Shown here one piece after another: positions 1 through 64,000 of a stretch of DNA of 64,000 bases. The first letter of the stretch is position 1; every line of letters starts with the position of its first letter. The stretch is from Chlorokybus atmophyticus. Its lineage: Eukaryota > Plantae > Mesostigma and Chlorokybus algae. The notes under the pieces are model-generated. The model made no database searches, had not been told where the DNA came from, and saw only the letters and a list, made by a program, of their open reading frames with translations. The position numbers and the translations under genes are program-made. The DNA is taken from positions 124,001-188,000 of the forward strand of contig RHPI01002656.1 of assembly GCA_009103225.1 (NCBI GenBank), written 5' to 3'.

Positions 1-1
1 C

Positions 2-509
2 TACGAGCTGCCCAAAGCGGGTCCAGCTGGTGACGAGTATGTCAAGTACCTGTCAAATCTTGCCGAGAACAACCCTCCTGCGTTCATCTGTCATTTCTAC
101 AATGTCTACTTCGCGCATTCTGCTGGCGGGCGCATGATCGGCGCCAAGGTGCACATGCTGGAATTGCTGTGTATGGCTGCTAGTCTGAGCTGTGTGTTAG
201 ACACTGATCAATGTGTGCACAGGTGTCGGAAATGCTCTTCAAGGGAAGAGAGTTTAACTTCTACAAGTGGGAAGGTGACCTGAAGGAGTTGCTGAATTCT
301 GTGAGGGACAACATTAATGAAGTTGCCGAGGTACGCGCATAGTTGACATCTTCACTGATTGTTCTGTTTCCTTCTACCGCTGTGTTTTTACCGGGCTGTT
401 GTGGCAGGGCTGGTCTCGTGAAGAGAAGGACGTCTGCTTGCAAGAAACAGAGAAGTCGTTTTCGTACTCTGGAGGCATTTTGAGACAGATCCTCGGCGGA
501 GCCCACTAG
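2..509 (+). CDS. HO1: Heme oxygenase (plant HO1/HY1 type), 3' part; exons 2-148, 223-330, 408-509
   Basis: Spliced translation [17 protein letters not shown]...[30 protein letters not shown]...FYKWEG...[32 protein letters not shown]. This carries the HO signature HFYNxYFAHxAGGRMIG. GT-AG junctions keep frame. 5' end is outside the window. Confidence 0.95.
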
Positions 510-652
510 TTCCTATTGTTTTGAATTTTTCATTTCAGCAGGTAGTTCCTCATTGCCTTGGTCCGCATGTGTACAGATGATTGGCTAAGGCCACCAGTTA
601 CAGTACAGTAGAGCAAGCCATAAAGCAACGGCAGCAGATATAGAATTTTGCT

Positions 653-930
653 GACTAGTGTGCCAAAGACATACTCGTTGCCTGCAGTGCCAAGTATGCT
701 TCATGCGGGTGTGATAATTGATAGACAGTAACTGGCAACAAGCTTTACTAGCACATTGCTGGTTTTGACTAGTGTGCCAAAGACATCCTCGTCACCTGCC
801 ATTCGCCTAGTATGCTCGCGGGTGTGATAATTGATAGACAGTAACTGGCAACAAGCTTTACTAGCACATTGCTGGTTTTGACTAGTGTGCCAAAGACATC
901 CTCGTCACCTGCCATTCGCCTAGTATGCTC
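653..930. repeat. Tandem repeat, ~113-114 bp unit, ~2.5 copies
   Basis: GACTAGTGTGCCAAAGACAT starts at 653, 767 and 880. Copies 2 and 3 are identical over their shared ~50 bp. Confidence 0.9.
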
Positions 931-1051
931 TGTACGGGTGTGACACAACAGTTAGTAATTGACCTTAACTTGCAACACGCCTTAATAGTCTAGTGCTGGT
1001 TTTCAACGAGCTTTACTAGCACAACAGCCCCTGTGGGCAGGTGGTTACTGC

Positions 1052-1223
1052 TGCGTATGCATGCCTGACGGGGTGTCAACAGTAGTATTGTTAGCAGTTG
1101 GTTGTGTATCATTGAGCAGGTAGGTATGGTGCAGGTGATTATTATTGCGTATGCATACCTGACGGGGTGTCAACAGTAGTATTGTTAGCAGTTGATTGTG
1201 TATTGTTGAGCAGGTATGGTGCA
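1052..1223. repeat. Tandem duplication, ~94 bp unit, ~2 copies
   Basis: TGCGTATGCAT(G/A)CCTGACGGGGTGTCAACAGTAGTATTGTTAGCAGTTG starts at 1052 and 1146. Confidence 0.85.
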
Positions 1224-1564
1224 GCACTGATAGCGGACGCTTGCATGTCAATGATGATACGGGACTCATCGTATGTCTGCGATTACAAGAAAGCGCCAGT
1301 ACCTCGGTAGCAAGTTAGGTGACATAACTGGCTGGATTTTGTCGCTGCTGGCTGTTGTCATATTGTCATGATGGTTGTTGCACATACTATGCATCATCAT
1401 TGCAAATGCACTGCACATTGTGTGTTCTCTCTCTCTCGCCTGGCATTGGCCGGAAAATAAATTGCCAAGCTGTAATATCACATACGTGCGCATGTCTATG
1501 GTATTGGCTGTGGTTGTGGTAGAGCATAGTGCCTCAACATGCACGAGTCCAATTCCCCTCAAGG

Positions 1565-2075
1565 NNNNNNNNNNNNNNNNNNNNNNNNNNNNNNNNNNNN
1601 NNNNNNNNNNNNNNNNNNNNNNNNNNNNNNNNNNNNNNNNNNNNNNNNNNNNNNNNNNNNNNNNNNNNNNNNNNNNNNNNNNNNNNNNNNNNNNNNNNNN
1701 NNNNNNNNNNNNNNNNNNNNNNNNNNNNNNNNNNNNNNNNNNNNNNNNNNNNNNNNNNNNNNNNNNNNNNNNNNNNNNNNNNNNNNNNNNNNNNNNNNNN
1801 NNNNNNNNNNNNNNNNNNNNNNNNNNNNNNNNNNNNNNNNNNNNNNNNNNNNNNNNNNNNNNNNNNNNNNNNNNNNNNNNNNNNNNNNNNNNNNNNNNNN
1901 NNNNNNNNNNNNNNNNNNNNNNNNNNNNNNNNNNNNNNNNNNNNNNNNNNNNNNNNNNNNNNNNNNNNNNNNNNNNNNNNNNNNNNNNNNNNNNNNNNNN
2001 NNNNNNNNNNNNNNNNNNNNNNNNNNNNNNNNNNNNNNNNNNNNNNNNNNNNNNNNNNNNNNNNNNNNNNNNNNN
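1565..2075. other. Assembly gap (N run)
   Basis: Run of N, followed by G-rich GGGGGACGGGGGGGG. Confidence 1.
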
Positions 2076-2242
2076 GGGGGACGGGGGGGGGCATGGATAG
2101 CATAGCACAACATGTCACGGGCTTGGGCCAGCCCGACAGCTTGTTCATAACATAGCATTGTGCACACTACATGCTGATATGGTGCATGCAGATTGAAGAG
2201 CCGCTGCTCAATGTGCCCTGTGGCTGTACCTGCAACCTACGC

Positions 2243-3847
2243 CTAGCTGGGGCTTGCAGTCATTCTAGCCAAACCTGTGCAGCAGGATGTAACTCTGCCA
2301 GCACCTCTCAACAACGAATGATAGTACGCTGCAACCGAGCCTGCATCATCTGCAAGTGCGTCCTCCGCAATGCCATCGTGCCCATGAGTAGCACCGGAGC
2401 TGTGCCTGTAAGTCAATCCGGCACTGACAGTGCGCGCTGTGCAGATGCCCACATGAGTGGCTTTGTCAGGTGTCCCAAAGAATACCTGCAAAGGACAATG
2501 TTGTGCTCATTGGACTACACCAACCATCGTCACACTGTGAAACTATAGACAGTAAGAATGGTATGATATTACCCGCCTTTAGATAAAGAGTGCAACTACT
2601 AGGACTCATGTCGTGTGAGGCTGCTCACCAGATCTCCTGGACGAATGTGCGCAAGGTCTACTGGCGTTGTGAACGCCTCCTGCAGAGCAAGCAGTGTCAT
2701 AAAATGACTGCAACAATAATAAGAATTTATTGTTAGATATATTGGTGCACCACCTGCTGGTAGGCGTCCCTTGGAATCCAGATGCCAGCGGACTCAAATG
2801 CACGCTGCACTGCGATGGTCGCACAAGTCAATCATGACTCAGTAAGCAGGTTCTGTGAAGTCCACTAGCTCCCTGGCAAAGGACAGTCAGCACCATTGTT
2901 GATGTACGGCGCTAACGCTATACACATGCACACGCTCAACACACTACCAACAGAGATAGAAACATCAGGTCACGATGCAAAGATGACTCACTCAAGCCGC
3001 TGCAGTCATAGTTGGGTCCAACAACACCGCCCCATAAGTACTCGTTTGGGACACGCTGCGCGCGCTCCGTGAATGCCAGAACCTGTCTTTATCAAACCAG
3101 TTAGAAAATGCCGATGCATTATGCCTGCAGAGTATACCGTGCGCGCATATGCAAGCTCACCAACATTTTGTTCTACCAACAAGCAAGAGAACAAAGACAA
3201 GTACCTTTGGAATGCGTGCTTCAATGGCGGCTTCATCCAACGCGGCTGGCACGTATCGACCTTCAGCAAGGGCGAGCTTTGCACAGTCATCGGCTTTGAT
3301 CCAGCCCGGGTATGCATCTTCGCACAAGACTACGCGACCGGCCCCTTGTGTTATGCTGCAAATTCAAACAACGCACTCTTCAACAGTTGTCTTTATTGCA
3401 CATCATGCAAAGCAATACATATACAGACAGGAAAACTGCAACATTACGATTGCTAGCGTGCAACCGCATGCCTGAACAAGCTGCTGAGCATCACCTGCAA
3501 GACAGTTGGACACGAGTGTATGTGCACATGGATGTGCAAACAGTAAACGCGCATGCATACACGAAGGTTGTGCTTGCCTCAATGCCTGCCTTGATGGGAC
3601 CATCACACATTCAATGTCAATGCAAATTACAGAACCGCGTACTCCACATTCAGCTGATACTCAAACCTACACATACTTAACTCAACCTGCCGCCGTGTGT
3701 ATCATCACCAACCAGCAGGCCCACTCTCGCCTGCAGCCTCCTGCCCTCCCAGGCCTCCGTGGCAAGCGTCTCGCAGGCGGGAGAGTCCCACACCGGCAGC
3801 GACTCCGACGACACCACCACGTACTCCGCCGCCTCCGCCGCCGCCAT
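2243..3847 (-). CDS. NlpC/P60 (C40) cysteine endopeptidase with N-terminal SH3b-like domain, cyanobacterial gamma-D-glutamyl-L-diamino acid endopeptidase type; exons 3847-3687, 3355-3205, 3082-2992, 2809-2754, 2679-2629, 2485-2243 (250 aa)
   Basis: Six phase-compatible GT-AG exons give ...VWDSPACETLATEAWEGRRL...VLCEDAYPGW...VLAFTERAQRVPNEYLWGGVVGPNYDCSGLMQRAFESAGIWIPRDAYQQEAF...PGDLVFFGTPDKATHVG...YRHSSG...GHDGIAED...YYHSLLRGAGRV. Putative Cys (DCSG), His (THVG) and His (RHSSG) triad is intact. Confidence 0.93.
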
Positions 3848-4057
3848 GTGGGCGGAGTTTGTGTGACGCCACCGTAAACCCCGCCAACGTATTCAAAGCA
3901 TTCAAAAAGAGTAAACTCTGCGCAAACAAGGCGAAGGCGGCGGCAAGGTTCGTCTTGGGGTAAGCGACGGCCGGGGCGAGCGGGGAAAGATCCAAAGCAG
4001 AGGCATTGCCTGGCTGCGCAAGCGTGTGCGAGCGCTTGTCTTGGGCTGAACTGCTGG

Positions 4058-7000
4058 ATGAGTGCAGCTCTGGGCTTAGGTAGGTGGTAAGGTCAGAAGC
4101 AGCAGTTAGACCCAGCTGCTTGATTGTTGACTTGGCTAAGAGCGATGCTGCACGTGCTTGTTACCTTGTTGCCTTGACTGCGTGTCAAACTCGTTCAGGT
4201 GACTGGAAACTATGTGTCAACTGCTGCAGCTGTAATGTGTGAACAGAGCAGTAGCAGTATTGGCACGATAGGGCTTGAGGGCGTGCGTTTAACTTTTGAC
4301 ATGGCTCTACTGCAGGCTGGTTTCGTTCTTCCAGTAGCTGAAACTGTCTCTTTCTTTACATAGCGTAAGTGGCCGGGGAGTCAAGCCTCAGGGTGCCTGA
4401 ACATTCATAGCGTGCTGTCATGTACAGCTATATTGTTGCACTGCTTGTCTTGCGCAGCGCTTTGTGTTTATGTGACCTTGTGCAACATGCAGACAAGCGG
4501 TGCAACAAAGTAGCTGTTGCGGGATGGCGAAGACTGCAACAGAAAGCAGAAAACGGGTAAGACAGCCTTGGGTGACTGGACACTAGTTTTGTAAGCAACA
4601 GTGTGTTACAGCCACGGCGTGTACACTTATATTCTCGAATCTACACCAGTTGTGAACGCTGGACCCATGTACATGCAGTGTGATGCTGCCTATGGCTATG
4701 CATGTCGCTTATTTGCTTAGTTCATGCAGGATCTGCTTGCATTCTGGGCTGCTGCTGCTCCGGACAACCTCGCAGCATCACGCGAGCATGTAGTTAACGG
4801 ACGCTCCTCAAGCCAAGAAGAGGAGCAAGGCATGCCTTCCCAACCACGCACAACCGCACAGGCACAGGTAGGAGTTGATGCGCACATGGGACAGCCCCAG
4901 ACCAGAATGTTGTTGATGATGTGTCTTGACTAAGCCAACGTGTAGGACTCCAGACCCTTCCAGGCGAAGCACGTTTCATCACGAGGCAGCCTCGCGGATG
5001 ACCACCAGCTGCCTCCAGTGAGACTGGGCGGTGGGATTTTGGACAAGTTGCGTGCTGCGGAGTCCACCAGGGCAGAAGCTCAAAACAAGAACAAACCACT
5101 AGGTTTTTCTGATGCAGGTCAGTGGTTGCATAACACAGTCTCATGCCTGTTGCTGCAAGTCCTAAATAGGTGTGCGTTGCATGTAGATGAAGAGGAGCAG
5201 CATACACGAAGGAAGGCGTACGTCATGCCGCGCAGCAATGAGCCAGACCGGCGCAAGGTGCATGCACTAGATCTATCTACATGCAGCAAGCAAACACAAA
5301 CATTGACCACCGCTTATGCATTTGCCTCTTTGAACTTCGTGCACAGGAAATTGTTGGTAATCAGCAGACTGGATTGCGACAGCATCCATTTACAGCGCCA
5401 GCGCGTGGCACTCGCGAGGAGAAACCGCAGGACGTGCAGTTCTACACTGCTCGCCAGCAATTAGTACGCACTGCTCCAAGTCCTTTCAAGAACCTTACCA
5501 AAAGTGTTGCTTATGACTGTTGTGTTTGTTCGGCCGTGGCTATGGCAAAGTTGAACATGCTGTACATGTGTTTAACTTTAAGTCATGTTCTTCTGGTAAG
5601 CTGACTTCAGCTGGCCTCAGGCTCTGGAAAGAAAGCGCAAGCTACCAGATATTGATGAGAGTGATGAGCCAGAGCCAGCAACATCCTCCCGGGAACACGT
5701 GAAGCCTGCAGCCGCACCTTTCAGAGCACCCATAAGACAAGAAGGTAGCGCTCAACTCCGATGCTCGTGCGCACCTAGTTGTGGACAGCTCACCATCAGG
5801 AAGTCATACATTTAACAGCCAAGTGGTGATCTCTGTTAGCATTCACCTGTGTGCTGTGTGTTGGTAGCGCGCAATGGCGGTGGACAAGTCAGGGGAGGCT
5901 GCGTTGACGAGGATGGGAAGCCACTTCCTGAAAGGTGAGCACAACTCAACTCAATAACATCAAGCTGCAGAGGTGTTGCGGCGCTGATAGCAGTGTGCTG
6001 ATGCTCAGGTTGCAGCCGCTCCTCCTTCCCAATGGGGAGTTGCCTGATAAACTCAAACACATTGAGACACGCCTTCTGGAAATGGTTATGTCTGAAGTCT
6101 TGACCCAAGGGGAGACCATCACCTGGGACAGCATATGTAAGTTGCGTGGATGGGTGCCACACTGCTGCATCTCGGGGCTGCGTTCTGATGGCCGATTATG
6201 ATTCAGCTGGACTGAAGTACGCGAAGAGCACAGTCCAGCAGGCAATCATCTGGCCGCTGCTCAACCCCAGCATCTTCAAAGGTCCAAGAGCGCCACCAAA
6301 GGGCCTCCTGTTATTCGGGCCACCAGTGAGTCCCATTCACACTTGTCATCTTTTGACATATGCAGTACTTCATTGCAGTACTTCATTACGCACATCCTAT
6401 AATACAACTGGTACGGTCATATCTTGTTTGTAACTGTGCACAATTTGCGCTTGTCACAGGGCACAGGCAAGACTATGATAGGACGTGCTATTGCCAGTCA
6501 AGCAAATGCGACCTTCTTCAACATCTCAGCAAGCTCCTTGACAAGCAAATGGGTGCGTGCAGCTGTGTGTAATGTTACCAGCTAAGCATGTGTTTCACCA
6601 TCCAGTGCTTGCCGGCAGATTGGTGATGGCGAGAAGATGGTGCGAGCTCTCTTCGCACTTGCAAGCTGCATGCAACCAGCTGTCATATTTGTTGACGAGA
6701 TCGACTCCCTCCTTTCACAGGTACTGCAATGTGCATCTAAAACCACCATAGCATATAAAGGGTATGGTACTGTGCCAGAATGCATGGTGTGCGGACAATG
6801 TTAACGACATGCATCACAACATGCCTTCACAACTCATCACATAACAGTCCACCATGTGTGCGCATGATGTAGAGATGTACTGACACGAAGGCAAAGTCAC
6901 CCATGTGCATGTTGGCACTCATGATGTGCAATGCGCAGCGCAAGTCCGAGGGCGAGCATGAGTCAAGCAGACGCCTTAAGACCGAATTCCTAGTGCAGAT

Positions 7001-8079
7001 GGATGGGTGTGGCTCTGGTGCAGAAGAGCGCGTTGTGCTGGTCGGTATGTGCGTTTGGAGTTTAGCAAAGAACATGCGCCCACCACCAGTTGTTGTCCTT
7101 GACTAACATACCGTGATGCAAAGCAGTGTTTGGTAAGTGCAATAATCATCCCAAATGCCCTCAGGTGCCACCAACCGCCCTCAAGAGCTGGATGAAGCAG
7201 CACGCCGAAGGTTGCAGAAACGACTCTACATCCCGCTGCCTGGCAAAGGTGTGCAGTGCTTGGATTGTGTACGGTCAGAGGTGCATGCGTGTGATCCATG
7301 TGCGTGTCACAAAATGAACACCGCGGTGTCAATCAACACTTGCACATGCATGCAGATCACTCTTGTGTAGCTGATGTTTATATCAGATTAGGCCTAATCC
7401 TGTACAAATTGTAATCGTTGTTGTCGTACAGAGTGCAGTGACTGCATATTCTGACATGTGACATGCCTTCGCTGGTTGTGTTTGTCAATTGATGCAATAA
7501 CCATTTGTGCTATATACAGATGCCCGCAAGGACATTGTACAGCGTCAGCTTGTAGCGGACATTGAGCACACCCTTTCACCCGAAGACCTGATTGCAATTG
7601 CAGAAGCAACAAAAGGTCAAACAAGTCTGCATGTTTGCACGCGTTGCTACAGTGCTGCGCTCAATGCAGGCTGACCAAGACTGCACTGGTGCTTGCTGCA
7701 GGCTTCTCAGGAGCAGATATCCACCAGTTGATACGGGAGGCATGCATGTACCCTGTGCTGGAGCAAGACTGCATTGAGAACCTTACCAGCGCCGATCTCC
7801 GGCCCACAAGCTTGAAGGTGAGCCTTGCATCACAACGTTCAAAGCTGAAAGTTGACAAGAATGTCTCGTGGTAGATGGATCCGCAACCGCAGTATAATGT
7901 TCGTTGCATGTGCGGGTGGCAGTATGGTTGTTGCGTGGTTTTCATGTCTCACTTGGTGCTGACAGGATTTTCAAGACGCATTGTTTGCAATCAAGCCATC
8001 GGTTGCAGCAAGCGAACTCACTGCGTACGAGCAATGGAATGAACAGTTTGGTTCTGTGGGTATTGTTCGGGAAGATTAA
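4058..8079 (+). CDS. FIGL1: Fidgetin-like 1 AAA+ ATPase (multi-exon; start codon uncertain)
   Basis: Exons encode [13 protein letters not shown]...[51 protein letters not shown] (Walker A), [13 protein letters not shown] (Walker B), [55 protein letters not shown] and a Vps4_C-like end [10 protein letters not shown]...ED* (TAA 8077-8079). Confidence 0.9.
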
Positions 8080-9357
8080 CGCTTGCGTTGTAAGCTTAGC
8101 AGCGATAAGTAGCTAACGGTTGGATGATACCTGTGCAGCATTTGCACACAATTTCTGGCACTGTCCTCAAGGTGCGTTTCTGTTGGGTTCGAATGGAACG
8201 TCACAACATGCAGGTCGCATAGATATACGCTCATCTTCATGCACATACCTGTTGGTAGTAGGTCAAAAGCATATATGGGCAAGAGCTTGGGTGCGCAGTG
8301 CCACAGTAGGGACAGGCTTTTTCAGTACAGTGAGTAATGCGTACTGAGCAGTAGTGTACAGAAAATGCACGTGATGTATGTGTGTTCGTGCAACCACGAG
8401 TGGAAGCACACAATACAGGCTCTTCTGCATGTGCCACCGGACCAGGAGTTGCAGTATACGTTGGAATGCGTTGTTCGCCCACATGTGGGTGCACATGATG
8501 GCATCTTGGTATTCCTTCTTCATCTTGTACATCACATGGCACCACTGTCGGTCTTTGGTGCATGTTGATACGTGCGTTTTGTCAAGCGTTGACTGCAATG
8601 TGCGAGCGGGTCATGCTACTTCAGCAGGCATACACTTACGTGCACTACGTTGTATATGCAGCAAAGAGACATGTTTGAAAAGGTTCATTGTTATCGAGCC
8701 TGAAGTACCGAAAATGCTCAATTCGATGCAGTTTATGAACCATGCTGCATGCGTGGTGACTGCTCACTCACGAGTACAGCTGCGATTGGTACTTGTGTGC
8801 CTTGCAAAGACCGGAGGTCCTGTCTTTGCTAAAATGTACACTTGTCTTAAACCAAGCAACACAACCCCGTTTATCAACTGCACGCCCCTGTCCAGCAAGC
8901 AGTACTTGTAGAGATTGCATGAGCGTCATGCGGCAAGTACGATTGCTGATGCGGATATATACAAATGGCAAAGTCAGCCAACAACACCATGCAGGGGAGG
9001 GCAAGCACTATGACACAACCAGTGCACAGACTGCATTATGCGGATAGCTTGATGCAGGCAGCGTTGCCTTGGGTAAGCCTATTACTCTGCTGGTAGCGCT
9101 TGCGTGAGCAACACGGCTGCCAACGGGTGACTGAGTTTCCCTGGCTGCGGGTTGTGGTTTTCGGGAAACCGTTTCCCGCGCATCAATTTCGGCTGCAAAT
9201 GGGAGGATTGCCACTAGCTGCATCTGTGACCGTGAGAGCTTGACGCGACGCTTATCGTACGATTGCACGAAGAGACAAGCGGCTTGGCAGCATGCGACAG
9301 AAGGTGATGTGACACAAAGTTGGACAGCCGAGTAGCTTGTCCTTTGGGACACCTGAA

Positions 9358-9388
<31 letters not shown>

Positions 9389-9433
9389 GGCCCCTGCGCA
9401 AGGATGACACGCACAAATCGAGAAATGGTCCAA
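8076..9433 (-). CDS. Possible unidentified spliced gene convergent with FIGL1
   Basis: Several open exon-like segments (e.g. [34 protein letters not shown]; [22 protein letters not shown]) near splice-like sites. No family recognised and no complete model built. Confidence 0.2.
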
Positions 9434-10881
9434 ATGTTTTTCTCATTGCTTGAGGGGACTGGTACTGATAATGACCTGCGTACTGGTCAGCATTTTGTTT
9501 GGTGTGTGATTTTTCAGGATGTGATAGATTGACTCAAACGGTGCAGGCAGTCTTGCGTTGAAGTTAATGTGTCTGACGTAACTATTTATATATTTGTTTA
9601 AAACGCGCTTAATTGACTGTAACATCTGAGTACAGCAATAAAAGCGACTTTGTAAAGTCAACAAAATCATTTCAAAGTCGGTCTATTGATTTTTTACCAT
9701 ACACAAAAAGTGGCACCGCCGTTATGTCGCAGTGCATCAATTGCAGTGGCACATAAACAAGGCGATCGCATCGTCAAAAATGCAGTTGCCGATGGCGCCA
9801 TCAAAAACCCAAAGAATTTTTGATCGCCGGCAGCAACGGCGAACGACGATGGTGCAAGCAAGTGTTGCGCGCGTTTCGACAAACCGCGACAGTTTGCCAT
9901 AGACACGCGGTTCCATGGCAAACTGTCGCGGTTCTACAAAAGGCGTTTCTAGTGGTACGAGGTTGGTCGGCACCCCATACCCGCAACGAATCTTTTCAAC
10001 CATCATCACTAACAGCAATCGCACTCTTTGCGTAAAAATGAGATCTCATGATGCCTTAACCGTTGGGCTCTACAGCAGCCGAACAAGCTGCAAGGGTAGT
10101 ACAAGCTTATTGTAAAACTAGTATTTGTCTTTGTATACATAAGTCATTGCTCGATGTCAATATGTTCGATCATTCTATATCGAATGCATGTCAAAAGACC
10201 ATATATTATCATAGTACAATGACATGACTCGTGCAATCTCCCTTTTAACAGAATAGCCCATTCATTACCACAAGAGTTCAACTTGCAAAAATTATCATGT
10301 TGCCATTATTGAAGTAATAAGCGTTTTTTAAATAAGACATTGCGTCGGACTACAATGAGCGACTTTGTGTCGTATGCAATATTGTTTGTTGTTTAACATA
10401 TTAGCTCATTAACTAATGGAGATGCGTTACGGCAATGCAACTGGTTGAAGTTGATATTACTTGTCACCATTATTGTACAAGCATTATTATAATGCTTGTA
10501 CACGTGTATGCGCGGTACTAATAATCAACATTGCTGCGCGCATATGTGCCACATTTGCTTACGACCGTGACTACGATGTAGCTTGACGACATTGGTGAAC
10601 GCAGAATGCAAAATATTGCACTATAAATGAGTTGAAAGTATCCTTTCAACTCATATGTGGAGCAAACTACGGCACCGATGTCGTTTGCATTATAAATTCA
10701 TAAGGCAATCACTTGTATATTTTTTGCAATTTCTTAATACATATGTCACTTTGTGAGTGACATTACATGCAACGGGAACACTTCGTTGTCGCACCATTCA
10801 CTTTGCTAAATGGTGATAGTCAGTAGTATGACCGACCCGTTGCATTGAACTTCTTTGGTTAAACCCACACATTATTAACAT

Positions 10882-13800
10882 TCAATCCCTAAATGGCCCT
10901 AACACCTCAAATACAACCTGCTTGTACGCCCACGCCGCAAACGCCTCCTTGCCATCGATCAACGCGTTCATGCCTAACCTATCATCCGCCCCAAAGCTCC
11001 CATGAAACTTCTCATAAAACTCCTCCTTACCCACCTCCCCCTCCCTCTCCACCTCAACCACCTCATCGGCCTCGTCGGCCTCCTCGAAGCGCAGCGTCAA
11101 CAACTCCGCGGCGGCAGGTGTTAAAGCTTTCCGCACCAACATTGACAACAAGTGCGAAGGCATCGCATAGAGCACCCGTCTCACGCTCTGTGCCGGCAAT
11201 GCTTGCAGCACCTGCACAAGTAATTTCTTCAAGCATTGTGGTTCCCACTTCAACCGCACAAGGCATGTACATGCTTTGAGTGTGTGCATGCGTGCGTGCC
11301 TATGTGTTTTTATGTGTATATGTGTGCTCATGTATGCGCGTGCGCCCTCGCGTGTGCACGTGTCAATAGGTTGACTTATATGCACCTGCTCAATGGGACA
11401 CAGCGTAGGGGCGCATTGTGGTGTATGAACAGGGAGCTCTTCTCCCTCTGTCTCCATGTTGAGTGCAATGACTTCGCGCGTGTGCATCGCAAGCACCTCA
11501 CTCGCCACGCGCTCCGCCTCGGTGGACTCTGCTGGCAAGGGGTACTGCGGAATAGCTGCCAGGAGCTCCTGCTTCTTGGCCTGTTGGAAAACGAGCATCA
11601 GTGGTTATCAACGACACATGCACTCATGCGCTCGCCTACGCGCACACACACGCGCGCGCATACGCACAGTACCATGTTGTCACCCACACGCACACCCACA
11701 CGTGGGTGGGTGAGTGCGTGTGTGCGTGCCCCCCCNNNNNNNNNNNNNNNNNNNNNNNNNNNNNNNNNNNNNNNNNNNNNNNNNNNNNNNNNNNNNNNNN
11801 NNNNNNNNNNNNNNNNNNNNNNNNNNNNNNNNNNNNNNNNNNNNNNNNNNNNNNNNNNNNNNNNNNNNNNNNNNNNNNNNNNNNNNNNNNNNNNNNNNNN
11901 NNNNNNNNNNNNNNNNNNNNNNNNNNNNNNNNNNNNNNNNNNNNNNNNNNNNNNNNNNNNNNNNNNNNNNNNNNNNNNNNNNNNNNNNNNNNNNNNNNNN
12001 NNNNNNNNNNNNNNNNNNNNNNNNNNNNNNNNNNNNNNNNNNNNNNNNNNNNNNNNNNNNNNNNNNNNNNNNNNNNNNNNNNNNNNNNNNNNNNNCACAC
12101 CCACACCCACCCCCACCCCCACCCACCCACCTCCACGAGTGTCCTCACGGCCTCCCTCGCGTAGAACCCCGCCCCCTCCTTCCTCCCCACCGCCCTGCCC
12201 GCCTCCGACTGCCACCACACGTTCACCGCTATCGTCAGACCCGCGCTCTCCACCTGATGGAACCAACCCTCGGGCAGGAACAGAACATCACCCTTACGCA
12301 GTAACGCCACCTTGCGCTTGGAGGGGTCGAGGAGGGCGTTGGGTGGGGTGGGTGTGGGTGAGGGCGAGGGTGAGGGTGAGGGGGTGGGTGGGTATGTGTG
12401 GTTGGCGGACTCCTCGTAGCACGGGCGAGCGCGCAGGGCTGCTGTGCATGATGGCGGGTACAGCGTCACTGTCTTGGAACCAGCAATCACGCAGAGGAAG
12501 TTCTGGGATGTGACCAGGTTGGTTTGAGACCTTGTTTGAAGGGGTTGTTGTTGCTGTTGTGGAAAGGTTGTGATGATGTTGCTGCTTGTTGTGACGTAAT
12601 CGTGTTGGTACCTGGTATGGGTCGTAGTGCGTGCTTGATCTTGAGCCGCTGAGACTCATCCAGAAGTTGACGGCGTTGAGCGACTCCGGCGCAACCAGCT
12701 CCGGCAATCGTATATCTAAAAGGGCAAACACACAAACACACACAGGTACAGCTGCTGCTAAGAGCAGAACGCTACAGCCAAGGTGGCTGCTTGCAGATGG
12801 TTTGTGCGAGCAGCCACACGCACACACACAAGCGCACGCGCACACGGACACGCAAACAACGCATGCACACATATATGCACTCCAACACGCACAGAGACAG
12901 ACAAACCTACATGCATAGACGCACGCGGCTGTTGAGGGACTGAGACCATCATCAGTCACAGCTCAGGGCATAGCACACAAGGCACACCATTGCAACCCCG
13001 TGCAAAAGAGCCGGTGAAAGACTCGTCATCGTACACGTCATTGTAAGCCTGCTCACCGTCGAGTAGGGCACGAAGGGGCGATGGCCGCGCGGTGTCCACG
13101 CTGAGCATCGGCGCTTGCGCCAGGTACACACTCACTTGCTTGTTATACTTCCTCTCCCCCTCCCCCTCCCCCTTCTCCTCCCCCTTCTCATCTCCGTCCT
13201 TGCTGTAGGAACGTGTGGCAGCGGCGACCTCCTCCTCGGCGCGGTCCAGTATGTCCCCGAACTCGACTCGCACGGGCGTGTGGGAGCGCACGTCCCCATC
13301 GAAACACGCGCCGGCGGGGGCGACCATCGCGTCCACAACCGCGTCGCCTGCGGGAGTGAATCACTGATGTGGTGGGGGCTGACGCAAGCTGATTGCCATT
13401 GCTTCACTGCTGTTGCTGGCACAAAGCTGGTGACATAAGCCACGTGCAGCCGCTTGGATAGACTTTGCTGACGATGATGAAGACAATAGAAAACGCATGT
13501 GCACCCTTGCTGTGTATGCATGCAGGAATGCAACAGGAGTCGACTTTCAGTATGGGGATAGTCATTGATGGCCGTGCTGACTAACAATGAACAGCACTCC
13601 CCTGCATGCATGCACGCATGCAGGGGAGTCGCTCTGTGTTGCATTCATGCTGGTGCTACTTGTAGACAACCGACACGCAGATGTACTTTTGATGTCATGT
13701 TCATCGCTGCCTGCCACAATGCTGTTGAACACAGAACACAATTCTTCCCCTAAGCAAAGCTCCTTCCTGGTGCTGTTGTACACATTGTCGTCTTGGCCCC

Positions 13801-14126
13801 GAACAAGCAACTAGTAACCGACAGAAAGCATGCACACAAACACTGTGTAAGCAAAGACACACAGATACCTACAGACAAACACGCAATCATCAAAACAACA
13901 CTACTCGTGCATGTAGCAACGACAGGAAACCTGCCAGTTTTCGCAGGTGGACTAGCCCATCTTTATGCGGGTCCCACAGTTCGCAGGCGGGCCAGCTGGA
14001 TGAGGAGGACGAGGACGAGGAGGAGGAGGAGGAGATGGCGCCCCGCAGCACGACGGGCTCCGCCGCGCGCTCCATCGCCGCGAAGGAGGCGCGGTCGGGC
14101 CAACCCGACAGCTCAGGGACCTCCAT
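10882..14126 (-). CDS. JmjC-domain (cupin_8) protein, plant JMJ31-like; contains assembly gap in an intron
   Basis: NAVNFWMSLSGSRSSTHYDP (HxD), NFLCVIAGSKTVTLYPP, GDVLFLPEGWFHQVES..TIAVNVWWQS (third Fe-ligand His), and a C-terminal RVLYAM...AAELLTLRFEE...EEFYEKF...KEAFA block resembling Arabidopsis JMJ31. Start at 14126 (MEVPEL) or further upstream at 14216. Confidence 0.88.
11736..12095. other. Assembly gap (N run) inside a JmjC gene intron
   Basis: Run of N flanked by poly-C and CCCAC repeats. Confidence 1.
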
Positions 14127-15107
14127 CCACCTCCCTCGCCGCCGCCCCTGTCGCAGCCTCAGCTGGTCGGCGACGCCCTTCCCTGATGATGGCAGGGGCG
14201 GCGACGAGAACAACATGCACGTGCAGCCTCGTGAAGTTGTCGTTGGGACTGAGTTCACAAGGATGCTCGTCGATGTCGTTGTCTTAAATTACAATGAATG
14301 GCGAGCGTGTTGACCTCGTGATTATCTACACTCCTGTTTGCGTGTAAGAAACAATTGCTTGGTGTGCGCTCTGTCTTGCTTGTGTAAAAGTGTTGCATCT
14401 GCTTGTGTTCCGGGCACGTCTTCTTCACCTCGAGCAACGCACAGGCGCTGGAAAGGATAGCCAGTGAAGCTGCACGAACCATTGCTTGTGTGTATGGGGT
14501 GCTTTAGCATATGTGTCTCAAACTGATAATTGTGAGGCAGTACCAGGTCGTCATTGTGACGCGCACTTATGTTTTGCTGTGTTTGCGATTCAGGTATACA
14601 AGCATGCATATGCGAACATACGCACACTTGCACACAGACGAAGCTAGCGACGATGGTAAACAATCACAACAGCAGCCACACCCATACACAATATACACGA
14701 GCAATGCCTGACAATTATAAGGCTACACAACCAGCCTGAGCACTAACCTCACCATGGCGGATGAGATGCGACTTGCAATGTGGGCACATGCTGCATCACT
14801 GGGTCTAGCAAATGGTCACTGGCTGCTTAACAGAGCGGTAGGCGAGAAGGATCAAGCATCAATGCGCACACGTAGCTGCGGCGGTTGGCCATGTGGCAAT
14901 ACTGCCGTTCTCACCAGAACACGCGGTGGTAAGCAGCATGCACGTACTCAGCAACCACACACCGTATGACTGACACATACGCATGCGCAGTGGACATGTG
15001 TGACGCACGTGGTAGACCATGCAACGCAGGTATTTTGAGTGGCAACCAGCTTCAGTTGGCCAACACACCACAACTCACGATCACCAGCAACCACCAAGCT
15101 CACACAG

Positions 15108-18100
15108 TCACAACATGAGCTCGCCATCACCACCGCCACCGCGTTGCTTATAGTGCGCCTCTGCGCGTGCCTCGCTCAACCTCGCCTGAAGATCGCTCAC
15201 AAGCGCGTTGTCGCGACCATGCGTCACCTGCAGTATCGCGAGGGCCTTCTGATACTCGCCTATCGCGCTCTGCGTGTCCTCTAACAGCCTGGATCGAACG
15301 CTGTGTTCCAGCGGTAGCACAGCAAGGCAACATAAACATGTTCCTAACAGTGTATGCAACGGGTGTATGTGCACATAACAACCCAAGTGGTCATAAGCCA
15401 ACTGACCAGTATATCTTTGCCAGGGTGAAGTGGTGCAGGCCGAGTACAGGTGAGTTTGGCATGAACGACAACGCGTGCGCTGCGATGAAGTCCCGACCAA
15501 CAGCGAGTGCCGTGTCCCAGTCTTGCAAAGTAATACACTCCTGCGGCACAAGCAGCAATGGCATGAGGAGGCTAACTTGATACATTATGAATCAGTGATG
15601 ATGCTGTCACGTTGTTGTGCTGTTTATTCATTGCTGATTTGAAGCACTGCTGTTGATACAAATTATATATACCAACACAAGATGTAAAATCGTGTGTCTG
15701 TGTGTGCTGCTGGCGAGTAAGACGATGCTGTTGCAAGACAACATCATCGTCTCACCTTGAACAGCTCTTCTCTGGCATTCTTCAGCCTGATGCCCGTGCT
15801 AGGCAACAACTCTTGATAAGCAGCCACGGCGCTTTGCCACGTGTCGCGCGCCTTCGTGTAACGCTTACTGGACCTGATCACACGCACACAACATCTGTTG
15901 ATGAGGAGGGTGAGATTGTGTTCACACTGTCTGCATGACTTGGGCTTTGCACGTTATTCTAACTCTAGAATTGCTCATACACAAGTCGCAAAGACAGGTG
16001 ATAGCTGTTGCGTGCACAGGCAAAGCATGCACAGTCAGCGCAAGTGCAAGCATGCGCGCGCCTGCACTCACGTGCACACACACAAACAAGGCGACCAAAC
16101 AAGTTGTCACACCTCAGCTGCTCTGCTTCTTGCACAAAGCGTGCAGCTTGGTCTTCCAAAGCGGTTATGGTTGCCTTGTCATGCGCAGCACCGCAGCTGT
16201 CACAGACAAGCGCATCACCATCGTCCATACCTGTGGACATGGCCACTTTGTAACAGTGATCACACCTATCCGACCTCAGCAACACGGCTACAAGGCACAA
16301 CAAGTCTCTGCATGATACACATGACAGACAGTAGCTACCCTCAGAAGGTGCCAGCAGGCCGTCGCAACCTCTTTGCGTGCACGCAAGTGCCTCCAGGGCT
16401 CGGTCAGCGTGCGTATCCTGCATACAAGCTTTAAGCACACCACGGTGTAACTTACGGACTGATGCTACGGGCAACTCAACTTGACGTTGACGACACACGC
16501 ACGGGTGCGCATACACACACCTTGCTGGTAATGCATCTGGTGCACTGACACTCAAAGTAGTAGTTGTCGCGCAGGGCTTTCTGCCGCGTCACCGTGCCAG
16601 CGAGCAATTCGGTGTAACTCATGGTCACCTGCAAATGAGCGTAAGCTTCGTTGCACCCATCACATCCATCACACCCAGCAATAGACACTACGCGCCTCGT
16701 CGCCTGCCTCAATCCTCCGCACCGCGCGCACCGAAGCAGACATCCCAACAAAGGTGACGATCGTCGACGGATCACAACTGCAATACCGCAACTTCATCAG
16801 ACACAACCATTTCAACCCACCCACCCACACATGTCAGTCGCGCTTACTCGTGGTTGAGTAGAGAGACCACAGGGTACATCCCCGTCCCGTACGGTTCGAG
16901 CGCATCGTCGCACATCGTGTGCGCATTGCACAGCACCTGGCAGATGAGCGTCGTGTGCCCCGACGATTATGATAATACATCACATCAGTCGTTGTGTGTA
17001 CCTGGCAGATGAGCGTCGTGACGGCGGACGTGTCGGCCGACAAGTGCGCGATCGGACTGGATTGTGTAATACTTTTGATGAGGTGGGCGATCTGAGCTGA
17101 TGTGATCAAACGATCCTCAGCCATGTTGGCACGGTCTGCACTGCTGTCTGTCAAGGAGGGCACTGCAACCTTGGCTGGACCAAAACTATATTGACTATAC
17201 AAGACTCACAGATCCATACACAGCAGCAAGTGTGCGTGTGCGTGCGCGTGCGCGTGCGCTTGTGTGCGTGTGCGTAGGTATTTGTGTGCGTGTGGGTTTG
17301 TGTGCGTGTATGACGCAATGATGATGCGAACACATTAATCTCAAGGTGGATACGGCTCTCAAGAGACTGCATGAGGGCCCAAGCATCCGCTGCTGTTGGT
17401 CGAATGACCTGCAAGCACGTGTGTTAAGTTCAGGCGACTATATAATTTGCGCATGTTGGCATGCAGGCACAAACTGAAAAGCACCAACCTCTTTGTCCTC
17501 AAGGTGGCGGCGTATGAGCGCACGGATGACGAGGCGCATTGTTGATGTGGGTGTGCGGCTGCTTGGGCTGGAACTGCATGCACAAAAGATTATCAGCTAC
17601 TAGACAGCGCTTGTCAATGTACTCAAGCCACATACAGAGACAGTCCAACAATGCGCGTGTGCGTTTGCTTGTGTGGCTGTCCGTGTGCACACGCACATAC
17701 ATGTGCGTGCGCGTGCGCATGTATGTGTGTGTGCAGTTTACGTTAAAGACATCGCACAACTGCGTAGCATATGTTTGCCAACAGCAGCAAACCTTCTCGC
17801 CTCTTCCACCTCGCGTGGTCGCAACAGCGGACATTCTAGCTTGTGCACCGTCCAAGCCAATCTCTGCACGCGCAAACACTCGTTGCACGCATGCATCCCA
17901 CACCTTCTGTGCCATCACACCCATGCGTACACACACACTCGCAAAGGAACACATACCCCACAGCATGCACCTGACACTGCGCCGAGCAGTAGTAAGTGAG
18001 CTTGCACCCGCTGCATCGTTTGAGACTGACTCCGTCTGACTCAGGCCTCGCGCATGCGTCGCAGCGGGATGACTGGTTGCAGGCGTCGAGGGCAGCGGCG

Positions 18101-18754
18101 TAGGCGGGCTGTGAGAACAGCAGCTCACCTGCGCAGCGAGCAGCAATGTATGTGTATTCTTGCATTGTAACTCACTTTCTGTGACAATATGTGTTCTTGA
18201 GTAGCAGCATGCAAATTCACACATGTACACGCAGACAAGCACAACAGCAGCATACAAGAGCACAGATGAAGCCCGTATCTCATATCAGGCCGTGGTTGAG
18301 AGGGAGGCAGTCACTTGTACTACTGACACGAACCGCATGCAACATCCCTGCAACCGTTTTGCATGCCCGTTTTCACCGACAGGAAGCACATGCAAACCTT
18401 TACACGTTGCTCCACAAGTACTGTGTGATTGCAAGTCAACGCTGCGAGCATGGCCTTGACAATGCTGAACAAGCAGGCATGGCGTGTTCAAGTTGACGGA
18501 TGCTTTTCACTACCGCTGTGCCCAGCTGGACCCACAGTGAGGCACAAACCTGGCTGAAAGCTCCGGGCTGCTCTCAAGCCACGGCCCCTCTGCTCGTTGC
18601 AGTCCAGCAGCAGGCCGCGCCCGCTCAGCCACTCATCCTGCAGCCGCTGCGCCGCCGCCGTGCCCACATCTCCCCTTCCTCGTCCTCCTCCTCCTCCCCC
18701 TGCTCCCCCTGCTCCCCCTGCTGCTCCTGCTGCTCCTACCACAACGCTGGACAT
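15108..18754 (-). CDS. SET and MYND domain protein (SMYD2/3, plant ASHR1/SDG37-like)
   Basis: RGRGLRAARSFQPG (SET-N); MYND CDAC...LKRCSGCKLTYYCSAQCQ; CNAHTM...GTGMYPVVSLLNHDCDP; VTMSYTELL...RQKALRDNYYFECQCTRC; TPR-like C-terminus LHHFTLAKIYW...YQKALAILQVTHG. Confidence 0.92.
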
Positions 18755-18878
18755 ACCCTAGCAGCAACACCACTGCCTGCGACTAGCTAATGACACCGAC
18801 GACAACAATTGCGACGACGACGACGACGACGACAACGTCCACGACGACAAAGGCAGCCGCAGCTACAGCAATGACAGA

Positions 18879-19832
18879 ATGCTGTCGGCACTGCTGATGT
18901 CAGCTGTCGGCGGCGGTGTAGTAGAAGGAGGAGGAAGCGGAGGTGAAGCAGGAGCTTCTGGGCGACAGGGAGGGCAAAAGAGGGGCGAGGAGGCTCTTCA
19001 GGCCATACAAGGTGGGCAGGTTGTGTTCCTGCAGATTGCACGAACACTGCACGGTCTGAAGAAGGTTGTCTCTACTTTGGGTGCATGCGGTGTGTGATGT
19101 GTGCGCCTCCAACAAGCCAGTGTTTGCTTGCCTTTTGCGCAGCTCGACAAACGAAGGTTTCCTCGCAACATGTGCATGCATGCAGTTCACGCATGCCACT
19201 CAAGCAGGCAAGTCACTGTTGATGTGTTCCGCATACATTCATGCTTGCTCAAGCAGCGAGCGGGCGGGCGTTGTATTCTATCTATTTGCGATGGACGGTA
19301 AATCCAAGCCAGCTAGAATGCAATGCCCAAAGGTAGCACAGTCCTACAAAGACTGTGAGTCCTGCGACGTGAATCGCCAGCTGAGCACAACAGTCGAGCA
19401 AGATAGGACAAAGACCAGATGGGGCTGATTCTCCAATCCCATAAGAGCATTGCACTGCACACTAGCGGAATTTGCCAACTTCATGCAAGATTGTGACGTT
19501 GGCATTGCATGCTTTGCGCCATGTGCATACTGGTTGACTGATCTCTCTTGACTTCACGTGTGCAGAGCTGAGCATCAGGCTCACAGAGCTGCAGGAGGAA
19601 GTCGCTCGGTACGAACGAAACTGCAAGGAGCTTGAGGAATACCAGTCCTCCTTTGCTCAGATTGCCAACGTGTTTGTAAGCACAAGAGCTTTGTTGTGTG
19701 TTTATGTTTAAGCAAGCTTGCTCGTTTCTTGAATTCATGCTGCTGCAGATGCATTGGATGTCAGCTGGCAGCACAGAGCAGCTGGCTGCGATGGCAGCCA
19801 GCCGTCCACCACCTGACGAGCGCAGCATTTGA
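18879..19832 (+). CDS. Hypothetical small spliced protein with a coiled-coil-like segment
   Basis: Gly-rich first exon ending CAAG/GT. Exon ELSIRLTELQEEVARYERNCKELEEYQSSFAQIANVF is bounded by TGCAG and GTAAGC. Last exon 19749-19832 ends in TGA. Middle exons are unresolved. Confidence 0.45.
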
Positions 19833-22780
19833 AGCTTGAGTATGGCACAGTCGCACAGGTGCTACACAGCTGTGCGATTTACAGGTTGCTGCAATATGGC
19901 ATGTTTGGTGCAACAGTCAATAAGTCCCAAGAGAGGTGCGTGCAAGTGGCTGTCGGCAGAGCTTTGCGCCGAGCGCAGACCATGCATGGTTTGTGTGGCA
20001 TAACTTATAGAAATGCAGCCATTGGTTGTTGCCAGTTGACGTGTTTCGTCATCATTGCATACATGCATACAGAGTATGCCTGCATCAGCACGCCAGTATA
20101 CCCACGCATGCAGCCGCGCAAATGCACAGGCAAGCGACTGATTATCGCAAACACAGGGGGGCGGTAGAGGTAGGGTGAGCAAGTGGGTAGGTAGCGCGCA
20201 AGTGCATGGTGCAGCCCGGTGGTTGTGTATGTAGTGGAGGTAAGTGTGTTGCATGCTTGGTGCGCAGTGTGGTGCGTTGCATGATGGGTGTATGAGGTGC
20301 ATGTGTTTGCCGTTTGTATTTACCGTTTAATACTGCTCACCATCGGAATAATGTACAACAATTGGTCCGCAATCATTTGCTTGCATGTTGTACAGGCTGA
20401 TCAGTTGTCGCGGATGCAGTTGAACGCATTCAGCCAACCGCACTCAGTCAAGCACACACAATAGTGTCTACGATTTCTTGTACACACAGTAGTGTGCTAG
20501 GCGTAGGTGAGAACGAGTAGCCCGGTGGTTGTGATAGTCGAGTGCATAGATCGACCATCGTGACTGCCGTCGATTGCTCTGCACACGGCACACTATATGT
20601 ATGCCTATATGTAGCTTAGGTCTTCATACACAAGCCAATAAGAGCTGTTGGGAAACAATTAAGGCATAGGCAAGAGGCCTAGACTATATGCGTGCATCTA
20701 GCTATGTGCATGCAAGGCGGAGGCGGTGTAGTCAGGCATGCAGGCATGGGCAAGATCGAGTTAGCATTGTATCCATTTTGTGTGAGATGGCCATAGTGGG
20801 TGGAATAAGGTGATTAAAGTTTCATAATTATGCAATCAAAACATCACAATACAACCTTACATGTCGCGTAACCTCTTGTTAAAGGTCCAATGATTCGAGA
20901 TGTCTAGATGTTGCATGGTCCATTGCAGTATTTGGCACCATAGGCGCGTTCATGTATCGCAATCGCGCTTTCATTTCAATGCGACATACGATTCTTTATA
21001 ACCGTACAACATGATACTTTGCAAGTGGCCACACAATGCATATGCCTCAAAAATGCGGTTTGTACTTTATGCTTAATGAATGACATAAAATGCTGCATCA
21101 ATTTACATGATTTTAATGTACATAACTATACCATTTATTCAGCCTTTTTACACTTATTGATGCCATTATTGCAAACAAACGTCATTCAGCAAATCATCAA
21201 TAGATGTAATGAACATCGTTATTATTATAATTTGCAATGTTTACAAAGTACATTACCATCAATAATGTTAATAACGTGACATTTACAAAATTGAGCAAAT
21301 AAGTTTCATGTACAATCTTGTACCACTTGATACAACGTTGTACACAGATTGTTATGAAATTTATAGCATATTGTGCGAAGTACTGTTTATTGCTATGAGT
21401 GACAACCAATACGCTGTGTACTTGTATATAATTTAAGACATGCACGTATTCATCAGATATCTTGCAAAACGCGATTCACTTCATGACTTATCAATGTTGT
21501 GATTATTCAGTATACAACCTGACCTTAACTGTATGTTTCGCTTGCTGGCTGCTGTGCTTGTGCAACTAGCCTATGTTAAATTTTTCTGTGGTTGAGGGCG
21601 CATTGCATCAACAACACTTGAAAAGCTTATACAATTGATGCATGTAACTGAATATACATGGCCGTTTAAGAATGCAACTATCGTATGGTTACGTTTATTA
21701 TCGATCAATCAATTAGTCCTTATTATTGTCTCGGGTTGTTTTGATTACGTCGTCAGGGCCTTAGCAACACAGATATAAATGGCATCTATCTACACTATTG
21801 TCATAATAGCAAAAGATTGAAGTGAAATACAACTCCTAACGTACAGTGCGGGTTGTATTGTATGTAGCATTACGGTATTCAGTCGCTGTTGCTTATGCGA
21901 GAACTACATCGATCAATGACATGCCCATAACAGAGCGACATCTTCTGACAAGGCGGCCTTGTAGCGCGGGAATCTGTTCCGCAGCAACCTCTCTGTCGAG
22001 GCTACGAGCCACAAAACGCCACAGATACGCATGCCCGTACATTGTGCTACGCCCTGCGCACTTTTACAAACAGCCCGACCGGTCAGCAGTCCAACCGCAC
22101 CGGCCTCATAACATGTCCACCACGATTCGTTCACCATCCCCACCAAAAAGGTTTGTCAGACGGAAAATGCACTCAGCTTGCATGAGACACAGCCTACAAA
22201 ATTGGCGTTACTTCGAAGCCATTCACTACACTTACTGCCATGACCGTTGCCGCCTGAAGCCATTCTACAAACTGGTGATAAGAACGGAACATGTCATGAG
22301 TGTTCATCCGAGACCCCGGTCCGAGGGTTGCATGATGCATCGGCCATGATGCAGTATAACCGGTGCTGTCAGGCGCCCTGTGGCCGGCCCCCCTGGCTGT
22401 AACGGACCGGCTGGTGGAACAGGTCGAGAGAGAGCGTCCGGACCGAGAAAGAGCGTAGCGTACGCTATGGCCGTTCGCTCGCTAGCACTCGCGCCTACGC
22501 CTACGCGAGTGGCAGGCGGGACGGCAAAGGCAGGCAGGCAGGCAGCGCTGAGCGCAGTGCAGGCTGAAAGCTCGTGCGTTGAGGCGCGGCGAGGCGGCGG
22601 TGTGGGCGGGCACATGGGTGGGGGGAGAACCGGGGCATGGGGGGGCTGCCCTGGTCTGTATGTTTGAAGTAGGATCCGGCGCTCCAGGTTGGCCTTGGCA
22701 CTGCTCCCACGAGTGGTGCGGCGCTTAAGGCGGCCGCAGCTTGAGCAGGTGAGAAGGCGGACTGCCCGCTTCGCTCCGGC

Positions 22781-25700
22781 ATGCTGCAGGCGAGCTCTGG
22801 TGCGGCGCTGCTGCTGGGGCTGGCCTCGTGTTGTGATTGTCTGGTTGACCGGCTAGCTCTGCGTGCCTGCTCTTGCTGTTTGCTTCAGCTGTTGAGCAAT
22901 GCGGCGTCGTTTGTTGTGCTCATAGCCAGCATGCCGCATGGGTGGGTGGGCCACGCAGAGCGGGGGGTGGAGACTTCTGCATATGGTAGTGGATTCTGTG
23001 ACACAACCAACAAGAGCATTTGTCCCTTGCATTGCAACGGTTTGCAGCATGCATTCACCTCACCTGTACCAGCTTGCAACAGCAACATCTCTTGCAAAGT
23101 TACTGTTGCTCGCCCTAAGAGGCTGTAGTGAAGTCACATGCAATCATGGCGCATGCACTCCGCTTGTAGGTTGTACTCACCAGCGAGCTTGTGGGCAGGT
23201 GGACGGCCTGTCACACCCAGCTTGTATTCACTATTCGTTATAACGGTGGGAACATGTCTTGGCAAACGTGAGGCAATCACAAGCACGGGAAATGACTAAG
23301 GTAAGGGCGTTGTCTTGACTTGCCGGTCCAATGTGGCAGGCGAATGTGTAGCAGCTGTGCTACACGTTGCTATCTAACGTATGCAATACACCTGCTTGCA
23401 CCTGTGCTTACTGGGCATGGCATCCAATCTGGGCTAGGACTGCATTCCGTTGAATAGGAGGGACACATCATTGCGGTTGCTTGAGTTTGTGGCCTGACAC
23501 GTTCATAGCAGGTCCCATACCCATAAACATGCGTGGCAGAGCAAGCAAAGCAAAAAGCACAGCATTTCGTGCTGCGGTGCATGCAGATGAAACGGCAGGG
23601 GCTGAAACGTCCGCGCACAACCCTCCAGGTCCGTGCCATATTCTGATGATTGCTGACTTGTGTTGCTTGCAACTTGCTACTGGTAAACATCTAGAACGCA
23701 TGATCAAGCATGGCATTGTGCATGTTTCGCTACCTGAAGGCGATGCCACGGCCAGTGCAGCAGTTGACTTGCCACTGCGCTGATGCCCGCATGCTGCTTG
23801 AGTGTGGCCGCTGCAGCAGGCACGTTCAACCTGTCAACATGTTGTGCTGAGCATTGGGCGTGTTGTATATGTAACAAATGTAGGTGCGTTTCTACTACCT
23901 CAATATGTAGGGTGGTGAAGGGGGCAAGGCTCCTTACAGTCATGGCAAGCTTATGAAAGCTGGTATCACTGGCTTTCATAGTCTTGCATTGGAGGGAAGG
24001 GAGCTGTGCTTGCTGAACCATATGGAAATGACATGGGACATGGTATGCTTGCCGAAAGGCATTGACAATGTCTATATGGCAGCTTTCATTTTTCCGCACG
24101 GGGGAGGAAAAGTCAGGCGTAAGGCACTCTTTGGGAGACGCAAGGCGAACCGCATAAGACTGCGTGAGCAACAACAGATGGCAGCCGCTGCGAAACAACT
24201 GCAGTTGGTAGGAGCTGGCCAGGCTGTGGAGGTAGAGGAGGACGAGTCACGACCTGCCAGCGACACGGCAGTCGCCAGCTTTTTGGCTAGGATTGGATCT
24301 GCACGTTCTTCCACTGATGCCATAGATGAGGTACTTTCCGTCTGTTTGCAGTAGCCGCTGCTAGCTCCCTATACTGTGAAGTGTCTCTAAGGCTGCATGC
24401 AACAATGGCATTGCATGTGACTGGAGGTGGCAGTCAGTGGTGGCACTCAGCACCGACATTGCTTGCAGGTACCCATTGTGAACACAAAGCAGAAGCATCT
24501 GCGCGGCAAGAGGGGAAAACAAGAAGCGGCAGCGGCAGATGCAGACGCACCAACTGTGCCTACCCCAAGGGCGCAACGACTTCGCAAGCCCGCAGCTATT
24601 CTTGCATCGGAACACTATGTGTTAGGCAAGCTACCAGGAAGGGTTGCAGCACGTCTCATTATCCCACCAAGTGCCTCATCTCCGAGAAGCGCGCTCGCGT
24701 CTAATGCATGCGACAGTGGACCCGTTATTGCCTGCAAGGATGAAGCTGCAGAGTCCAGCAAGGACAGCCAAGTTTCAAAGAAGTATAGGGAAGAAGATAA
24801 GGATGTCATCATGCAGCCTTTGGCAGTTCCTAAGCGGAAGCGCACATCAGAGCCCAAGCGTCGTATTGATCTAAGCCCGTGCAAAGCCCTTGTGCCAAGT
24901 GCGTTCTCTGCAACAACAGCTGCAATAAAAGTTGAGAGCAATGTGTCCAACGAGGAAGCGGAAGCAGCAGCGGTGTTGTTGCATGGCATCTGCATGCTGT
25001 CGGCTACAACAGCACCAGTGCCTCCTCCATCCGTCCCATACAGACATGAATTGCAAGATGCATCCGTTGCTGTCCAGCCTTCACCAGCAGAGCAGCAGCC
25101 CATGATAAGCACCATTACCATGGCAACTGAAGTTTCCCTGCCAGCCGTGCAGGAAGGCTCGGAGAAGTTGGAGATGCAGCCAACAGAGACGGTGCACTCC
25201 TGTGACCCTTCCAAGCTTGACAAGCAGCAGCTTCCAGTCACTGTCAAAGTTGAGGAGCAATCCAGTCTTGAGCTACAGTTGGCGAGTTTCAATATTCATA
25301 TTCACACCGCAACACAGCGAACCACCCAAATTGTGCCACCGGTAATTGCCACATCTACTCCTGCATGTGCAGTGCATGCAGATAATGTACCTTAAGTTAT
25401 GTTTCTCTTTTAGAACATGGTCCCCGAGCTGGTGCCAGTGAACAGCGCGAGTGCTGTAGGCAGCCCGCGGTCAGGGTCCCCTTTGACGTCACCGTCCAAA
25501 CAAAGAACACCACGCCCGAAGGTAGTCGGGGATCCCAAGCGCATGAAGAGTCCGCTCAGAAGCCCTTCGCGCTCCTTTGTCCAACGACAGGTATGACAGC
25601 ATAGTTACTCAATTCACAAGCTGCTGAGTCGTGGGCTGTAAGTGTGCCATTATTGGCAAGCGTTGTCGGCAAATGCGCATTTTGATCAGGAGATAAAGTT

Positions 25701-28700
25701 GGAAGCAAAATGGGATTGGCCAGAGGCTCCTATTGAGGATGTGCAGCGCATGCATTGCCAAGTCGATGGATTTCTGGCTTCTATGCGCAATGTACAAGGT
25801 GAGTGTTGGATGGAAGGAGGAACAATGATGTTGTAGGCGGTACTCAGAGTTGAGGGCTGCCAGTTTCGTTGACGTTGTTTGAGGGTGCTCTGCTGCAACT
25901 TATGCTTCTGTGCAGGGGATCGGCGCTTTCTCATGTGGAACGGCTCTGTGGTGGACTCTGTAGTTGGTGCCTTTCTGACGCAAAATGTCTCAGATCACTT
26001 GTCCAGGTACAGCTGCAGTGCTTGAAAACATTGCGAGGTAAACTGATGTTGATTATTTCAAGCTTACCGCAAGCTTCATTGCGTGCAATGGCAGTTCTGC
26101 CTATATGAACTTGGCAGCCAAGTACCCACTGAGAGGGGCGCCAGAGTGCACCATTGCACATAGGAATGACGACTTGCGGCACAAACATCAAGCGGAAGAC
26201 CTTCTACGATCGCGAATAATCAGTCATGCTGACGGATGCGATTGGGAAGCTGTAGCTTCAGCACCATGTGATGAGCTTGCTGCATGCATAAAAGGCCGTG
26301 GGATGCAGGGTATTCTAGCTGGCAGGATACAAGCTTTTCTCAACCGAGCTCGCAGTGCTGCAGGCGTAATTTCCTTGGAGTGGATGCGGAGTGCCGGTAA
26401 GGCGTTCTGTGCAAACAGTAATGTGCACTACAGCACCTGGCTTATGTTGTTCGGTAGCACATAGTCTGTTACCCCGTTTCACTTGCAACGCCCTGCATAG
26501 CCTATGGTAAAGGCATGTCGGAGTCTGCCAGCATTGGAATACTAATCATAATGCTCCCCTCCTGTTGGTGCTCTGTTAACGCACTGTTCTATGCAGACAC
26601 TGTGGACTGCAGGGCGTGGCTTGAACGCGTTGAGGGGTGAGTGCTGGTATCCGTGCATCCTGCTTTGTCACTGTTGCAGGTCATTCCTTGTGTTGACTTT
26701 GCTGCTGTGCAGGCTTGGGTCCAAGTCCATAGGCTGTGTACTACTGCTTGCACTGCATCGCACGGACTTCCCCGTCGACACCAACATAAACCGCATAGCG
26801 TGCCGATTGGGCTGGGTGCCCGTGCAGTCGCTGGAAAGCTTCGAAGAATTGTCCAGGTTCCCAGAAAGTGATGCCGTTCATCGGTATCTTTGGCAGCGCC
26901 TCTCAAAGCTTGAACAGCAGCGCCTCTATGAACTGCACTACCAAATGATAACGTTGGGCAAAGTCTTCTGCAGCAAGCAGAGACCCAATTGCCAAGCATG
27001 TCCATTAAGCAGCAATTGTGCTTATGCTAATGCCGTTGCTCGCAAGGAGGCCTGCGCAGCATTTGACCTTGACGACAGCACTGACGTGTCGAACACAGTG
27101 CAATCAGCTCATGCAATGGCGCATACTGCATTCAGTTGGGACGCCAGCGTCATAGACCTAGAGGAGTTAGCTTCAGACCGCTTGGCGCATGCCAGCTCTT
27201 CCACTGAAGCACAGCTATTGTCACTACTTCCTGATCTCAGCTCGCCTACAAGTAAGATTGACCTAGTCATGGGCTGTTGTGGTTTTGGGCAATATCATTA
27301 TGATTGTGCCTGAACACATGTTGTTCGTGCTTTAACAGGTGCTTCAACGCACAATACTGTGGGCCTTGCAATGCCCATACGGGCCATTGGCCGCTTTCGC
27401 TCTCAAGTGGAGGCTAGACAGCTGCCCGAAGACATGCAAGTTCGGCTACGCCTGCCACCACCTGATGCGGACAACTCAACACCTTACATGGTGGTCCTTT
27501 GGCCTCCTGGTGAGCTGTTGGTCATTGCTTGCCCGAGCTTGTCCCTTGCTAGATGCCTGGTACAGCTTGAACCGTTGCGTCCATCTGGACACGAAGTGCT
27601 TAGTGCTTGTTTACTCGCTGGCGCTGATGGTTACTAGCTTGTTGCTGCCACAAACTTGCGAGCACTTGCCTTTGTTTACAAAGTGTTTTCAGTGGCTGAT
27701 AAGGGATCGTGGATGGGCAGGTACTGATTTTGACACGGAAGAGATGGCTGGTCTTGCAGCTCCAGCAGCTCCTGCCAGTGAAGCCGTAGAGGGCGTTGAT
27801 TGCGAATCAGACACCAACATCAACCCGAGCAGGTGTGTCTATTGCCTCGCACACCTCTGCTGACACGCACAATTTTAGATGGTGCGCTCTGCATTTTCCG
27901 CTGGCTATGACACCTGTTGACATGTCATTGTGTTGCCGAACAGCGAGGCTGTGGCTGCTGAAAGGTTAGCTGCGCATGCTGCAGCGGCAGCAGCAGCTGA
28001 AGCTTTTCAGATAACAGGACACCATGTGCTTGCAACCATACTGGTGAGCACCATCACTGTTGTTGAGCATGTGGTTGTTGCACCGCTGTTACGTATCAAC
28101 CTGTACGCATCTGGCAGGTCCCTGTCAGAACTGCGCTGCGTGGGCGATTCCCTTTGAATGGCACATACTTTCAAATCAACGAGGTACGCATGGTTACAAC
28201 CGTGACAGCTGCTGCGATGGTATCAATGCCTGATGGTGCCATTGTTCCAGGTTTTTGCTGAGCGGCTGTCATGCGTTTGTCCTGTGCCTCTGCCATGGGA
28301 CGCCAGACTCCAAAATGCACCGCTTCATACTGTTCATTTCGGCTCCTCTGTCCCGTCAATCTTCAAGGGTTGGTGTAGCTCACTGGTACTTCTTGCCAAG
28401 TGGTGTAAGCCCAGACTGTTCTCAACTGTATTTTTGTGTGCAGGAATGTTTCTGGATCAGGTCACCTCGGCATTCTCCAAAGGTGTGGTACATTTGCATG
28501 CTGTACTCGTGTAACTGTGCAGGCACAGTCGCTGACTTGACTGCATGTGCCGGCAGAATTTGTGTGCACGCGAGCCTATGACAAGGCCACAGGCGCGCCG
28601 CGCCCGCTGCCTCGCCAGCTGCACTGCTCCCCCGCGGCGATCAGCGCGGCGCGTAACCTCGCCAAAGCACACAAAAGGAAGCTCGGTTTGCAGCTGGACC

Positions 28701-29453
28701 TGAACCTGAGCCCCGAGCAGAATGCCAGCATGAAACAGCAGGAGCAGCAACAAGTCCGGGCCCAGCCAACAGCCAGGCCCAAACTGGCTCCGTCAACCAC
28801 TCCGACCGAGTCGGAGCGCCCAGCAAAACAACCGGCCAAGCGTCTGACCCGGATCAAGCCGCTTGTCATCGCGGAAGGACAAGCAGTGGATCTGCCTGAG
28901 CGCGTTGAAGTCATCTGCGGCGATAGGCCAGGGTTCTACCTGCCACCTGTGAACATGTACGCCTGAGAACAGCGTGTCCCGATAACAACAACAACAGTAC
29001 TGGCCAAGCTTGGCCAGTACTGTTGTTGCTGTTGTGACACACTGCTGACACTACAACACCACTGCAGGTTTGAGTGCGCCTGCTCGGAATGCGTGCTGAC
29101 AGGTTCAACGCGGTGGTCTCCCTGCCAGTTTGAGGCGCACGGCGGTTTGCGCCGCAACAAGAAATGGCGAGCCTCTGTCCGCCTAAAGGAGACCAACCGT
29201 CCAATCGCGTACTGGGTAAGCCTCATGCTGCATGTTGCACACTTCACGCTAGAGCTTTGATATCGCGTGCAGTCAAAAGTGACCAAGCTCTCTCGTGCAG
29301 TTGGAAATGATCGGTGCAATGTGTCCCAAAAGAAAAAGTGCAGGCAAATGCGACGAGCAAGCTGGTCATGCAATGCAAATGGTGCATGCAGTCGAGGCCC
29401 CGTTGCAGCAGCTGACGGAGGCTCGCCCTCTCGACATCATCCAAGCGGCATGA
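22781..29453 (+). CDS. DME: DEMETER/ROS1-like 5-methylcytosine DNA glycosylase (HhH-GPD, 4Fe-4S, RRM_DME) with C-terminal SAND domain; 5' start uncertain
   Basis: Domain A GDRRFLMWNGSVVDSVVGAFLTQNVSDHLSSSAYMNLAAKYP; DWEAVASA...IKGRGMQGILAGRIQAFL; HhH GLGSKSIGC (catalytic K); FPVDTNI (catalytic D); LYELHYQMITLGKVFCSKQRPNCQACPLSSNC (C-x6-C-x2-C-x5-C); VPVRTALRGRFPLNGTYFQINEVF...VHFGSSVPSIFKG...FVCTRAYDKATGAPRPL; then SAND; stop TGA 29451-29453. Confidence 0.93.
28989..29028. repeat. Perfect 40-bp palindrome in DME intron
   Basis: CAACAACAGTACTGGCCAAG|CTTGGCCAGTACTGTTGTTG is its own reverse complement. Confidence 0.95.
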
Positions 29454-31095
29454 TGGTGTCCACTCTCACACAGCACACGTTGCAACATGTATAATAAGCA
29501 AAGCACCTGTGCTGCCACTGCACAGGTCAGTAAGTCTGTGCAAGATATGGGTGCAACAGAGAGTGGTCACCGTCGTTGACAAAGCGCATGTGCACTTATA
29601 TCTGTTTCTGGTTGTCATGGTGTGCAGGGCTTTGCTGCTTCTATTAGTGGCCAGCAGTCTCACTTCATCGCTGTACAACATAACAAGCAATATCGCACAA
29701 AGACCCCATCGGGTAGGTTGCTTGCGCCAGCACATAGCTGTTTATCAATACAATAGAAACACCAGTTGCCACCTGCTATAGGTGAATAGCATGAGTTAGC
29801 ATTCCTTGTCTAGTTCTTGTACATTCACATACCGTCCGTTGCAGAGAAGTTGCAGTTGCTACCCTAACCATCAGGCCAGTTGGCGTTTCATGTTTGCCTC
29901 AGTCATGCATGACCATTGTTGCGACGCTCAGCAGCAGATAGTGCGCTGGACAATTCGCCAGCTGATGACGTGATGATGCACGCATGACCATGATGGCACT
30001 GTTCAGCAGTGGACTCTACTACTGCTGTTTGTTCTTATTGAAGTGCAGTGGCTGCTGTCGTAGGGCTCCACCGTGGCTTGGCATGCTGTCTGTGTCACCT
30101 CCGCCGAGTGGCTTGAGCTCATGGTTGACAGATTAAACCGCGTTGCTATTGGCATTGCCGTGACACTTGTTGCATCGACTTAGTTTCAAGCACTACTGGC
30201 AGCATATCCTGTACATTGTTGTAGTCCTCAATCGGACATCAACTTTGATTTTCTGCAACTGAGGTATGTTGTCGAACAAGACTGGACAGGAAATGGTACT
30301 ACCTACGACTGGTGGCAACTTGTACATGTTCAGCAATGTACATCTACATACTGGCGCAAGTAGTCTATCTACTGGGGTCTCCGTGCATTATTGGTTGTTG
30401 TGTCATACGGTGATAGATCGGGACTGGCCAGCAGTAGTAAAGACATGCACAACAAGGCAAACATAAACAGCTCCTTGTAAGCGCGCATGTTGAGTGTTAC
30501 CAACCGCAACAATCGCATCTTGCACAACCCCCACTCGCATGTGCTTTGTTCATGACAATGTTGCAATGTTTGTGCCCTCTGAGTGAGTCGCCACCATCAC
30601 GCTGCTTGGTTGATGTTGAACGGGGGCGAGTCTTGGTCAGGTCAACACTGCCAATTGCAGAAGAGAGAGGACTGTGCCTCGGAGTGAGAACAAACTGTTC
30701 TTACTCATTCCGAGTGCACACCATTCAGAAAGTGGGCGAGCCTCTGGTGGGTGTGATATATACGCACCGCGCGCTAGCTTCCACGTTGTTGACGACGCGT
30801 TGGCATCCGCTGCGAGGAGTGTCTCTCGACCCGACGACACCGACAGCACTGGCGGACGTCGCTGCTTTGACTTTGGATGAAGCGCTTGTGTAGGTAGTTG
30901 TGTAGCTAGCCGCCGTAGCGCTGTTAGCTTGAGTATGACCCGGTGGACCCTGTTGCCCAGGTGATGTATTGATTGATTCCAAAGTGAGTTACAGACCTAC
31001 TATGTTTGCGAACAATACAAGTAAGTGTTAGAGGTGTCCAATCTTTCAACGCAATGCAAACGCAGCAAGACTCACTGATGAGTTGGATAGGCCTC

Positions 31096-31232
31096 ATGCT
31101 GCATGAGGCGTACCCAACACACGCGATTGGGCGGGTTTGTGCGTCCGTGTTGGGCGGACAGAAGAAGAAGCTTGCCACTCCTTGTTGCGGCGCAAACCGC
31201 CGTGCGGTGTAAAACTGGCAGGGAGTCCATTG
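31096..31232 (-). pseudogene. Degenerate inverted copy of the DME SAND exon plus its splice donor
   Basis: Reverse complement reads TGGACTCCCTGCCAGTTTTACACCGCACGGCGGTTTGCGCCGCAACAAG...CCAATCGCG...TGGGTACGCCTCATGCAGCATG. The original at ~29110-29231 reads TGGTCTCCCTGCCAGTTTGAGGCGCACGGCGGTTTGCGCCGCAACAAG...CCAATCGCG...TGGGTAAGCCTCATGCTGCATG. The copy has a +1 frameshift. Confidence 0.85.
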
Positions 31233-31670
31233 TGTGCGTCTCGCAAGAAGATTAGTCTCTCGCTTAACCACCAGTCGGAGGCGTTTCGGACTAAGTGTGC
31301 TGCTGGTGAAGTAGCAGTGGTGGCGGCGGTGGTAAGTGGAGGTTGTTTTATTGGAAGCCTGTGTTAGCTGCTAATCAGTCAAGAGCGCATGCATCATTGT
31401 CAGTCGTCGCTGTATAATGCGTGGGGCTTCGGGCTTCGTCTTGTGCACAATATGACCGGAAAACGCCTCTGTGGCTTGCTGACAAGCACGACAATATACC
31501 ATTAACCGTTGTAGACTCGTTACTATGCAATCCTTGCATTGGCGTTTCGACCAGTTGAGCTGTGCGTGCATGCATGTGTACGCGTTACTGGCTCATTCCT
31601 TGATTGCCTGTGCCTGTGCAGAGAGCAATTGCCTTAGGCAGCAGAAAAGCGGAAATATATATACTACGAC

Positions 31671-32649
31671 ATGACCAGTGCAGCCCGCAAACGGAAACAG
31701 CCGCACAGCGTGGATGACGTTGAAGGCTCCGGCAAGCGAAGAGGGCGCACCGCTGTTGCTGCATCTGAGACAGATGTGCGTGTGCGTGCGTGCACTGCGT
31801 CAGACTTAGGCTGCATTGTAACAATCGTGGTACGTGTTGTTATGCAGGATGTGGATGAAAGGCTGGAGGCGGCCATCCTCGCGATACTGCGCAAGCGTAA
31901 ACCCACGAGCTCCTGCTGACCTTCAGAGGTGAGGTCACCCGTGCAGTTGCATTGTGACTCCTGAGCATATGTTACAAGCTCAGGAGTCGCAATGTGACTC
32001 CTGAGCATGTGGTGTCGCCTGCATGTAAGCTCATGTTTCGTCACACACCCCTCCTACGCTGCACGCGTTCAGTGTGTGCCTGCGTTGCTATTTGTACTTG
32101 CAATCGTGGCTGTGCTATGGTATGGCTGGCATACTTTGTCAATCTAGCAGCATTTGAAGAAGTGTGTGCACGTGCGTGTCAACAGACACACGCATGCGCA
32201 TGTGCGCAGACACATGCAGGCGAGCCGCATCAGCACATTGTACACCTGATGAATTGCTATGTCATGCGTCGCATGAGGTATTGTGGCCCCTAGGACACGT
32301 ATTACGACTGCTGCCCTTGCACTGATCCTACCACCGTATTGGTTGGGCAGCTAGAAGTTAGTCATTGAGCCTCCTTGTGCGGAATACACATGTTGCACGT
32401 GTCCCGCAGGCGGCCAGGGCGGTGGATCCCGCGGGCTGGCGCGACTTGATGGACGCCACGCGCGAGGCGGCGCGGCGCTTGGCCAGGAGAGGTCTCATCG
32501 CCATCACGCAGCGCGGGGAGACTCGAGACCCGGACGCGCCGTTCAAGGGACCCATTCGGCTGCGCATCAAAGTGTCTGCAGCTGCCAGTGACGATGTGGG
32601 TGCAACAAGTGTGGGTGAGGGTGCAGATGTTTACGAAGCAGGCACCTGA
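31671..32649 (+). CDS. DUF3253-family protein with in-frame UGA (31917-31919), predicted selenoprotein; exons 31671-31775, 31848-31928, 32410-32649 (141 aa, C58-U59)
   Basis: Spliced translation ...LEAAILAILRKRKPTSSC*PSE/AARAVDPAGWRDLMDATREAARRLARRGLIAITQRGETRDPDAPFKGPIRLRIK. It aligns end to end with the recalled DUF3253 consensus (I..LL..R....TICPSEVARAL...WR.LM..VR.AARRLA..G.I.ITQKG..VDP....GPIRLR). The GAG|GTGAG donor and CGCAG acceptor are both phase 0. Confidence 0.9.
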
Positions 32650-32694
32650 TGCGTGCACGTTGACTGTTTAGTAGAGTTGTAGTAGCGGTGCGTA

Positions 32695-32765
32695 GGCAGA
32701 CGTGTGACGGTCCTGACCTCAAACAGAGGCAAACTCTGCGGTCTCGGGACTCGAGTGGTCCTGCC
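32695..32765 (+). promoter_or_regulatory. Candidate form II SECIS element in 3' UTR of the DUF3253 gene
   Basis: Helix I GGCAGAC/GT(C)CTGCC. Core GUGAC (32704-32708) opposite CGAG (32752-32755). Helix II GGTCCTGACC/GG(TC)TCGGGACT (10 bp with a 2-nt bulge). Unpaired AAA at 32721-32723 sits 12 nt after the quartet. Helix III CAGAG/CTCTG closes a GCAAA loop. Confidence 0.8.
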
Positions 32766-33399
32766 ATGCCCCTGCCACACAGCAATTTTGGGCAAGTCTT
32801 GCCATATGGTAGGTGGGATGAGGCAACTACTAGCAACATTAAAAGTACTATGTGTTGCAATGATACCGTGCAGCAGGTAACAGCTATAGTATGACACCCA
32901 GATAATTACAACAGAATGACAGTAGAATTACACGTTTGCAAGTTTGCAAAGCATGGGTTGCCCCCAAGATGCCTGCCATTGGCTACACTGTGTTGCGCGT
33001 CTACAACAGGTCCTTGAATTGCCCGCTGGTAGTGCACCACCATCATTGTTTGGTCTGAATCTGCAAAGCATTGCATATAACTAGTTGATGAATCTCCATG
33101 ACTCCAGGGATGTTGGTATTGTGTCATTGTCACTGTGCTAGCGCCAATCATTTTATGCTCCTCATTCCCATAACTATACTGACGTGATAGGCTCGTTGCC
33201 ATTGTGTTGGCAAGTATTAATCTTTACTTTGTTGTTGTCTGCCAGGTTGGCTGGGCGAACATGAATCTGGTAACATATGCAATCAAACTGTTACAAAGAG
33301 GGGAGGAACTGCATTGCATGAACTCCTGCAGAAACCAAACATACAGCCACGGCGTTCGCGAGCAACCTTCCATAGACAACCAGAGCTTGTCACAGGCAC

Positions 33400-36300
33400 C
33401 TAAAAATCAGCGCGTTCTGCATAATACACGCCAGGCTGAGGCTCGCTCGCGAGTGGCGGGTTGGGATTGTACGCGTGGGCGTAGGCACCCGTCTGCGGGT
33501 TGTAGACGTAGTTACCCAAGGCGGCGCCAGGTTGGGACCCGGGGTACCCTGCCGGCGGCGGGAGAGGCGGCTGTCCTTGCGGCTGCGGGGGCTGCAGCGG
33601 TTGGGAGGCCGGCAGCGGCGCGGAGTACATTGAGTACGGGTTGGAAGCGGGCAGGGGCGCCGGCGGTTGTTGTTGTGGTTGTTGTGCCATGTGTGCAGAG
33701 TAGCCTGTTGCTGCTTGCTGAAGAGGCGGCGCGTAGTTCATGGCGGGTCCTTGTGTGTTTTGCGCGTAGCTCTGGTACGGCGAAGGCTGAGAGTATGTGG
33801 CGGGCTGCTGCTGCTGCTGGTAGCTTTGAATATAGCTGTTCTGAGAGGGCTGCTGCTGCGAGTAGTAGTTGGATGAGGGTTGCGAGTAGCTGGCAGGCTG
33901 TTGCGAGAAGCTTGGGGGCTGCTGAGAGTAACTGGGAAGCGGTGGAATGTTGGCCTGATGTTGTATGGGTTGTTGTTGTGGTAGTGGTGGTGGTGAGTAC
34001 CCGCCCACACCACTGAATGGTTGATACACGTTGGATGGAGGTGGTGCTTGGTATGGTCTGTGATGAAGTATGAAGTATGTTTGTTAGACAGTGATGGATA
34101 GCTGTTGTATTGACAGCAAGATACATAAATTTTGCAGAGTGCTTACGGGTTCATTTGCTGTCGATAGCCATAGCTAGCAGAAGGGGGAGGACCCATGCTT
34201 GTTTCAGATGGCATCTGGTACTTTGCTGGACTTGCATAGTAATCCTTGCGCACCTAGGCACAGACAAGGCAACGTCAACAGAGGGCTCAAGATATTAGCA
34301 CATATGGTCACATGATATAACATAATGCTACCAGGATGTCACAGGTTATGAATGCCATGGTAGTTGCTGGCTCCCTCTTCAATGTTCATTCAGACCACAT
34401 GCTGCTACTGCGTACCCTGTTGATGCAGCCGACAAAGTATGCAGTTTTGTTACGCACTCCGCTGAAGTCCGACAGCTGGAACTGCAGCAGTAAAAACTTG
34501 TCAACATGTGTCCAATGAAGGTGACAACAACAAAACAAACAAAGGTAAAGCATGCCAATCCCCTTGTACCTGGTCAAAAACAGCCAGTACTGCTGCTTCT
34601 GGCAAGTTCTGCAGCGATTCTACAGCACGCAAGTCAATCTGTACGCCGATAAACATGGGTCAGAGTTGCATAAACCAGTGAGCGTTATTTATAGAGGAGT
34701 AGCACCACTTACATCACTGCGCGTTGCGAGGCCACTATCGAGAATGTCTTGCAACCGCCTCACGCATGAGGGGGACAACGCAAACATGGCCCTTTCGTAT
34801 GGAGTGTTGTCCTGTATGCAATGTCAATAGTGTAAGAAAACTCATGCAAAACTTGAACATAAACACTGAGTGTGCTGTACAAAAAGCTGCTGGCAATCAT
34901 GCACAGTGCAGCATGGCCGACACTTACATTCATAGCAAACTGAGGTCGTTTTGCAGGGGGTGGTCCACCATACGTTGAATCGCCGAATGGACCAGGTGGG
35001 GGTGGCCCGCCATATGGGCCAGGGGGACCGTCATATGGGCCAGGAGGAGCACCATAGGAACCCGGACCTGGAGCACCATACGGAGACGGTGCACCGAGAT
35101 GTGGCCGTCCACCAGCTGCTTGCTGCTCAGCGCGCAAACGCTTCTTGGTTTGCTCTGCTGGTCTTGCCAATGACACCTGCAAAAGCAAAGCTCACTGATT
35201 GTGAGACTACCTGCTGCAACAAGACCAATGCCTTCTGACATGACATGCTGAACAGTGCTTGCAACCTGACTTGAACAGAACCTGCAGGATTGCCTTTATG
35301 CCATCACCAAAGTCGACTTCCTTCCCATGGTACGCGTCTATGGCATCCAACGCATGCTGCAGAGCATGGCAGGTGAGCTAGTGCACACTCGAAGGCAAAA
35401 TAGGCGACAATACCTGGCGCTCAGTGAAATGCACAAAGCCTATAGGAGCCAACTGCTTCTTGACAACAGTTGCCTTCTCAACCTGCAAAGAGATATTAAG
35501 TATCGGCAATATTATGGTACTCGCTGAGTTACAGTGTGCAAAAAGGTGGCTCTCACCTCCCCAAACCGCGAAAACACAATGCGGAGCTGCTCATCATCCA
35601 CATCATTGGGCACATTGCCGACATAAATGGCCTTGACCTGTGCAAACATGATGCAAGTTGAGTGCTCGAATACGATGCAGCACCACCCATGATGTCATAG
35701 TTTGAAACTTTGGCAACTACGGTGTTGGCAGTGCAGACTGCTGAAAACTGTATGTTAGCGCTCACACCTTTGCCATTTCATGCTCGTCAGTGGAGCGCTG
35801 ACTCTCTGCCCAGTCAACAACTGGACGCCATACACCTCCCAACTTGAATGTTGGGTTCTGTGCCATCTTCTGCGCACGAACAGCTGCCTGCAACAAATAC
35901 CGTCGCATGAGCTCAGTCAACAATCCTGTGCACACATGGTACATCGACGCTCGGCTGAAAGTCCCTCACCGCATGATCATGAAACCTTATGAACGCAAAA
36001 CCTCTGTTGTGAAACCTTGGGTTCCTGGCCTGTTCTCCAGGAGGCAGCGTTGCCAACTCCACGGTATCCACCTTGTCAAAGGACTGCCAGCAAAACCAAG
36101 TCACCATGATGTTCATGAAGTGGGCACCATGTAAAATCAACTTGTGTAAACTATCACTGAAACAAACCGTATGTTTCTCACCTCCCTTGCGAGTTTCTCA
36201 ATGTCATGTTGAGTCCACTCTGCAAGGACACAACCGCATCGTATAAGCCCATTGCTGACAAAAGTACTAGATAAATGCACATCACACAATGGGAGACAAG

Positions 36301-37778
36301 TGGTGGCGCTGAATTGGGCATGATGAACATAGCCTCGACTAATATTTTCAGCTGCTGACTCGTCTCAAGCATAACACACATATGGGTACTATCAGGTGCA
36401 GAACATAGCTAAACACTACAGCTGAAATCCGACAAAACACCTTTACGTAGGTTGCCGAGAAACAGCGTGTCATGCTCTGAGCTGATGGTTACGCCAATCT
36501 TTCTTCCTTGCAGCTGTACATCACTGATTGAGAGGAATGAAACACGGCTGATACCTCAACCATAGTCTGCGGCTTGGAAAGCTACTGATGAACGAAAGCG
36601 AAGCATCCAACCATCGTTCACACCCATGCAAATACCTCAGTTTCATGCCTGCTTGTCGCACGCTGTGCGGCTTCCCTTGTGGTAAAGCGCAAGAATGCAA
36701 AGCCCTGTCGAAGTAGACTACCAGGGTCATGCACAAGTAATCGTGTGCAAGCATAGTAAATATGCAATCTCGTGCGCACTACACCTTGGACTCTCCCAAG
36801 GGATTCCGCATGATCTTGCAGGAAACTACCTCTCCAAACTCCTCAAACTCCTAACCATTGCATGCAGGTCAGGGCAGGACCATGTTGAGAGAGCTGAGCA
36901 CACACGCCAGATGATACAGCAGCACCTGAATGCTGCGAGCCGCCAAGCACAGGTGAATGTTACAAATGTAGCTCATTGAAGACACTCACCGTTCTTAGGT
37001 CGTCATCTGCAAGATGGCGAGGCAAGCCACCGATAAACACCTCAGCACCCCGTACTCTGGCTGCACCCACAAACAAGCAACGTAAGTACGAATCAATCAT
37101 CCTGACAATGTTCAGACCGTGACAGCAAAGCTCGCCATGCACACAGGAGCAAGAGTGAGCTGATTGAGCTGATATCTATCATACCCACAAGCATGCAACC
37201 AGTTACACAACGCTGACGCACCTCCGGTGCTGGGTGTAGTGCTGGGAGTTGGGGGAGAAGCAGGAGTGGTAGTGGGTTGTGCATGCGATATTGCCAAGGG
37301 AATGTCGGTTGGTTGAGGAGGTTGTGCAGTAGGATGCTCGGCACCATCGACTGCATGGTGTTCATCATGCCCAGCGCCTTCATTTGCATGCTCCAGAGGC
37401 GGCTGCACACAGATGTCAACTATGTAGCACAAAAGATGTTGAAACAGCCTGCTCTACTCTCAGGAACAACCACTGCTAGTGTTCCTCAGACTAGATCGGC
37501 GATTATGGCAACAGGTCCAGTTTAACGATTGAAGCTCTCAGCACCACGTCAACACCGTCAAATGCTGCATGCTAAACCAAGGACGTCTCCGGCTGACTTC
37601 CGAGTTGCGACAGACCAACCTCATTAGCAGCAGTTGTCGGCTGGTCAGCAGCATCCGTCTGCTGTTGTTCCAGCGGCGAGTTGACAGGCTCCCCAGTCGC
37701 GCCATCCTCAGCCGGCTCAGCGACCTGTGCTGGTACAGCAGCTGCAGCCTCCTCAGCAACCACACCCTCGTCAGCCAT
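33400..37778 (-). CDS. hnRNP Q/R (SYNCRIP)-like multi-RRM RNA-binding protein with P/Q/Y/G low-complexity tail
   Basis: Acidic N-terminus MADEGVVAEE...; RGAEVFIGGLPRHLADDDLR (RNP2); HNRGFAFIRFHDHA (RNP1); FKLGGVWRPVVDWAE; QVSLARP; tail YGAPGPGSYG... and YQPFSGVGGYSPPP...YYAERADF*. Confidence 0.85.
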
Positions 37779-37950
37779 CGTCGCTGCTACCGCCACCGCC
37801 GCCGCCAACACAGATCAACCCGTCACCTAGTTAGGGTTGAACTGTGCTGATTTTTGGCAGTGTTTTTGCACATTGTTTGCGTAGTAGAGTGTTGTTTGTT
37901 GTGTACTTGGTGTACGTTGTTGGGTCGAGCAGTCTTCTACGTGTTAGTTG

Positions 37951-40532
37951 ATGGCGAAGAAGGCGAAAGATAATAAGGAGAGGCGCAAAAGTAAAGACCG
38001 GAAGAAGGCCAAGCGGAAGAGGCACAGCAGCAGTGGCAGCAGCAGCGAGGACAGCGGTGGGGTGAGTAGTGATAATCAAGCTGCGTTGAAGGCGTCGTAT
38101 GAAACCGCTATCTTTCTGTCGTGTGCATGCTTTGCGCTCATAACTTTATCAGTGTTGTCATAACACCACCATAATACTGATTGAGCTAGCTCCGATTGAA
38201 GCTTGTCGCAGTGCACTATATATACAAGGTTGTTTGTAAGTTGGCAGCACGCATGTACATGTTAACTGTCATGCACTTATTGGTGTGCATGCCAAGCTGT
38301 CCGTTGCTTACGCTTTGTGTCACGGCTACTTGCCAGCATGAAACCAGCAGCAGTGAGGATGCCGTCAAGGCTGGCGACAGAGAAGTCGCCAAGAAGCTGT
38401 CCAAGCTCGAGCGCAAGCTGGCAAAGAAACGCAAGCGTCTGGTGAAGCTTGCCAAGGAACTGCAACTGGACCTGAAGGTCAGACTCAAGCACAGTGCGGC
38501 CAACGCTTGCTGCCTGGCAATGCATGCTGCTGTTGTAGCTAATCTGCCACAATCTGCCAGACAGATCCAGAGAGCAACAGCACCAAAGCACAGAAGAAGC
38601 GTGCGCGCAAGCTTGCAAAGCTGCAAAAGCTTGCAACTGAGGTGCATCCGGGATCATCGTCTGACTCCTCCGGCGCTGAAGAGGAGGCACCCAGCACGTC
38701 TTACACACCAGTCGCTGCCGTCAGCCGACCCATCAAGCATGCCACCAAGACATCAGTGCTTGCTGGTCAGCAGCAGCGCACGGAAGCCTGTTTAACCTTG
38801 CTCTTCTCCTATTATATCTGTGGCCATCTGACACACGCTGTAGCGCTTGTGCTCTCATTGCTTTACATAAGCCACACATGGTTACGCTACGGAGGGAGTG
38901 CTGATTCCCAAAATCAACTATCAAAGTTGCATACAGCTGTGTGTGCAACTCACCATGTCATGGTTGCCTGCAGGCGCAAGGATGCTGGATACCCCTCAGG
39001 AGCGGGCACGCCGCCAAGACAGGTTGAAACGCTTTGAGGGGCTTCTGGACGAGCCCCCATTGCAAGCGCAACCGCCCACTGCCAAGGTAACCGTAAAATC
39101 GTTTCGTGTCTGCAAGTCGACAGCTGGTTTATGCTTGATTGCTACCTGTCCAGAGCAAACATGGAGTATATGGCACAAGCACTGCTCTTGAGAAGCGTTA
39201 CCTGCGCCTCACCAGCGCACCGGACATGAGCACCGTGAGGCCACCTGAAGTGCTGCGACAGGTGGCATTATGCTGCAAGGATGATGATCATGATGATGTT
39301 ACTGTGACGTAGCGCTGCAGGTCGCCAACTTGTTTGTCACAGGCGCTACAACAAGTGAAGCAGAAATGGGTGAAGTGTGCTGAGTACAACAATGCTTGCG
39401 AGCAGCTGAAGAGCATTCGTCAGGATCTGACTGTGCAGCATGTCAAGACTGCGCTGACTGTGGACACGTATGTGCAATGCTGCGTGGTTGACCTTTGGTC
39501 TTCAACTCACTTATTGGCAGCCAATATCTGAAACAAGCTCCAGGTATGAGACGCATGCCCGCATAGCATTGGAGCGCAGCGACCACGCGGAGTACAATCA
39601 GTGTCAAAGCGTGTTGAAGTTGCTTTACAGGGAAGGCCTTCCGGTGAGTAATCTCTTGGTTGCACAGCTTGCCTTGCCGGTCCTGGAATGAGACTCATTG
39701 CTTGCTGCTGAGACGCTTACACCCCGAACGTCCATTGCAAGCTGGGTATGTCTGGCACTGCTATGTGCCTGAGCACTGCAGCTTCATTGATAGTTCTTGA
39801 CAGGGCCAAGAACCTGAGTTTGCAGCGTATCGCGTACTTTATTCCTTGGCCCATGGAGGAGGCCACAGCGAGTTGTTGGCTGAGCTGCGAAGTCTTGTGC
39901 CGGCGATTAGAGCTCACAAGTTTGTGTCGCATGCATTGCAGGTAACAGCTGTCACGCTATGCTGCTGTATTATCGTGTCCAAGTTGTGATCAAGCAACTC
40001 TGCAATGCAGGTTTGCTCTGCAATCAATCTGGGAGACCACCACAGCTTCTTTACACTCTATGACTGTGCACCACGCATGGCCCCTTACTTGATGGACAAG
40101 TTGACGTTACAAGTCAGGACTCGCACGTATCGTGTTTTGCTGCGGTAAGGCCCAATCACGTGCCTTGCAATGTTCACACTTGAAGCCTAGCCTAACCTGA
40201 ATTATACACCAATGCATCTGCAGCTCTTACCAGCCTAGTCTGCCGTTGAGCTTCGTTGCACGAGAGCTTGGGTTCGGCAACATTGAGGAGCGTAAGTTGT
40301 CCACAAAAGCGGCTAGGCTTGCGCAGCAGGCTGTGCTAAGGGACTGCCAAGAGTGGCTGCAGGTAATAGCAGACAGCGGTGTGCTCATTATCCATGTTTG
40401 CAATTCCATCAGAATGGTCATTGCCTTGTGCCATGGTAGGCCCAAGGCGGCGCTGTGGATTTGGAAAACGGTGTTCTTGACATCCGGTTATCCAAAGCAC
40501 CCAATGTCGGGCCGACAATTGATACTGCGTAG
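37951..40532 (+). CDS. SAC3/GANP-domain protein, LENG8/THP3-like
   Basis: Lys/Ser-rich N-terminus; [13 protein letters not shown]; [24 protein letters not shown]; [19 protein letters not shown]; [28 protein letters not shown]; [19 protein letters not shown]; [17 protein letters not shown]. Confidence 0.92.
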
Positions 40533-40880
40533 GTGGTTGCCTCATTGCAACGCGTCGTCACAGACTTGACTTATTTTGAACTGTTGAAGATAGGTTGCCC
40601 ATGCAACACCTCTCCGTCGCATAACAAGCAATACATGGCATTGTTTTGAATTTCCATCTAGTCACTGCCATGTCAAGGATCCTCCCCCAAACATAGCTAC
40701 GAAAGCTATGCATCATATGCATCATCATGCACACGCAAAATTTCGCTGCGATCGTGAAGCATGAGTGTTATGCCACAATGTGTTTCAAGTTATTTACAAT
40801 TTTCGCAGCAGTCATATTATGACATTTAAAGTACTTCATCTGCACGTTATGGCCTTTCCGCAAGGTTATTGTAAGAGGTT

Positions 40881-40928
40881 AAGATTGTTGTGACTATTAC
40901 AAATAAGATTGTTGTGACTATTACAAAT
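40881..40928. repeat. Perfect 24-bp tandem duplication
   Basis: AAGATTGTTGTGACTATTACAAAT x2. Confidence 0.9.
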
Positions 40929-41027
40929 GAACATCAACAAGTCAAACACATTGATCAACAGCTCATACAAGCATTGACAACAATCTAGAGGAGTACACAT
41001 CAATAAAATATTAATGAGTACTGTACG

Positions 41028-41063
41028 CATCACATCACATCACATCACATCACATCACATCAC
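41028..41063. repeat. (CACAT)n microsatellite
   Basis: Six full CACAT units at 41031-41060 plus partial flanks. Confidence 0.95.
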
Positions 41064-41660
41064 GATAAATGGTGACTCAATTATAGCAGTCGCTGATTAG
41101 CATTTACATCAGCAATGTCATCTGTTAATCAGAAGCTTGCAGCTTGAAGCTTAGTATGGCACAAGCACGACACACACAAATGTTTTTATTACAAGATTAC
41201 AATTCAACCAATAAAAGATAATTTGTTTTGTTTAAATATTACGCTACGGATGCGATAAGAGAATAGAAATATCCTGTAAGAGTAGACTCGATATCAATCC
41301 TCATAAGTCAGATTGCACCGCATCGTGAAGTGGTGAAAGTGTATCGGTGGTGGTGGTTCAATTGGCATCTGTGGACAAGACTCTATTGCCATGACCAACA
41401 GCACTGCCGTTGGTCATGGTACAGCAGGCTTGCAAAACTCACGCTATGTAGAGTCAGCTCCCATGCCTACATCCGGGGCGTCAACGGTAGCGCGTTTGCG
41501 CGGGAAGAACATCCGAACGTTGGCTAAAAGCTAGGGTTGCTGCCCGCTGACACCGCCCACGCGCACGCCTACACCGCCGCCGACGCCTTTGACGTGGCGG
41601 GCCTGGTGTTCAGCCTGCCCGCCTGTCTCCGAGGAACTGAGCCAAGCAAGCTAAGCCTAG

Positions 41661-44600
41661 ATGGGTCAGTCTGGCAGCAGGCAGGCGGATGAGCAGGACG
41701 ACGAGGATGCCCAGCAGGAGTACCACAGCGAGAAGCGTGGTCCCCCAGCTGACGACGGCGCCGCCGCAGCCGCCCCCGTGGCACCGGAGGCCGCAGCCGC
41801 CGTGAAACTGTACAAGTACGACCCCTCTGTCAAGGAGTGGAAGCTCGCCGCGGCGCCGGTGCAGCCGGAGTATGAGGAGGATGTGGAGGGTTTGGGCAAC
41901 GCCAAGTTCATGTGGTAAGCATGCAGGCATTGCAACTGGATGGTGACATACTGTCAGGAAAGCTAGCCCATGTAGTTGCCAGTTTCTGTTCATCAAACGT
42001 CCTCATACTTATGGGCATCCATTTTGCACTTATTAGCGATGACTGGGTCCTAAACTGCATGTCGGCGCATCAGCAATTGTTCAGTGCTTCCCTCTGTTAT
42101 TGCGGATGACCAAACACTCAACAGTTACAGCACGCACTTAAGTCGTTCAAACTCTTGCGACTAGGTGTCGGTACTAGCAATTGTGTGTAGGACACTGGGG
42201 TTGTTGCTGTCGTGGTATTGCACAGCTCTCAGAACTTACTGAGAGCTGCACATGCAAGTTTGCTATATGTTGGGACACTTGTAAAACAACACTACCTTGC
42301 TTCGCTAGTGCGGATAAAGCAGCTGGTACGCATGCTATGTTGAGACTCTTACAGTGGCCCCCAACCTCGAACAGTGCACATTGTCAGTTGAAGCACTGTT
42401 GCGTGCTATGCTGCAATTTGGATGAGTGCGTGCTCTCAGACTATGATATGCTTGTGCACTTACATGTGTTGGCTTAGGTACCTCACAGTGGAGCCGGAAG
42501 TGTCCGTGCTTGTCAACGACAACTGCCGACTGCATGCCGATGCGCGGCGGAAGATGGTGTCGTTTGTTGCTGAAAGCGTGTGGGCACTTCGCTTTCGTGA
42601 CGATAGCAGGTAAACTGAAGAAACCTAGGAGGCTCTGAGTGTGTAAAAACAGCGTGCTTGCCAGCTTGCATAGTTGTGGACACTGCCATATAATCATCTA
42701 GTTAAGGGTATTATGGTCATGTCCATCCCAACATATCTTGCTATGCAGATACAATAAGTTCCTGCAGGATTGGCAGGGCCACCTGTTTGAAAATACTTAT
42801 CAGGTAGCGGCCACGGATGCGGGCCGCAAGAAAATATTTGGCGAAGAGTTCATGGACTGGGCTCAAGGACAAGATGCTGAGGGTGCCGAATTCGGCACTC
42901 AAGACGAGGATGAGACAGAGCCTGATGAAGTGACATATGACGAGCAAAAGGCTGGGCATTCAACAGTGAGTAAATGCTTGCATGTGGATTGTTACGTTCC
43001 GCAAATTATTGCATGAGTCGCAAGCAATCAGAGCCAAGCACCTTGCGCAGATGTCAGACTTTAAACTCATGTTGTTGCAATGGTGGCGTGATAATTATGA
43101 GACAATGCACGCCTGTACCTTCATGTCAACACTCTTTTCACGTGCAGGGCCCAGAAGCAAGTTACTTGGAGCTGGGTGCGTTGGACAACAGCTTTGTCAT
43201 TCGCGGCTCTGGCGTGGATGTGTATCGCAACATCCTCAATGGCGTGCAGAGTGCTGGCGTGAGTGTCAATCTTCGTGACCCTTCCGGCGCGAGCATCACG
43301 CCCATGAAAGCGATGTTGGCGCAGAGGGTACGGTTATCGCCACAAGTCACTGCATCGTTGTGTGTGTGCACACATAGAGTCTGTGCAGCTGCTGTGGCAC
43401 ATTGTCATTGCTTTCGGGCATCAGGTTCAACGCTGATGAGACTTGTTGTGTTTCTGTAGGAACGCACACTGCTCATGATGAGCCCAGAGAGAAGAAAGGG
43501 CGTTTATCAAATGGACATTGAAACTGAGAAGGTTGTCGCTGAGTGGACTTTCAAGAAAGATGGTGCTGACATCGGAATGCGCGACATTCAGAGCGACACA
43601 AAGAGCGCTCAACTGGAAGAACGGTGAGCTGCTGTAGATGGAAGACAGCTACATTCATATTGTTGCTGGCAAGAATCTGCTGACAATGTGCGTGTGAACG
43701 CAGGGACACTTTTCTTGGATTGGACGACAATCGGTTGGCGCGATGGGACATGCGCGACGCCAAAGGCATGGTGCAGCAGCTCAATTCTACTCCAGTCTTG
43801 GGCTACGCTGGAGGGCATGACTTCAGCAGAGGGACCAACTTCAGGTGTGTATGCAGCAAATTTGATTTCTACTCATGCTCTGACCTGTGCTCTGACAATG
43901 TCTTGTGTGTTTTGTTTGCAGGTGTATGGCAACTACCGGTGACGGCAGTGTAGCTGTCGGGTCGGAAGATGGCAAGATACGTCTTTACAACGACAGGACC
44001 CTCTCGAGAGCCAAAACTGCATTCCCTGGCTTGGGCGCACCAATGACTGCAATTGATGTCACGTATAACGGCCACTGGGTCCTGGCTACTACAAACTCCT
44101 ACCTGTTAGTGCTTAGTGCTGCTGCCACAGACAAGACTGGGCCAACCACTGGCTTCAAGGTAAGCCAGTACTGAGAGTGTCAACAGGTTGACTAAGGATG
44201 CATGTGTTGCTGAAGCTGCGTTGTGCGCAAACAGGCTCGCCTCGGTGCAAAGATCGCGGCGCCTCGCCTGTTGAAGCTGCATTTGGAGGACGTGATAGCC
44301 ATGAACCGGGCTCCGCTGCGTGATGCAAGGTTCTCCTGGGTGACAGAAAACGGGAAGAAGGTGAGTTGATGAGCTGCAGAGTGCCATAATTCAGTGTAAC
44401 CTGAGATTTGTAGATCGTGAAATGTAATGGGCTCGACCTTTGCAACAGGAACGGTGGGTGGTGGCTTCTGTTGGCAACGACACAGTTGTCTGGAACTTCA
44501 CGCGCGTCAAGGATCGTAGCCACGAGTGTTATATTGGCACTGAAGGTCTTAAGACCTGCTACTGCTACAGGTGAGTTTGCATTCACAATCCAGGACGCAA

Positions 44601-44850
44601 TCACATGCTGTATGCATGTGCATGCGTCAGGTTCAGGAGATGTTTGTGTAAGCAGCGTGCGTGTTGACTGTCTCTTGTGCTTGGCAGGCTTATACCCAAA
44701 AGCGAGCAGGTTGTTGCGAGCGAGTTCATGCACGACCGCCATTCATCGGGTGATGGCCAACTGGTCGTTGCCACGCCACATGATGTGTACTCGTACACCG
44801 CACGTGCTGGCAGACGATCTTCTGCTGCTCACATGACCCCAACAAGGTAG
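41661..44850 (+). CDS. VID27: VID27/CYPRO4-like WD40-type protein
   Basis: MGQSGS start; KLYKYDP..KEWK; [28 protein letters not shown]; [17 protein letters not shown]; [31 protein letters not shown]; [28 protein letters not shown]; PRLLKL; [20 protein letters not shown]. Stop TAG 44848-44850. Confidence 0.93.
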
Positions 44851-47444
44851 TCGTTCACAGCAACAAGCTGCTGTGCTTGTACATATAGTTGCAGCTGTAC
44901 ATCTGTACAGCTTTACAAGACTGCAACAACTTCATTCGGCCTAAGTTATTGGCCTTTGCTGCCCCAGCACTGCCACCAGTGGCATTGTGGTGTTGAAGTG
45001 CTTATCAGTGGCTCTGTCTTATACTGCAAGCTGCTGGCTGCAAAAGTCGTGCTTAGCATCTGCATGGAACTCTTCTAAAATCTGCGTGCCCACAGCGCGT
45101 GGAATTGTAGCGCAGCAGTTCATTTGTTATGGTGTCTTGCTGCAGTCAGCCATACAGAAATTTGCAATCTCAGTCGATAATGAGTTGGAAACATAGTTGC
45201 ATGTGCGTACAATACAAATGCACAATGCCTAATTCAATTTCAACCACTCGTAATCAATAGCCTGCTATCACGCGTATGGGCTTTTCAATAGTGCAGATGC
45301 ACAATTGCGCACTAACACGCGTATGGTCCATCAATGGGATGTCCACTTCTCGCCGTGATGCCCATGAAATTGTGGTAGGTTATCATATTGCGCAATAATG
45401 ACGTGCCTACGCATGCCGGCCAATTATTGAATACATGCTGCACTTGTGCAAAATCTGTATGTTTTGTAACCTTTTTTGTACATGGGACTCCGTCTTTATG
45501 CGTGAATGTGCATAAATTTCAGGCCTCTCTACTTCACCCCCATTACCTTAATAGGTATGAGCTTGTGTTATTGCATGTGCACACGTGACTCATTTAACTT
45601 GAGCTATACTGGCATGCGATACATAAAGTCTAAATGCAAATTTTCTTATGCAAGCAAAGCTCATCAGTAAACATAACAGCCCATTGTAATATGCCGTAAC
45701 GAACATACCGTAGTGCTCCGCAAGTTTTATAGAAGGCGCTCGTTCAATTGTTGTGAAAACCCCACCAACATAGACAATGTGGTAGCATATCATGGTGATA
45801 GAGCAAGGGGCCACAAATTGCATGCAAAGTACCGATATCATGCAAGCTGATAGACAATTCGTTTGAATTCAACATGCGGTATAGCATTGCAGCATTTAAC
45901 CAGTCTTATATACGCATGAAATATCCATTACTGCGATAGCGATAACATACTGCATTTACTCGTTTTAAGTGCCCCCCGTATTACTGTTTAACCCCCTGGA
46001 ATTTCAAAGGAGGCACACTGTTAGGCTATATTATGCCCCCTTCTCGTAAACAGTGCCCTCCTGTTGTTGGGTTACGCATATAAAGGAGGAAGCTACACTT
46101 GAGTCACGGTTTTGTTACGTTAGTATTGTGTTAGAATTACATGTAGTCAAATACAATTAGTGAGTGTAATCGTATTCAAAAGAAGTGCTCCCTTCCGAAT
46201 AGAGTGCCCCCTCATAAATTATGGAGGGGCACTTTGGACGGTAACCTAATGTTTGAAGTCGTGCAGCAAATCACCGGTATACCAAACAGTGACTACACCA
46301 GTTACCACACGGTAACTTACCAGGTATGCAGGGAGCAGTCATGCAGCACGACACCTCATGCAGAAAGAATGCAGGCTGCCTTGCTGCAGGAGAGTCCTCT
46401 GGCAGTTCCACGGCGCGAGTAACTGCCGCGCTCGCGCGCAGGAATCCCAAAAGTCGTGTGGCGGCCAGAACTGCCAGCAACAATCATCAGACCCTGCCCA
46501 GGGCAGGCTGCCGCCCTTGGCGGCAAAAGGCCACACTTTGATGAACCCACGCCCTCAATCTCCAAGCCAAGCTCCAAAGCAGGCACTCGGTCGTGTTTGC
46601 GTGCTAGACGACCGGTACCAGCGGCGTGATGACCGGACGCCGTCAGCGAGCGGCCCTTTGACCCCGAAAAGGTGGCAATTGCAAGGCGGTTAACAACCAC
46701 CCGCTCACGCAGTTACTTGACCGACGTGGCGCGGCACCAGTGCTGGCCACGCGCCCCAAGCTACAGGCAGGGGTGGAGCCTGCGCGGTTTTAACTGCAGT
46801 TGCCCATCTTGGACACCTAGCCTAGGTGACCGGCTGTCTGGGTACGGATTCCCAAACTACACGTGACTGCCGTCTCGTCCCCGCGTGAAGCATCGCGCTT
46901 GCAGCAATAGTTCGCCAACACTTCCTAACTGGACGCGACATCGGCGGCTTTTGCGGCTCTGAATATTTGCTACGCGACAAACAGACTTGCGTCCCTGGTT
47001 AGAAGAGCGTCCTCTAACTGACGGTACCCGGCCGATATCGCATGTTCCTTGCAGAGGATGTACGGCGAAACCCCTTTGCCGGACGCGTATATCATTGCTG
47101 CAACCGCGGTTAAGCCCGCGTCCCCACTGCGCCGCGGTCCATCGACAACGGATCAGAGATTCAAGCGACAGTGTCGCAGGCGGCTCGCAGCGACACAGCA
47201 CTAAGGGTTCTGATTACGAAGATGCCGGTAGAAACGAGTCAATTTATTTGTGTAGCTTATGCTTGATAACGAGGACAGGCAGTACAGGTCCTGAGTGACT
47301 GGTTGTTTTCGGTCACACAAGCAGACACACGGACAGCTTGTATAAAGTGTGCGTGTGTCTGTGCCGAGAGTGTTCAATTTTTGGTGCATTGCCGCAGCGG
47401 CGGCGGCGTCCCTGTAGTTGCCGTGGCCGTCATCGTTGGTCACC

Positions 47445-50400
47445 ATGGTGTACGGGTACGGCCCGGAGTGCCTCTCCACGTGCAGTGACCAGTTGGCGAG
47501 CTGCAATGTCGGCGGCTACAACCAGGCCTGCCAAGTAAGCATGCAGTGAGCATGCAATGCTTAGGCAGCGCTCTGTCGTGCAATGCAGTTCAAGGCAAAG
47601 CAGTGGCAAGTGTGTGACATGCATTTCCAATGCTCTGTGGGTGTGTCTCTTCCCTCATGAAAAGCATGCAATGCGAATTAAGATGACACCTGTGTCTACT
47701 TCTTGCAGCAAGAAACTTCCATCTCAGCTGGAGGCGGCTATGCTCTCGTCATTGGCCAGGCCATTCTCTTCATTGTCCTCACCAGCGGTGTGGTAAGTGC
47801 ACACCAAAGAACAATCTAGCTGACAAAGAGATTGCATGTGGTCAGTTGAGCATGCACCCGCACGCACGTCCACCCACAGGTGTGGCTCGAGGGCAAGCTC
47901 ACCCACAAGGAGGGCGAGATCAACAACAGCGAGTGGTTCAACACTGCCGGCCGCAGCGTGAAGACTGGCCTAATTGGTTCCGTGATCGTCTCTCAATGGA
48001 CATGGGCAGCTACACTGTTACAATCCTCTACTGTGGCCTTCAAATACGGCATCTCGGGCCCTTTTTGGTACGCTTCTGGAGCTACTGTGCAAATTTTACT
48101 GTTTGGAACCCTAGCTGTGGAGTTGAAGCGAAAAGCTGGCAACGCCCATACCATGCTGGAGATCATGCGCGCGCGTCACGGCACCGTTGGCCACATCGTC
48201 TTCATGATCTTTGGCTTCATGACCAACCTCATCGTGACTGGGATGCTTCTCCTCGGCGGTGCCGCCGCCATCAACATCGTCACGGGTACGAGCAACTACG
48301 CCGTCGTGTTCCTCATCCCCATCGGAGTGCTCTTCTACACGTGGCACGGGGGGTTGAAGGCCACATTCCTGGGACACTACTTCAACACTGTCACCATCAT
48401 GGTCATCCTACTCTGCTTCTGCTTCACTGTCTACACCAAAGACAAGGCAGGCGATGCTGCCATCTGCCCCAACGCACTCACAACGAGGGATTACGTTGGC
48501 AGCGCTGGAACCATGTACGACATGCTCGAGCTACGACGAGAGTATGCAATCAACGCATCCAAGCTAGAAGGATGCGACGCCAAAGCATACTTCCCATTCC
48601 TCGACAACCATGGCCAGGTGGGTGTGTATGACACGCACACCCACACGCACATGCCCACACACATACGCGCGCACGCGCACATGCACACGCGCACTCTTAC
48701 TCACCCCCATGCTGCTTCTGTTCCCGCACATACACGCAATCACCCACATACACACCATTACTCCTTCTCACCCTCTTCTCCCCTCTTCAGACTCTCCTCA
48801 CCATGTCTTCCAAGGGCGGTCTCGTCTTCGGCATCATCAACCTCGTTGGCAACTTCGGCACAGTCTTTGTCGACCAGTCCTACTGGCAATCCGCCATCGC
48901 CACCCGTCCTGAGATGACCGTCAAGGGTTTCTTGTTGGGTGGGTTAGTGTGGTTCTCCATCCCGTTCACGCTGGCGACTTCGCTCGGGTTGGCGGCGCAA
49001 GCCATGGGTGGGTTGGGGATCACCGCCAAGAGTGCGGGAGATGGCATCGTGCCGCCTTTAGCGGCGCAGAGACTCATGGGGAAAGGAGGAGCCATTGCGA
49101 TCTTGATACAACTGCTCATGGCGGTCACGTCGACGGGAAGCTCTGAGCTCATTGCGGTGAGTGCATGTGTGTGCGCTTGTGCATGCTAGTGCGTGTACGT
49201 GTGCCTTTGTGCGTGTCTGCAACTCTGCGTGCGCTTGTGCGTGTGTGATGTTGTTGTCACTGACTCAGCTACGACTTGCATGTGAGTATGTGTGGCTTTT
49301 TGTCACAATGCTGCCAACTGACTGGTATTGGTACGTGTGTCACAGATGAGTTCCCTGGTCACCTACGACATGTACAAGACCTACCTCCGTCCCAACGCTT
49401 CTGCCAAGGAGATCCTGATGGTGTCTCGTGTCAGCGTGATCGTGTTGGGTTGTCTCATGGGCGTGCTGGGCGTGATCCTCGAGGTGTCCACGCTGTCCCT
49501 CGGCTTTGTGTACCTCGCCATGGGCGTGTTCATTGGCTCCGCCGTCGCGCCCATTGCGCTGTCGCTGCTGTGGAAGAACGTCACGTGCGCCAATGTGGTC
49601 ACGTCGGCACTGGTTGGGCTTGGAGCTGCCCTCGCGACGTGGCTCTCTTATGCAAAGCGCTATGGAGCGATCAACCTCGACACACTCGGCGATGACTACA
49701 CCATGTAAGTTATGAAATTACAGCACAACATGTTCGTGCATGTGTATATAGTGCCTGCGCACACATACATGCACACATGTTCACTCATCCTTTCATGCAG
49801 ACTGACTTCAATCTCTTTGTCTCAGGCTCTACGGTAACATTGTTGCCATCGGTTCGAGTGCCTTCATCTGCGTGGTGTGGGGTTTCCTTTTCCCCAACAA
49901 GACCTTCAAGTGGGAGGACATCAACGCGAACATCAAGGTGTTCGAGTCCGGAGATGAGAAGGTTGACGTGACGAAGCAGGAGCTCGACCGCATCTTCTAC
50001 TGGTCACTCTTCTGGGGAGGCGGCCTCACATGCGTGCTCATCCTCTTCTGGCCACTCCCAATGTAAGCACCTGACTGTTGATTGTGCACACGCACACATG
50101 TGCCCACCCGCACACAGACAGAAGTGCAGACATGCATGCGTGTGCTTGTGTGTTCGCGCGCATGCATGCACACACACATGCGTGTATTGCTATACTCCTG
50201 TGCCCCTGTGCACACATGCCTACATCACGTGCACATACACCCCCACCCACACGCGCACACATGCGGTGCACTCCACCCACGTCTTCTCTCCTTCCCTTCC
50301 AGGTACTTCGCCAACTACTCCTTCAGCAAGGGCTTCTTCACCTTCTGGGTCGTTCTGGCGGTCACCTGGGCCTTCATCGGTTCCGTCATTATCATCCTGG

Positions 50401-50549
50401 CTCCGTTGTGGGAATCCCGCGGCATCTTCATGCGCTGGTTCGGCAGGAAGGGAGAGTCTGATACCACAAAGACGATGTCGCCGCCGCCCGGGTTGCCTGT
50501 GGGGACGGAGTTGAGCGTGGCGAAGAGTGAGGCGGCTGCGGTTGCGTAG
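47445..50549 (+). CDS. DUR3: DUR3-type urea active transporter (sodium:solute symporter family)
   Basis: [60 protein letters not shown]; [28 protein letters not shown]; [26 protein letters not shown]; FSKGFFTFW. Confidence 0.97.
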
Positions 50550-51789
50550 AGATGATTAGAAGATAAATACCAAGGTTGTTGCTGCGATTATGGTGTTTTA
50601 GGAGTATATATGAGGTGTATATGTGTATGTAAAAGACGGATGGATAGGGGTGTGTGTGTGTGTGCGAGAGGTTATGCAAGTTGTTGGTAAGACTGACTTA
50701 TGCGTTGCTCTGCGACGTTAATTGATGTTGACGGCGCTGTTGACTTGACTGTTCTTGGTCACTATAGACAGCGACATACTACTCTGGCAATGGTAATTTA
50801 CTCGTGAACTAGGGCAATGAGAGTATGTGGTGAATGTTACGTACAACCCATGTAGCAGGCCTAATGAGATAACTCAAAAATCCGGTAGTTGTATGATGAT
50901 TGTACTGCTCAGCGGTGGCTGTAAGCAGGCAATATGTGATAATACTAATGCGTTGCGGATGTGGGGTTGAGGTGTATTCTGGCACAGTACATCGACGACG
51001 AGTATCATGTTGGGTTAGGCATAGCATGCACATGCAGCACGCACCTAGAATATCACCATGTTAGCCAACTGTTCACTGCAGTCACAGTGTGCAAGTGACA
51101 ATAGGTGTTGCAGGCAAGCACACACAAGCTGGCTAACAGCATAATAGCAGCAGCCACTACAACACGCATATAAATGCCAATGTATGCAGTATTAACATCG
51201 GAAAAGAGCAAGGGATACTTAGAGATGGTAAGTGTACAGTGTCGTCGCTGCTGCCATGCAGATGGTGACCGTTTGCCTGCTCTGCCTGGTAACTCGGCTC
51301 GAAAGTGTCTGATCCAGCGGCCGCTTCTAGCTGGTCTAGATGTCTTAGGCGTTGAAGCTCTGTTCCAGGCCCCCAAAGTTTCTGGCAAGCTTTGCCTTGC
51401 TTGTTGGTTGATGTATGTGTGTGCGAGGCATTGCATGGTGCGTTCTTTGGCTTCATACAGTGTGAGGGCAAGGCTGTGGTCCACGTGCAAGCTTGTGACT
51501 GCTGGTATCGCGGCTCGGCAAGCTGTTCCTGTCGAAGAGCATGAGAACATAGCTTATGGGATTTGGTCAATTCGCCCAATCACTCATAGCACACGTGTTT
51601 GGTCAGCCGTTTGTAGCTACGTGGCTACCAATAGGGGGCGTAAAACAGCTACTACTCCGACTTTGCCTCCTCGTCGCGGGAGCAAACTTCGAGTGCTGTG
51701 AAGGATGGAGTCACAGTTGGGAAGCATGCCTGCAGGGTGCGTCCTAGTGGCAACGTCGCAGTCAATCATGTGCGCAGCGGCCAACACAA

Positions 51790-54099
51790 CAGACTACCCC
51801 AGCGCTGCCACGAGTGCAATGACCTGCATGCGAGCCGTCTTCTGCAAGAGACACATGAGTTACCTAGTGAATAACAGCCACGCAGGGCCATCAAAGCTGG
51901 ATATTATGGGGCTCCCAACGACAACCTTGACCTCCAAAGCATTGTCTTTTCGTTTTAAAAAGCCTTTAGTGATGTCCAAAATGTCCGCTCTTCGAGCAAG
52001 TGTGATGAGTACTCGATTGCCTGACGCTGACATCAAAGACTTGTTGATTGTTCTCTGTTTTTACGTCAGTTATGATCAGCGCAAGCAGTTGGCCAGTCTC
52101 ACAACGTTTGCCATGTGGACACACCTTGTAGGTTTTGGCTTCAAGAGTCAAAACCTACAAGGTATGCAAGCAACCAGAAGGGGCGATCAATCCCATCACA
52201 GAATTGATACATTACCTGAAGTGATACTGAGACATCTATCCTTGTGATTAATAAAAATCAGCACGCATTTGTCCACCTGGCGTGACCAGCCAACCTTCAA
52301 GCCACCATTGCTAGTTGCAGCAAGATACACAGCCAAGTATGATGATTTGAGTAATGTTTGTGCCTGAAACTGTAGCCGCCTGTTATAATAAAACAGTGAG
52401 GTTCACGACATGCCAACGAAACCGTTACATGGCAGATCTGCCGGCTCAATGCTTACCAGCGGCCGTTATCAAAGCTTTCAGCATTACATGATTGCTGAGT
52501 TGCTGCCAGGGCTGGAAAGCTGGTTAAGTGGTAGCGCTTGGAAGCGTGATGCGGACGTGGCTGCCAGTGATGCTTTGCTTCAAGCTGAGCACGACAGCTT
52601 GGAAGTTGCTTGTACAGCAAGGCATCATTAAACAGCTGCAGACACGCCCTTTTTTTTTGAACGAGCGCCTCTGCTATTGATTTTTGCAGCACATCTGCAA
52701 ACATGAGGCATGACGATGTGCATTGAAGCCACTGTTAAGAAGCTGCCAGGTTTTGTTGCTCACCTGAAGGTACAAGGGCTAGTCGCACAGCCATCAGCAA
52801 GCCTGGGAGTGCGTCTTGCCTGCCTGGAGCATCATGGTTGATCCACTCAAGCACAGCATCTATCAACACCTGTGCACTGTCCACGACCAGGTCGTCTATG
52901 TTCAACAAGCCCTGCGAGAAACGTTGTGTCTTGTTGTCACGGTTACTGAACTGTTTCACGAACGTGGTAAAGAGTGTTGTGAGAGCTTACGGAAGTCCTC
53001 CGCAAATACCTGCAGATATCATGTTTTTTGAATTGTTCTAGCGTGTGCATCGTCGGCCTTGAAATACTCATGTTGGAAGAGTGCTTCAGCCTTGGTCTGG
53101 AGTTCTTTTGCATTGCAGAGGACAACCAAGCACAGTACTCAGCCGTTGTGCCTCTAACATGCACAACACTGGCCCAGCTTGCAACAATCCGTGCTTGCTA
53201 GCACCTGCCAATCTCCGGACAGATAGACAGTTGCCAACGTGAAGCCGCGTCTGCAGGAAAGTGCCACATGCGGTGTGCACAGAATCTACCTGGTCAGCCA
53301 GTGTGCAAGTCTGCCAGTCAGTCAGTTATAAGCGCACAAGGCAGTGCAATCACTCTACATCTCTGCATGTCGTGTTTTACTGCAGGACAAAGACAAGGGG
53401 CACACATTATGCAATGAAGTAGCTTACCTGAAGACGATCTCTTGCAAGTAGTAGCTGTTCTACCTTTGCGCCATCAGCTAGGTAACCTACACCAACCATG
53501 TGCATACCATTTGGCACAACTTTGACGGTGGGTGGCAAGGGCATTGCGCTCACTCTTGTTTGTACATCGCCTTGATGATACTCTTAACCGCTTCAGAGTC
53601 GAGCTCCTTCAGCTCAATGTCTTCCGCCATGCTGTCGCTGTAGTCCTCACTCATAAACAACAACGTGTGGAAGTACCTGAAATGCTCAGCATGACAGCCA
53701 GCAAGCAAGGTTGCGAGCTTATGCCATGCTTGCCGTATAGGCTGCAGAACAAACGCGGCCCTGCCCTTGACAAATGTAGATACCTTGAATGTGCGGCAAG
53801 CATAAATCGATGGGCGCGGATGCTCTGCTTGCCAACCACAACGGCGACATCGCAAAGGCTGCCTGGACGATGGGCCAACAGGTCAGAAGAAGTGCACAAC
53901 GAGAAGTGGATGAGAAGTTGCTGCTGCAGCCTTGGAGCAAAGCAATCTCCTGCATGATGCTTTCGCCATGTGCAGGTCGTTCACCTTTCTCCCACATCTT
54001 GCACTGCTTCGCACACGCTGCCGAGGCATGCTCTTGAAGCGCAACAAGTTTCCCACCAGCTGCTTCGTCATCCATTGTCTTGCAGCTGGTAGACGCCAT
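51790..54099 (-). CDS. BTB/POZ-BACK domain protein (3' end uncertain)
   Basis: LCDVAVVVGKQSIRAHRFMLAAHS/RYFHTLLF...MAEDIELKELDSEAVKSIIKAMY (BTB); RLHVGNCLSVRRLA; LLNIDDLVVDSAQVLIDAVLEWINHDAPGRQDALPGLLMAVRL (BACK). Confidence 0.8.
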
Positions 54100-55778
54100 G
54101 CTGGATGCTGTCCACACTGCGCATGCAACATAGCTGAGCGACACAACATACATACGGACTGGCACAACTGACACTGACTCCGTTTCAATCACAACCACTT
54201 GGCTGCTGCTCACGCAACCTCTAGTACAGCTTATCCTTGGCATTGAACTGAAGCATGCATTTTGCCATTTCTTTGGGGCCCCGACCAGAGCAAGACAACA
54301 CACCAACTAGGCTTGGCCGCTAGACTCCTAGCCAGCTAGGACCTTGCAGGCAACTGCCAGCAGCAGGTCAGGCAGGCAGGCAAGGAGTCACCACCTGCAC
54401 AGCAAGTGGCGAGCATATCCTTTGCAATGCATGGCTGCCACATGGCTAGTTGAGCGACTCATCTGTTGCATTGTGCAACCTGCACACAGACCTGTTCGAC
54501 CTTGCAAGTCGTCGCCAAGCAGCAGCCGCGTGCAAGTCTCAGCAAGTGGCAAGCTACAAGCTGCTTGCAACCCGCTCACTGGTCAGTAGCACTCAGCCCC
54601 ACTGCACCGCAGCATGCCAGTATAGATTGCCTAGCCCCAGTCTGCCTGTATGCCGCTTCAGCTGAGGTGCCAGCACGACCAGGATGGCTTCGCCGCCGCC
54701 GCCTCCGATCACCACGACAACAACGGCAGCTTGGCCACCATGGCACCCCAACGTAGCCAGGGCGGCAATTGGGATGGTCAGCGACAGCGGCGGCGACATG
54801 CCAGCAATGGCTGCGCGTATGCGTATGTTGGCAGCGCAGCTAGCTATGTATGCCGGCGGCATGCATTGCTAGCTGCGCTGCCGTCATACGCATGCGCAGC
54901 CATTGGTGAAACGCGGGAGCTGGCGCAGGCACGGGCCTCTTCCACACCCGCCTCTCCCTGGCAAGCAGCAGCCTTTGCGCCTCCTGTTGGCACTTGCCTG
55001 CTGAAGAAGTCTGGCGGCATGGTCTGATGTGATGAATGGTAGATCTAACAGTACTACGTGCGAATGCATATGGCCTTCAGGACATACCCCCGTCCTTGCC
55101 ATAGCAAGCGTGCGCAGTGCGCACCACCGACGGTGTGCAGGTCGTCAAGGCTGCATGCATGCTTGACTGACAGGGGGACAGTAGGGGTAGGGTGTGAGGT
55201 AGGAAGCTAGGTAGCATGTAGGCGTGGCTTAGCCCGGTGGTCATGTATGTGGTGCTTCAGGTGCGTGTGGATGAAGTGTGAGGCGTGTTGCATGTGTTTG
55301 ACACCTTGCACGCCAGGCCCATTGCATCTTTTGTACACTGCTGGGTTCATCGTCGCCAATGCGCGACTATTTGCCTCTGTAGGTGCTCTCATCTTTCTTC
55401 GATTAATTCATGCCTCCAACCTCGGTTTGACGCCTTACTGTGTGGGTGAGTGGTTGATACTAAAGATGACGCACATCATTAGGTGCTCAGCAGCGAGTGG
55501 TTCGTTGTAGGAGTTCCATCATACAACATCATAGGGCAAGGTAGAATGTATTAACTTACACCACCAGGACATATGCTATACCAATGCGCATGCATGGTAC
55601 ACACAGCTTATAGGATGCAAGTTGAAGGCATCCACACCACCACACTGACAGGAATCACGTATCATACAACTGCTGTCCAGCAATGCTGTGGTTGCTTCCC
55701 TACTTAGTCGTTCTGCAAGCAACAACCAAAATCACACTCTCAAACATGTGAGTCCCGTGTGCGCTGTACAGAAGACTC

Positions 55779-58700
55779 TCACACGCCCACGTTGAAGCGT
55801 TTCTCCATGATGCCACTCGACCCCGCAGTCAACTCAATGACAGTATGGAGAGGAATCTGCACAGATCGCACATACACAACTCACCATCCCACACGTCACA
55901 GCAAAGGCACACGTGTTGGTGTGCACTCCAACATGAGATAGATGTCACAATAATCTCACCTCCGTGAACGGTATGTCGCGCAAGCGCTGATTCATGAAGT
56001 AGGCGTACAAGGAGCGTATAACGGCCTGATGCGCGATGACTACGACGGGTGAACGCTGCCGCTCCAACTCGATGATTACGGGCTCCAGGCGCTGTATCAC
56101 GTCCAGATACGACTCGCCGCAAGGGTACCGGTACCTGCCCCAAGAGGAATGTTGAAAAAGGGTGGAAAGATGAAGTGATTCGTGCGTGCATGCATTCAAG
56201 TGCATGTGTGCTGTAGCAGATTTCTAGCCCACATGCTTATAAACTGCGCACACACACCCGCAAATGCATGCACACACAAGCGTACACACAAGCGTACACA
56301 TAGACAGCGCGCGCACGTGTGTGCACACACATGCGCGCTCACATACATGCGCGCACGTGCAGACGCACAGACACAGGCATGGACGGAGACAGACGCAGAT
56401 GCACGCACGTGAGCATGCGTGTGTGCGTGCTAGTTTTTGTTGATCTACAAGCACGCCGCTGCCACAAACAACCTACCTGAGTTTGTCCTTCTTGCGCTCG
56501 GCATACTCTTCAGGAAACTGCTGCTTAATCTCTTCGTAGGTCATGCCGTCGCGGTTGCCGGCGTTGATCTCATCCAAGGCACGCCATTGCACCTGCAAAT
56601 ACCATTGACACATTCTGTAAGCCGAGAACGACGCTTGACACATGAAAGCAACTGTGTTAACGTTGAATGGGCCAACCTTTGGACACTTGAAGTGTTCTGC
56701 TGTCTGAATAGTTCTTCGCAACGTGCTCGTCCATACCTGCAAGCAGATAAGTGATACTGATGACATCAAGCGAGTTGACAAGCATACTGTACCAATAGAT
56801 GATGTAGCGTAGTTCAATGTGTATCATCATTGTGTATCATCAATCCACACCGAGCACGCCTGGCCTGCAGGTAGCCTCTCTTCGATGAATGCAGCCAGCT
56901 TCTTGCTGTAAACCTGTCCCCGCTCCGTCAATCCGGTATCGCCACCAATCTTGCCAACGAGGTTGTACATGCTCTCACCTGTGTCATATTGTTCATGATG
57001 AAAGTAGCTGAGCAAAATAAAAAAGCCATAATTGACCTGATATCTGCAGTACCGTGGCGTGTAAGGTAAATCGGGCGCGGCGTGATGTGGATGTTGAGCA
57101 GGAAGAAGACGATGCGACTTTGAAGATAGCCGCTTATTGCATTGATCTGCGCGACAAAATACATCATCACAACATCATCAAGTACTATACGACTTAGCAC
57201 AGGAGGTATAAAAGACAACAAGGGCCGCAACTAGCTTCACCTGAATCTGGCCTTCACCACTGTGCATGTCTATCAGCTTGATGTAACTGCCCTCGTCGGT
57301 CTGAACGGGCTCGTAGACCGTCTCATAATTCCTCAACCTGTTCTTGAAGTCTTCCAGCGCTGCTTCCTGTCGTTCAACAAGGTTGGACAGAAACAATACA
57401 CAACAAGGTTGGACAGAAACAATACACAACCAGCTCAGACACCAATGAGGCTAAGCTCGCAACCAAAAATACAACACCTCTAAGTGTAACTACTTACATG
57501 GTCTGTGGTCTCAATATAGTCGGGGGAAGATCTGATCTTCTCGCGTGCATTGGCTTCGATGACACCCGCATCCGTGCATATGGACTCCAGGAAGATGATC
57601 TGCTCAACAATATGCGAGGTGTGTCACCAGACATTGAGTGAATCAATGCTCATTGCAACGCTAATCCCTCTCACACCTTGCATCTGCTGTCACACACTTC
57701 CTTCAACTTCTGGCGGCGGTCGACGGTGCTGTTGGTAGCATCAAACACGCCAACCTGTGCACATACGTGTGGAGTAACACTAACAGCGTCTGATCATGTC
57801 AGAGGAAGCAAGCCAACACACAAAACCAGAGCGCACACACGCACACATGCACGCACACGGACACGCGCTGGGAATGGCATACCTGGCCTCCGCGGATCAT
57901 CCAGTCGAGCATGTCGTTCATGGCAGCCTCGGCAGCCTTCCATCGCGCCTCCTTGGCGTACTGGTTGTCCCCGGAGAAGAAATCGGCGAGCTGGCTGGCG
58001 CCGTAGTAGCGACGGCGGTAGCGCCCCACGTTGAAGTTGCGCGTGTCATGACCCAGCCAACGCAGGTAACGCGTCAGCTTCGCCGCCGTGTACGACTTCC
58101 CGCGCGCCGGGAGACCCACCTGCACGCAGCGCGCATAAGGGCTTGTTGCACAGAGAACCCATCCCACGCACGGTCACGTGTGCCAACTCAGTTTAGGCTG
58201 GCGGTGTATGCGCACGCATGCGCATGCGTGTGCACAAAAGAGAGACTGTGCATGCGTGCATGCACAGTCTCTCTTTTGTGCACACGTGGCGTGGCGCGTA
58301 TGTGGATAGGTGCACGCGTGCGGGTGTGGTTTTGCAAAAGAAGCATTACCAGGATGATGGCGAGCCTTCGGCGTTCGCGCGGCAGCAGCGCCATGGCGGA
58401 CTGGCCGCTGGTGGGTGTGAATGGCTCCGGTGATCGCTCCTCCGCCTCGGCGTCACCGTTGCCGTCTCTGTGACTCTTCTCATCACTGCTCAGACAGGAC
58501 TGACATCATTGAAACAAGCACAGGAGTTGCTACCAAGCATACAACGTGTACCCTTCCACGATGGTGTCGTCGCCGCCGATGCGAAAGCCGTCGCGCGAGC
58601 CGCCGTTGGTGAGGTCGCCCGACGGCCGGCGGAACAGCACGTGGGAGTTGTTGCGCGTTGTTGTGGGAATGTTAAGCGGCGGGCCTGGTTTCCACCAACA

Positions 58701-61231
58701 GAAGCGTGTGAATAAGAACCAAACATCACCGCGCAAAAACAACCTTGTCCAATCGTGCCAGATGCACAGAGGCAAGCTGGTGAGTGCGCGAACGTCTACG
58801 CAAAGCTCACAAAGTATGCGCGCATGCATCTGTGAGCACATGCACACTCTTGCACGCATGTGTGTACGCGTACAAATAAACCAAAAATTACTGATTGTGC
58901 GCGCTCGTATTAGCAAACATCTCGCAAGCAAAACATACACACAGCAGTTCACCGCAAACGGTGCGCGCACGCGCTTACGTTCAGTTTGCACGATGAACTG
59001 GGAGAGCAGCGGCGGCGTGCGGTCGACGGGTGTGTTGTCGTCGGCGGGTGTGAGAGTGGCGGAGGGCGTGATGCTGAGGGGTGTCGACAGCTGCGACAAC
59101 ATGGGCGAGGCCGAGTCCATCGAGTACCGCTCGTTCATCTGCCTGTGGCTCAATGATGGATGAGCCCCGCCCTCCAGCTTGCTGACGGCGGCCTCGTCCG
59201 TGGCAGCCACCATCAGATCCTGGTGGAGACATGCAACTCGTTGTATACAGTGGTTGTACAAACACGGCTTCCATAACACGCGCACACACAAACACACATA
59301 CATGTGTACACGCACAGTTTTGATGGTGCCTTAGATCTTGACACACACGCGCGCGTACATGCACATACATGCAGTAAACAGGCGGGAGGAGCCCATGGGC
59401 AAAAGCAATGCAATGCAATGCAATGCAAGGAACACGTGCCTCAATGGAGAAGCATCTGCGTGAGAGTGTGGCGTGCGTGGGCAGCGCCGACAGCGTGTGT
59501 GCGCGCATGGTGCCCGTGTGCGGCAGTTGATGCGACGTTGCGAGGTCCATGTTTGACGGCCAGCGGTTGCCCAGGTCCGGACCGTCACTATTCACCCTCA
59601 CCAATTGACCTTTCTGCACACCACACAACATGTCTTGATGTGAGTAGCGCAAGGCAACTCACGCATACACACGCCTTCTGCCAAACTGCAAGCTCAGTTG
59701 CATTGGCTGAGTAGGTATTCACCGAGAACTCAATCAAAAGCAAGCAAAATCACAGTAAGCCAATATGATTCGACTTGATTGCACAAGCCTTACTGTGGCG
59801 CTTGCTTTGACAAGGTGGCTTCGCGCCAGCTCAAAGGGGTCGATGCGCTCGACGCTGATGTCCATGAACGCGTCGATGGACTTCCCCTCATTGGCCTTGA
59901 CACAAAACATCGCGCATTGGACCAGGTGTTTGGGCTCTTGCAATAATTTTCATTAAAGGCCTCCCCACCTCTGGGAATATAGCAATGCGTCGTGCGTCTT
60001 TGACAGGCGTGGCCTGAACTATTTGCCGGCTCGGCCCGCTCTCGACAATTGGTTGGTTGCGCCGCGCAGCATCAAGCAGCGCAAACTTGAACGCCAGCCC
60101 TGTTTTATGGATAACATATGTCAATCAACTACTGATCAGAATGGACTTAGACATACTAATTGGCTGGGGAATGTCTCACCTTGATTTGCTGAAATCACAA
60201 AGCTGAGCTTCCACGAGCCGCCTTCTCTCTCCATCGGCACCTGAGATGGCAAAGCTGTTGTTCAACACGGACCAATGGTGGCCGTGACTGCTCATAACTC
60301 GTGATCATAATTGACAGCACAAGCATGTGTGTACTTCAACAAGAGCCTAGTGCCCTAAGCATAGTTTGTTAACAATGTAAGCCTATGCATGGTCAGCACA
60401 TGTGCATTCTCGTTTTGGATGCAAGTATGTTGTGATCTCAAACAAGCATGCTACTGTGTGAGTGCAATGCAATACACTTGCATGCTGTTGAAGTGATTAA
60501 CAAGTTGTAAGTACCGCTCGCGTGGGGTCCCATAAACCCAGCAGAGTGCTGTCCCCGGACACATGCGGGAGCAGCTGCCCGGGAGGCTCGCCCACGTGCA
60601 GCGCAAGCACCACCACCGCCAGCTCCTCCTCCTCAGCCTGCTCCACCTGCTCGCTGCTGTCGTCACCGCCCTCGCCTCCATGCTTTAGGCTGCGGTCGCC
60701 TAAACAAGAACGTCTTAACTGCACTGCTTGGCAACAAGCAGCATGCATGTGTGGCAGGCAGCTTCCAGCATTGGTGTTGCTCAGCAAGGTGGTTTCGGCT
60801 GGTTGGTTGGTGAGCTGAAACTTTGCAACTGATTGCTTCGCCTCTAATGTTGACCTCTAGCTGCGTGATTGCCAGCTGCATGCTGCTGGTAGCTAATGTC
60901 CTATGCTAGCAGCATGCTGGTCGACTCGTTTTCGATCGTGTGCTCAAGCTACACAACACAGGTTGTTGTTCATGCTATTGCCCCCGCCTTGAGAATGAAT
61001 GCAGGTTGACTGTGTAACATTTTTACTCGTTGGTCAAATGCACACCCGCAAAGCACCCAATCTACACCAATGTCCAGTCAATTTGTCGAATAGCCTCCAT
61101 CCAGCTCGGCTGGCATCAACCAGCTTATCAAGACTGATCTTCACAACAATAACAACAACAGCTTAGCTCTCACCGCTGCCTCGCCGTCTGCGGACGTCTC
61201 TCCCTTCAGAAGAGGAAGACTGATTGCCCAT
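55779..61231 (-). CDS. F2KP: 6-phosphofructo-2-kinase/fructose-2,6-bisphosphatase (plant-type F2KP with N-terminal CBM20-like region)
   Basis: First exon [10 protein letters not shown]... (ATG 61231); [18 protein letters not shown] (CBM20-like); [36 protein letters not shown]; [23 protein letters not shown]; [10 protein letters not shown]; [27 protein letters not shown]; IPLHTVIEL...GV* (TGA 55781-55779). Confidence 0.96.
57375..57426. repeat. Perfect 26-bp tandem duplication in F2KP intron
   Basis: CAACAAGGTTGGACAGAAACAATACA x2. Confidence 0.9.
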
Positions 61232-63499
61232 GTCTCCGTAGCCTACCTGTGTGCGCTATGCACGCCACCGAGGCGGCGGCGGTGGTGGTGGCGTTGATCT
61301 TCTTGTTGTTGTGCACCATCTCAGTCTGATGTGGCATAACGCTGACATTATGCCGTGCACAGGCTGCCCTCGCTAAAGGATTATGCTCCTAACGTGTTTA
61401 TCCAAGCTGACGCAACGAATGCATGTTGCACTATGTGGCATTTCATGTCAGGGTAGCGCATTTTGCAGATGAGTTCATTCAATGAACGGTGAAGTTAACC
61501 TGTGGTTTGAGTACCAGTAACTAAGAGGAGGTCAGTCAAAGCAAAACTATTTTTGTAAACAAGGCTACAAGTTGGTCTCTTATTGACGATGCAATAGTTG
61601 AATGGTTGATATTTCATTCACATGATATAACCATAACATATCGTTGGTTACATGTAAGTGTATGATTGTTGACAAGATCGTGTATAAAGCGCCAATCATA
61701 ATGACATGATTCTTTACTTCAATTTTATAGCGTTTACAAAAAGGAAAGTAAATGCAATATACATACAATGCATGATCCACAAAACACAATATGTCAATAA
61801 ATAGTATATTCAGCATCTTGTAGAGATGTGGGCTACAAGAACGTATCAAATGTTATTGTTCATGAGCAACTTGTGGATAATCTGTTCAGTGTAAGATAAA
61901 TGTTTCAGCAGAGCACAACCCAATGAGAATGTGTCGTATGTGTGTCTGATAGTCCACAAATAATCATGTTGACAGATGACAATGTTGGATACAACACCCG
62001 CATATAGTCTCTCATCCTCTATTACCATCAACATGGACCACTACACGCTGCGCTCCAGCCACCATGGCGCCCTCACTGTCATTGCACAACACAGCACAGC
62101 ACCCACGCCCGCCTTCTAACCCTGCGCTGCTGCTGCTGCTGGTTGTTGCAATACAAGCCCACTCCTACCCCCCGGCCCTGTGCCAACAGGTCTGCTTTGC
62201 GACCTAAAGACTGCTTGCCCTTGCCTGCCCTGCTGCCTCTGCCCCTCCCCTCCACTCATCTCCAGCACGTAGATAGTGCACGTAAGTTAGTTTGTGCCCT
62301 TGCCCTTGTAATTGAGCTGCTCTAACCCGTGTGCTTGCTAGTGCATGTGGTTGGCTTGATGTGCGTGCATGTTGTGTCGACATCTGAAAAGCCTATGCAT
62401 GTGTGATTCAAGTCAGTCGGTCATGCGCTTGCTACTTGCCACTACTGCCTATCGCCCCGTCCCACTTGCACATAGGGCATATAGTATATAAAGGGTATGG
62501 TACGGTGGCAGTGTTGTGGGCCCTTGTTGTGATTAATTAGGTCGTCGATTGCCTACTAGCCTGCCTTGTGCTTGTTTTTTGTGAATCGCTGATGTGTGAC
62601 TGTGCGTTGTGATTGTCCTCACCTCGTATATTACGCAAGTGGTCGCTTTTAGTGCTGCCATCATGCCAGACTATTATCATGCTCAAGTGGCCACAACAAA
62701 TACAACCTTAAACCCGTCATGCTAAGCGAGCGCCGAGTCTGCCTCAGTAGTCGGAGGACCTCAAGTTGCAGGACCCCATCCCAGCACCGCTGTCGCTCGT
62801 CGCTCCAAGATCACCATATTGACATAGCCGTCATCAGCACGTCTATGCAAATGCGTCATAAACTATGCAGAAGTTTGCATCAAGACGTTGCAGGCTGGCA
62901 AGTTACTCGCAAAATGCCAATTCTGATGTGACAGTTAGCAAGTATAAGTCCATTAGCAAACAATTGATAACTCTGTCAAGTAGCGTCATAGTCAGCTAAT
63001 TGCCATGTAGGCAATTGCTGACTGATCATAGTCTAGCAAGACCGCACCAAACCGAATTGCGCGTCTGCGCCATGATGCCCAACCTCATGGTGCAGACTTG
63101 CGAATTGTTTTCAACCTCCTCCAGCAATCCCAATCTTACAGTGCAAAGATTCACACCATGCTCTGACTGTGCATTACCAACCCGACTCTATACCATATGC
63201 TCATATCATTCTCAAGCCAGTTTGTATTTGCCGTGCTATGCTACGCTGCAGTATATTAGCAGCTGACTATGCAGCGCCTCGCATCCAGCGCATGGTGTCA
63301 TTCCAATGAACTTGCCAGGTTTTGACTAGCTGCGCGCTGAGTCTTCGCAGATTGGAACAAAGCCACAAGGACAGCAATGGACACGATACACTCAAGAAGT
63401 ACAACAATACTCAATCTACTCACCATATCATAACCAAGTACCTGGCTGGAACAAAACTTACACACATCAGGCCAATGCCAACATACCATTATCTCTGCT

Positions 63500-63990
63500 T
63501 TACGACAGTGCCTTGATAATGTTGTCGGCACCGCTGGTGGTGAAGCCACCGCCTTCTTCCAGGTTGAGCTGCTTGATCACGCCATCGTCAACGAGCATGG
63601 AGTAGCGCCGCGACCTGATGCCCAAGCCTGTGACACGATCAACACTTTAACACCAACAGTCTTGCACAAACATCCCACTACACCATTGCATGTGTGACAA
63701 GCAGCTGTTGGTGCTTGTTTGTCTGAAGAGCTGCTGCATTGCATTGAAATACCCTTGTCAGAAAGGTCCAGCTCAACACCAAGCGCCTGAGCAAACTTGC
63801 CACTGCCGTCGGCAAGAAGCATCACCTGCAGCACAAATCGCATCAGAGGCCTTGCCGCAAGAGCAAGTGCTTACATTTATGCAAGGTGTTGCAATGTTTC
63901 AATACCTTGCCAGCAGCGCCGACACTCTTGCCCCACGCCTGCATGACAAAGGGGTCATTCACGCTCACGCAGGCGATGGTGCTAACACCT
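63500..63990 (-). CDS. Type II (PRX5-like) peroxiredoxin, 3' part; 5' exons lie beyond the window
   Basis: [94 protein letters not shown] (TAA 63502-63500). Confidence 0.95.
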
Positions 63991-64000
63991 GTGTGCAGAC

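Follow-up and report, generated by a model that had tools for sequence, protein, structure and literature searches.

Studies of chloroplast peptidoglycan have mainly dealt with how it is made (Mur, PBP and Ddl genes) and with a single enzyme that splits it, DipM; to our knowledge, hardly anything has been learnt about its turnover. In the DNA analysed here (64,000 nucleotides of Chlorokybus atmophyticus, contig RHPI01002656.1, referred to below as the window), an intron-containing gene for an SH3b-NlpC/P60 peptidoglycan endopeptidase of cyanobacterial type had been predicted from the letters alone. A predicted dedicated stem-peptide endopeptidase of cyanobacterial descent persists in Chlorokybus, Mesostigma, Spirogloea, Pyramimonas and unidentified environmental algae. 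It has no chloroplast address label, and a question that arises is in which part of the cell these peptides would be broken down.

Gene structure and transcripts

The six-exon model has a coding sequence of 753 nt that translates into a 250-aa protein, and its five introns are all of the GT-AG type (Table 1). The product is identical to a predicted protein of this alga in EukProt (P0140; EP00898_Chlorokybus_atmophyticus_P008086, corresponding to JGI Chlat1 Chrsp78S07707), that is, the gene is already in the public Chlorokybus atmophyticus annotation. Literature searches found no published work on this enzyme type in green algae. The six exons, the length of 250 residues and the intact Cys-His-His triad given by the original prediction agree with the public model, and all of the protein motifs it quoted are present in the product, with the piece encoded by exon 1 alone matching Pfam SH3_16. 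The argument that introns speak against bacterial contamination also holds, as this is a true spliced nuclear gene that is seen spliced in RNA contigs. Contamination is ruled out by the five introns, four of which are spliced in RNA, by the spliced neighbour genes and by the published nuclear annotation. An N gap begins near position 2075.

Table 1. Features of the endopeptidase gene, with positions in the window
Feature	Position	Strand	Remarks
In-frame TGA	3895-3893	minus	45 nt upstream of ATG; no AG between TGA and ATG
Exon 1	3847-3687	minus	ATG 3847-3845; residues 1-53 and two bases; first half of SH3b
Intron 1	3356..3686	minus	331 nt, phase 2; splice joint 3355/3687 in RNA contig
Exon 2	3355-3205	minus	Second half of SH3b; Y69 in EDAYPGW motif
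Intron 2	3083..3204	minus	122 nt, phase 0; joint 3080/3203 (cut +2) in RNA contig
Exon 3	3082-2992	minus	Start of NlpC/P60 domain; Y119, W121, D130, catalytic C131, S132
Intron 3 as spliced in transcript contigs	2873..2991	minus	119 nt
63-nt segment	2810..2872	minus	Intron in productive model, exon in assembled RNA; in-frame TAG 2867-2865, TGA 2834-2832
Exon 4, productive model	2809-2754	minus	Residues 135-153; D149 in PRDAYQQ motif
Intron 4	2680..2753	minus	74 nt, phase 0; joint 2678/2753 in X1 and X2
Exon 5	2679-2629	minus	Residues 154-170
Intron 5	2486..2628	minus	143 nt, phase 0, between GDL and VFFG; joint 2483/2627 in X1 and X2
Exon 6, coding	2485-2243	minus	Residues 171-250; stop TAG 2245-2243; H181, H198, insertion at residues 190-194
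3' untranslated region, at least this extent	2126..2242	minus	RNA contigs extend to 2126 (X2) and 2160 (X1)

In the transcript contigs of two studies, introns 1, 2, 4 and 5 are spliced exactly as predicted, and exon 1 is covered by an RNA contig from 3687 to 3829. The splicing of intron 1 is incomplete, the spliced joint having a depth of 24.9 in run X1 and the unspliced contig (3330-3716) a depth of 25.5; retention of this intron leads to a stop after residue 56. At intron 3, the transcript contigs use the acceptor at 2873 and not the one at 2810. The corresponding joint, 2871/2991 (cut +1, CT..AC), is present in both studies, with a depth of 66.5 in X1 and 10.1 in X2, and it adds 63 nt with two in-frame stops to exon 4, such that the frame ends at codon 137. 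The productive junction between exons 3 and 4, with the acceptor at 2810, was not seen in the contigs of the two studies, which drop rare variants. It is this acceptor that is required for DCSGL-MQRAF, a motif common to all relatives. The contigs accordingly contain four of the five junctions of the six-exon transcript, the fifth being replaced by the stop-bearing one.

With premature stops in the main RNA form, the 250-aa enzyme would derive from a minor isoform, and splicing appears to limit how much active enzyme is produced. The part of the protein that lies past the premature stop (residues 135-250) retains 34 of the 36 strongly conserved positions, the two catalytic histidines among them, which suggests that purifying selection acts on this region.

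Active site and cyanobacterial kinship

The protein consists of one SH3b domain and a catalytic NlpC/P60 domain, recognized by Pfam as SH3_16 (31.9 bits, cut-off 25.8) and NLPC_P60 (PF00877, 68.5 bits, cut-off 23), respectively. NCBIfam holds no model specific for this branch and returned weak matches to other NlpC/P60 families, far under their cut-offs. A sequence search of the PDB gave 2hbw (6e-59) and 2evr (5e-57), with every other NlpC/P60 protein at about 2e-9, in good accord with the proposed relation to the Anabaena/Nostoc enzymes. The AlphaFold model (pLDDT 90.4, pTM 0.89) matches 2evr with a TM-score of 0.95 and 2hbw with 0.93, over both domains and 231-240 columns. This two-domain match agrees with the arrangement of the YkfC/DPP VI/PCP subfamily, in which the SH3b domain is packed against the catalytic domain and closes the S2 site.

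The catalytic triad is made up of C131 (3004-3002), H181 (2455-2453) and H198 (2404-2402), which align to 2hbw and occupy invariant columns across 50 relatives. In BcYkfC, the amine of L-Ala is bound by Tyr118, from strand beta-D of the SH3b domain, and by Asp256, located at position +18 from the catalytic Cys (PMC2954226). The counterparts of these residues in the algal protein are Y69, in a column conserved at at least 90%, and D149, which is invariant among the 50 relatives and lies 18 residues past C131. Likewise, Y119, W121, D130 and S132, all in invariant columns of the same alignment, are the counterparts of the S1/S2 residues Tyr226, Trp228, Asp237 and Ser239 of BcYkfC. Such pocket residues define a subfamily that requires a free N-terminal L-Ala (PMC2954226); for the cyanobacterial enzymes themselves, this specificity was deduced from structures and modelling (PDB titles; PMC2954226). 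Judged by its sequence and predicted fold, the algal protein belongs fully to the AvPCP/NpPCP group, the cyanobacterial gamma-D-Glu-L-diamino acid endopeptidases of NlpC/P60 type.

The nearest bacterial kin are cyanobacterial, as the original prediction had held, with identities of 41-52% to the cyanobacterial proteins. Of the named top matches in a set of more than 5,400 relatives, almost all come from cyanobacteria, and the nearest Atlas clusters all belong to Cyanobacteriota. In species-representative bacterial and archaeal genomes, a scan with exon 6 alone gave no match; with an alignment as the query, the best 80 loci are cyanobacterial except for three doubtful or unnamed bins, and in 56 of the 80 the gene adjoins a Beta-lactamase2 (PBP-A-like) gene. 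The single-SH3b architecture has been found in cyanobacteria only, where the homologues are without signal peptide (PMC2954226). The algal protein fits this PCP branch in its one SH3b domain, in its lack of a signal peptide and in its nearest relatives, which are cyanobacterial.

The same gene is present in Mesostigma, Spirogloea and Pyramimonas and on three environmental eukaryotic contigs. In the tree, which has no true outgroup, the six eukaryotic sequences form one clade (99/98) amid the cyanobacterial sequences, the backbone of which is without resolution. Chlorokybus is paired with Mesostigma (93/75) and has the shortest branch of the eukaryotic clade. The tree omits the mis-extracted sequence L017; P0010, a bacterial row of great length, lies outside its eukaryotic clade. 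Two rows under other bacterial names were read as binning errors, namely the "Methylacidiphilales" row P0038, which is closely paired with Calothrix as its sister, and L028, a "Rhizobium" MAG row that falls within the cyanobacterial sequences. In all eukaryotic homologues, extra residues are inserted between the motifs HVG and HSSG (residues 190-194 in Chlorokybus), and the site and phase of intron 5 are the same in the environmental contigs L081, L084 and L085, being shared by all four of the eukaryotic genes with readable DNA.

The single eukaryotic clade amid cyanobacteria, the common insertion and the common intron position point to an ancient, vertically inherited endosymbiotic origin rather than a recent transfer. 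Recent horizontal transfer into Chlorokybus was ruled out by the Mesostigma sister, the well-supported green algal clade and the shared insertion and intron. The original prediction had left the choice between an endosymbiotic and a horizontal origin; the former fits better, as the origin is old and common to several green algae, while the latter loses ground. The family is patchy across green lineages, which fits repeated loss.

Proposed role and site of action

The N-terminus of the protein aligns with the start of the bacterial homologues, with no extension that could hold a transit peptide. In Mesostigma, Spirogloea and Pyramimonas, too, the N-terminus does not exceed that of the bacterial proteins in length, save for about 14 extra residues in Spirogloea. 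The first 40 residues include 7 acidic and 2 basic ones, and in the AlphaFold model a beta-strand starts at residue 8, within the folded SH3b domain. Upstream of 3863, the transcript contigs contain neither RNA depth nor a loose contig end. The in-frame TGA and the AG-free stretch from it down to the ATG, on which the original prediction had relied, were both verified, and the view that no transit or signal peptide is apparent is strengthened by the missing extension, the upstream stop and the lack of upstream RNA. On account of the absent N-terminal extension and the acidic N-terminus, the location is probably non-stromal, most simply cytosolic.

We consider it rather probable that this nuclear gene is derived from the plastid ancestor, and that its product is a PCP-type endopeptidase of free stem peptides with a recycling role outside the stroma, limited by splicing. 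In this proposal, the gene would descend from the cyanobacterial ancestor of the plastid, and its predicted product is an NlpC/P60 cysteine peptidase with one SH3b domain, of the AvPCP/NpPCP kind (YkfC/DPP VI-like). An amidase would first free stem peptides from the thin peptidoglycan of the chloroplast envelope, and the enzyme would then cut the bond between gamma-D-Glu and meso-diaminopimelate in free L-Ala-gamma-D-Glu-mDAP, i.e., in a peptide with a free L-Ala amine. The fragments it acts on would be those that leave the envelope, and its site would be a non-stromal one, with the cytosol as the simplest case; the step would be one of catabolism or recycling rather than of wall lysis. Streptophyte algae encode all ten core enzymes of peptidoglycan synthesis (PMC7455551), which would provide a substrate supply from the plastid. 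The breakdown of free wall peptides is the likely role of the predicted enzyme, and the lysis of bacteria an unlikely one.

The same activity could instead reside inside the chloroplast, in the stroma or the intermembrane space, reached via a non-canonical or internal signal, with recycling taking place beside the stromal Mur enzymes. The cyanobacterial homologues, being without signal peptides, are placed in the cytoplasm (PMC2954226), which is the equivalent of the stroma and not of the cytosol, and this ancestral site counts against the cytosolic placement; peptidoglycan and its synthesis are, moreover, plastid-based (PMC7455551). However, an N-terminal extension is absent from all four green algal proteins, the acidic N-terminus of the Chlorokybus protein belongs to the SH3b fold from residue 8 onwards, and the upstream stretch has an in-frame stop and no RNA. 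We regard a chloroplast site as unlikely. That the enzyme acts on foreign bacterial walls, as an aid in killing or in feeding on wall peptides, appears highly improbable. There is no secretion signal peptide, and the S2 pocket residues Y69 and D149 would admit free L-Ala peptides only, intact walls not being substrates (PMC2954226), which weakens the option of bacterial peptidoglycan degradation contained in the original prediction. The gene is old and tracks the algae that keep plastid peptidoglycan. It is true that free stem peptides from bacteria would qualify as substrates and that Trichomonas and mites hold laterally acquired NlpC/P60 enzymes (PMC6299479 and PMC4600878), but the Trichomonas enzymes are distant structural matches, with TM-scores of about 0.4.

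The transcripts lend themselves to yet another explanation, namely that the gene is decaying or mostly off, that its main transcripts are unproductive and that Chlorokybus has little or no active enzyme. The acceptor at 2873 provides the sole assembled joint between exons 3 and 4 in two independent studies, about half of the X1 depth comes from RNA that keeps intron 1, both aberrant forms end early, and the patchy distribution of the family in the green lineage is consistent with repeated loss. Such a decay seems quite improbable considering that the open frame is intact, that the conserved positions past the stop, the catalytic histidines among them, are kept (34 of 36), and that no other branch of the eukaryotic clade is as short as that of Chlorokybus; contigs, in addition, hide minor isoforms. 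Returning to the recycling enzyme outside the stroma, a more specific version of it would be that in early-branching green algae a recycling step of the cyanobacterial cytoplasm has moved to the host cytosol, with the dose of active enzyme set by a switch between the productive acceptor 2810 and the stop-bearing acceptor 2873 of intron 3, a suggestion that we put forward only tentatively. If true, stem peptides shed by the chloroplast peptidoglycan would pass out of the envelope, and the host cell would degrade them.

Comparison with known systems

The gene, whose model is already public, extends a known enzyme family by a small step and does not represent a new kind of system. Its closest counterparts are AvPCP and NpPCP (2EVR and 2HBW), which have the same arrangement of one N-terminal SH3b and a C-terminal NlpC/P60 domain, a similar length and 45-47% identity. 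The Cys-His-His triad, all of the S1/S2 pocket residues and the lack of a signal peptide are also shared, and the predicted algal fold matches theirs with TM-scores of 0.93-0.95. In contrast to the cyanobacterial genes, the algal gene is nuclear, has five introns and yields a transcript that is mostly spliced unproductively, and its product carries two insertions of 5 residues each, one that separates the two histidines further and is shared by other green algae, where it is longer, and one in a loop of the SH3b domain.

YkfC (Bacillus cereus 3H41; B. subtilis) and DPP VI (B. sphaericus; Bacteroides 3NPF/3PVQ) belong to the same subfamily as the algal protein and cut the same bond in the recycling of murein peptides (PMC2954226). 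They differ from it in having two SH3b domains, extra helices and, in some cases, signal peptides, and they match it with about 40 bits and TM-scores of 0.45-0.66.

DipM of Cyanophora and Physcomitrium (PMC4015805) is likewise encoded by a nuclear peptidoglycan-hydrolase gene of cyanobacterial origin, in lineages that keep plastid peptidoglycan. However, it combines LysM with LytM/M23, a fold unrelated to that of the algal protein, and it hydrolyses sacculi and splits the wall at the division site, whereas the algal enzyme is expected to act on free peptides only. The NlpC/P60 enzymes of Trichomonas vaginalis (6BIM/6BIQ) and of astigmatid mites are also bacterial peptidases encoded by eukaryotic nuclear genes. 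They belong to other subfamilies and were acquired from other bacterial donors in transfers that were recent and lineage-specific; bacteria are said to be their targets, and the structural match of the Trichomonas enzymes to the algal protein is a distant one (TM about 0.4).

Gene model and transcripts

The minus-strand NlpC/P60 gene was reproduced from the sequence as in the original prediction, with six exons, five introns, and a product of 250 residues; all the introns are GT-AG, and the coding sequence is 753 nt long. The in-frame TGA at 3895-3893 is likewise present, with no AG between it and the ATG. The spliced product is 100% identical to EukProt EP00898_Chlorokybus_atmophyticus_P008086 (JGI model Chlat1 Chrsp78S07707), which is the sole member of its own 90% cluster; a public gene model therefore already exists. 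An assembly gap (a run of N at about 1560-2075), flanked by a C-rich stretch at 2076-2090, lies just past the 3' end of the gene.

Exons of the six-exon NlpC/P60 gene (window positions)
Feature	Position	Strand	Remark
exon 1	3847-3687	minus	ATG at 3847
exon 2	3355-3205	minus	
exon 3	3082-2992	minus	
exon 4	2809-2754	minus	
exon 5	2679-2629	minus	
exon 6	2485-2243	minus	

Contigs from three of the four RNA runs, belonging to two studies, match the gene with zero mismatch, and since they carry splice joints they represent RNA. Introns 1, 2, 4, and 5 are spliced in them exactly as predicted, while intron 3, the remaining one of the five spliceosomal introns claimed, differs. In the contigs of both studies, 2992 is joined to 2872, the acceptor thus being at 2873, which is preceded by a better pyrimidine tract than the acceptor at 2810. 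The 63 nt added in this way contain an in-frame TAG and TGA, so that the RNA encodes only 136 residues, ending just after the catalytic cysteine. The exon 3-exon 4 junction required for the 250-residue enzyme is not among the joints listed for the RNA contigs; as contigs drop minor variants, a productive isoform may nevertheless be made. Of the 36 positions in residues 135-250 that are strongly conserved in cyanobacteria, the algal protein keeps 34, both histidines included, and Chlorokybus has the shortest branch of the eukaryotic clade (see below). The conserved coding sequence downstream of the stops and the short branch argue that a productive splice form exists, or did until recently.

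About half of the run X1 transcript depth retains intron 1 (3356-3686): an unspliced contig (3330-3716) has a depth of 25.5 vs 24.9 for the spliced joint. DNA carry-over as the source of this contig is ruled out by the zero RNA depth across 3864-5333, and the unspliced form is therefore attributed to intron retention.

A spliced neighbor gene lies on the plus strand (5468-6500), where a 1,461-nt RNA contig has GT..AG joints at 5932/6007, 6136/6207, and 6325/6460, and also one CT..AC joint at 5771/5844. At 4980-5258, run X3 has a low-depth contig with several mismatches, a loose end at 5258, and a non-canonical AA..GC joint into which 29 other letters are inserted; its source may be a related copy elsewhere.

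Relatives and origin

Word-index searches over 5.8 billion proteins gave more than 5,400 relatives; of the best 120, almost all that carry a name are cyanobacterial. Scanning bacteria and archaea with one genome for each species confirmed 594 loci, the best 80 of which are labeled as cyanobacteria (77), 'uncultured bacterium' (2), and a Rhizobium bin (1), the last sequence being placed among cyanobacterial ones in the tree. The closest ESM Atlas clusters are all Cyanobacteriota. The algal protein is 41-52% identical (median 47%) to these cyanobacterial proteins.

When exon 6 was run against the full set of 1.84 billion cluster representatives, only 25 matches were obtained, several of them eukaryotic: Mv14533 of Mesostigma viride, two models of Spirogloea muscicola, a Pyramimonas obovata transcript product (named an NlpC/P60 protein in UniProt), and short products of three environmental contigs. 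The environmental contigs with a homologue carry introns. One of them, a GC-rich eukaryotic contig (65% GC in L081), occurs in three JGI metagenomes (L081, L082, L083); its homologue adjoins ankyrin and RING-finger genes and has introns of its own within the YLW|GG motif, the source probably being a green alga.

In a careful maximum-likelihood tree of 58 rows, without a true outgroup, the six eukaryotic rows form one clade (support 99/98), in which Chlorokybus and Mesostigma (93/75) and Pyramimonas and one environmental contig (95/83) are sister pairs. The clade sits among cyanobacterial sequences, its exact branching point there not being resolved, in agreement with the cyanobacterial origin proposed earlier. 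Because of the missing outgroup, the origin is argued from similarity ranking, architecture, and nesting rather than from a rooted test. Two tree-independent features agree with the eukaryotic clade, namely an insertion between the HVG and HSSG motifs, present in every eukaryotic member and in no cyanobacterium, and intron 5 (phase 0, between GDL and VFFG), found at the same position in Chlorokybus and three environmental contigs. Chlorokybus and L081 also agree in the phase of intron 1 and in the variable loop that contains it; introns 2, 3, and 4 are not common to the two. From these sequence comparisons we conclude that the green lineage would have acquired the gene a single time in the distant past, most simply by way of the plastid ancestor, and that most lineages would later have lost it.

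P0010 (MAG GCA_022842565.1; L086:38-2131), a highly divergent homologue from a bacterium that overlaps a Mur ligase family gene tail-to-tail, was drawn to the eukaryotic clade in a quick tree, but not in the careful one.

N-terminus and location

That no transit or signal peptide is apparent, as originally noted, is borne out by several observations. The RNA contigs show neither depth nor loose ends upstream of 3863, the SH3b fold is predicted to begin its first strand at residue 8, and the first 40 residues include seven acidic and two basic ones, unlike a typical transit peptide. Moreover, the protein shares its starting point with its counterparts in Mesostigma and Pyramimonas, and the model from Spirogloea exceeds it by only about 14 residues. 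A canonical targeting peptide is on these grounds unlikely. We infer a cytosolic location, with non-canonical plastid import as a genuine alternative.

Enzyme family and likely function

SH3_16 and NLPC_P60 are already matched by single exons in Pfam, and the whole protein scores 31.9 and 68.5 bits, respectively, both above the curated cut-offs. In a search of all solved structures, the cyanobacterial endopeptidases 2hbw (Anabaena, 6e-59) and 2evr (Nostoc, 5e-57) stand alone, as expected from the assignment first made, the next matches, including YkfC of Bacillus cereus, reaching only about 2e-9. The AlphaFold model, built on 50 relatives (pLDDT 90.4, pTM 0.89), superimposes over both domains with TM of 0.95 on 2evr and 0.93 on 2hbw.

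The subfamily requiring a free N-terminal L-Ala is marked by a tyrosine on the beta-D strand of SH3b, an aspartate located 18 positions past the catalytic cysteine (PMC2954226), and the S1/S2 residues Tyr226, Trp228, Asp237, and Ser239 together with the triad (PMC2954226, YkfC paper). The algal protein keeps them all (Y69, D149, Y119, W121, D130, S132, and the intact triad C131, H181, and H198, as predicted), in columns with no or almost no variation among 50 relatives.

The pocket residues limit the subfamily to stem peptides with a free L-Ala amine, i.e., post-amidase (PMC2954226), and a source of substrate exists, since streptophyte algae encode the full set of ten core enzymes for peptidoglycan synthesis (PMC7455551). 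The algal enzyme would accordingly be best read as catalyzing a breakdown or recycling step on L-Ala-gamma-D-Glu-mDAP peptides after amidase action, rather than as wall-lysing or antibacterial; of the two roles originally suggested, peptide recycling is thus favored, and degradation of bacterial peptidoglycan is disfavored by the free-L-Ala pocket. In the 80 cyanobacterial loci (L001-L080), the gene is head-to-head with a Beta-lactamase2 (PBP-A-like, Pfam) gene in 56, from at least six orders (Oscillatoriales 17/17, Nostocales 27/30, Pseudanabaenales 0/11), and is followed on the same strand by a family 2 glycosyltransferase in 45, a neighborhood that fits a role in wall-peptide processing.

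In the literature searched, no description of this kind of endopeptidase was found for green algae or for the turnover of plastid peptidoglycan. Three points are of interest: four lineages lack the address label, the distribution is deep though patchy, and the splicing is mostly unproductive as seen in the RNA contigs. The kind of enzyme itself is already known and structurally characterized in cyanobacteria, whose members carry a single SH3b domain and lack a signal peptide, whereas those of other bacteria have two SH3b domains (PMC2954226); the algal protein has the cyanobacterial architecture.

What the first reader, a model, noticed from the sequence alone, without database searches (positions are those of the whole stretch)
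31671..32765. Candidate new selenoprotein family: DUF3253 protein with in-frame UGA (Cys-Sec) and a 3' UTR SECIS
Seen: exon 2 reads ...AGC TCC TGC TGA CCT TCA GAG|GTGAG, and splicing in phase 0 to exon 3 restores the rest of a DUF3253 domain. The UGA falls where the family has the conserved Cys of its (T/S)xCPSE motif, giving SSCUPSE. Coding conservation continues for ~60 codons after the UGA. A form II SECIS-like structure starts 46 nt after the real stop (GUGA core, 12 nt to an unpaired AAA, helix III, GA on the 3' strand, helix I). Established: eukaryotic Sec insertion needs an in-frame UGA plus a 3' UTR SECIS; Sec typically aligns to a conserved Cys of homologs; many green algae keep the Sec machinery. 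Inference: a 141-aa selenoprotein with a vicinal CU motif in a small, reportedly winged-helix-like domain, with basic NLS-like motifs (RKRK, KRRGR). It could be a nuclear redox-sensing nucleic-acid-binding selenoprotein outside the usual thioredoxin-fold classes. I am not aware of DUF3253 in described selenoproteomes but could not search. Caveat: the 3' half of the quartet (CGAG) departs from the strict KGAW pattern.
Basis: partly seen in the sequence, partly recalled or inferred. Interest (0 to 1): 0.95.

Follow-up and report, generated by a model that had tools for sequence, protein, structure and literature searches.

The report
New selenoprotein family: winged-helix DUF3253
This three-exon gene of the alga Chlorokybus very probably makes a small winged-helix protein that has selenocysteine where its bacterial relatives have an invariant cysteine. 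The same UGA codon occurs in a Chlamydomonas species, a haptophyte and marine metagenome contigs, so this looks like an undescribed, widespread eukaryotic selenoprotein family.

Summary
An RNA contig from an independent study matches all three exons without a mismatch. It shows both splice junctions and keeps the in-frame TGA (31917-31919). Read through, the 141-aa protein covers the whole DUF3253 profile, and the TGA sits on a Cys that is invariant in 53 of 53 bacterial homologs.

Seven other eukaryotic sequences carry TGA at the same column. They include Chlamydomonas schloesseri, a contig assigned to the haptophyte Diacronema lutheri, and Tara and other metagenome contigs. In six of them, as in the window, a Cys comes directly before the TGA (a C-U pair). 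The moss Ceratodon and the alga Monoraphidium have Cys there instead.

A related Chlorokybus transcript differs after the TGA almost only at synonymous sites. The 3' UTR holds a form II SECIS-like hairpin with a GUGA core, the best such hit in the window. Three homologs have SECIS-like hairpins 30-235 nt after their stops. Published work reports a complete Sec machinery in Chlorokybus.

Weak points:
- The SECIS core is UGAC/CGAG, not the UGAN/KGAW consensus.
- Rfam finds no SECIS.
- Selenium incorporation is untested.
- The function is unknown.

No paper searched mentions DUF3253. Earlier scan notes list other selenoprotein candidates in this genome, but none for DUF3253.

The parts
31332..31621 (+). 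Intron in the 5' UTR. An upstream non-coding exon ends at 31331 and joins 31622.
   Evidence: The loose ends of RNA contigs in runs X1 and X2 read ...GGCGGCGGT, the sequence at 31301-31330. The donor is GTAAGT at 31332 and the acceptor AG at 31620-31621.
31622..31670 (+). Last part of the 5' UTR, with an in-frame TAG at 31635-31637 upstream of the ATG.
   Evidence: The TAG makes the ATG at 31671 the first start codon possible in this frame.
31671..31775 (+). Coding exon A: 35 aa, a basic N-terminal extension (RKRK ... KRRGR) that resembles a bipartite nuclear localisation signal.
   Evidence: Translation. The junction 31775|31848 is present in the RNA contig. The localisation signal is an inference from the sequence.
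31776..31847 (+). Intron 1 (72 nt, GT..AG).
   Evidence: joint 31775 to 31848.
31848..31928 (+). Coding exon B: the first helix of the DUF3253 domain and the SSC-U-PSE motif.
   Evidence: This reading frame restores the RLEAAILAIL match to the family.
31917..31919 (+). In-frame UGA, read as selenocysteine 59. It lies 9 nt before the last exon junction.
   Evidence: The TGA is present in the RNA contig with 0 mismatches. It aligns to the invariant Cys. TGA is seen at the same column in seven other eukaryotic sequences.
31929..32409 (+). Intron 2 (481 nt, GT..AG). It contains an inverted-repeat hairpin at 31935-32015.
   Evidence: joint, cut position ambiguous by 2 nt; hairpin, with weak miRNA-model hits below the curated thresholds.
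32410..32649 (+). Coding exon C: the rest of the DUF3253 domain (54 aa), an acidic and Ala-rich tail, and the stop TGA at 32647-32649.
   Evidence: The Chlorokybus variant in run X4 differs here almost only at synonymous sites.
32650..32938 (+). 3' UTR.
   Evidence: RNA contigs from two studies end at 32938-32940.
32695..32765 (+). Form II SECIS-like element. Lower helix 32695-32701 / 32758-32765. Core GUGA 32704-32707 opposite GA 32753-32754. Helix II 32709-32718 / 32740-32751. Unpaired AAA 32721-32723. Mini-stem 32724-32738.
   Evidence: It is the best hit of a SECISearch-style scan of both strands of the window. None of 78 hits in 2.56 Mb of shuffled sequence was as good. The SECIS-compatible fold costs only 0.2 kcal/mol more than the minimum-energy fold. 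Rfam does not recognise it.

Best explanation
This is a real selenoprotein gene. The spliced mRNA encodes a 141-aa protein with three parts: a basic N-terminal extension, a DUF3253 winged-helix domain and a short acidic tail. The UGA at codon 59 is decoded as selenocysteine. This is directed by a form II, GUGA-type SECIS hairpin in the 3' UTR, through the usual eukaryotic machinery (SBP2, eEFSec, tRNA-Sec).

Sec replaces the one invariant Cys of the family. That residue sits at the N-terminal cap of the second helix of the helix-turn-helix. In the eukaryotic clade it is preceded by another Cys, so the working centre is most likely a vicinal Cys-Sec (selenenylsulfide) redox pair on a nucleic-acid-binding scaffold.

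Shown here: the gene model, the UGA in mRNA, the Sec/Cys alignment, conservation of the UGA across distant eukaryotes, purifying selection after the UGA, SECIS-like hairpins and the fold of the family.

Inferred: actual Sec insertion, the redox chemistry, nuclear location and nucleic-acid binding.
For: 1. mRNA. A 1699-nt RNA contig at depth about 140 carries both junctions and the TGA with no mismatch.

2. Homology across the UGA. The bacterial HMM is covered at positions 2-82 of 83, at 110 bits. The annotated model that avoids the TGA scores 80 bits. The TGA column is Cys in 53 of 53 bacterial homologs.

3. The same TGA in seven other eukaryotic sequences:
- L012...KTC-U-PSE. Its 81-aa product clusters at 90% identity with a Diacronema lutheri EukProt protein.
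- L014.
- L015: A-U, C-terminal to a JmjC ORF.
- L017.
- L016: Chlamydomonas schloesseri, with the TGA split TG|A by an intron.
- L018.
- L019: a Tara contig.

4. Cys at that column in Ceratodon purpureus (M-C) and Monoraphidium minutum (C-C).

5. Selection. The variant transcript in run X4 has 12 listed differences in exon C, and together they change one amino acid (Ala to Val). Eleven of 12 are synonymous in context; P is about 3e-6 against random substitution.

6. SECIS. The window's hairpin is the best hit on either strand. Shuffles give 3.9 hits per 128 kb and none as good in 2.56 Mb. L012 (AUGAA/UGAA, form I), L014 (AUGAC/CGAC) and L018 (AUGAA/GGAU) have SECIS-like hairpins 30, 52 and 235 nt after their stops. 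L014 and the partial L015 share the window's UGACGG 5' arm, and L014 also shares the C before the 3' GA. G before UGA and long mini-stems are the rule in Ostreococcus SECIS elements (PMC2375036).

7. Machinery. Chlorokybus CCAC 0220 is reported to have eEFSec, PSTK, SBP2, SecS and three selenoproteins of known families (PMC6627142).
Against: - The 3' half of the core is CGAG, not the KGAW consensus given in PMC3753652. A C-C mismatch follows the tandem G-A pairs.
- Rfam's SECIS models give no hit even at E<=10 on 151 nt.
- With a relaxed scanner, 7-15% of shuffled 300-nt 3' regions give some hit and 2-6% give one as stable, so each single SECIS is only moderate evidence.
- No SECIS with the AA motif was found downstream of the C. 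schloesseri gene (1.3 kb scanned) or in the 188 nt available for L019.
- The base at the TGA in the X4 variant could not be read. There is one unlisted mismatch somewhere in 31900-31926.
- No labelling or mass-spectrometry data exist.
- The transcript has a leader of roughly 980 nt whose meaning is unknown.
Confidence: 0.9

Rival explanations
1. The gene is a pseudogene or carries a nonsense allele. A Cys codon mutated to TGA, translation stops at codon 59, and the downstream hairpin is a coincidence.
For: TGC or TGT to TGA is a single change. The UGA lies 9 nt before the last exon junction, so by the 50-nt rule known from mammals (my own knowledge) the mRNA could escape nonsense-mediated decay and still be abundant. 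The SECIS core departs from the consensus and Rfam does not see it.
Against: The same TGA occurs at the same column in seven other sequences from distant eukaryotes. There is no other defect in the gene. Exon C is under strong purifying selection. SECIS-like hairpins occur in the window and in three homologs. The preceding residue changed to Cys only in the eukaryotic clade, where it pairs with U or C.
Confidence: 0.02
2. The UGA is read through without selenium. A near-cognate tRNA inserts Cys, Trp or Arg at the leaky UGA-C context, or a programmed stop gives two products.
For: UGA followed by C is the weakest termination context in eukaryotes (my own knowledge), and every member has UGA-CCN. 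The window's SECIS is not canonical.
Against: Conserved read-through at an invariant catalytic-type Cys column, in organisms that use Sec, with Cys in organisms that do not, is the pattern of Sec/Cys pairs. L012 and L018 have canonical AUGA...AA...(U/G)GA(A/U) elements. Inefficient read-through would make little protein from a gene kept under purifying selection.
Confidence: 0.04
3. It is a true selenoprotein but not a new family. It may already be catalogued under another name, for example the family called 'Hypo' in the algal selenoprotein database, or among unpublished Seblastian candidates.
For: The 2020 survey lists a 'Hypo: hypothetical selenoprotein' family without describing it in the text. 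Supplement S5 of the SECISearch3 paper (186 candidates) is not held in the library.
Against: No paper in 8.4 million full texts contains DUF3253 or PF11625. The three Ostreococcus hypothetical selenoproteins are PUB-, PITH- and membrane-type proteins, not DUF3253. The 2020 survey scanned its families for conserved domains, and neither it nor any other paper mentions DUF3253. The public gene models of Chlorokybus, Diacronema and C. schloesseri all avoid or truncate at the TGA.
Confidence: 0.1

Closest known systems
Bacterial DUF3253 proteins (Pfam PF11625; crystal structure PDB 2NS0, Rhodococcus RHA04536, function unknown)
   Same: The domain is the same over its full length, with 57-66% identity in the part after the UGA. 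The conserved columns are the same (P, S, A, R, W, R, L, G, D, G, P, R). The fold is a winged helix.
   Different: The bacterial proteins have Cys, never TGA. A pattern scan of 185,579 species genomes found no Sec form, though only versions with Ile or Val before the TGA were searched. They have Ile or Val, not Cys, before that residue, and no basic N-terminal extension. Many are fused to a DUF2256 zinc ribbon. They show no conserved gene neighbourhood.
Vicinal Cys-Sec centres: the C-terminal GCUG of animal thioredoxin reductase, and the GCUG / CUGR ends of the Ostreococcus PUB and PITH selenoproteins
   Same: Adjacent Cys and Sec can form a selenenylsulfide. The thioredoxin reductase chemistry is from my own knowledge.
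   Different: In those proteins the pair sits on a flexible C-terminal tail. Here it is internal, at the N-terminal cap of a helix inside a winged-helix domain. One member (L015) has Ala-Sec instead.
MDP, the methylated-DNA-protein-cysteine methyltransferase-like selenoprotein of algae
   Same: It is a selenoprotein outside the thioredoxin fold, listed for algae (PMC7539508). By my own knowledge, Sec there replaces the acceptor Cys on a DNA-binding helix-turn-helix scaffold.
   Different: The family and motif are unrelated (PCHR type against CPSE type). No alkyl-transfer function is indicated for DUF3253.
SELENOH
   Same: It is a small selenoprotein, nuclear and DNA-binding with a redox motif (my own knowledge).
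   Different: SELENOH has a thioredoxin-like fold, a CxxU motif and an AT-hook. DUF3253 is a winged helix with a C-U pair.
Green-algal SECIS elements (Ostreococcus, Chlamydomonas)
   Same: They have G before the UGA core and a long mini-stem (form II), as reported in PMC2375036.
   Different: The window's 3' core is CGAG with a C-C mismatch after the quartet. L014 shares this feature (CGAC), but the other family members found here do not.

Membership tests
Eukaryotic selenoprotein (SECIS-dependent UGA recoding) | In-frame UGA retained in the mature mRNA | tested here: met
   The RNA contig of run X1 spans 31621-32938 across both junctions with 0 mismatches, TGA included.
Eukaryotic selenoprotein (SECIS-dependent UGA recoding) | The UGA aligns with Cys (or Sec) in homologs | tested here: met
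   The column is Cys in 53 of 53 bacterial homologs and in Ceratodon and Monoraphidium. It is TGA in seven other eukaryotic sequences.
Eukaryotic selenoprotein (SECIS-dependent UGA recoding) | Coding conservation continues after the UGA | tested here: met
   57 codons after the UGA match the family HMM. In the X4 variant, 11 of 12 listed substitutions are synonymous in context.
Eukaryotic selenoprotein (SECIS-dependent UGA recoding) | A stem-loop in the 3' UTR with a UGA / GA tandem core, unpaired AA 10-13 nt after the base that follows UGA, helix II and helix I | tested here: met
   Element at 32695-32765. It is the best hit of a SECISearch-style scan, and none of 78 hits in 2.56 Mb of shuffles was as good. 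The SECIS-compatible fold is within 0.2 kcal/mol of the minimum-energy fold.
Eukaryotic selenoprotein (SECIS-dependent UGA recoding) | Agreement with the curated SECIS consensus (UGAN/KGAW core) and models | tested here: inconclusive
   The core is UGAC/CGAG (against PMC3753652). Rfam gives no hit at E<=10. PMC3753652 states that non-metazoan SECIS elements are the hardest to predict. SECISearch3 itself could not be run.
Eukaryotic selenoprotein (SECIS-dependent UGA recoding) | Sec machinery (tRNA-Sec, SecS, PSTK, SPS, eEFSec, SBP2) in the genome | not tested
   Only this window is available, and it has no tRNA gene. PMC6627142 reports the machinery as complete in Chlorokybus atmophyticus CCAC 0220.
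Eukaryotic selenoprotein (SECIS-dependent UGA recoding) | Selenium is actually incorporated | not testable with these tools
   This needs 75Se labelling or mass spectrometry.
DUF3253 (Pfam PF11625) | Score above the Pfam gathering cut-off | tested here: met
   Exon C alone scores 52.5 bits against a cut-off of 22.1. The read-through protein scores 110 bits on a family HMM over positions 2-82 of 83.
DUF3253 (Pfam PF11625) | The invariant family residues (C-P-S, A-R, W-R, L, G, D, G-P-x-R) | tested here: met
   All are present. The Cys position is the UGA.
DUF3253 (Pfam PF11625) | Winged-helix fold as in PDB 2NS0 | tested here: inconclusive
   This was shown for the bacterial homolog P0003 (pLDDT 95, TM 0.94 to 2NS0).

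The most novel reading that the evidence does not exclude
DUF3253-Sec is an ancient eukaryotic selenoprotein, present in streptophyte algae, chlorophytes and haptophytes and kept as a Cys protein in land plants. It works in the nucleus as a winged-helix protein whose nucleic-acid or chromatin interaction is coupled to a Cys-Sec selenenylsulfide centre. By extension, the invariant Cys of the whole bacterial DUF3253 family would be a catalytic redox residue.
Probability: 0.35. Interest if true: 0.8.

Novelty: new member of a known kind. Interest (0 to 1): 0.72.

Why it matters
New eukaryotic selenoprotein families are now rarely found. The 2020 survey of 137 algae added three. This family was missed because the Chlorokybus survey (PMC6627142) searched only with profiles of known families, and because gene callers hide it: all three public gene models examined cut out or truncate at the UGA.

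It would add a winged-helix family to selenoproteomes that are dominated by thioredoxin-like folds. It would raise the count for Chlorokybus, the lineage most distant from land plants among streptophytes, above the three selenoproteins reported so far. The Sec form in algae and the Cys form in a moss give a clean example of Sec-to-Cys replacement on the way to land.

Sec usually replaces catalytic redox Cys residues, so the finding also gives a first functional lead for DUF3253. That family has had a crystal structure since 2006 and still has no known function.

Tried and rejected
- **Rfam.** cmscan at E<=10 on 2.5 kb and on 151 nt gave no SECIS hit.
- **Bacterial Sec forms.** A pattern scan for [I/V]-TGA-P-S-[E/D]-A-A-R-A-V in 185,579 species genomes gave six hits. 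All were out-of-frame chance matches in another gene. The pattern would miss C-TGA forms.
- **Metagenome relatives.** The search for related loci with exon C in JGI metagenomes returned one relative at 51% identity.
- **Bacterial gene neighbourhoods.** Those of P0003, P0004 and P0012 have nothing in common.
- **ESM Atlas.** It returned only bacterial DUF3253 clusters.
- **SECIS alignment.** MAFFT plus RNAalifold on four SECIS candidates gave no consensus structure, because the sequence alignment is not structural. No covariation test was therefore possible.
- **Phylogeny.** A tree on 78 columns is largely unresolved. All 11 eukaryotic rows fall within one 27-row part of the tree, but monophyly and the origin of the eukaryotic clade cannot be decided. 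Some rows I labelled bacterial may themselves be eukaryotic.
- **Missing SECIS elements.** None with the AA motif was found for C. schloesseri (L016) or L019. A long UGACGG-containing hairpin at L016 3944-4067 is only a candidate.
- **Other SECIS-like hits in the window.** Hits at 5935, 7192, 15227, 46708 and 55994 match the number expected by chance. The two I inspected (5935, 7192) lie among ORFs that by eye look like AAA-ATPase exons.
- **The X4 variant.** Its base at the TGA could not be read, because mismatches near contig ends are not listed and only one read-laying run is allowed.
Full report
**What is in the window**

The region 31671-32649 (+) holds a three-exon gene.
- Exon A is 31671-31775 and exon B is 31848-31928.
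- Exon B ends ...KPTSSC-TGA-PSE, with the TGA at 31917-31919.
- Exon C is 32410-32649 and joins in phase 0.
- Read through, the product is 141 aa with the UGA at codon 59.

The organism is the streptophyte alga Chlorokybus. The exon C protein is identical to the C-terminus of EukProt/JGI model Chlat1 8285. That annotated model (P0001) avoids the TGA by reading exons A and B in another frame and adding a small exon taken from the intron.

**Transcript evidence**

Contigs of four public runs were laid on 31400-33100.
- An RNA contig of run X1 (1699 nt, depth about 140) matches 31621-31775, 31848-31926 and 32408-32938 without a single mismatch. The run comes from a 2021 study, not from the genome project.
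The TGA is in the mRNA, and the annotated model is wrong.
- The transcript ends near 32938, as contigs from two studies show. It has a further upstream non-coding exon that ends at 31331 and joins 31622.
- An in-frame TAG at 31635-31637 makes the ATG at 31671 the first possible start.

**Homology across the UGA**

- Exon C alone matches Pfam DUF3253 at E 6e-14, profile positions 26-80 of 81.
- An HMM built from 25 bacterial members aligns to the read-through protein over positions 2-82 of 83 at 110 bits. The annotated model scores 80 bits.
- In an alignment with 53 bacterial homologs, the TGA falls without any gap on a column that is Cys in all 53. It is followed by invariant Pro-Ser.

**The decisive result: the same UGA elsewhere**

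An exhaustive phmmer search with exon C returned 414 cluster representatives. Several are short ORFs that begin at the conserved Met of the WRxLM motif. That is what a gene caller produces when a stop codon lies just upstream. I fetched the DNA for these.

| Locus | Source | Motif at the column | Notes |
|---|---|---|---|
| L012 | JGI metagenome, 6.3 kb | KTC-TGA-PSE | Carries HOP/STI1 and Myb genes. Its product clusters at 90% identity with a Diacronema lutheri (haptophyte) EukProt protein, whose public model cuts out the TGA segment. |
| L014 | ENA metagenome | KTC-TGA-PSE | |
| L015 | Logan assembly | KTA-TGA-PSE | Directly C-terminal to a 527-aa Cupin_8/JmjC ORF, so a fusion protein. |
| L017 | ENA metagenome | KTC-TGA-PSE | |
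| L018 | Logan assembly | STC-TGA-PSE | |
| L019 | Tara Oceans metagenome, 66% GC | KSC-TGA-PSE | |
| L016 | Chlamydomonas schloesseri genome | STC-TG\|A-PSE | The codon is split by a GT..AG intron. The NCBI model starts at the Met after it. |

The stop at this column is TGA in every case.

Close eukaryotic relatives have Cys instead:
- Ceratodon purpureus, a moss, has STM-C-PSE, with an intron right after PSEA, close to the Chlorokybus intron position.
- Monoraphidium minutum has ATC-C-PSE. Its congener M. neglectum is reported to have an incomplete Sec machinery.
- An unnamed alga-like sequence, P0059, also has ATC-C-PSE.

Both named Cys forms are full-length DUF3253 matches in Pfam. Eight independent sequences from at least three eukaryotic groups therefore share the UGA. 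The residue before it is Cys in seven of the eight, and never Cys in the 53 bacterial proteins (I 46, V 4, T 2, M 1).

**Selection after the UGA**

Run X4 carries the same organism label but a sequence about 10% different. It uses the same exon B/C junction and has an unspliced form with a different intron. Of its 12 listed differences in exon C, all but one are synonymous in context. The encoded domain differs by a single Ala to Val change. The probability of at least 11 synonymous changes out of 12 under random substitution is about 3e-6.

**The SECIS**

The minimum-energy fold of 32680-32785 already has the SECIS shape. A fold that leaves the GUGA / GA core and the AAA unpaired costs only 0.2 kcal/mol more.

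I wrote a SECISearch-style scanner with these requirements: an A or G before UGA, one base then 10-13 nt to AA, at least 8 pairs in helix II, and a lower helix.
- It finds six hits on the two strands of the window, and this element is the best of them.
- Dinucleotide shuffles give 3.9 hits per 128 kb. None of the 78 hits in 2.56 Mb is as good.

A relaxed version drops the lower-helix requirement and accepts any base before UGA.
- It finds elements 30, 52 and 235 nt after the stops of L012 (AUGAA/UGAA, form I), L014 (AUGAC/CGAC, form II) and L018 (AUGAA/GGAU, form II).
- It is much less specific. Between 7% and 15% of shuffled 300-nt regions give a hit, and 2-6% give one as stable. The strength lies in four of the five loci with enough 3' sequence having one.
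- L014 and the truncated L015 share the window's UGACGG 5' arm, and L014 also shares the C before the 3' GA. The odd UGAC/CGAN core therefore recurs within the family.

Lobanov et al. report that nearly all Ostreococcus SECIS elements have G before the core and a long mini-stem (PMC2375036).

Points against:
- The core departs from the UGAN/KGAW consensus (PMC3753652).
- Rfam finds nothing.
- I found no AA-type SECIS for C. schloesseri or for L019.

**Machinery and literature**

Liang et al. 2019 report eEFSec, PSTK, SBP2 and SecS in the Chlorokybus atmophyticus CCAC 0220 genome. They found three selenoproteins there using Selenoprofiles, that is, known families only (PMC6627142).
- No paper in the library contains DUF3253 or PF11625.
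- The 42 families of 'The algal selenoproteomes' do not include it, and Chlorokybus was not analysed there.
- The three Ostreococcus 'hypothetical' selenoproteins are PUB-, PITH- and membrane-type proteins.
- The one loose end is the undescribed 'Hypo' family of the 2020 survey.
- Earlier notes of this scan list other selenoprotein candidates in this genome, some with GUGA-type SECIS. None mentions DUF3253.

**What the protein is and how it may work**

The family has a solved structure of unknown function, PDB 2NS0.
- An AlphaFold model of the bacterial member P0003 (pLDDT 95) superposes on 2NS0 at TM 0.94.
- Its next-best matches are winged-helix DNA-binding domains such as Fur/PerR, MarR, Z-alpha and ScpA, at TM 0.58-0.66 and weak E-values.
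- The invariant Cys sits immediately before the second helix, so at its N-terminal cap. By my own knowledge this is a position that lowers thiol pKa.

Sec normally replaces catalytic redox Cys residues. An adjacent Cys-Sec pair is the redox centre of thioredoxin reductase (my own knowledge), and the Ostreococcus PUB and PITH selenoproteins end in GCUG and CUGR.

Several eukaryotic members have short basic stretches at the N-terminus, and one is fused to a JmjC domain:
- window: RKRK...KRRGR
- C. schloesseri: KRGK...PPKRPAR
- L019: PKRKR
- Ceratodon: KRPK...KIKRRR

My best reading is a nuclear winged-helix protein with a selenenylsulfide-forming C-U centre. It would be either a small oxidoreductase acting on a nucleic-acid-bound or chromatin-bound partner, or a redox switch of its own binding. 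All of this is inference. Bacterial gene neighbourhoods gave no help.

**Limits**

- The tree is unresolved, so I cannot say whether the eukaryotic genes come from one ancient acquisition.
- No bacterial Sec form was found, but the scan was narrow.
- The X4 base at the UGA is unknown.
- Selenium incorporation has not been shown for any member.

**Verdict**

This is very probably a true selenoprotein (about 0.9). It represents a eukaryotic selenoprotein family that I could not find described anywhere.

Noticed in passing
window 9339-9439 (+): A U6 spliceosomal snRNA gene (Rfam RF00026, 100 bits, E 7e-25).
   Followed up: no
window 29060-29215 (+) and about 31094-31246 (-): An exon encoding a SAND domain (Pfam PF01342, E 3e-6) lies at the end of the upstream gene. 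A partial inverted copy, with a 22-nt exact inverted repeat (29137 against 31183), lies upstream of the 5' UTR exon end at 31331, possibly within the DUF3253 transcript's leader.
   Followed up: partly
window about 30400-31670: The DUF3253 RNA contig extends about 934 nt beyond 31621, so the mRNA seems to have a leader of roughly 980 nt with an intron (31332-31621). I saw no convincing upstream ORF. Whether this is one transcript or an assembly join with a neighbouring transcript is open.
   Followed up: partly
window 31935-32015 (+): A near-perfect inverted repeat (hairpin) inside intron 2. It gives weak hits to animal miRNA models far below their thresholds, and part of it was used as a bogus exon in the public gene model.
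   Followed up: no
L015 86-1876: In one uncultured eukaryote the Sec-containing DUF3253 domain is fused to the C-terminus of a 527-aa Cupin_8/JmjC protein. Here the residue before Sec is Ala, not Cys.
   Followed up: partly
L012, L016, window: All three public gene models examined hide the UGA. The Chlorokybus model shifts frame and adds a small exon. The Diacronema lutheri model (EP00963 P004563) cuts out the C-U-PSE segment as a fake intron. The C. schloesseri model (HYH02_007137) starts at the Met after the UGA.
   Followed up: yes
L016 2744 | 2979: In Chlamydomonas schloesseri the Sec codon is split TG|A by an intron. Searches for in-frame TGA within single exons would miss it.
   Followed up: partly
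window 5900-7400 (+): Two SECIS-like pattern hits (5935, 7192) lie among ORFs that by eye look like AAA-ATPase coding exons. Pfam gave no hit on the one ORF tested. The number of such hits in the window matches the chance expectation.
   Followed up: partly
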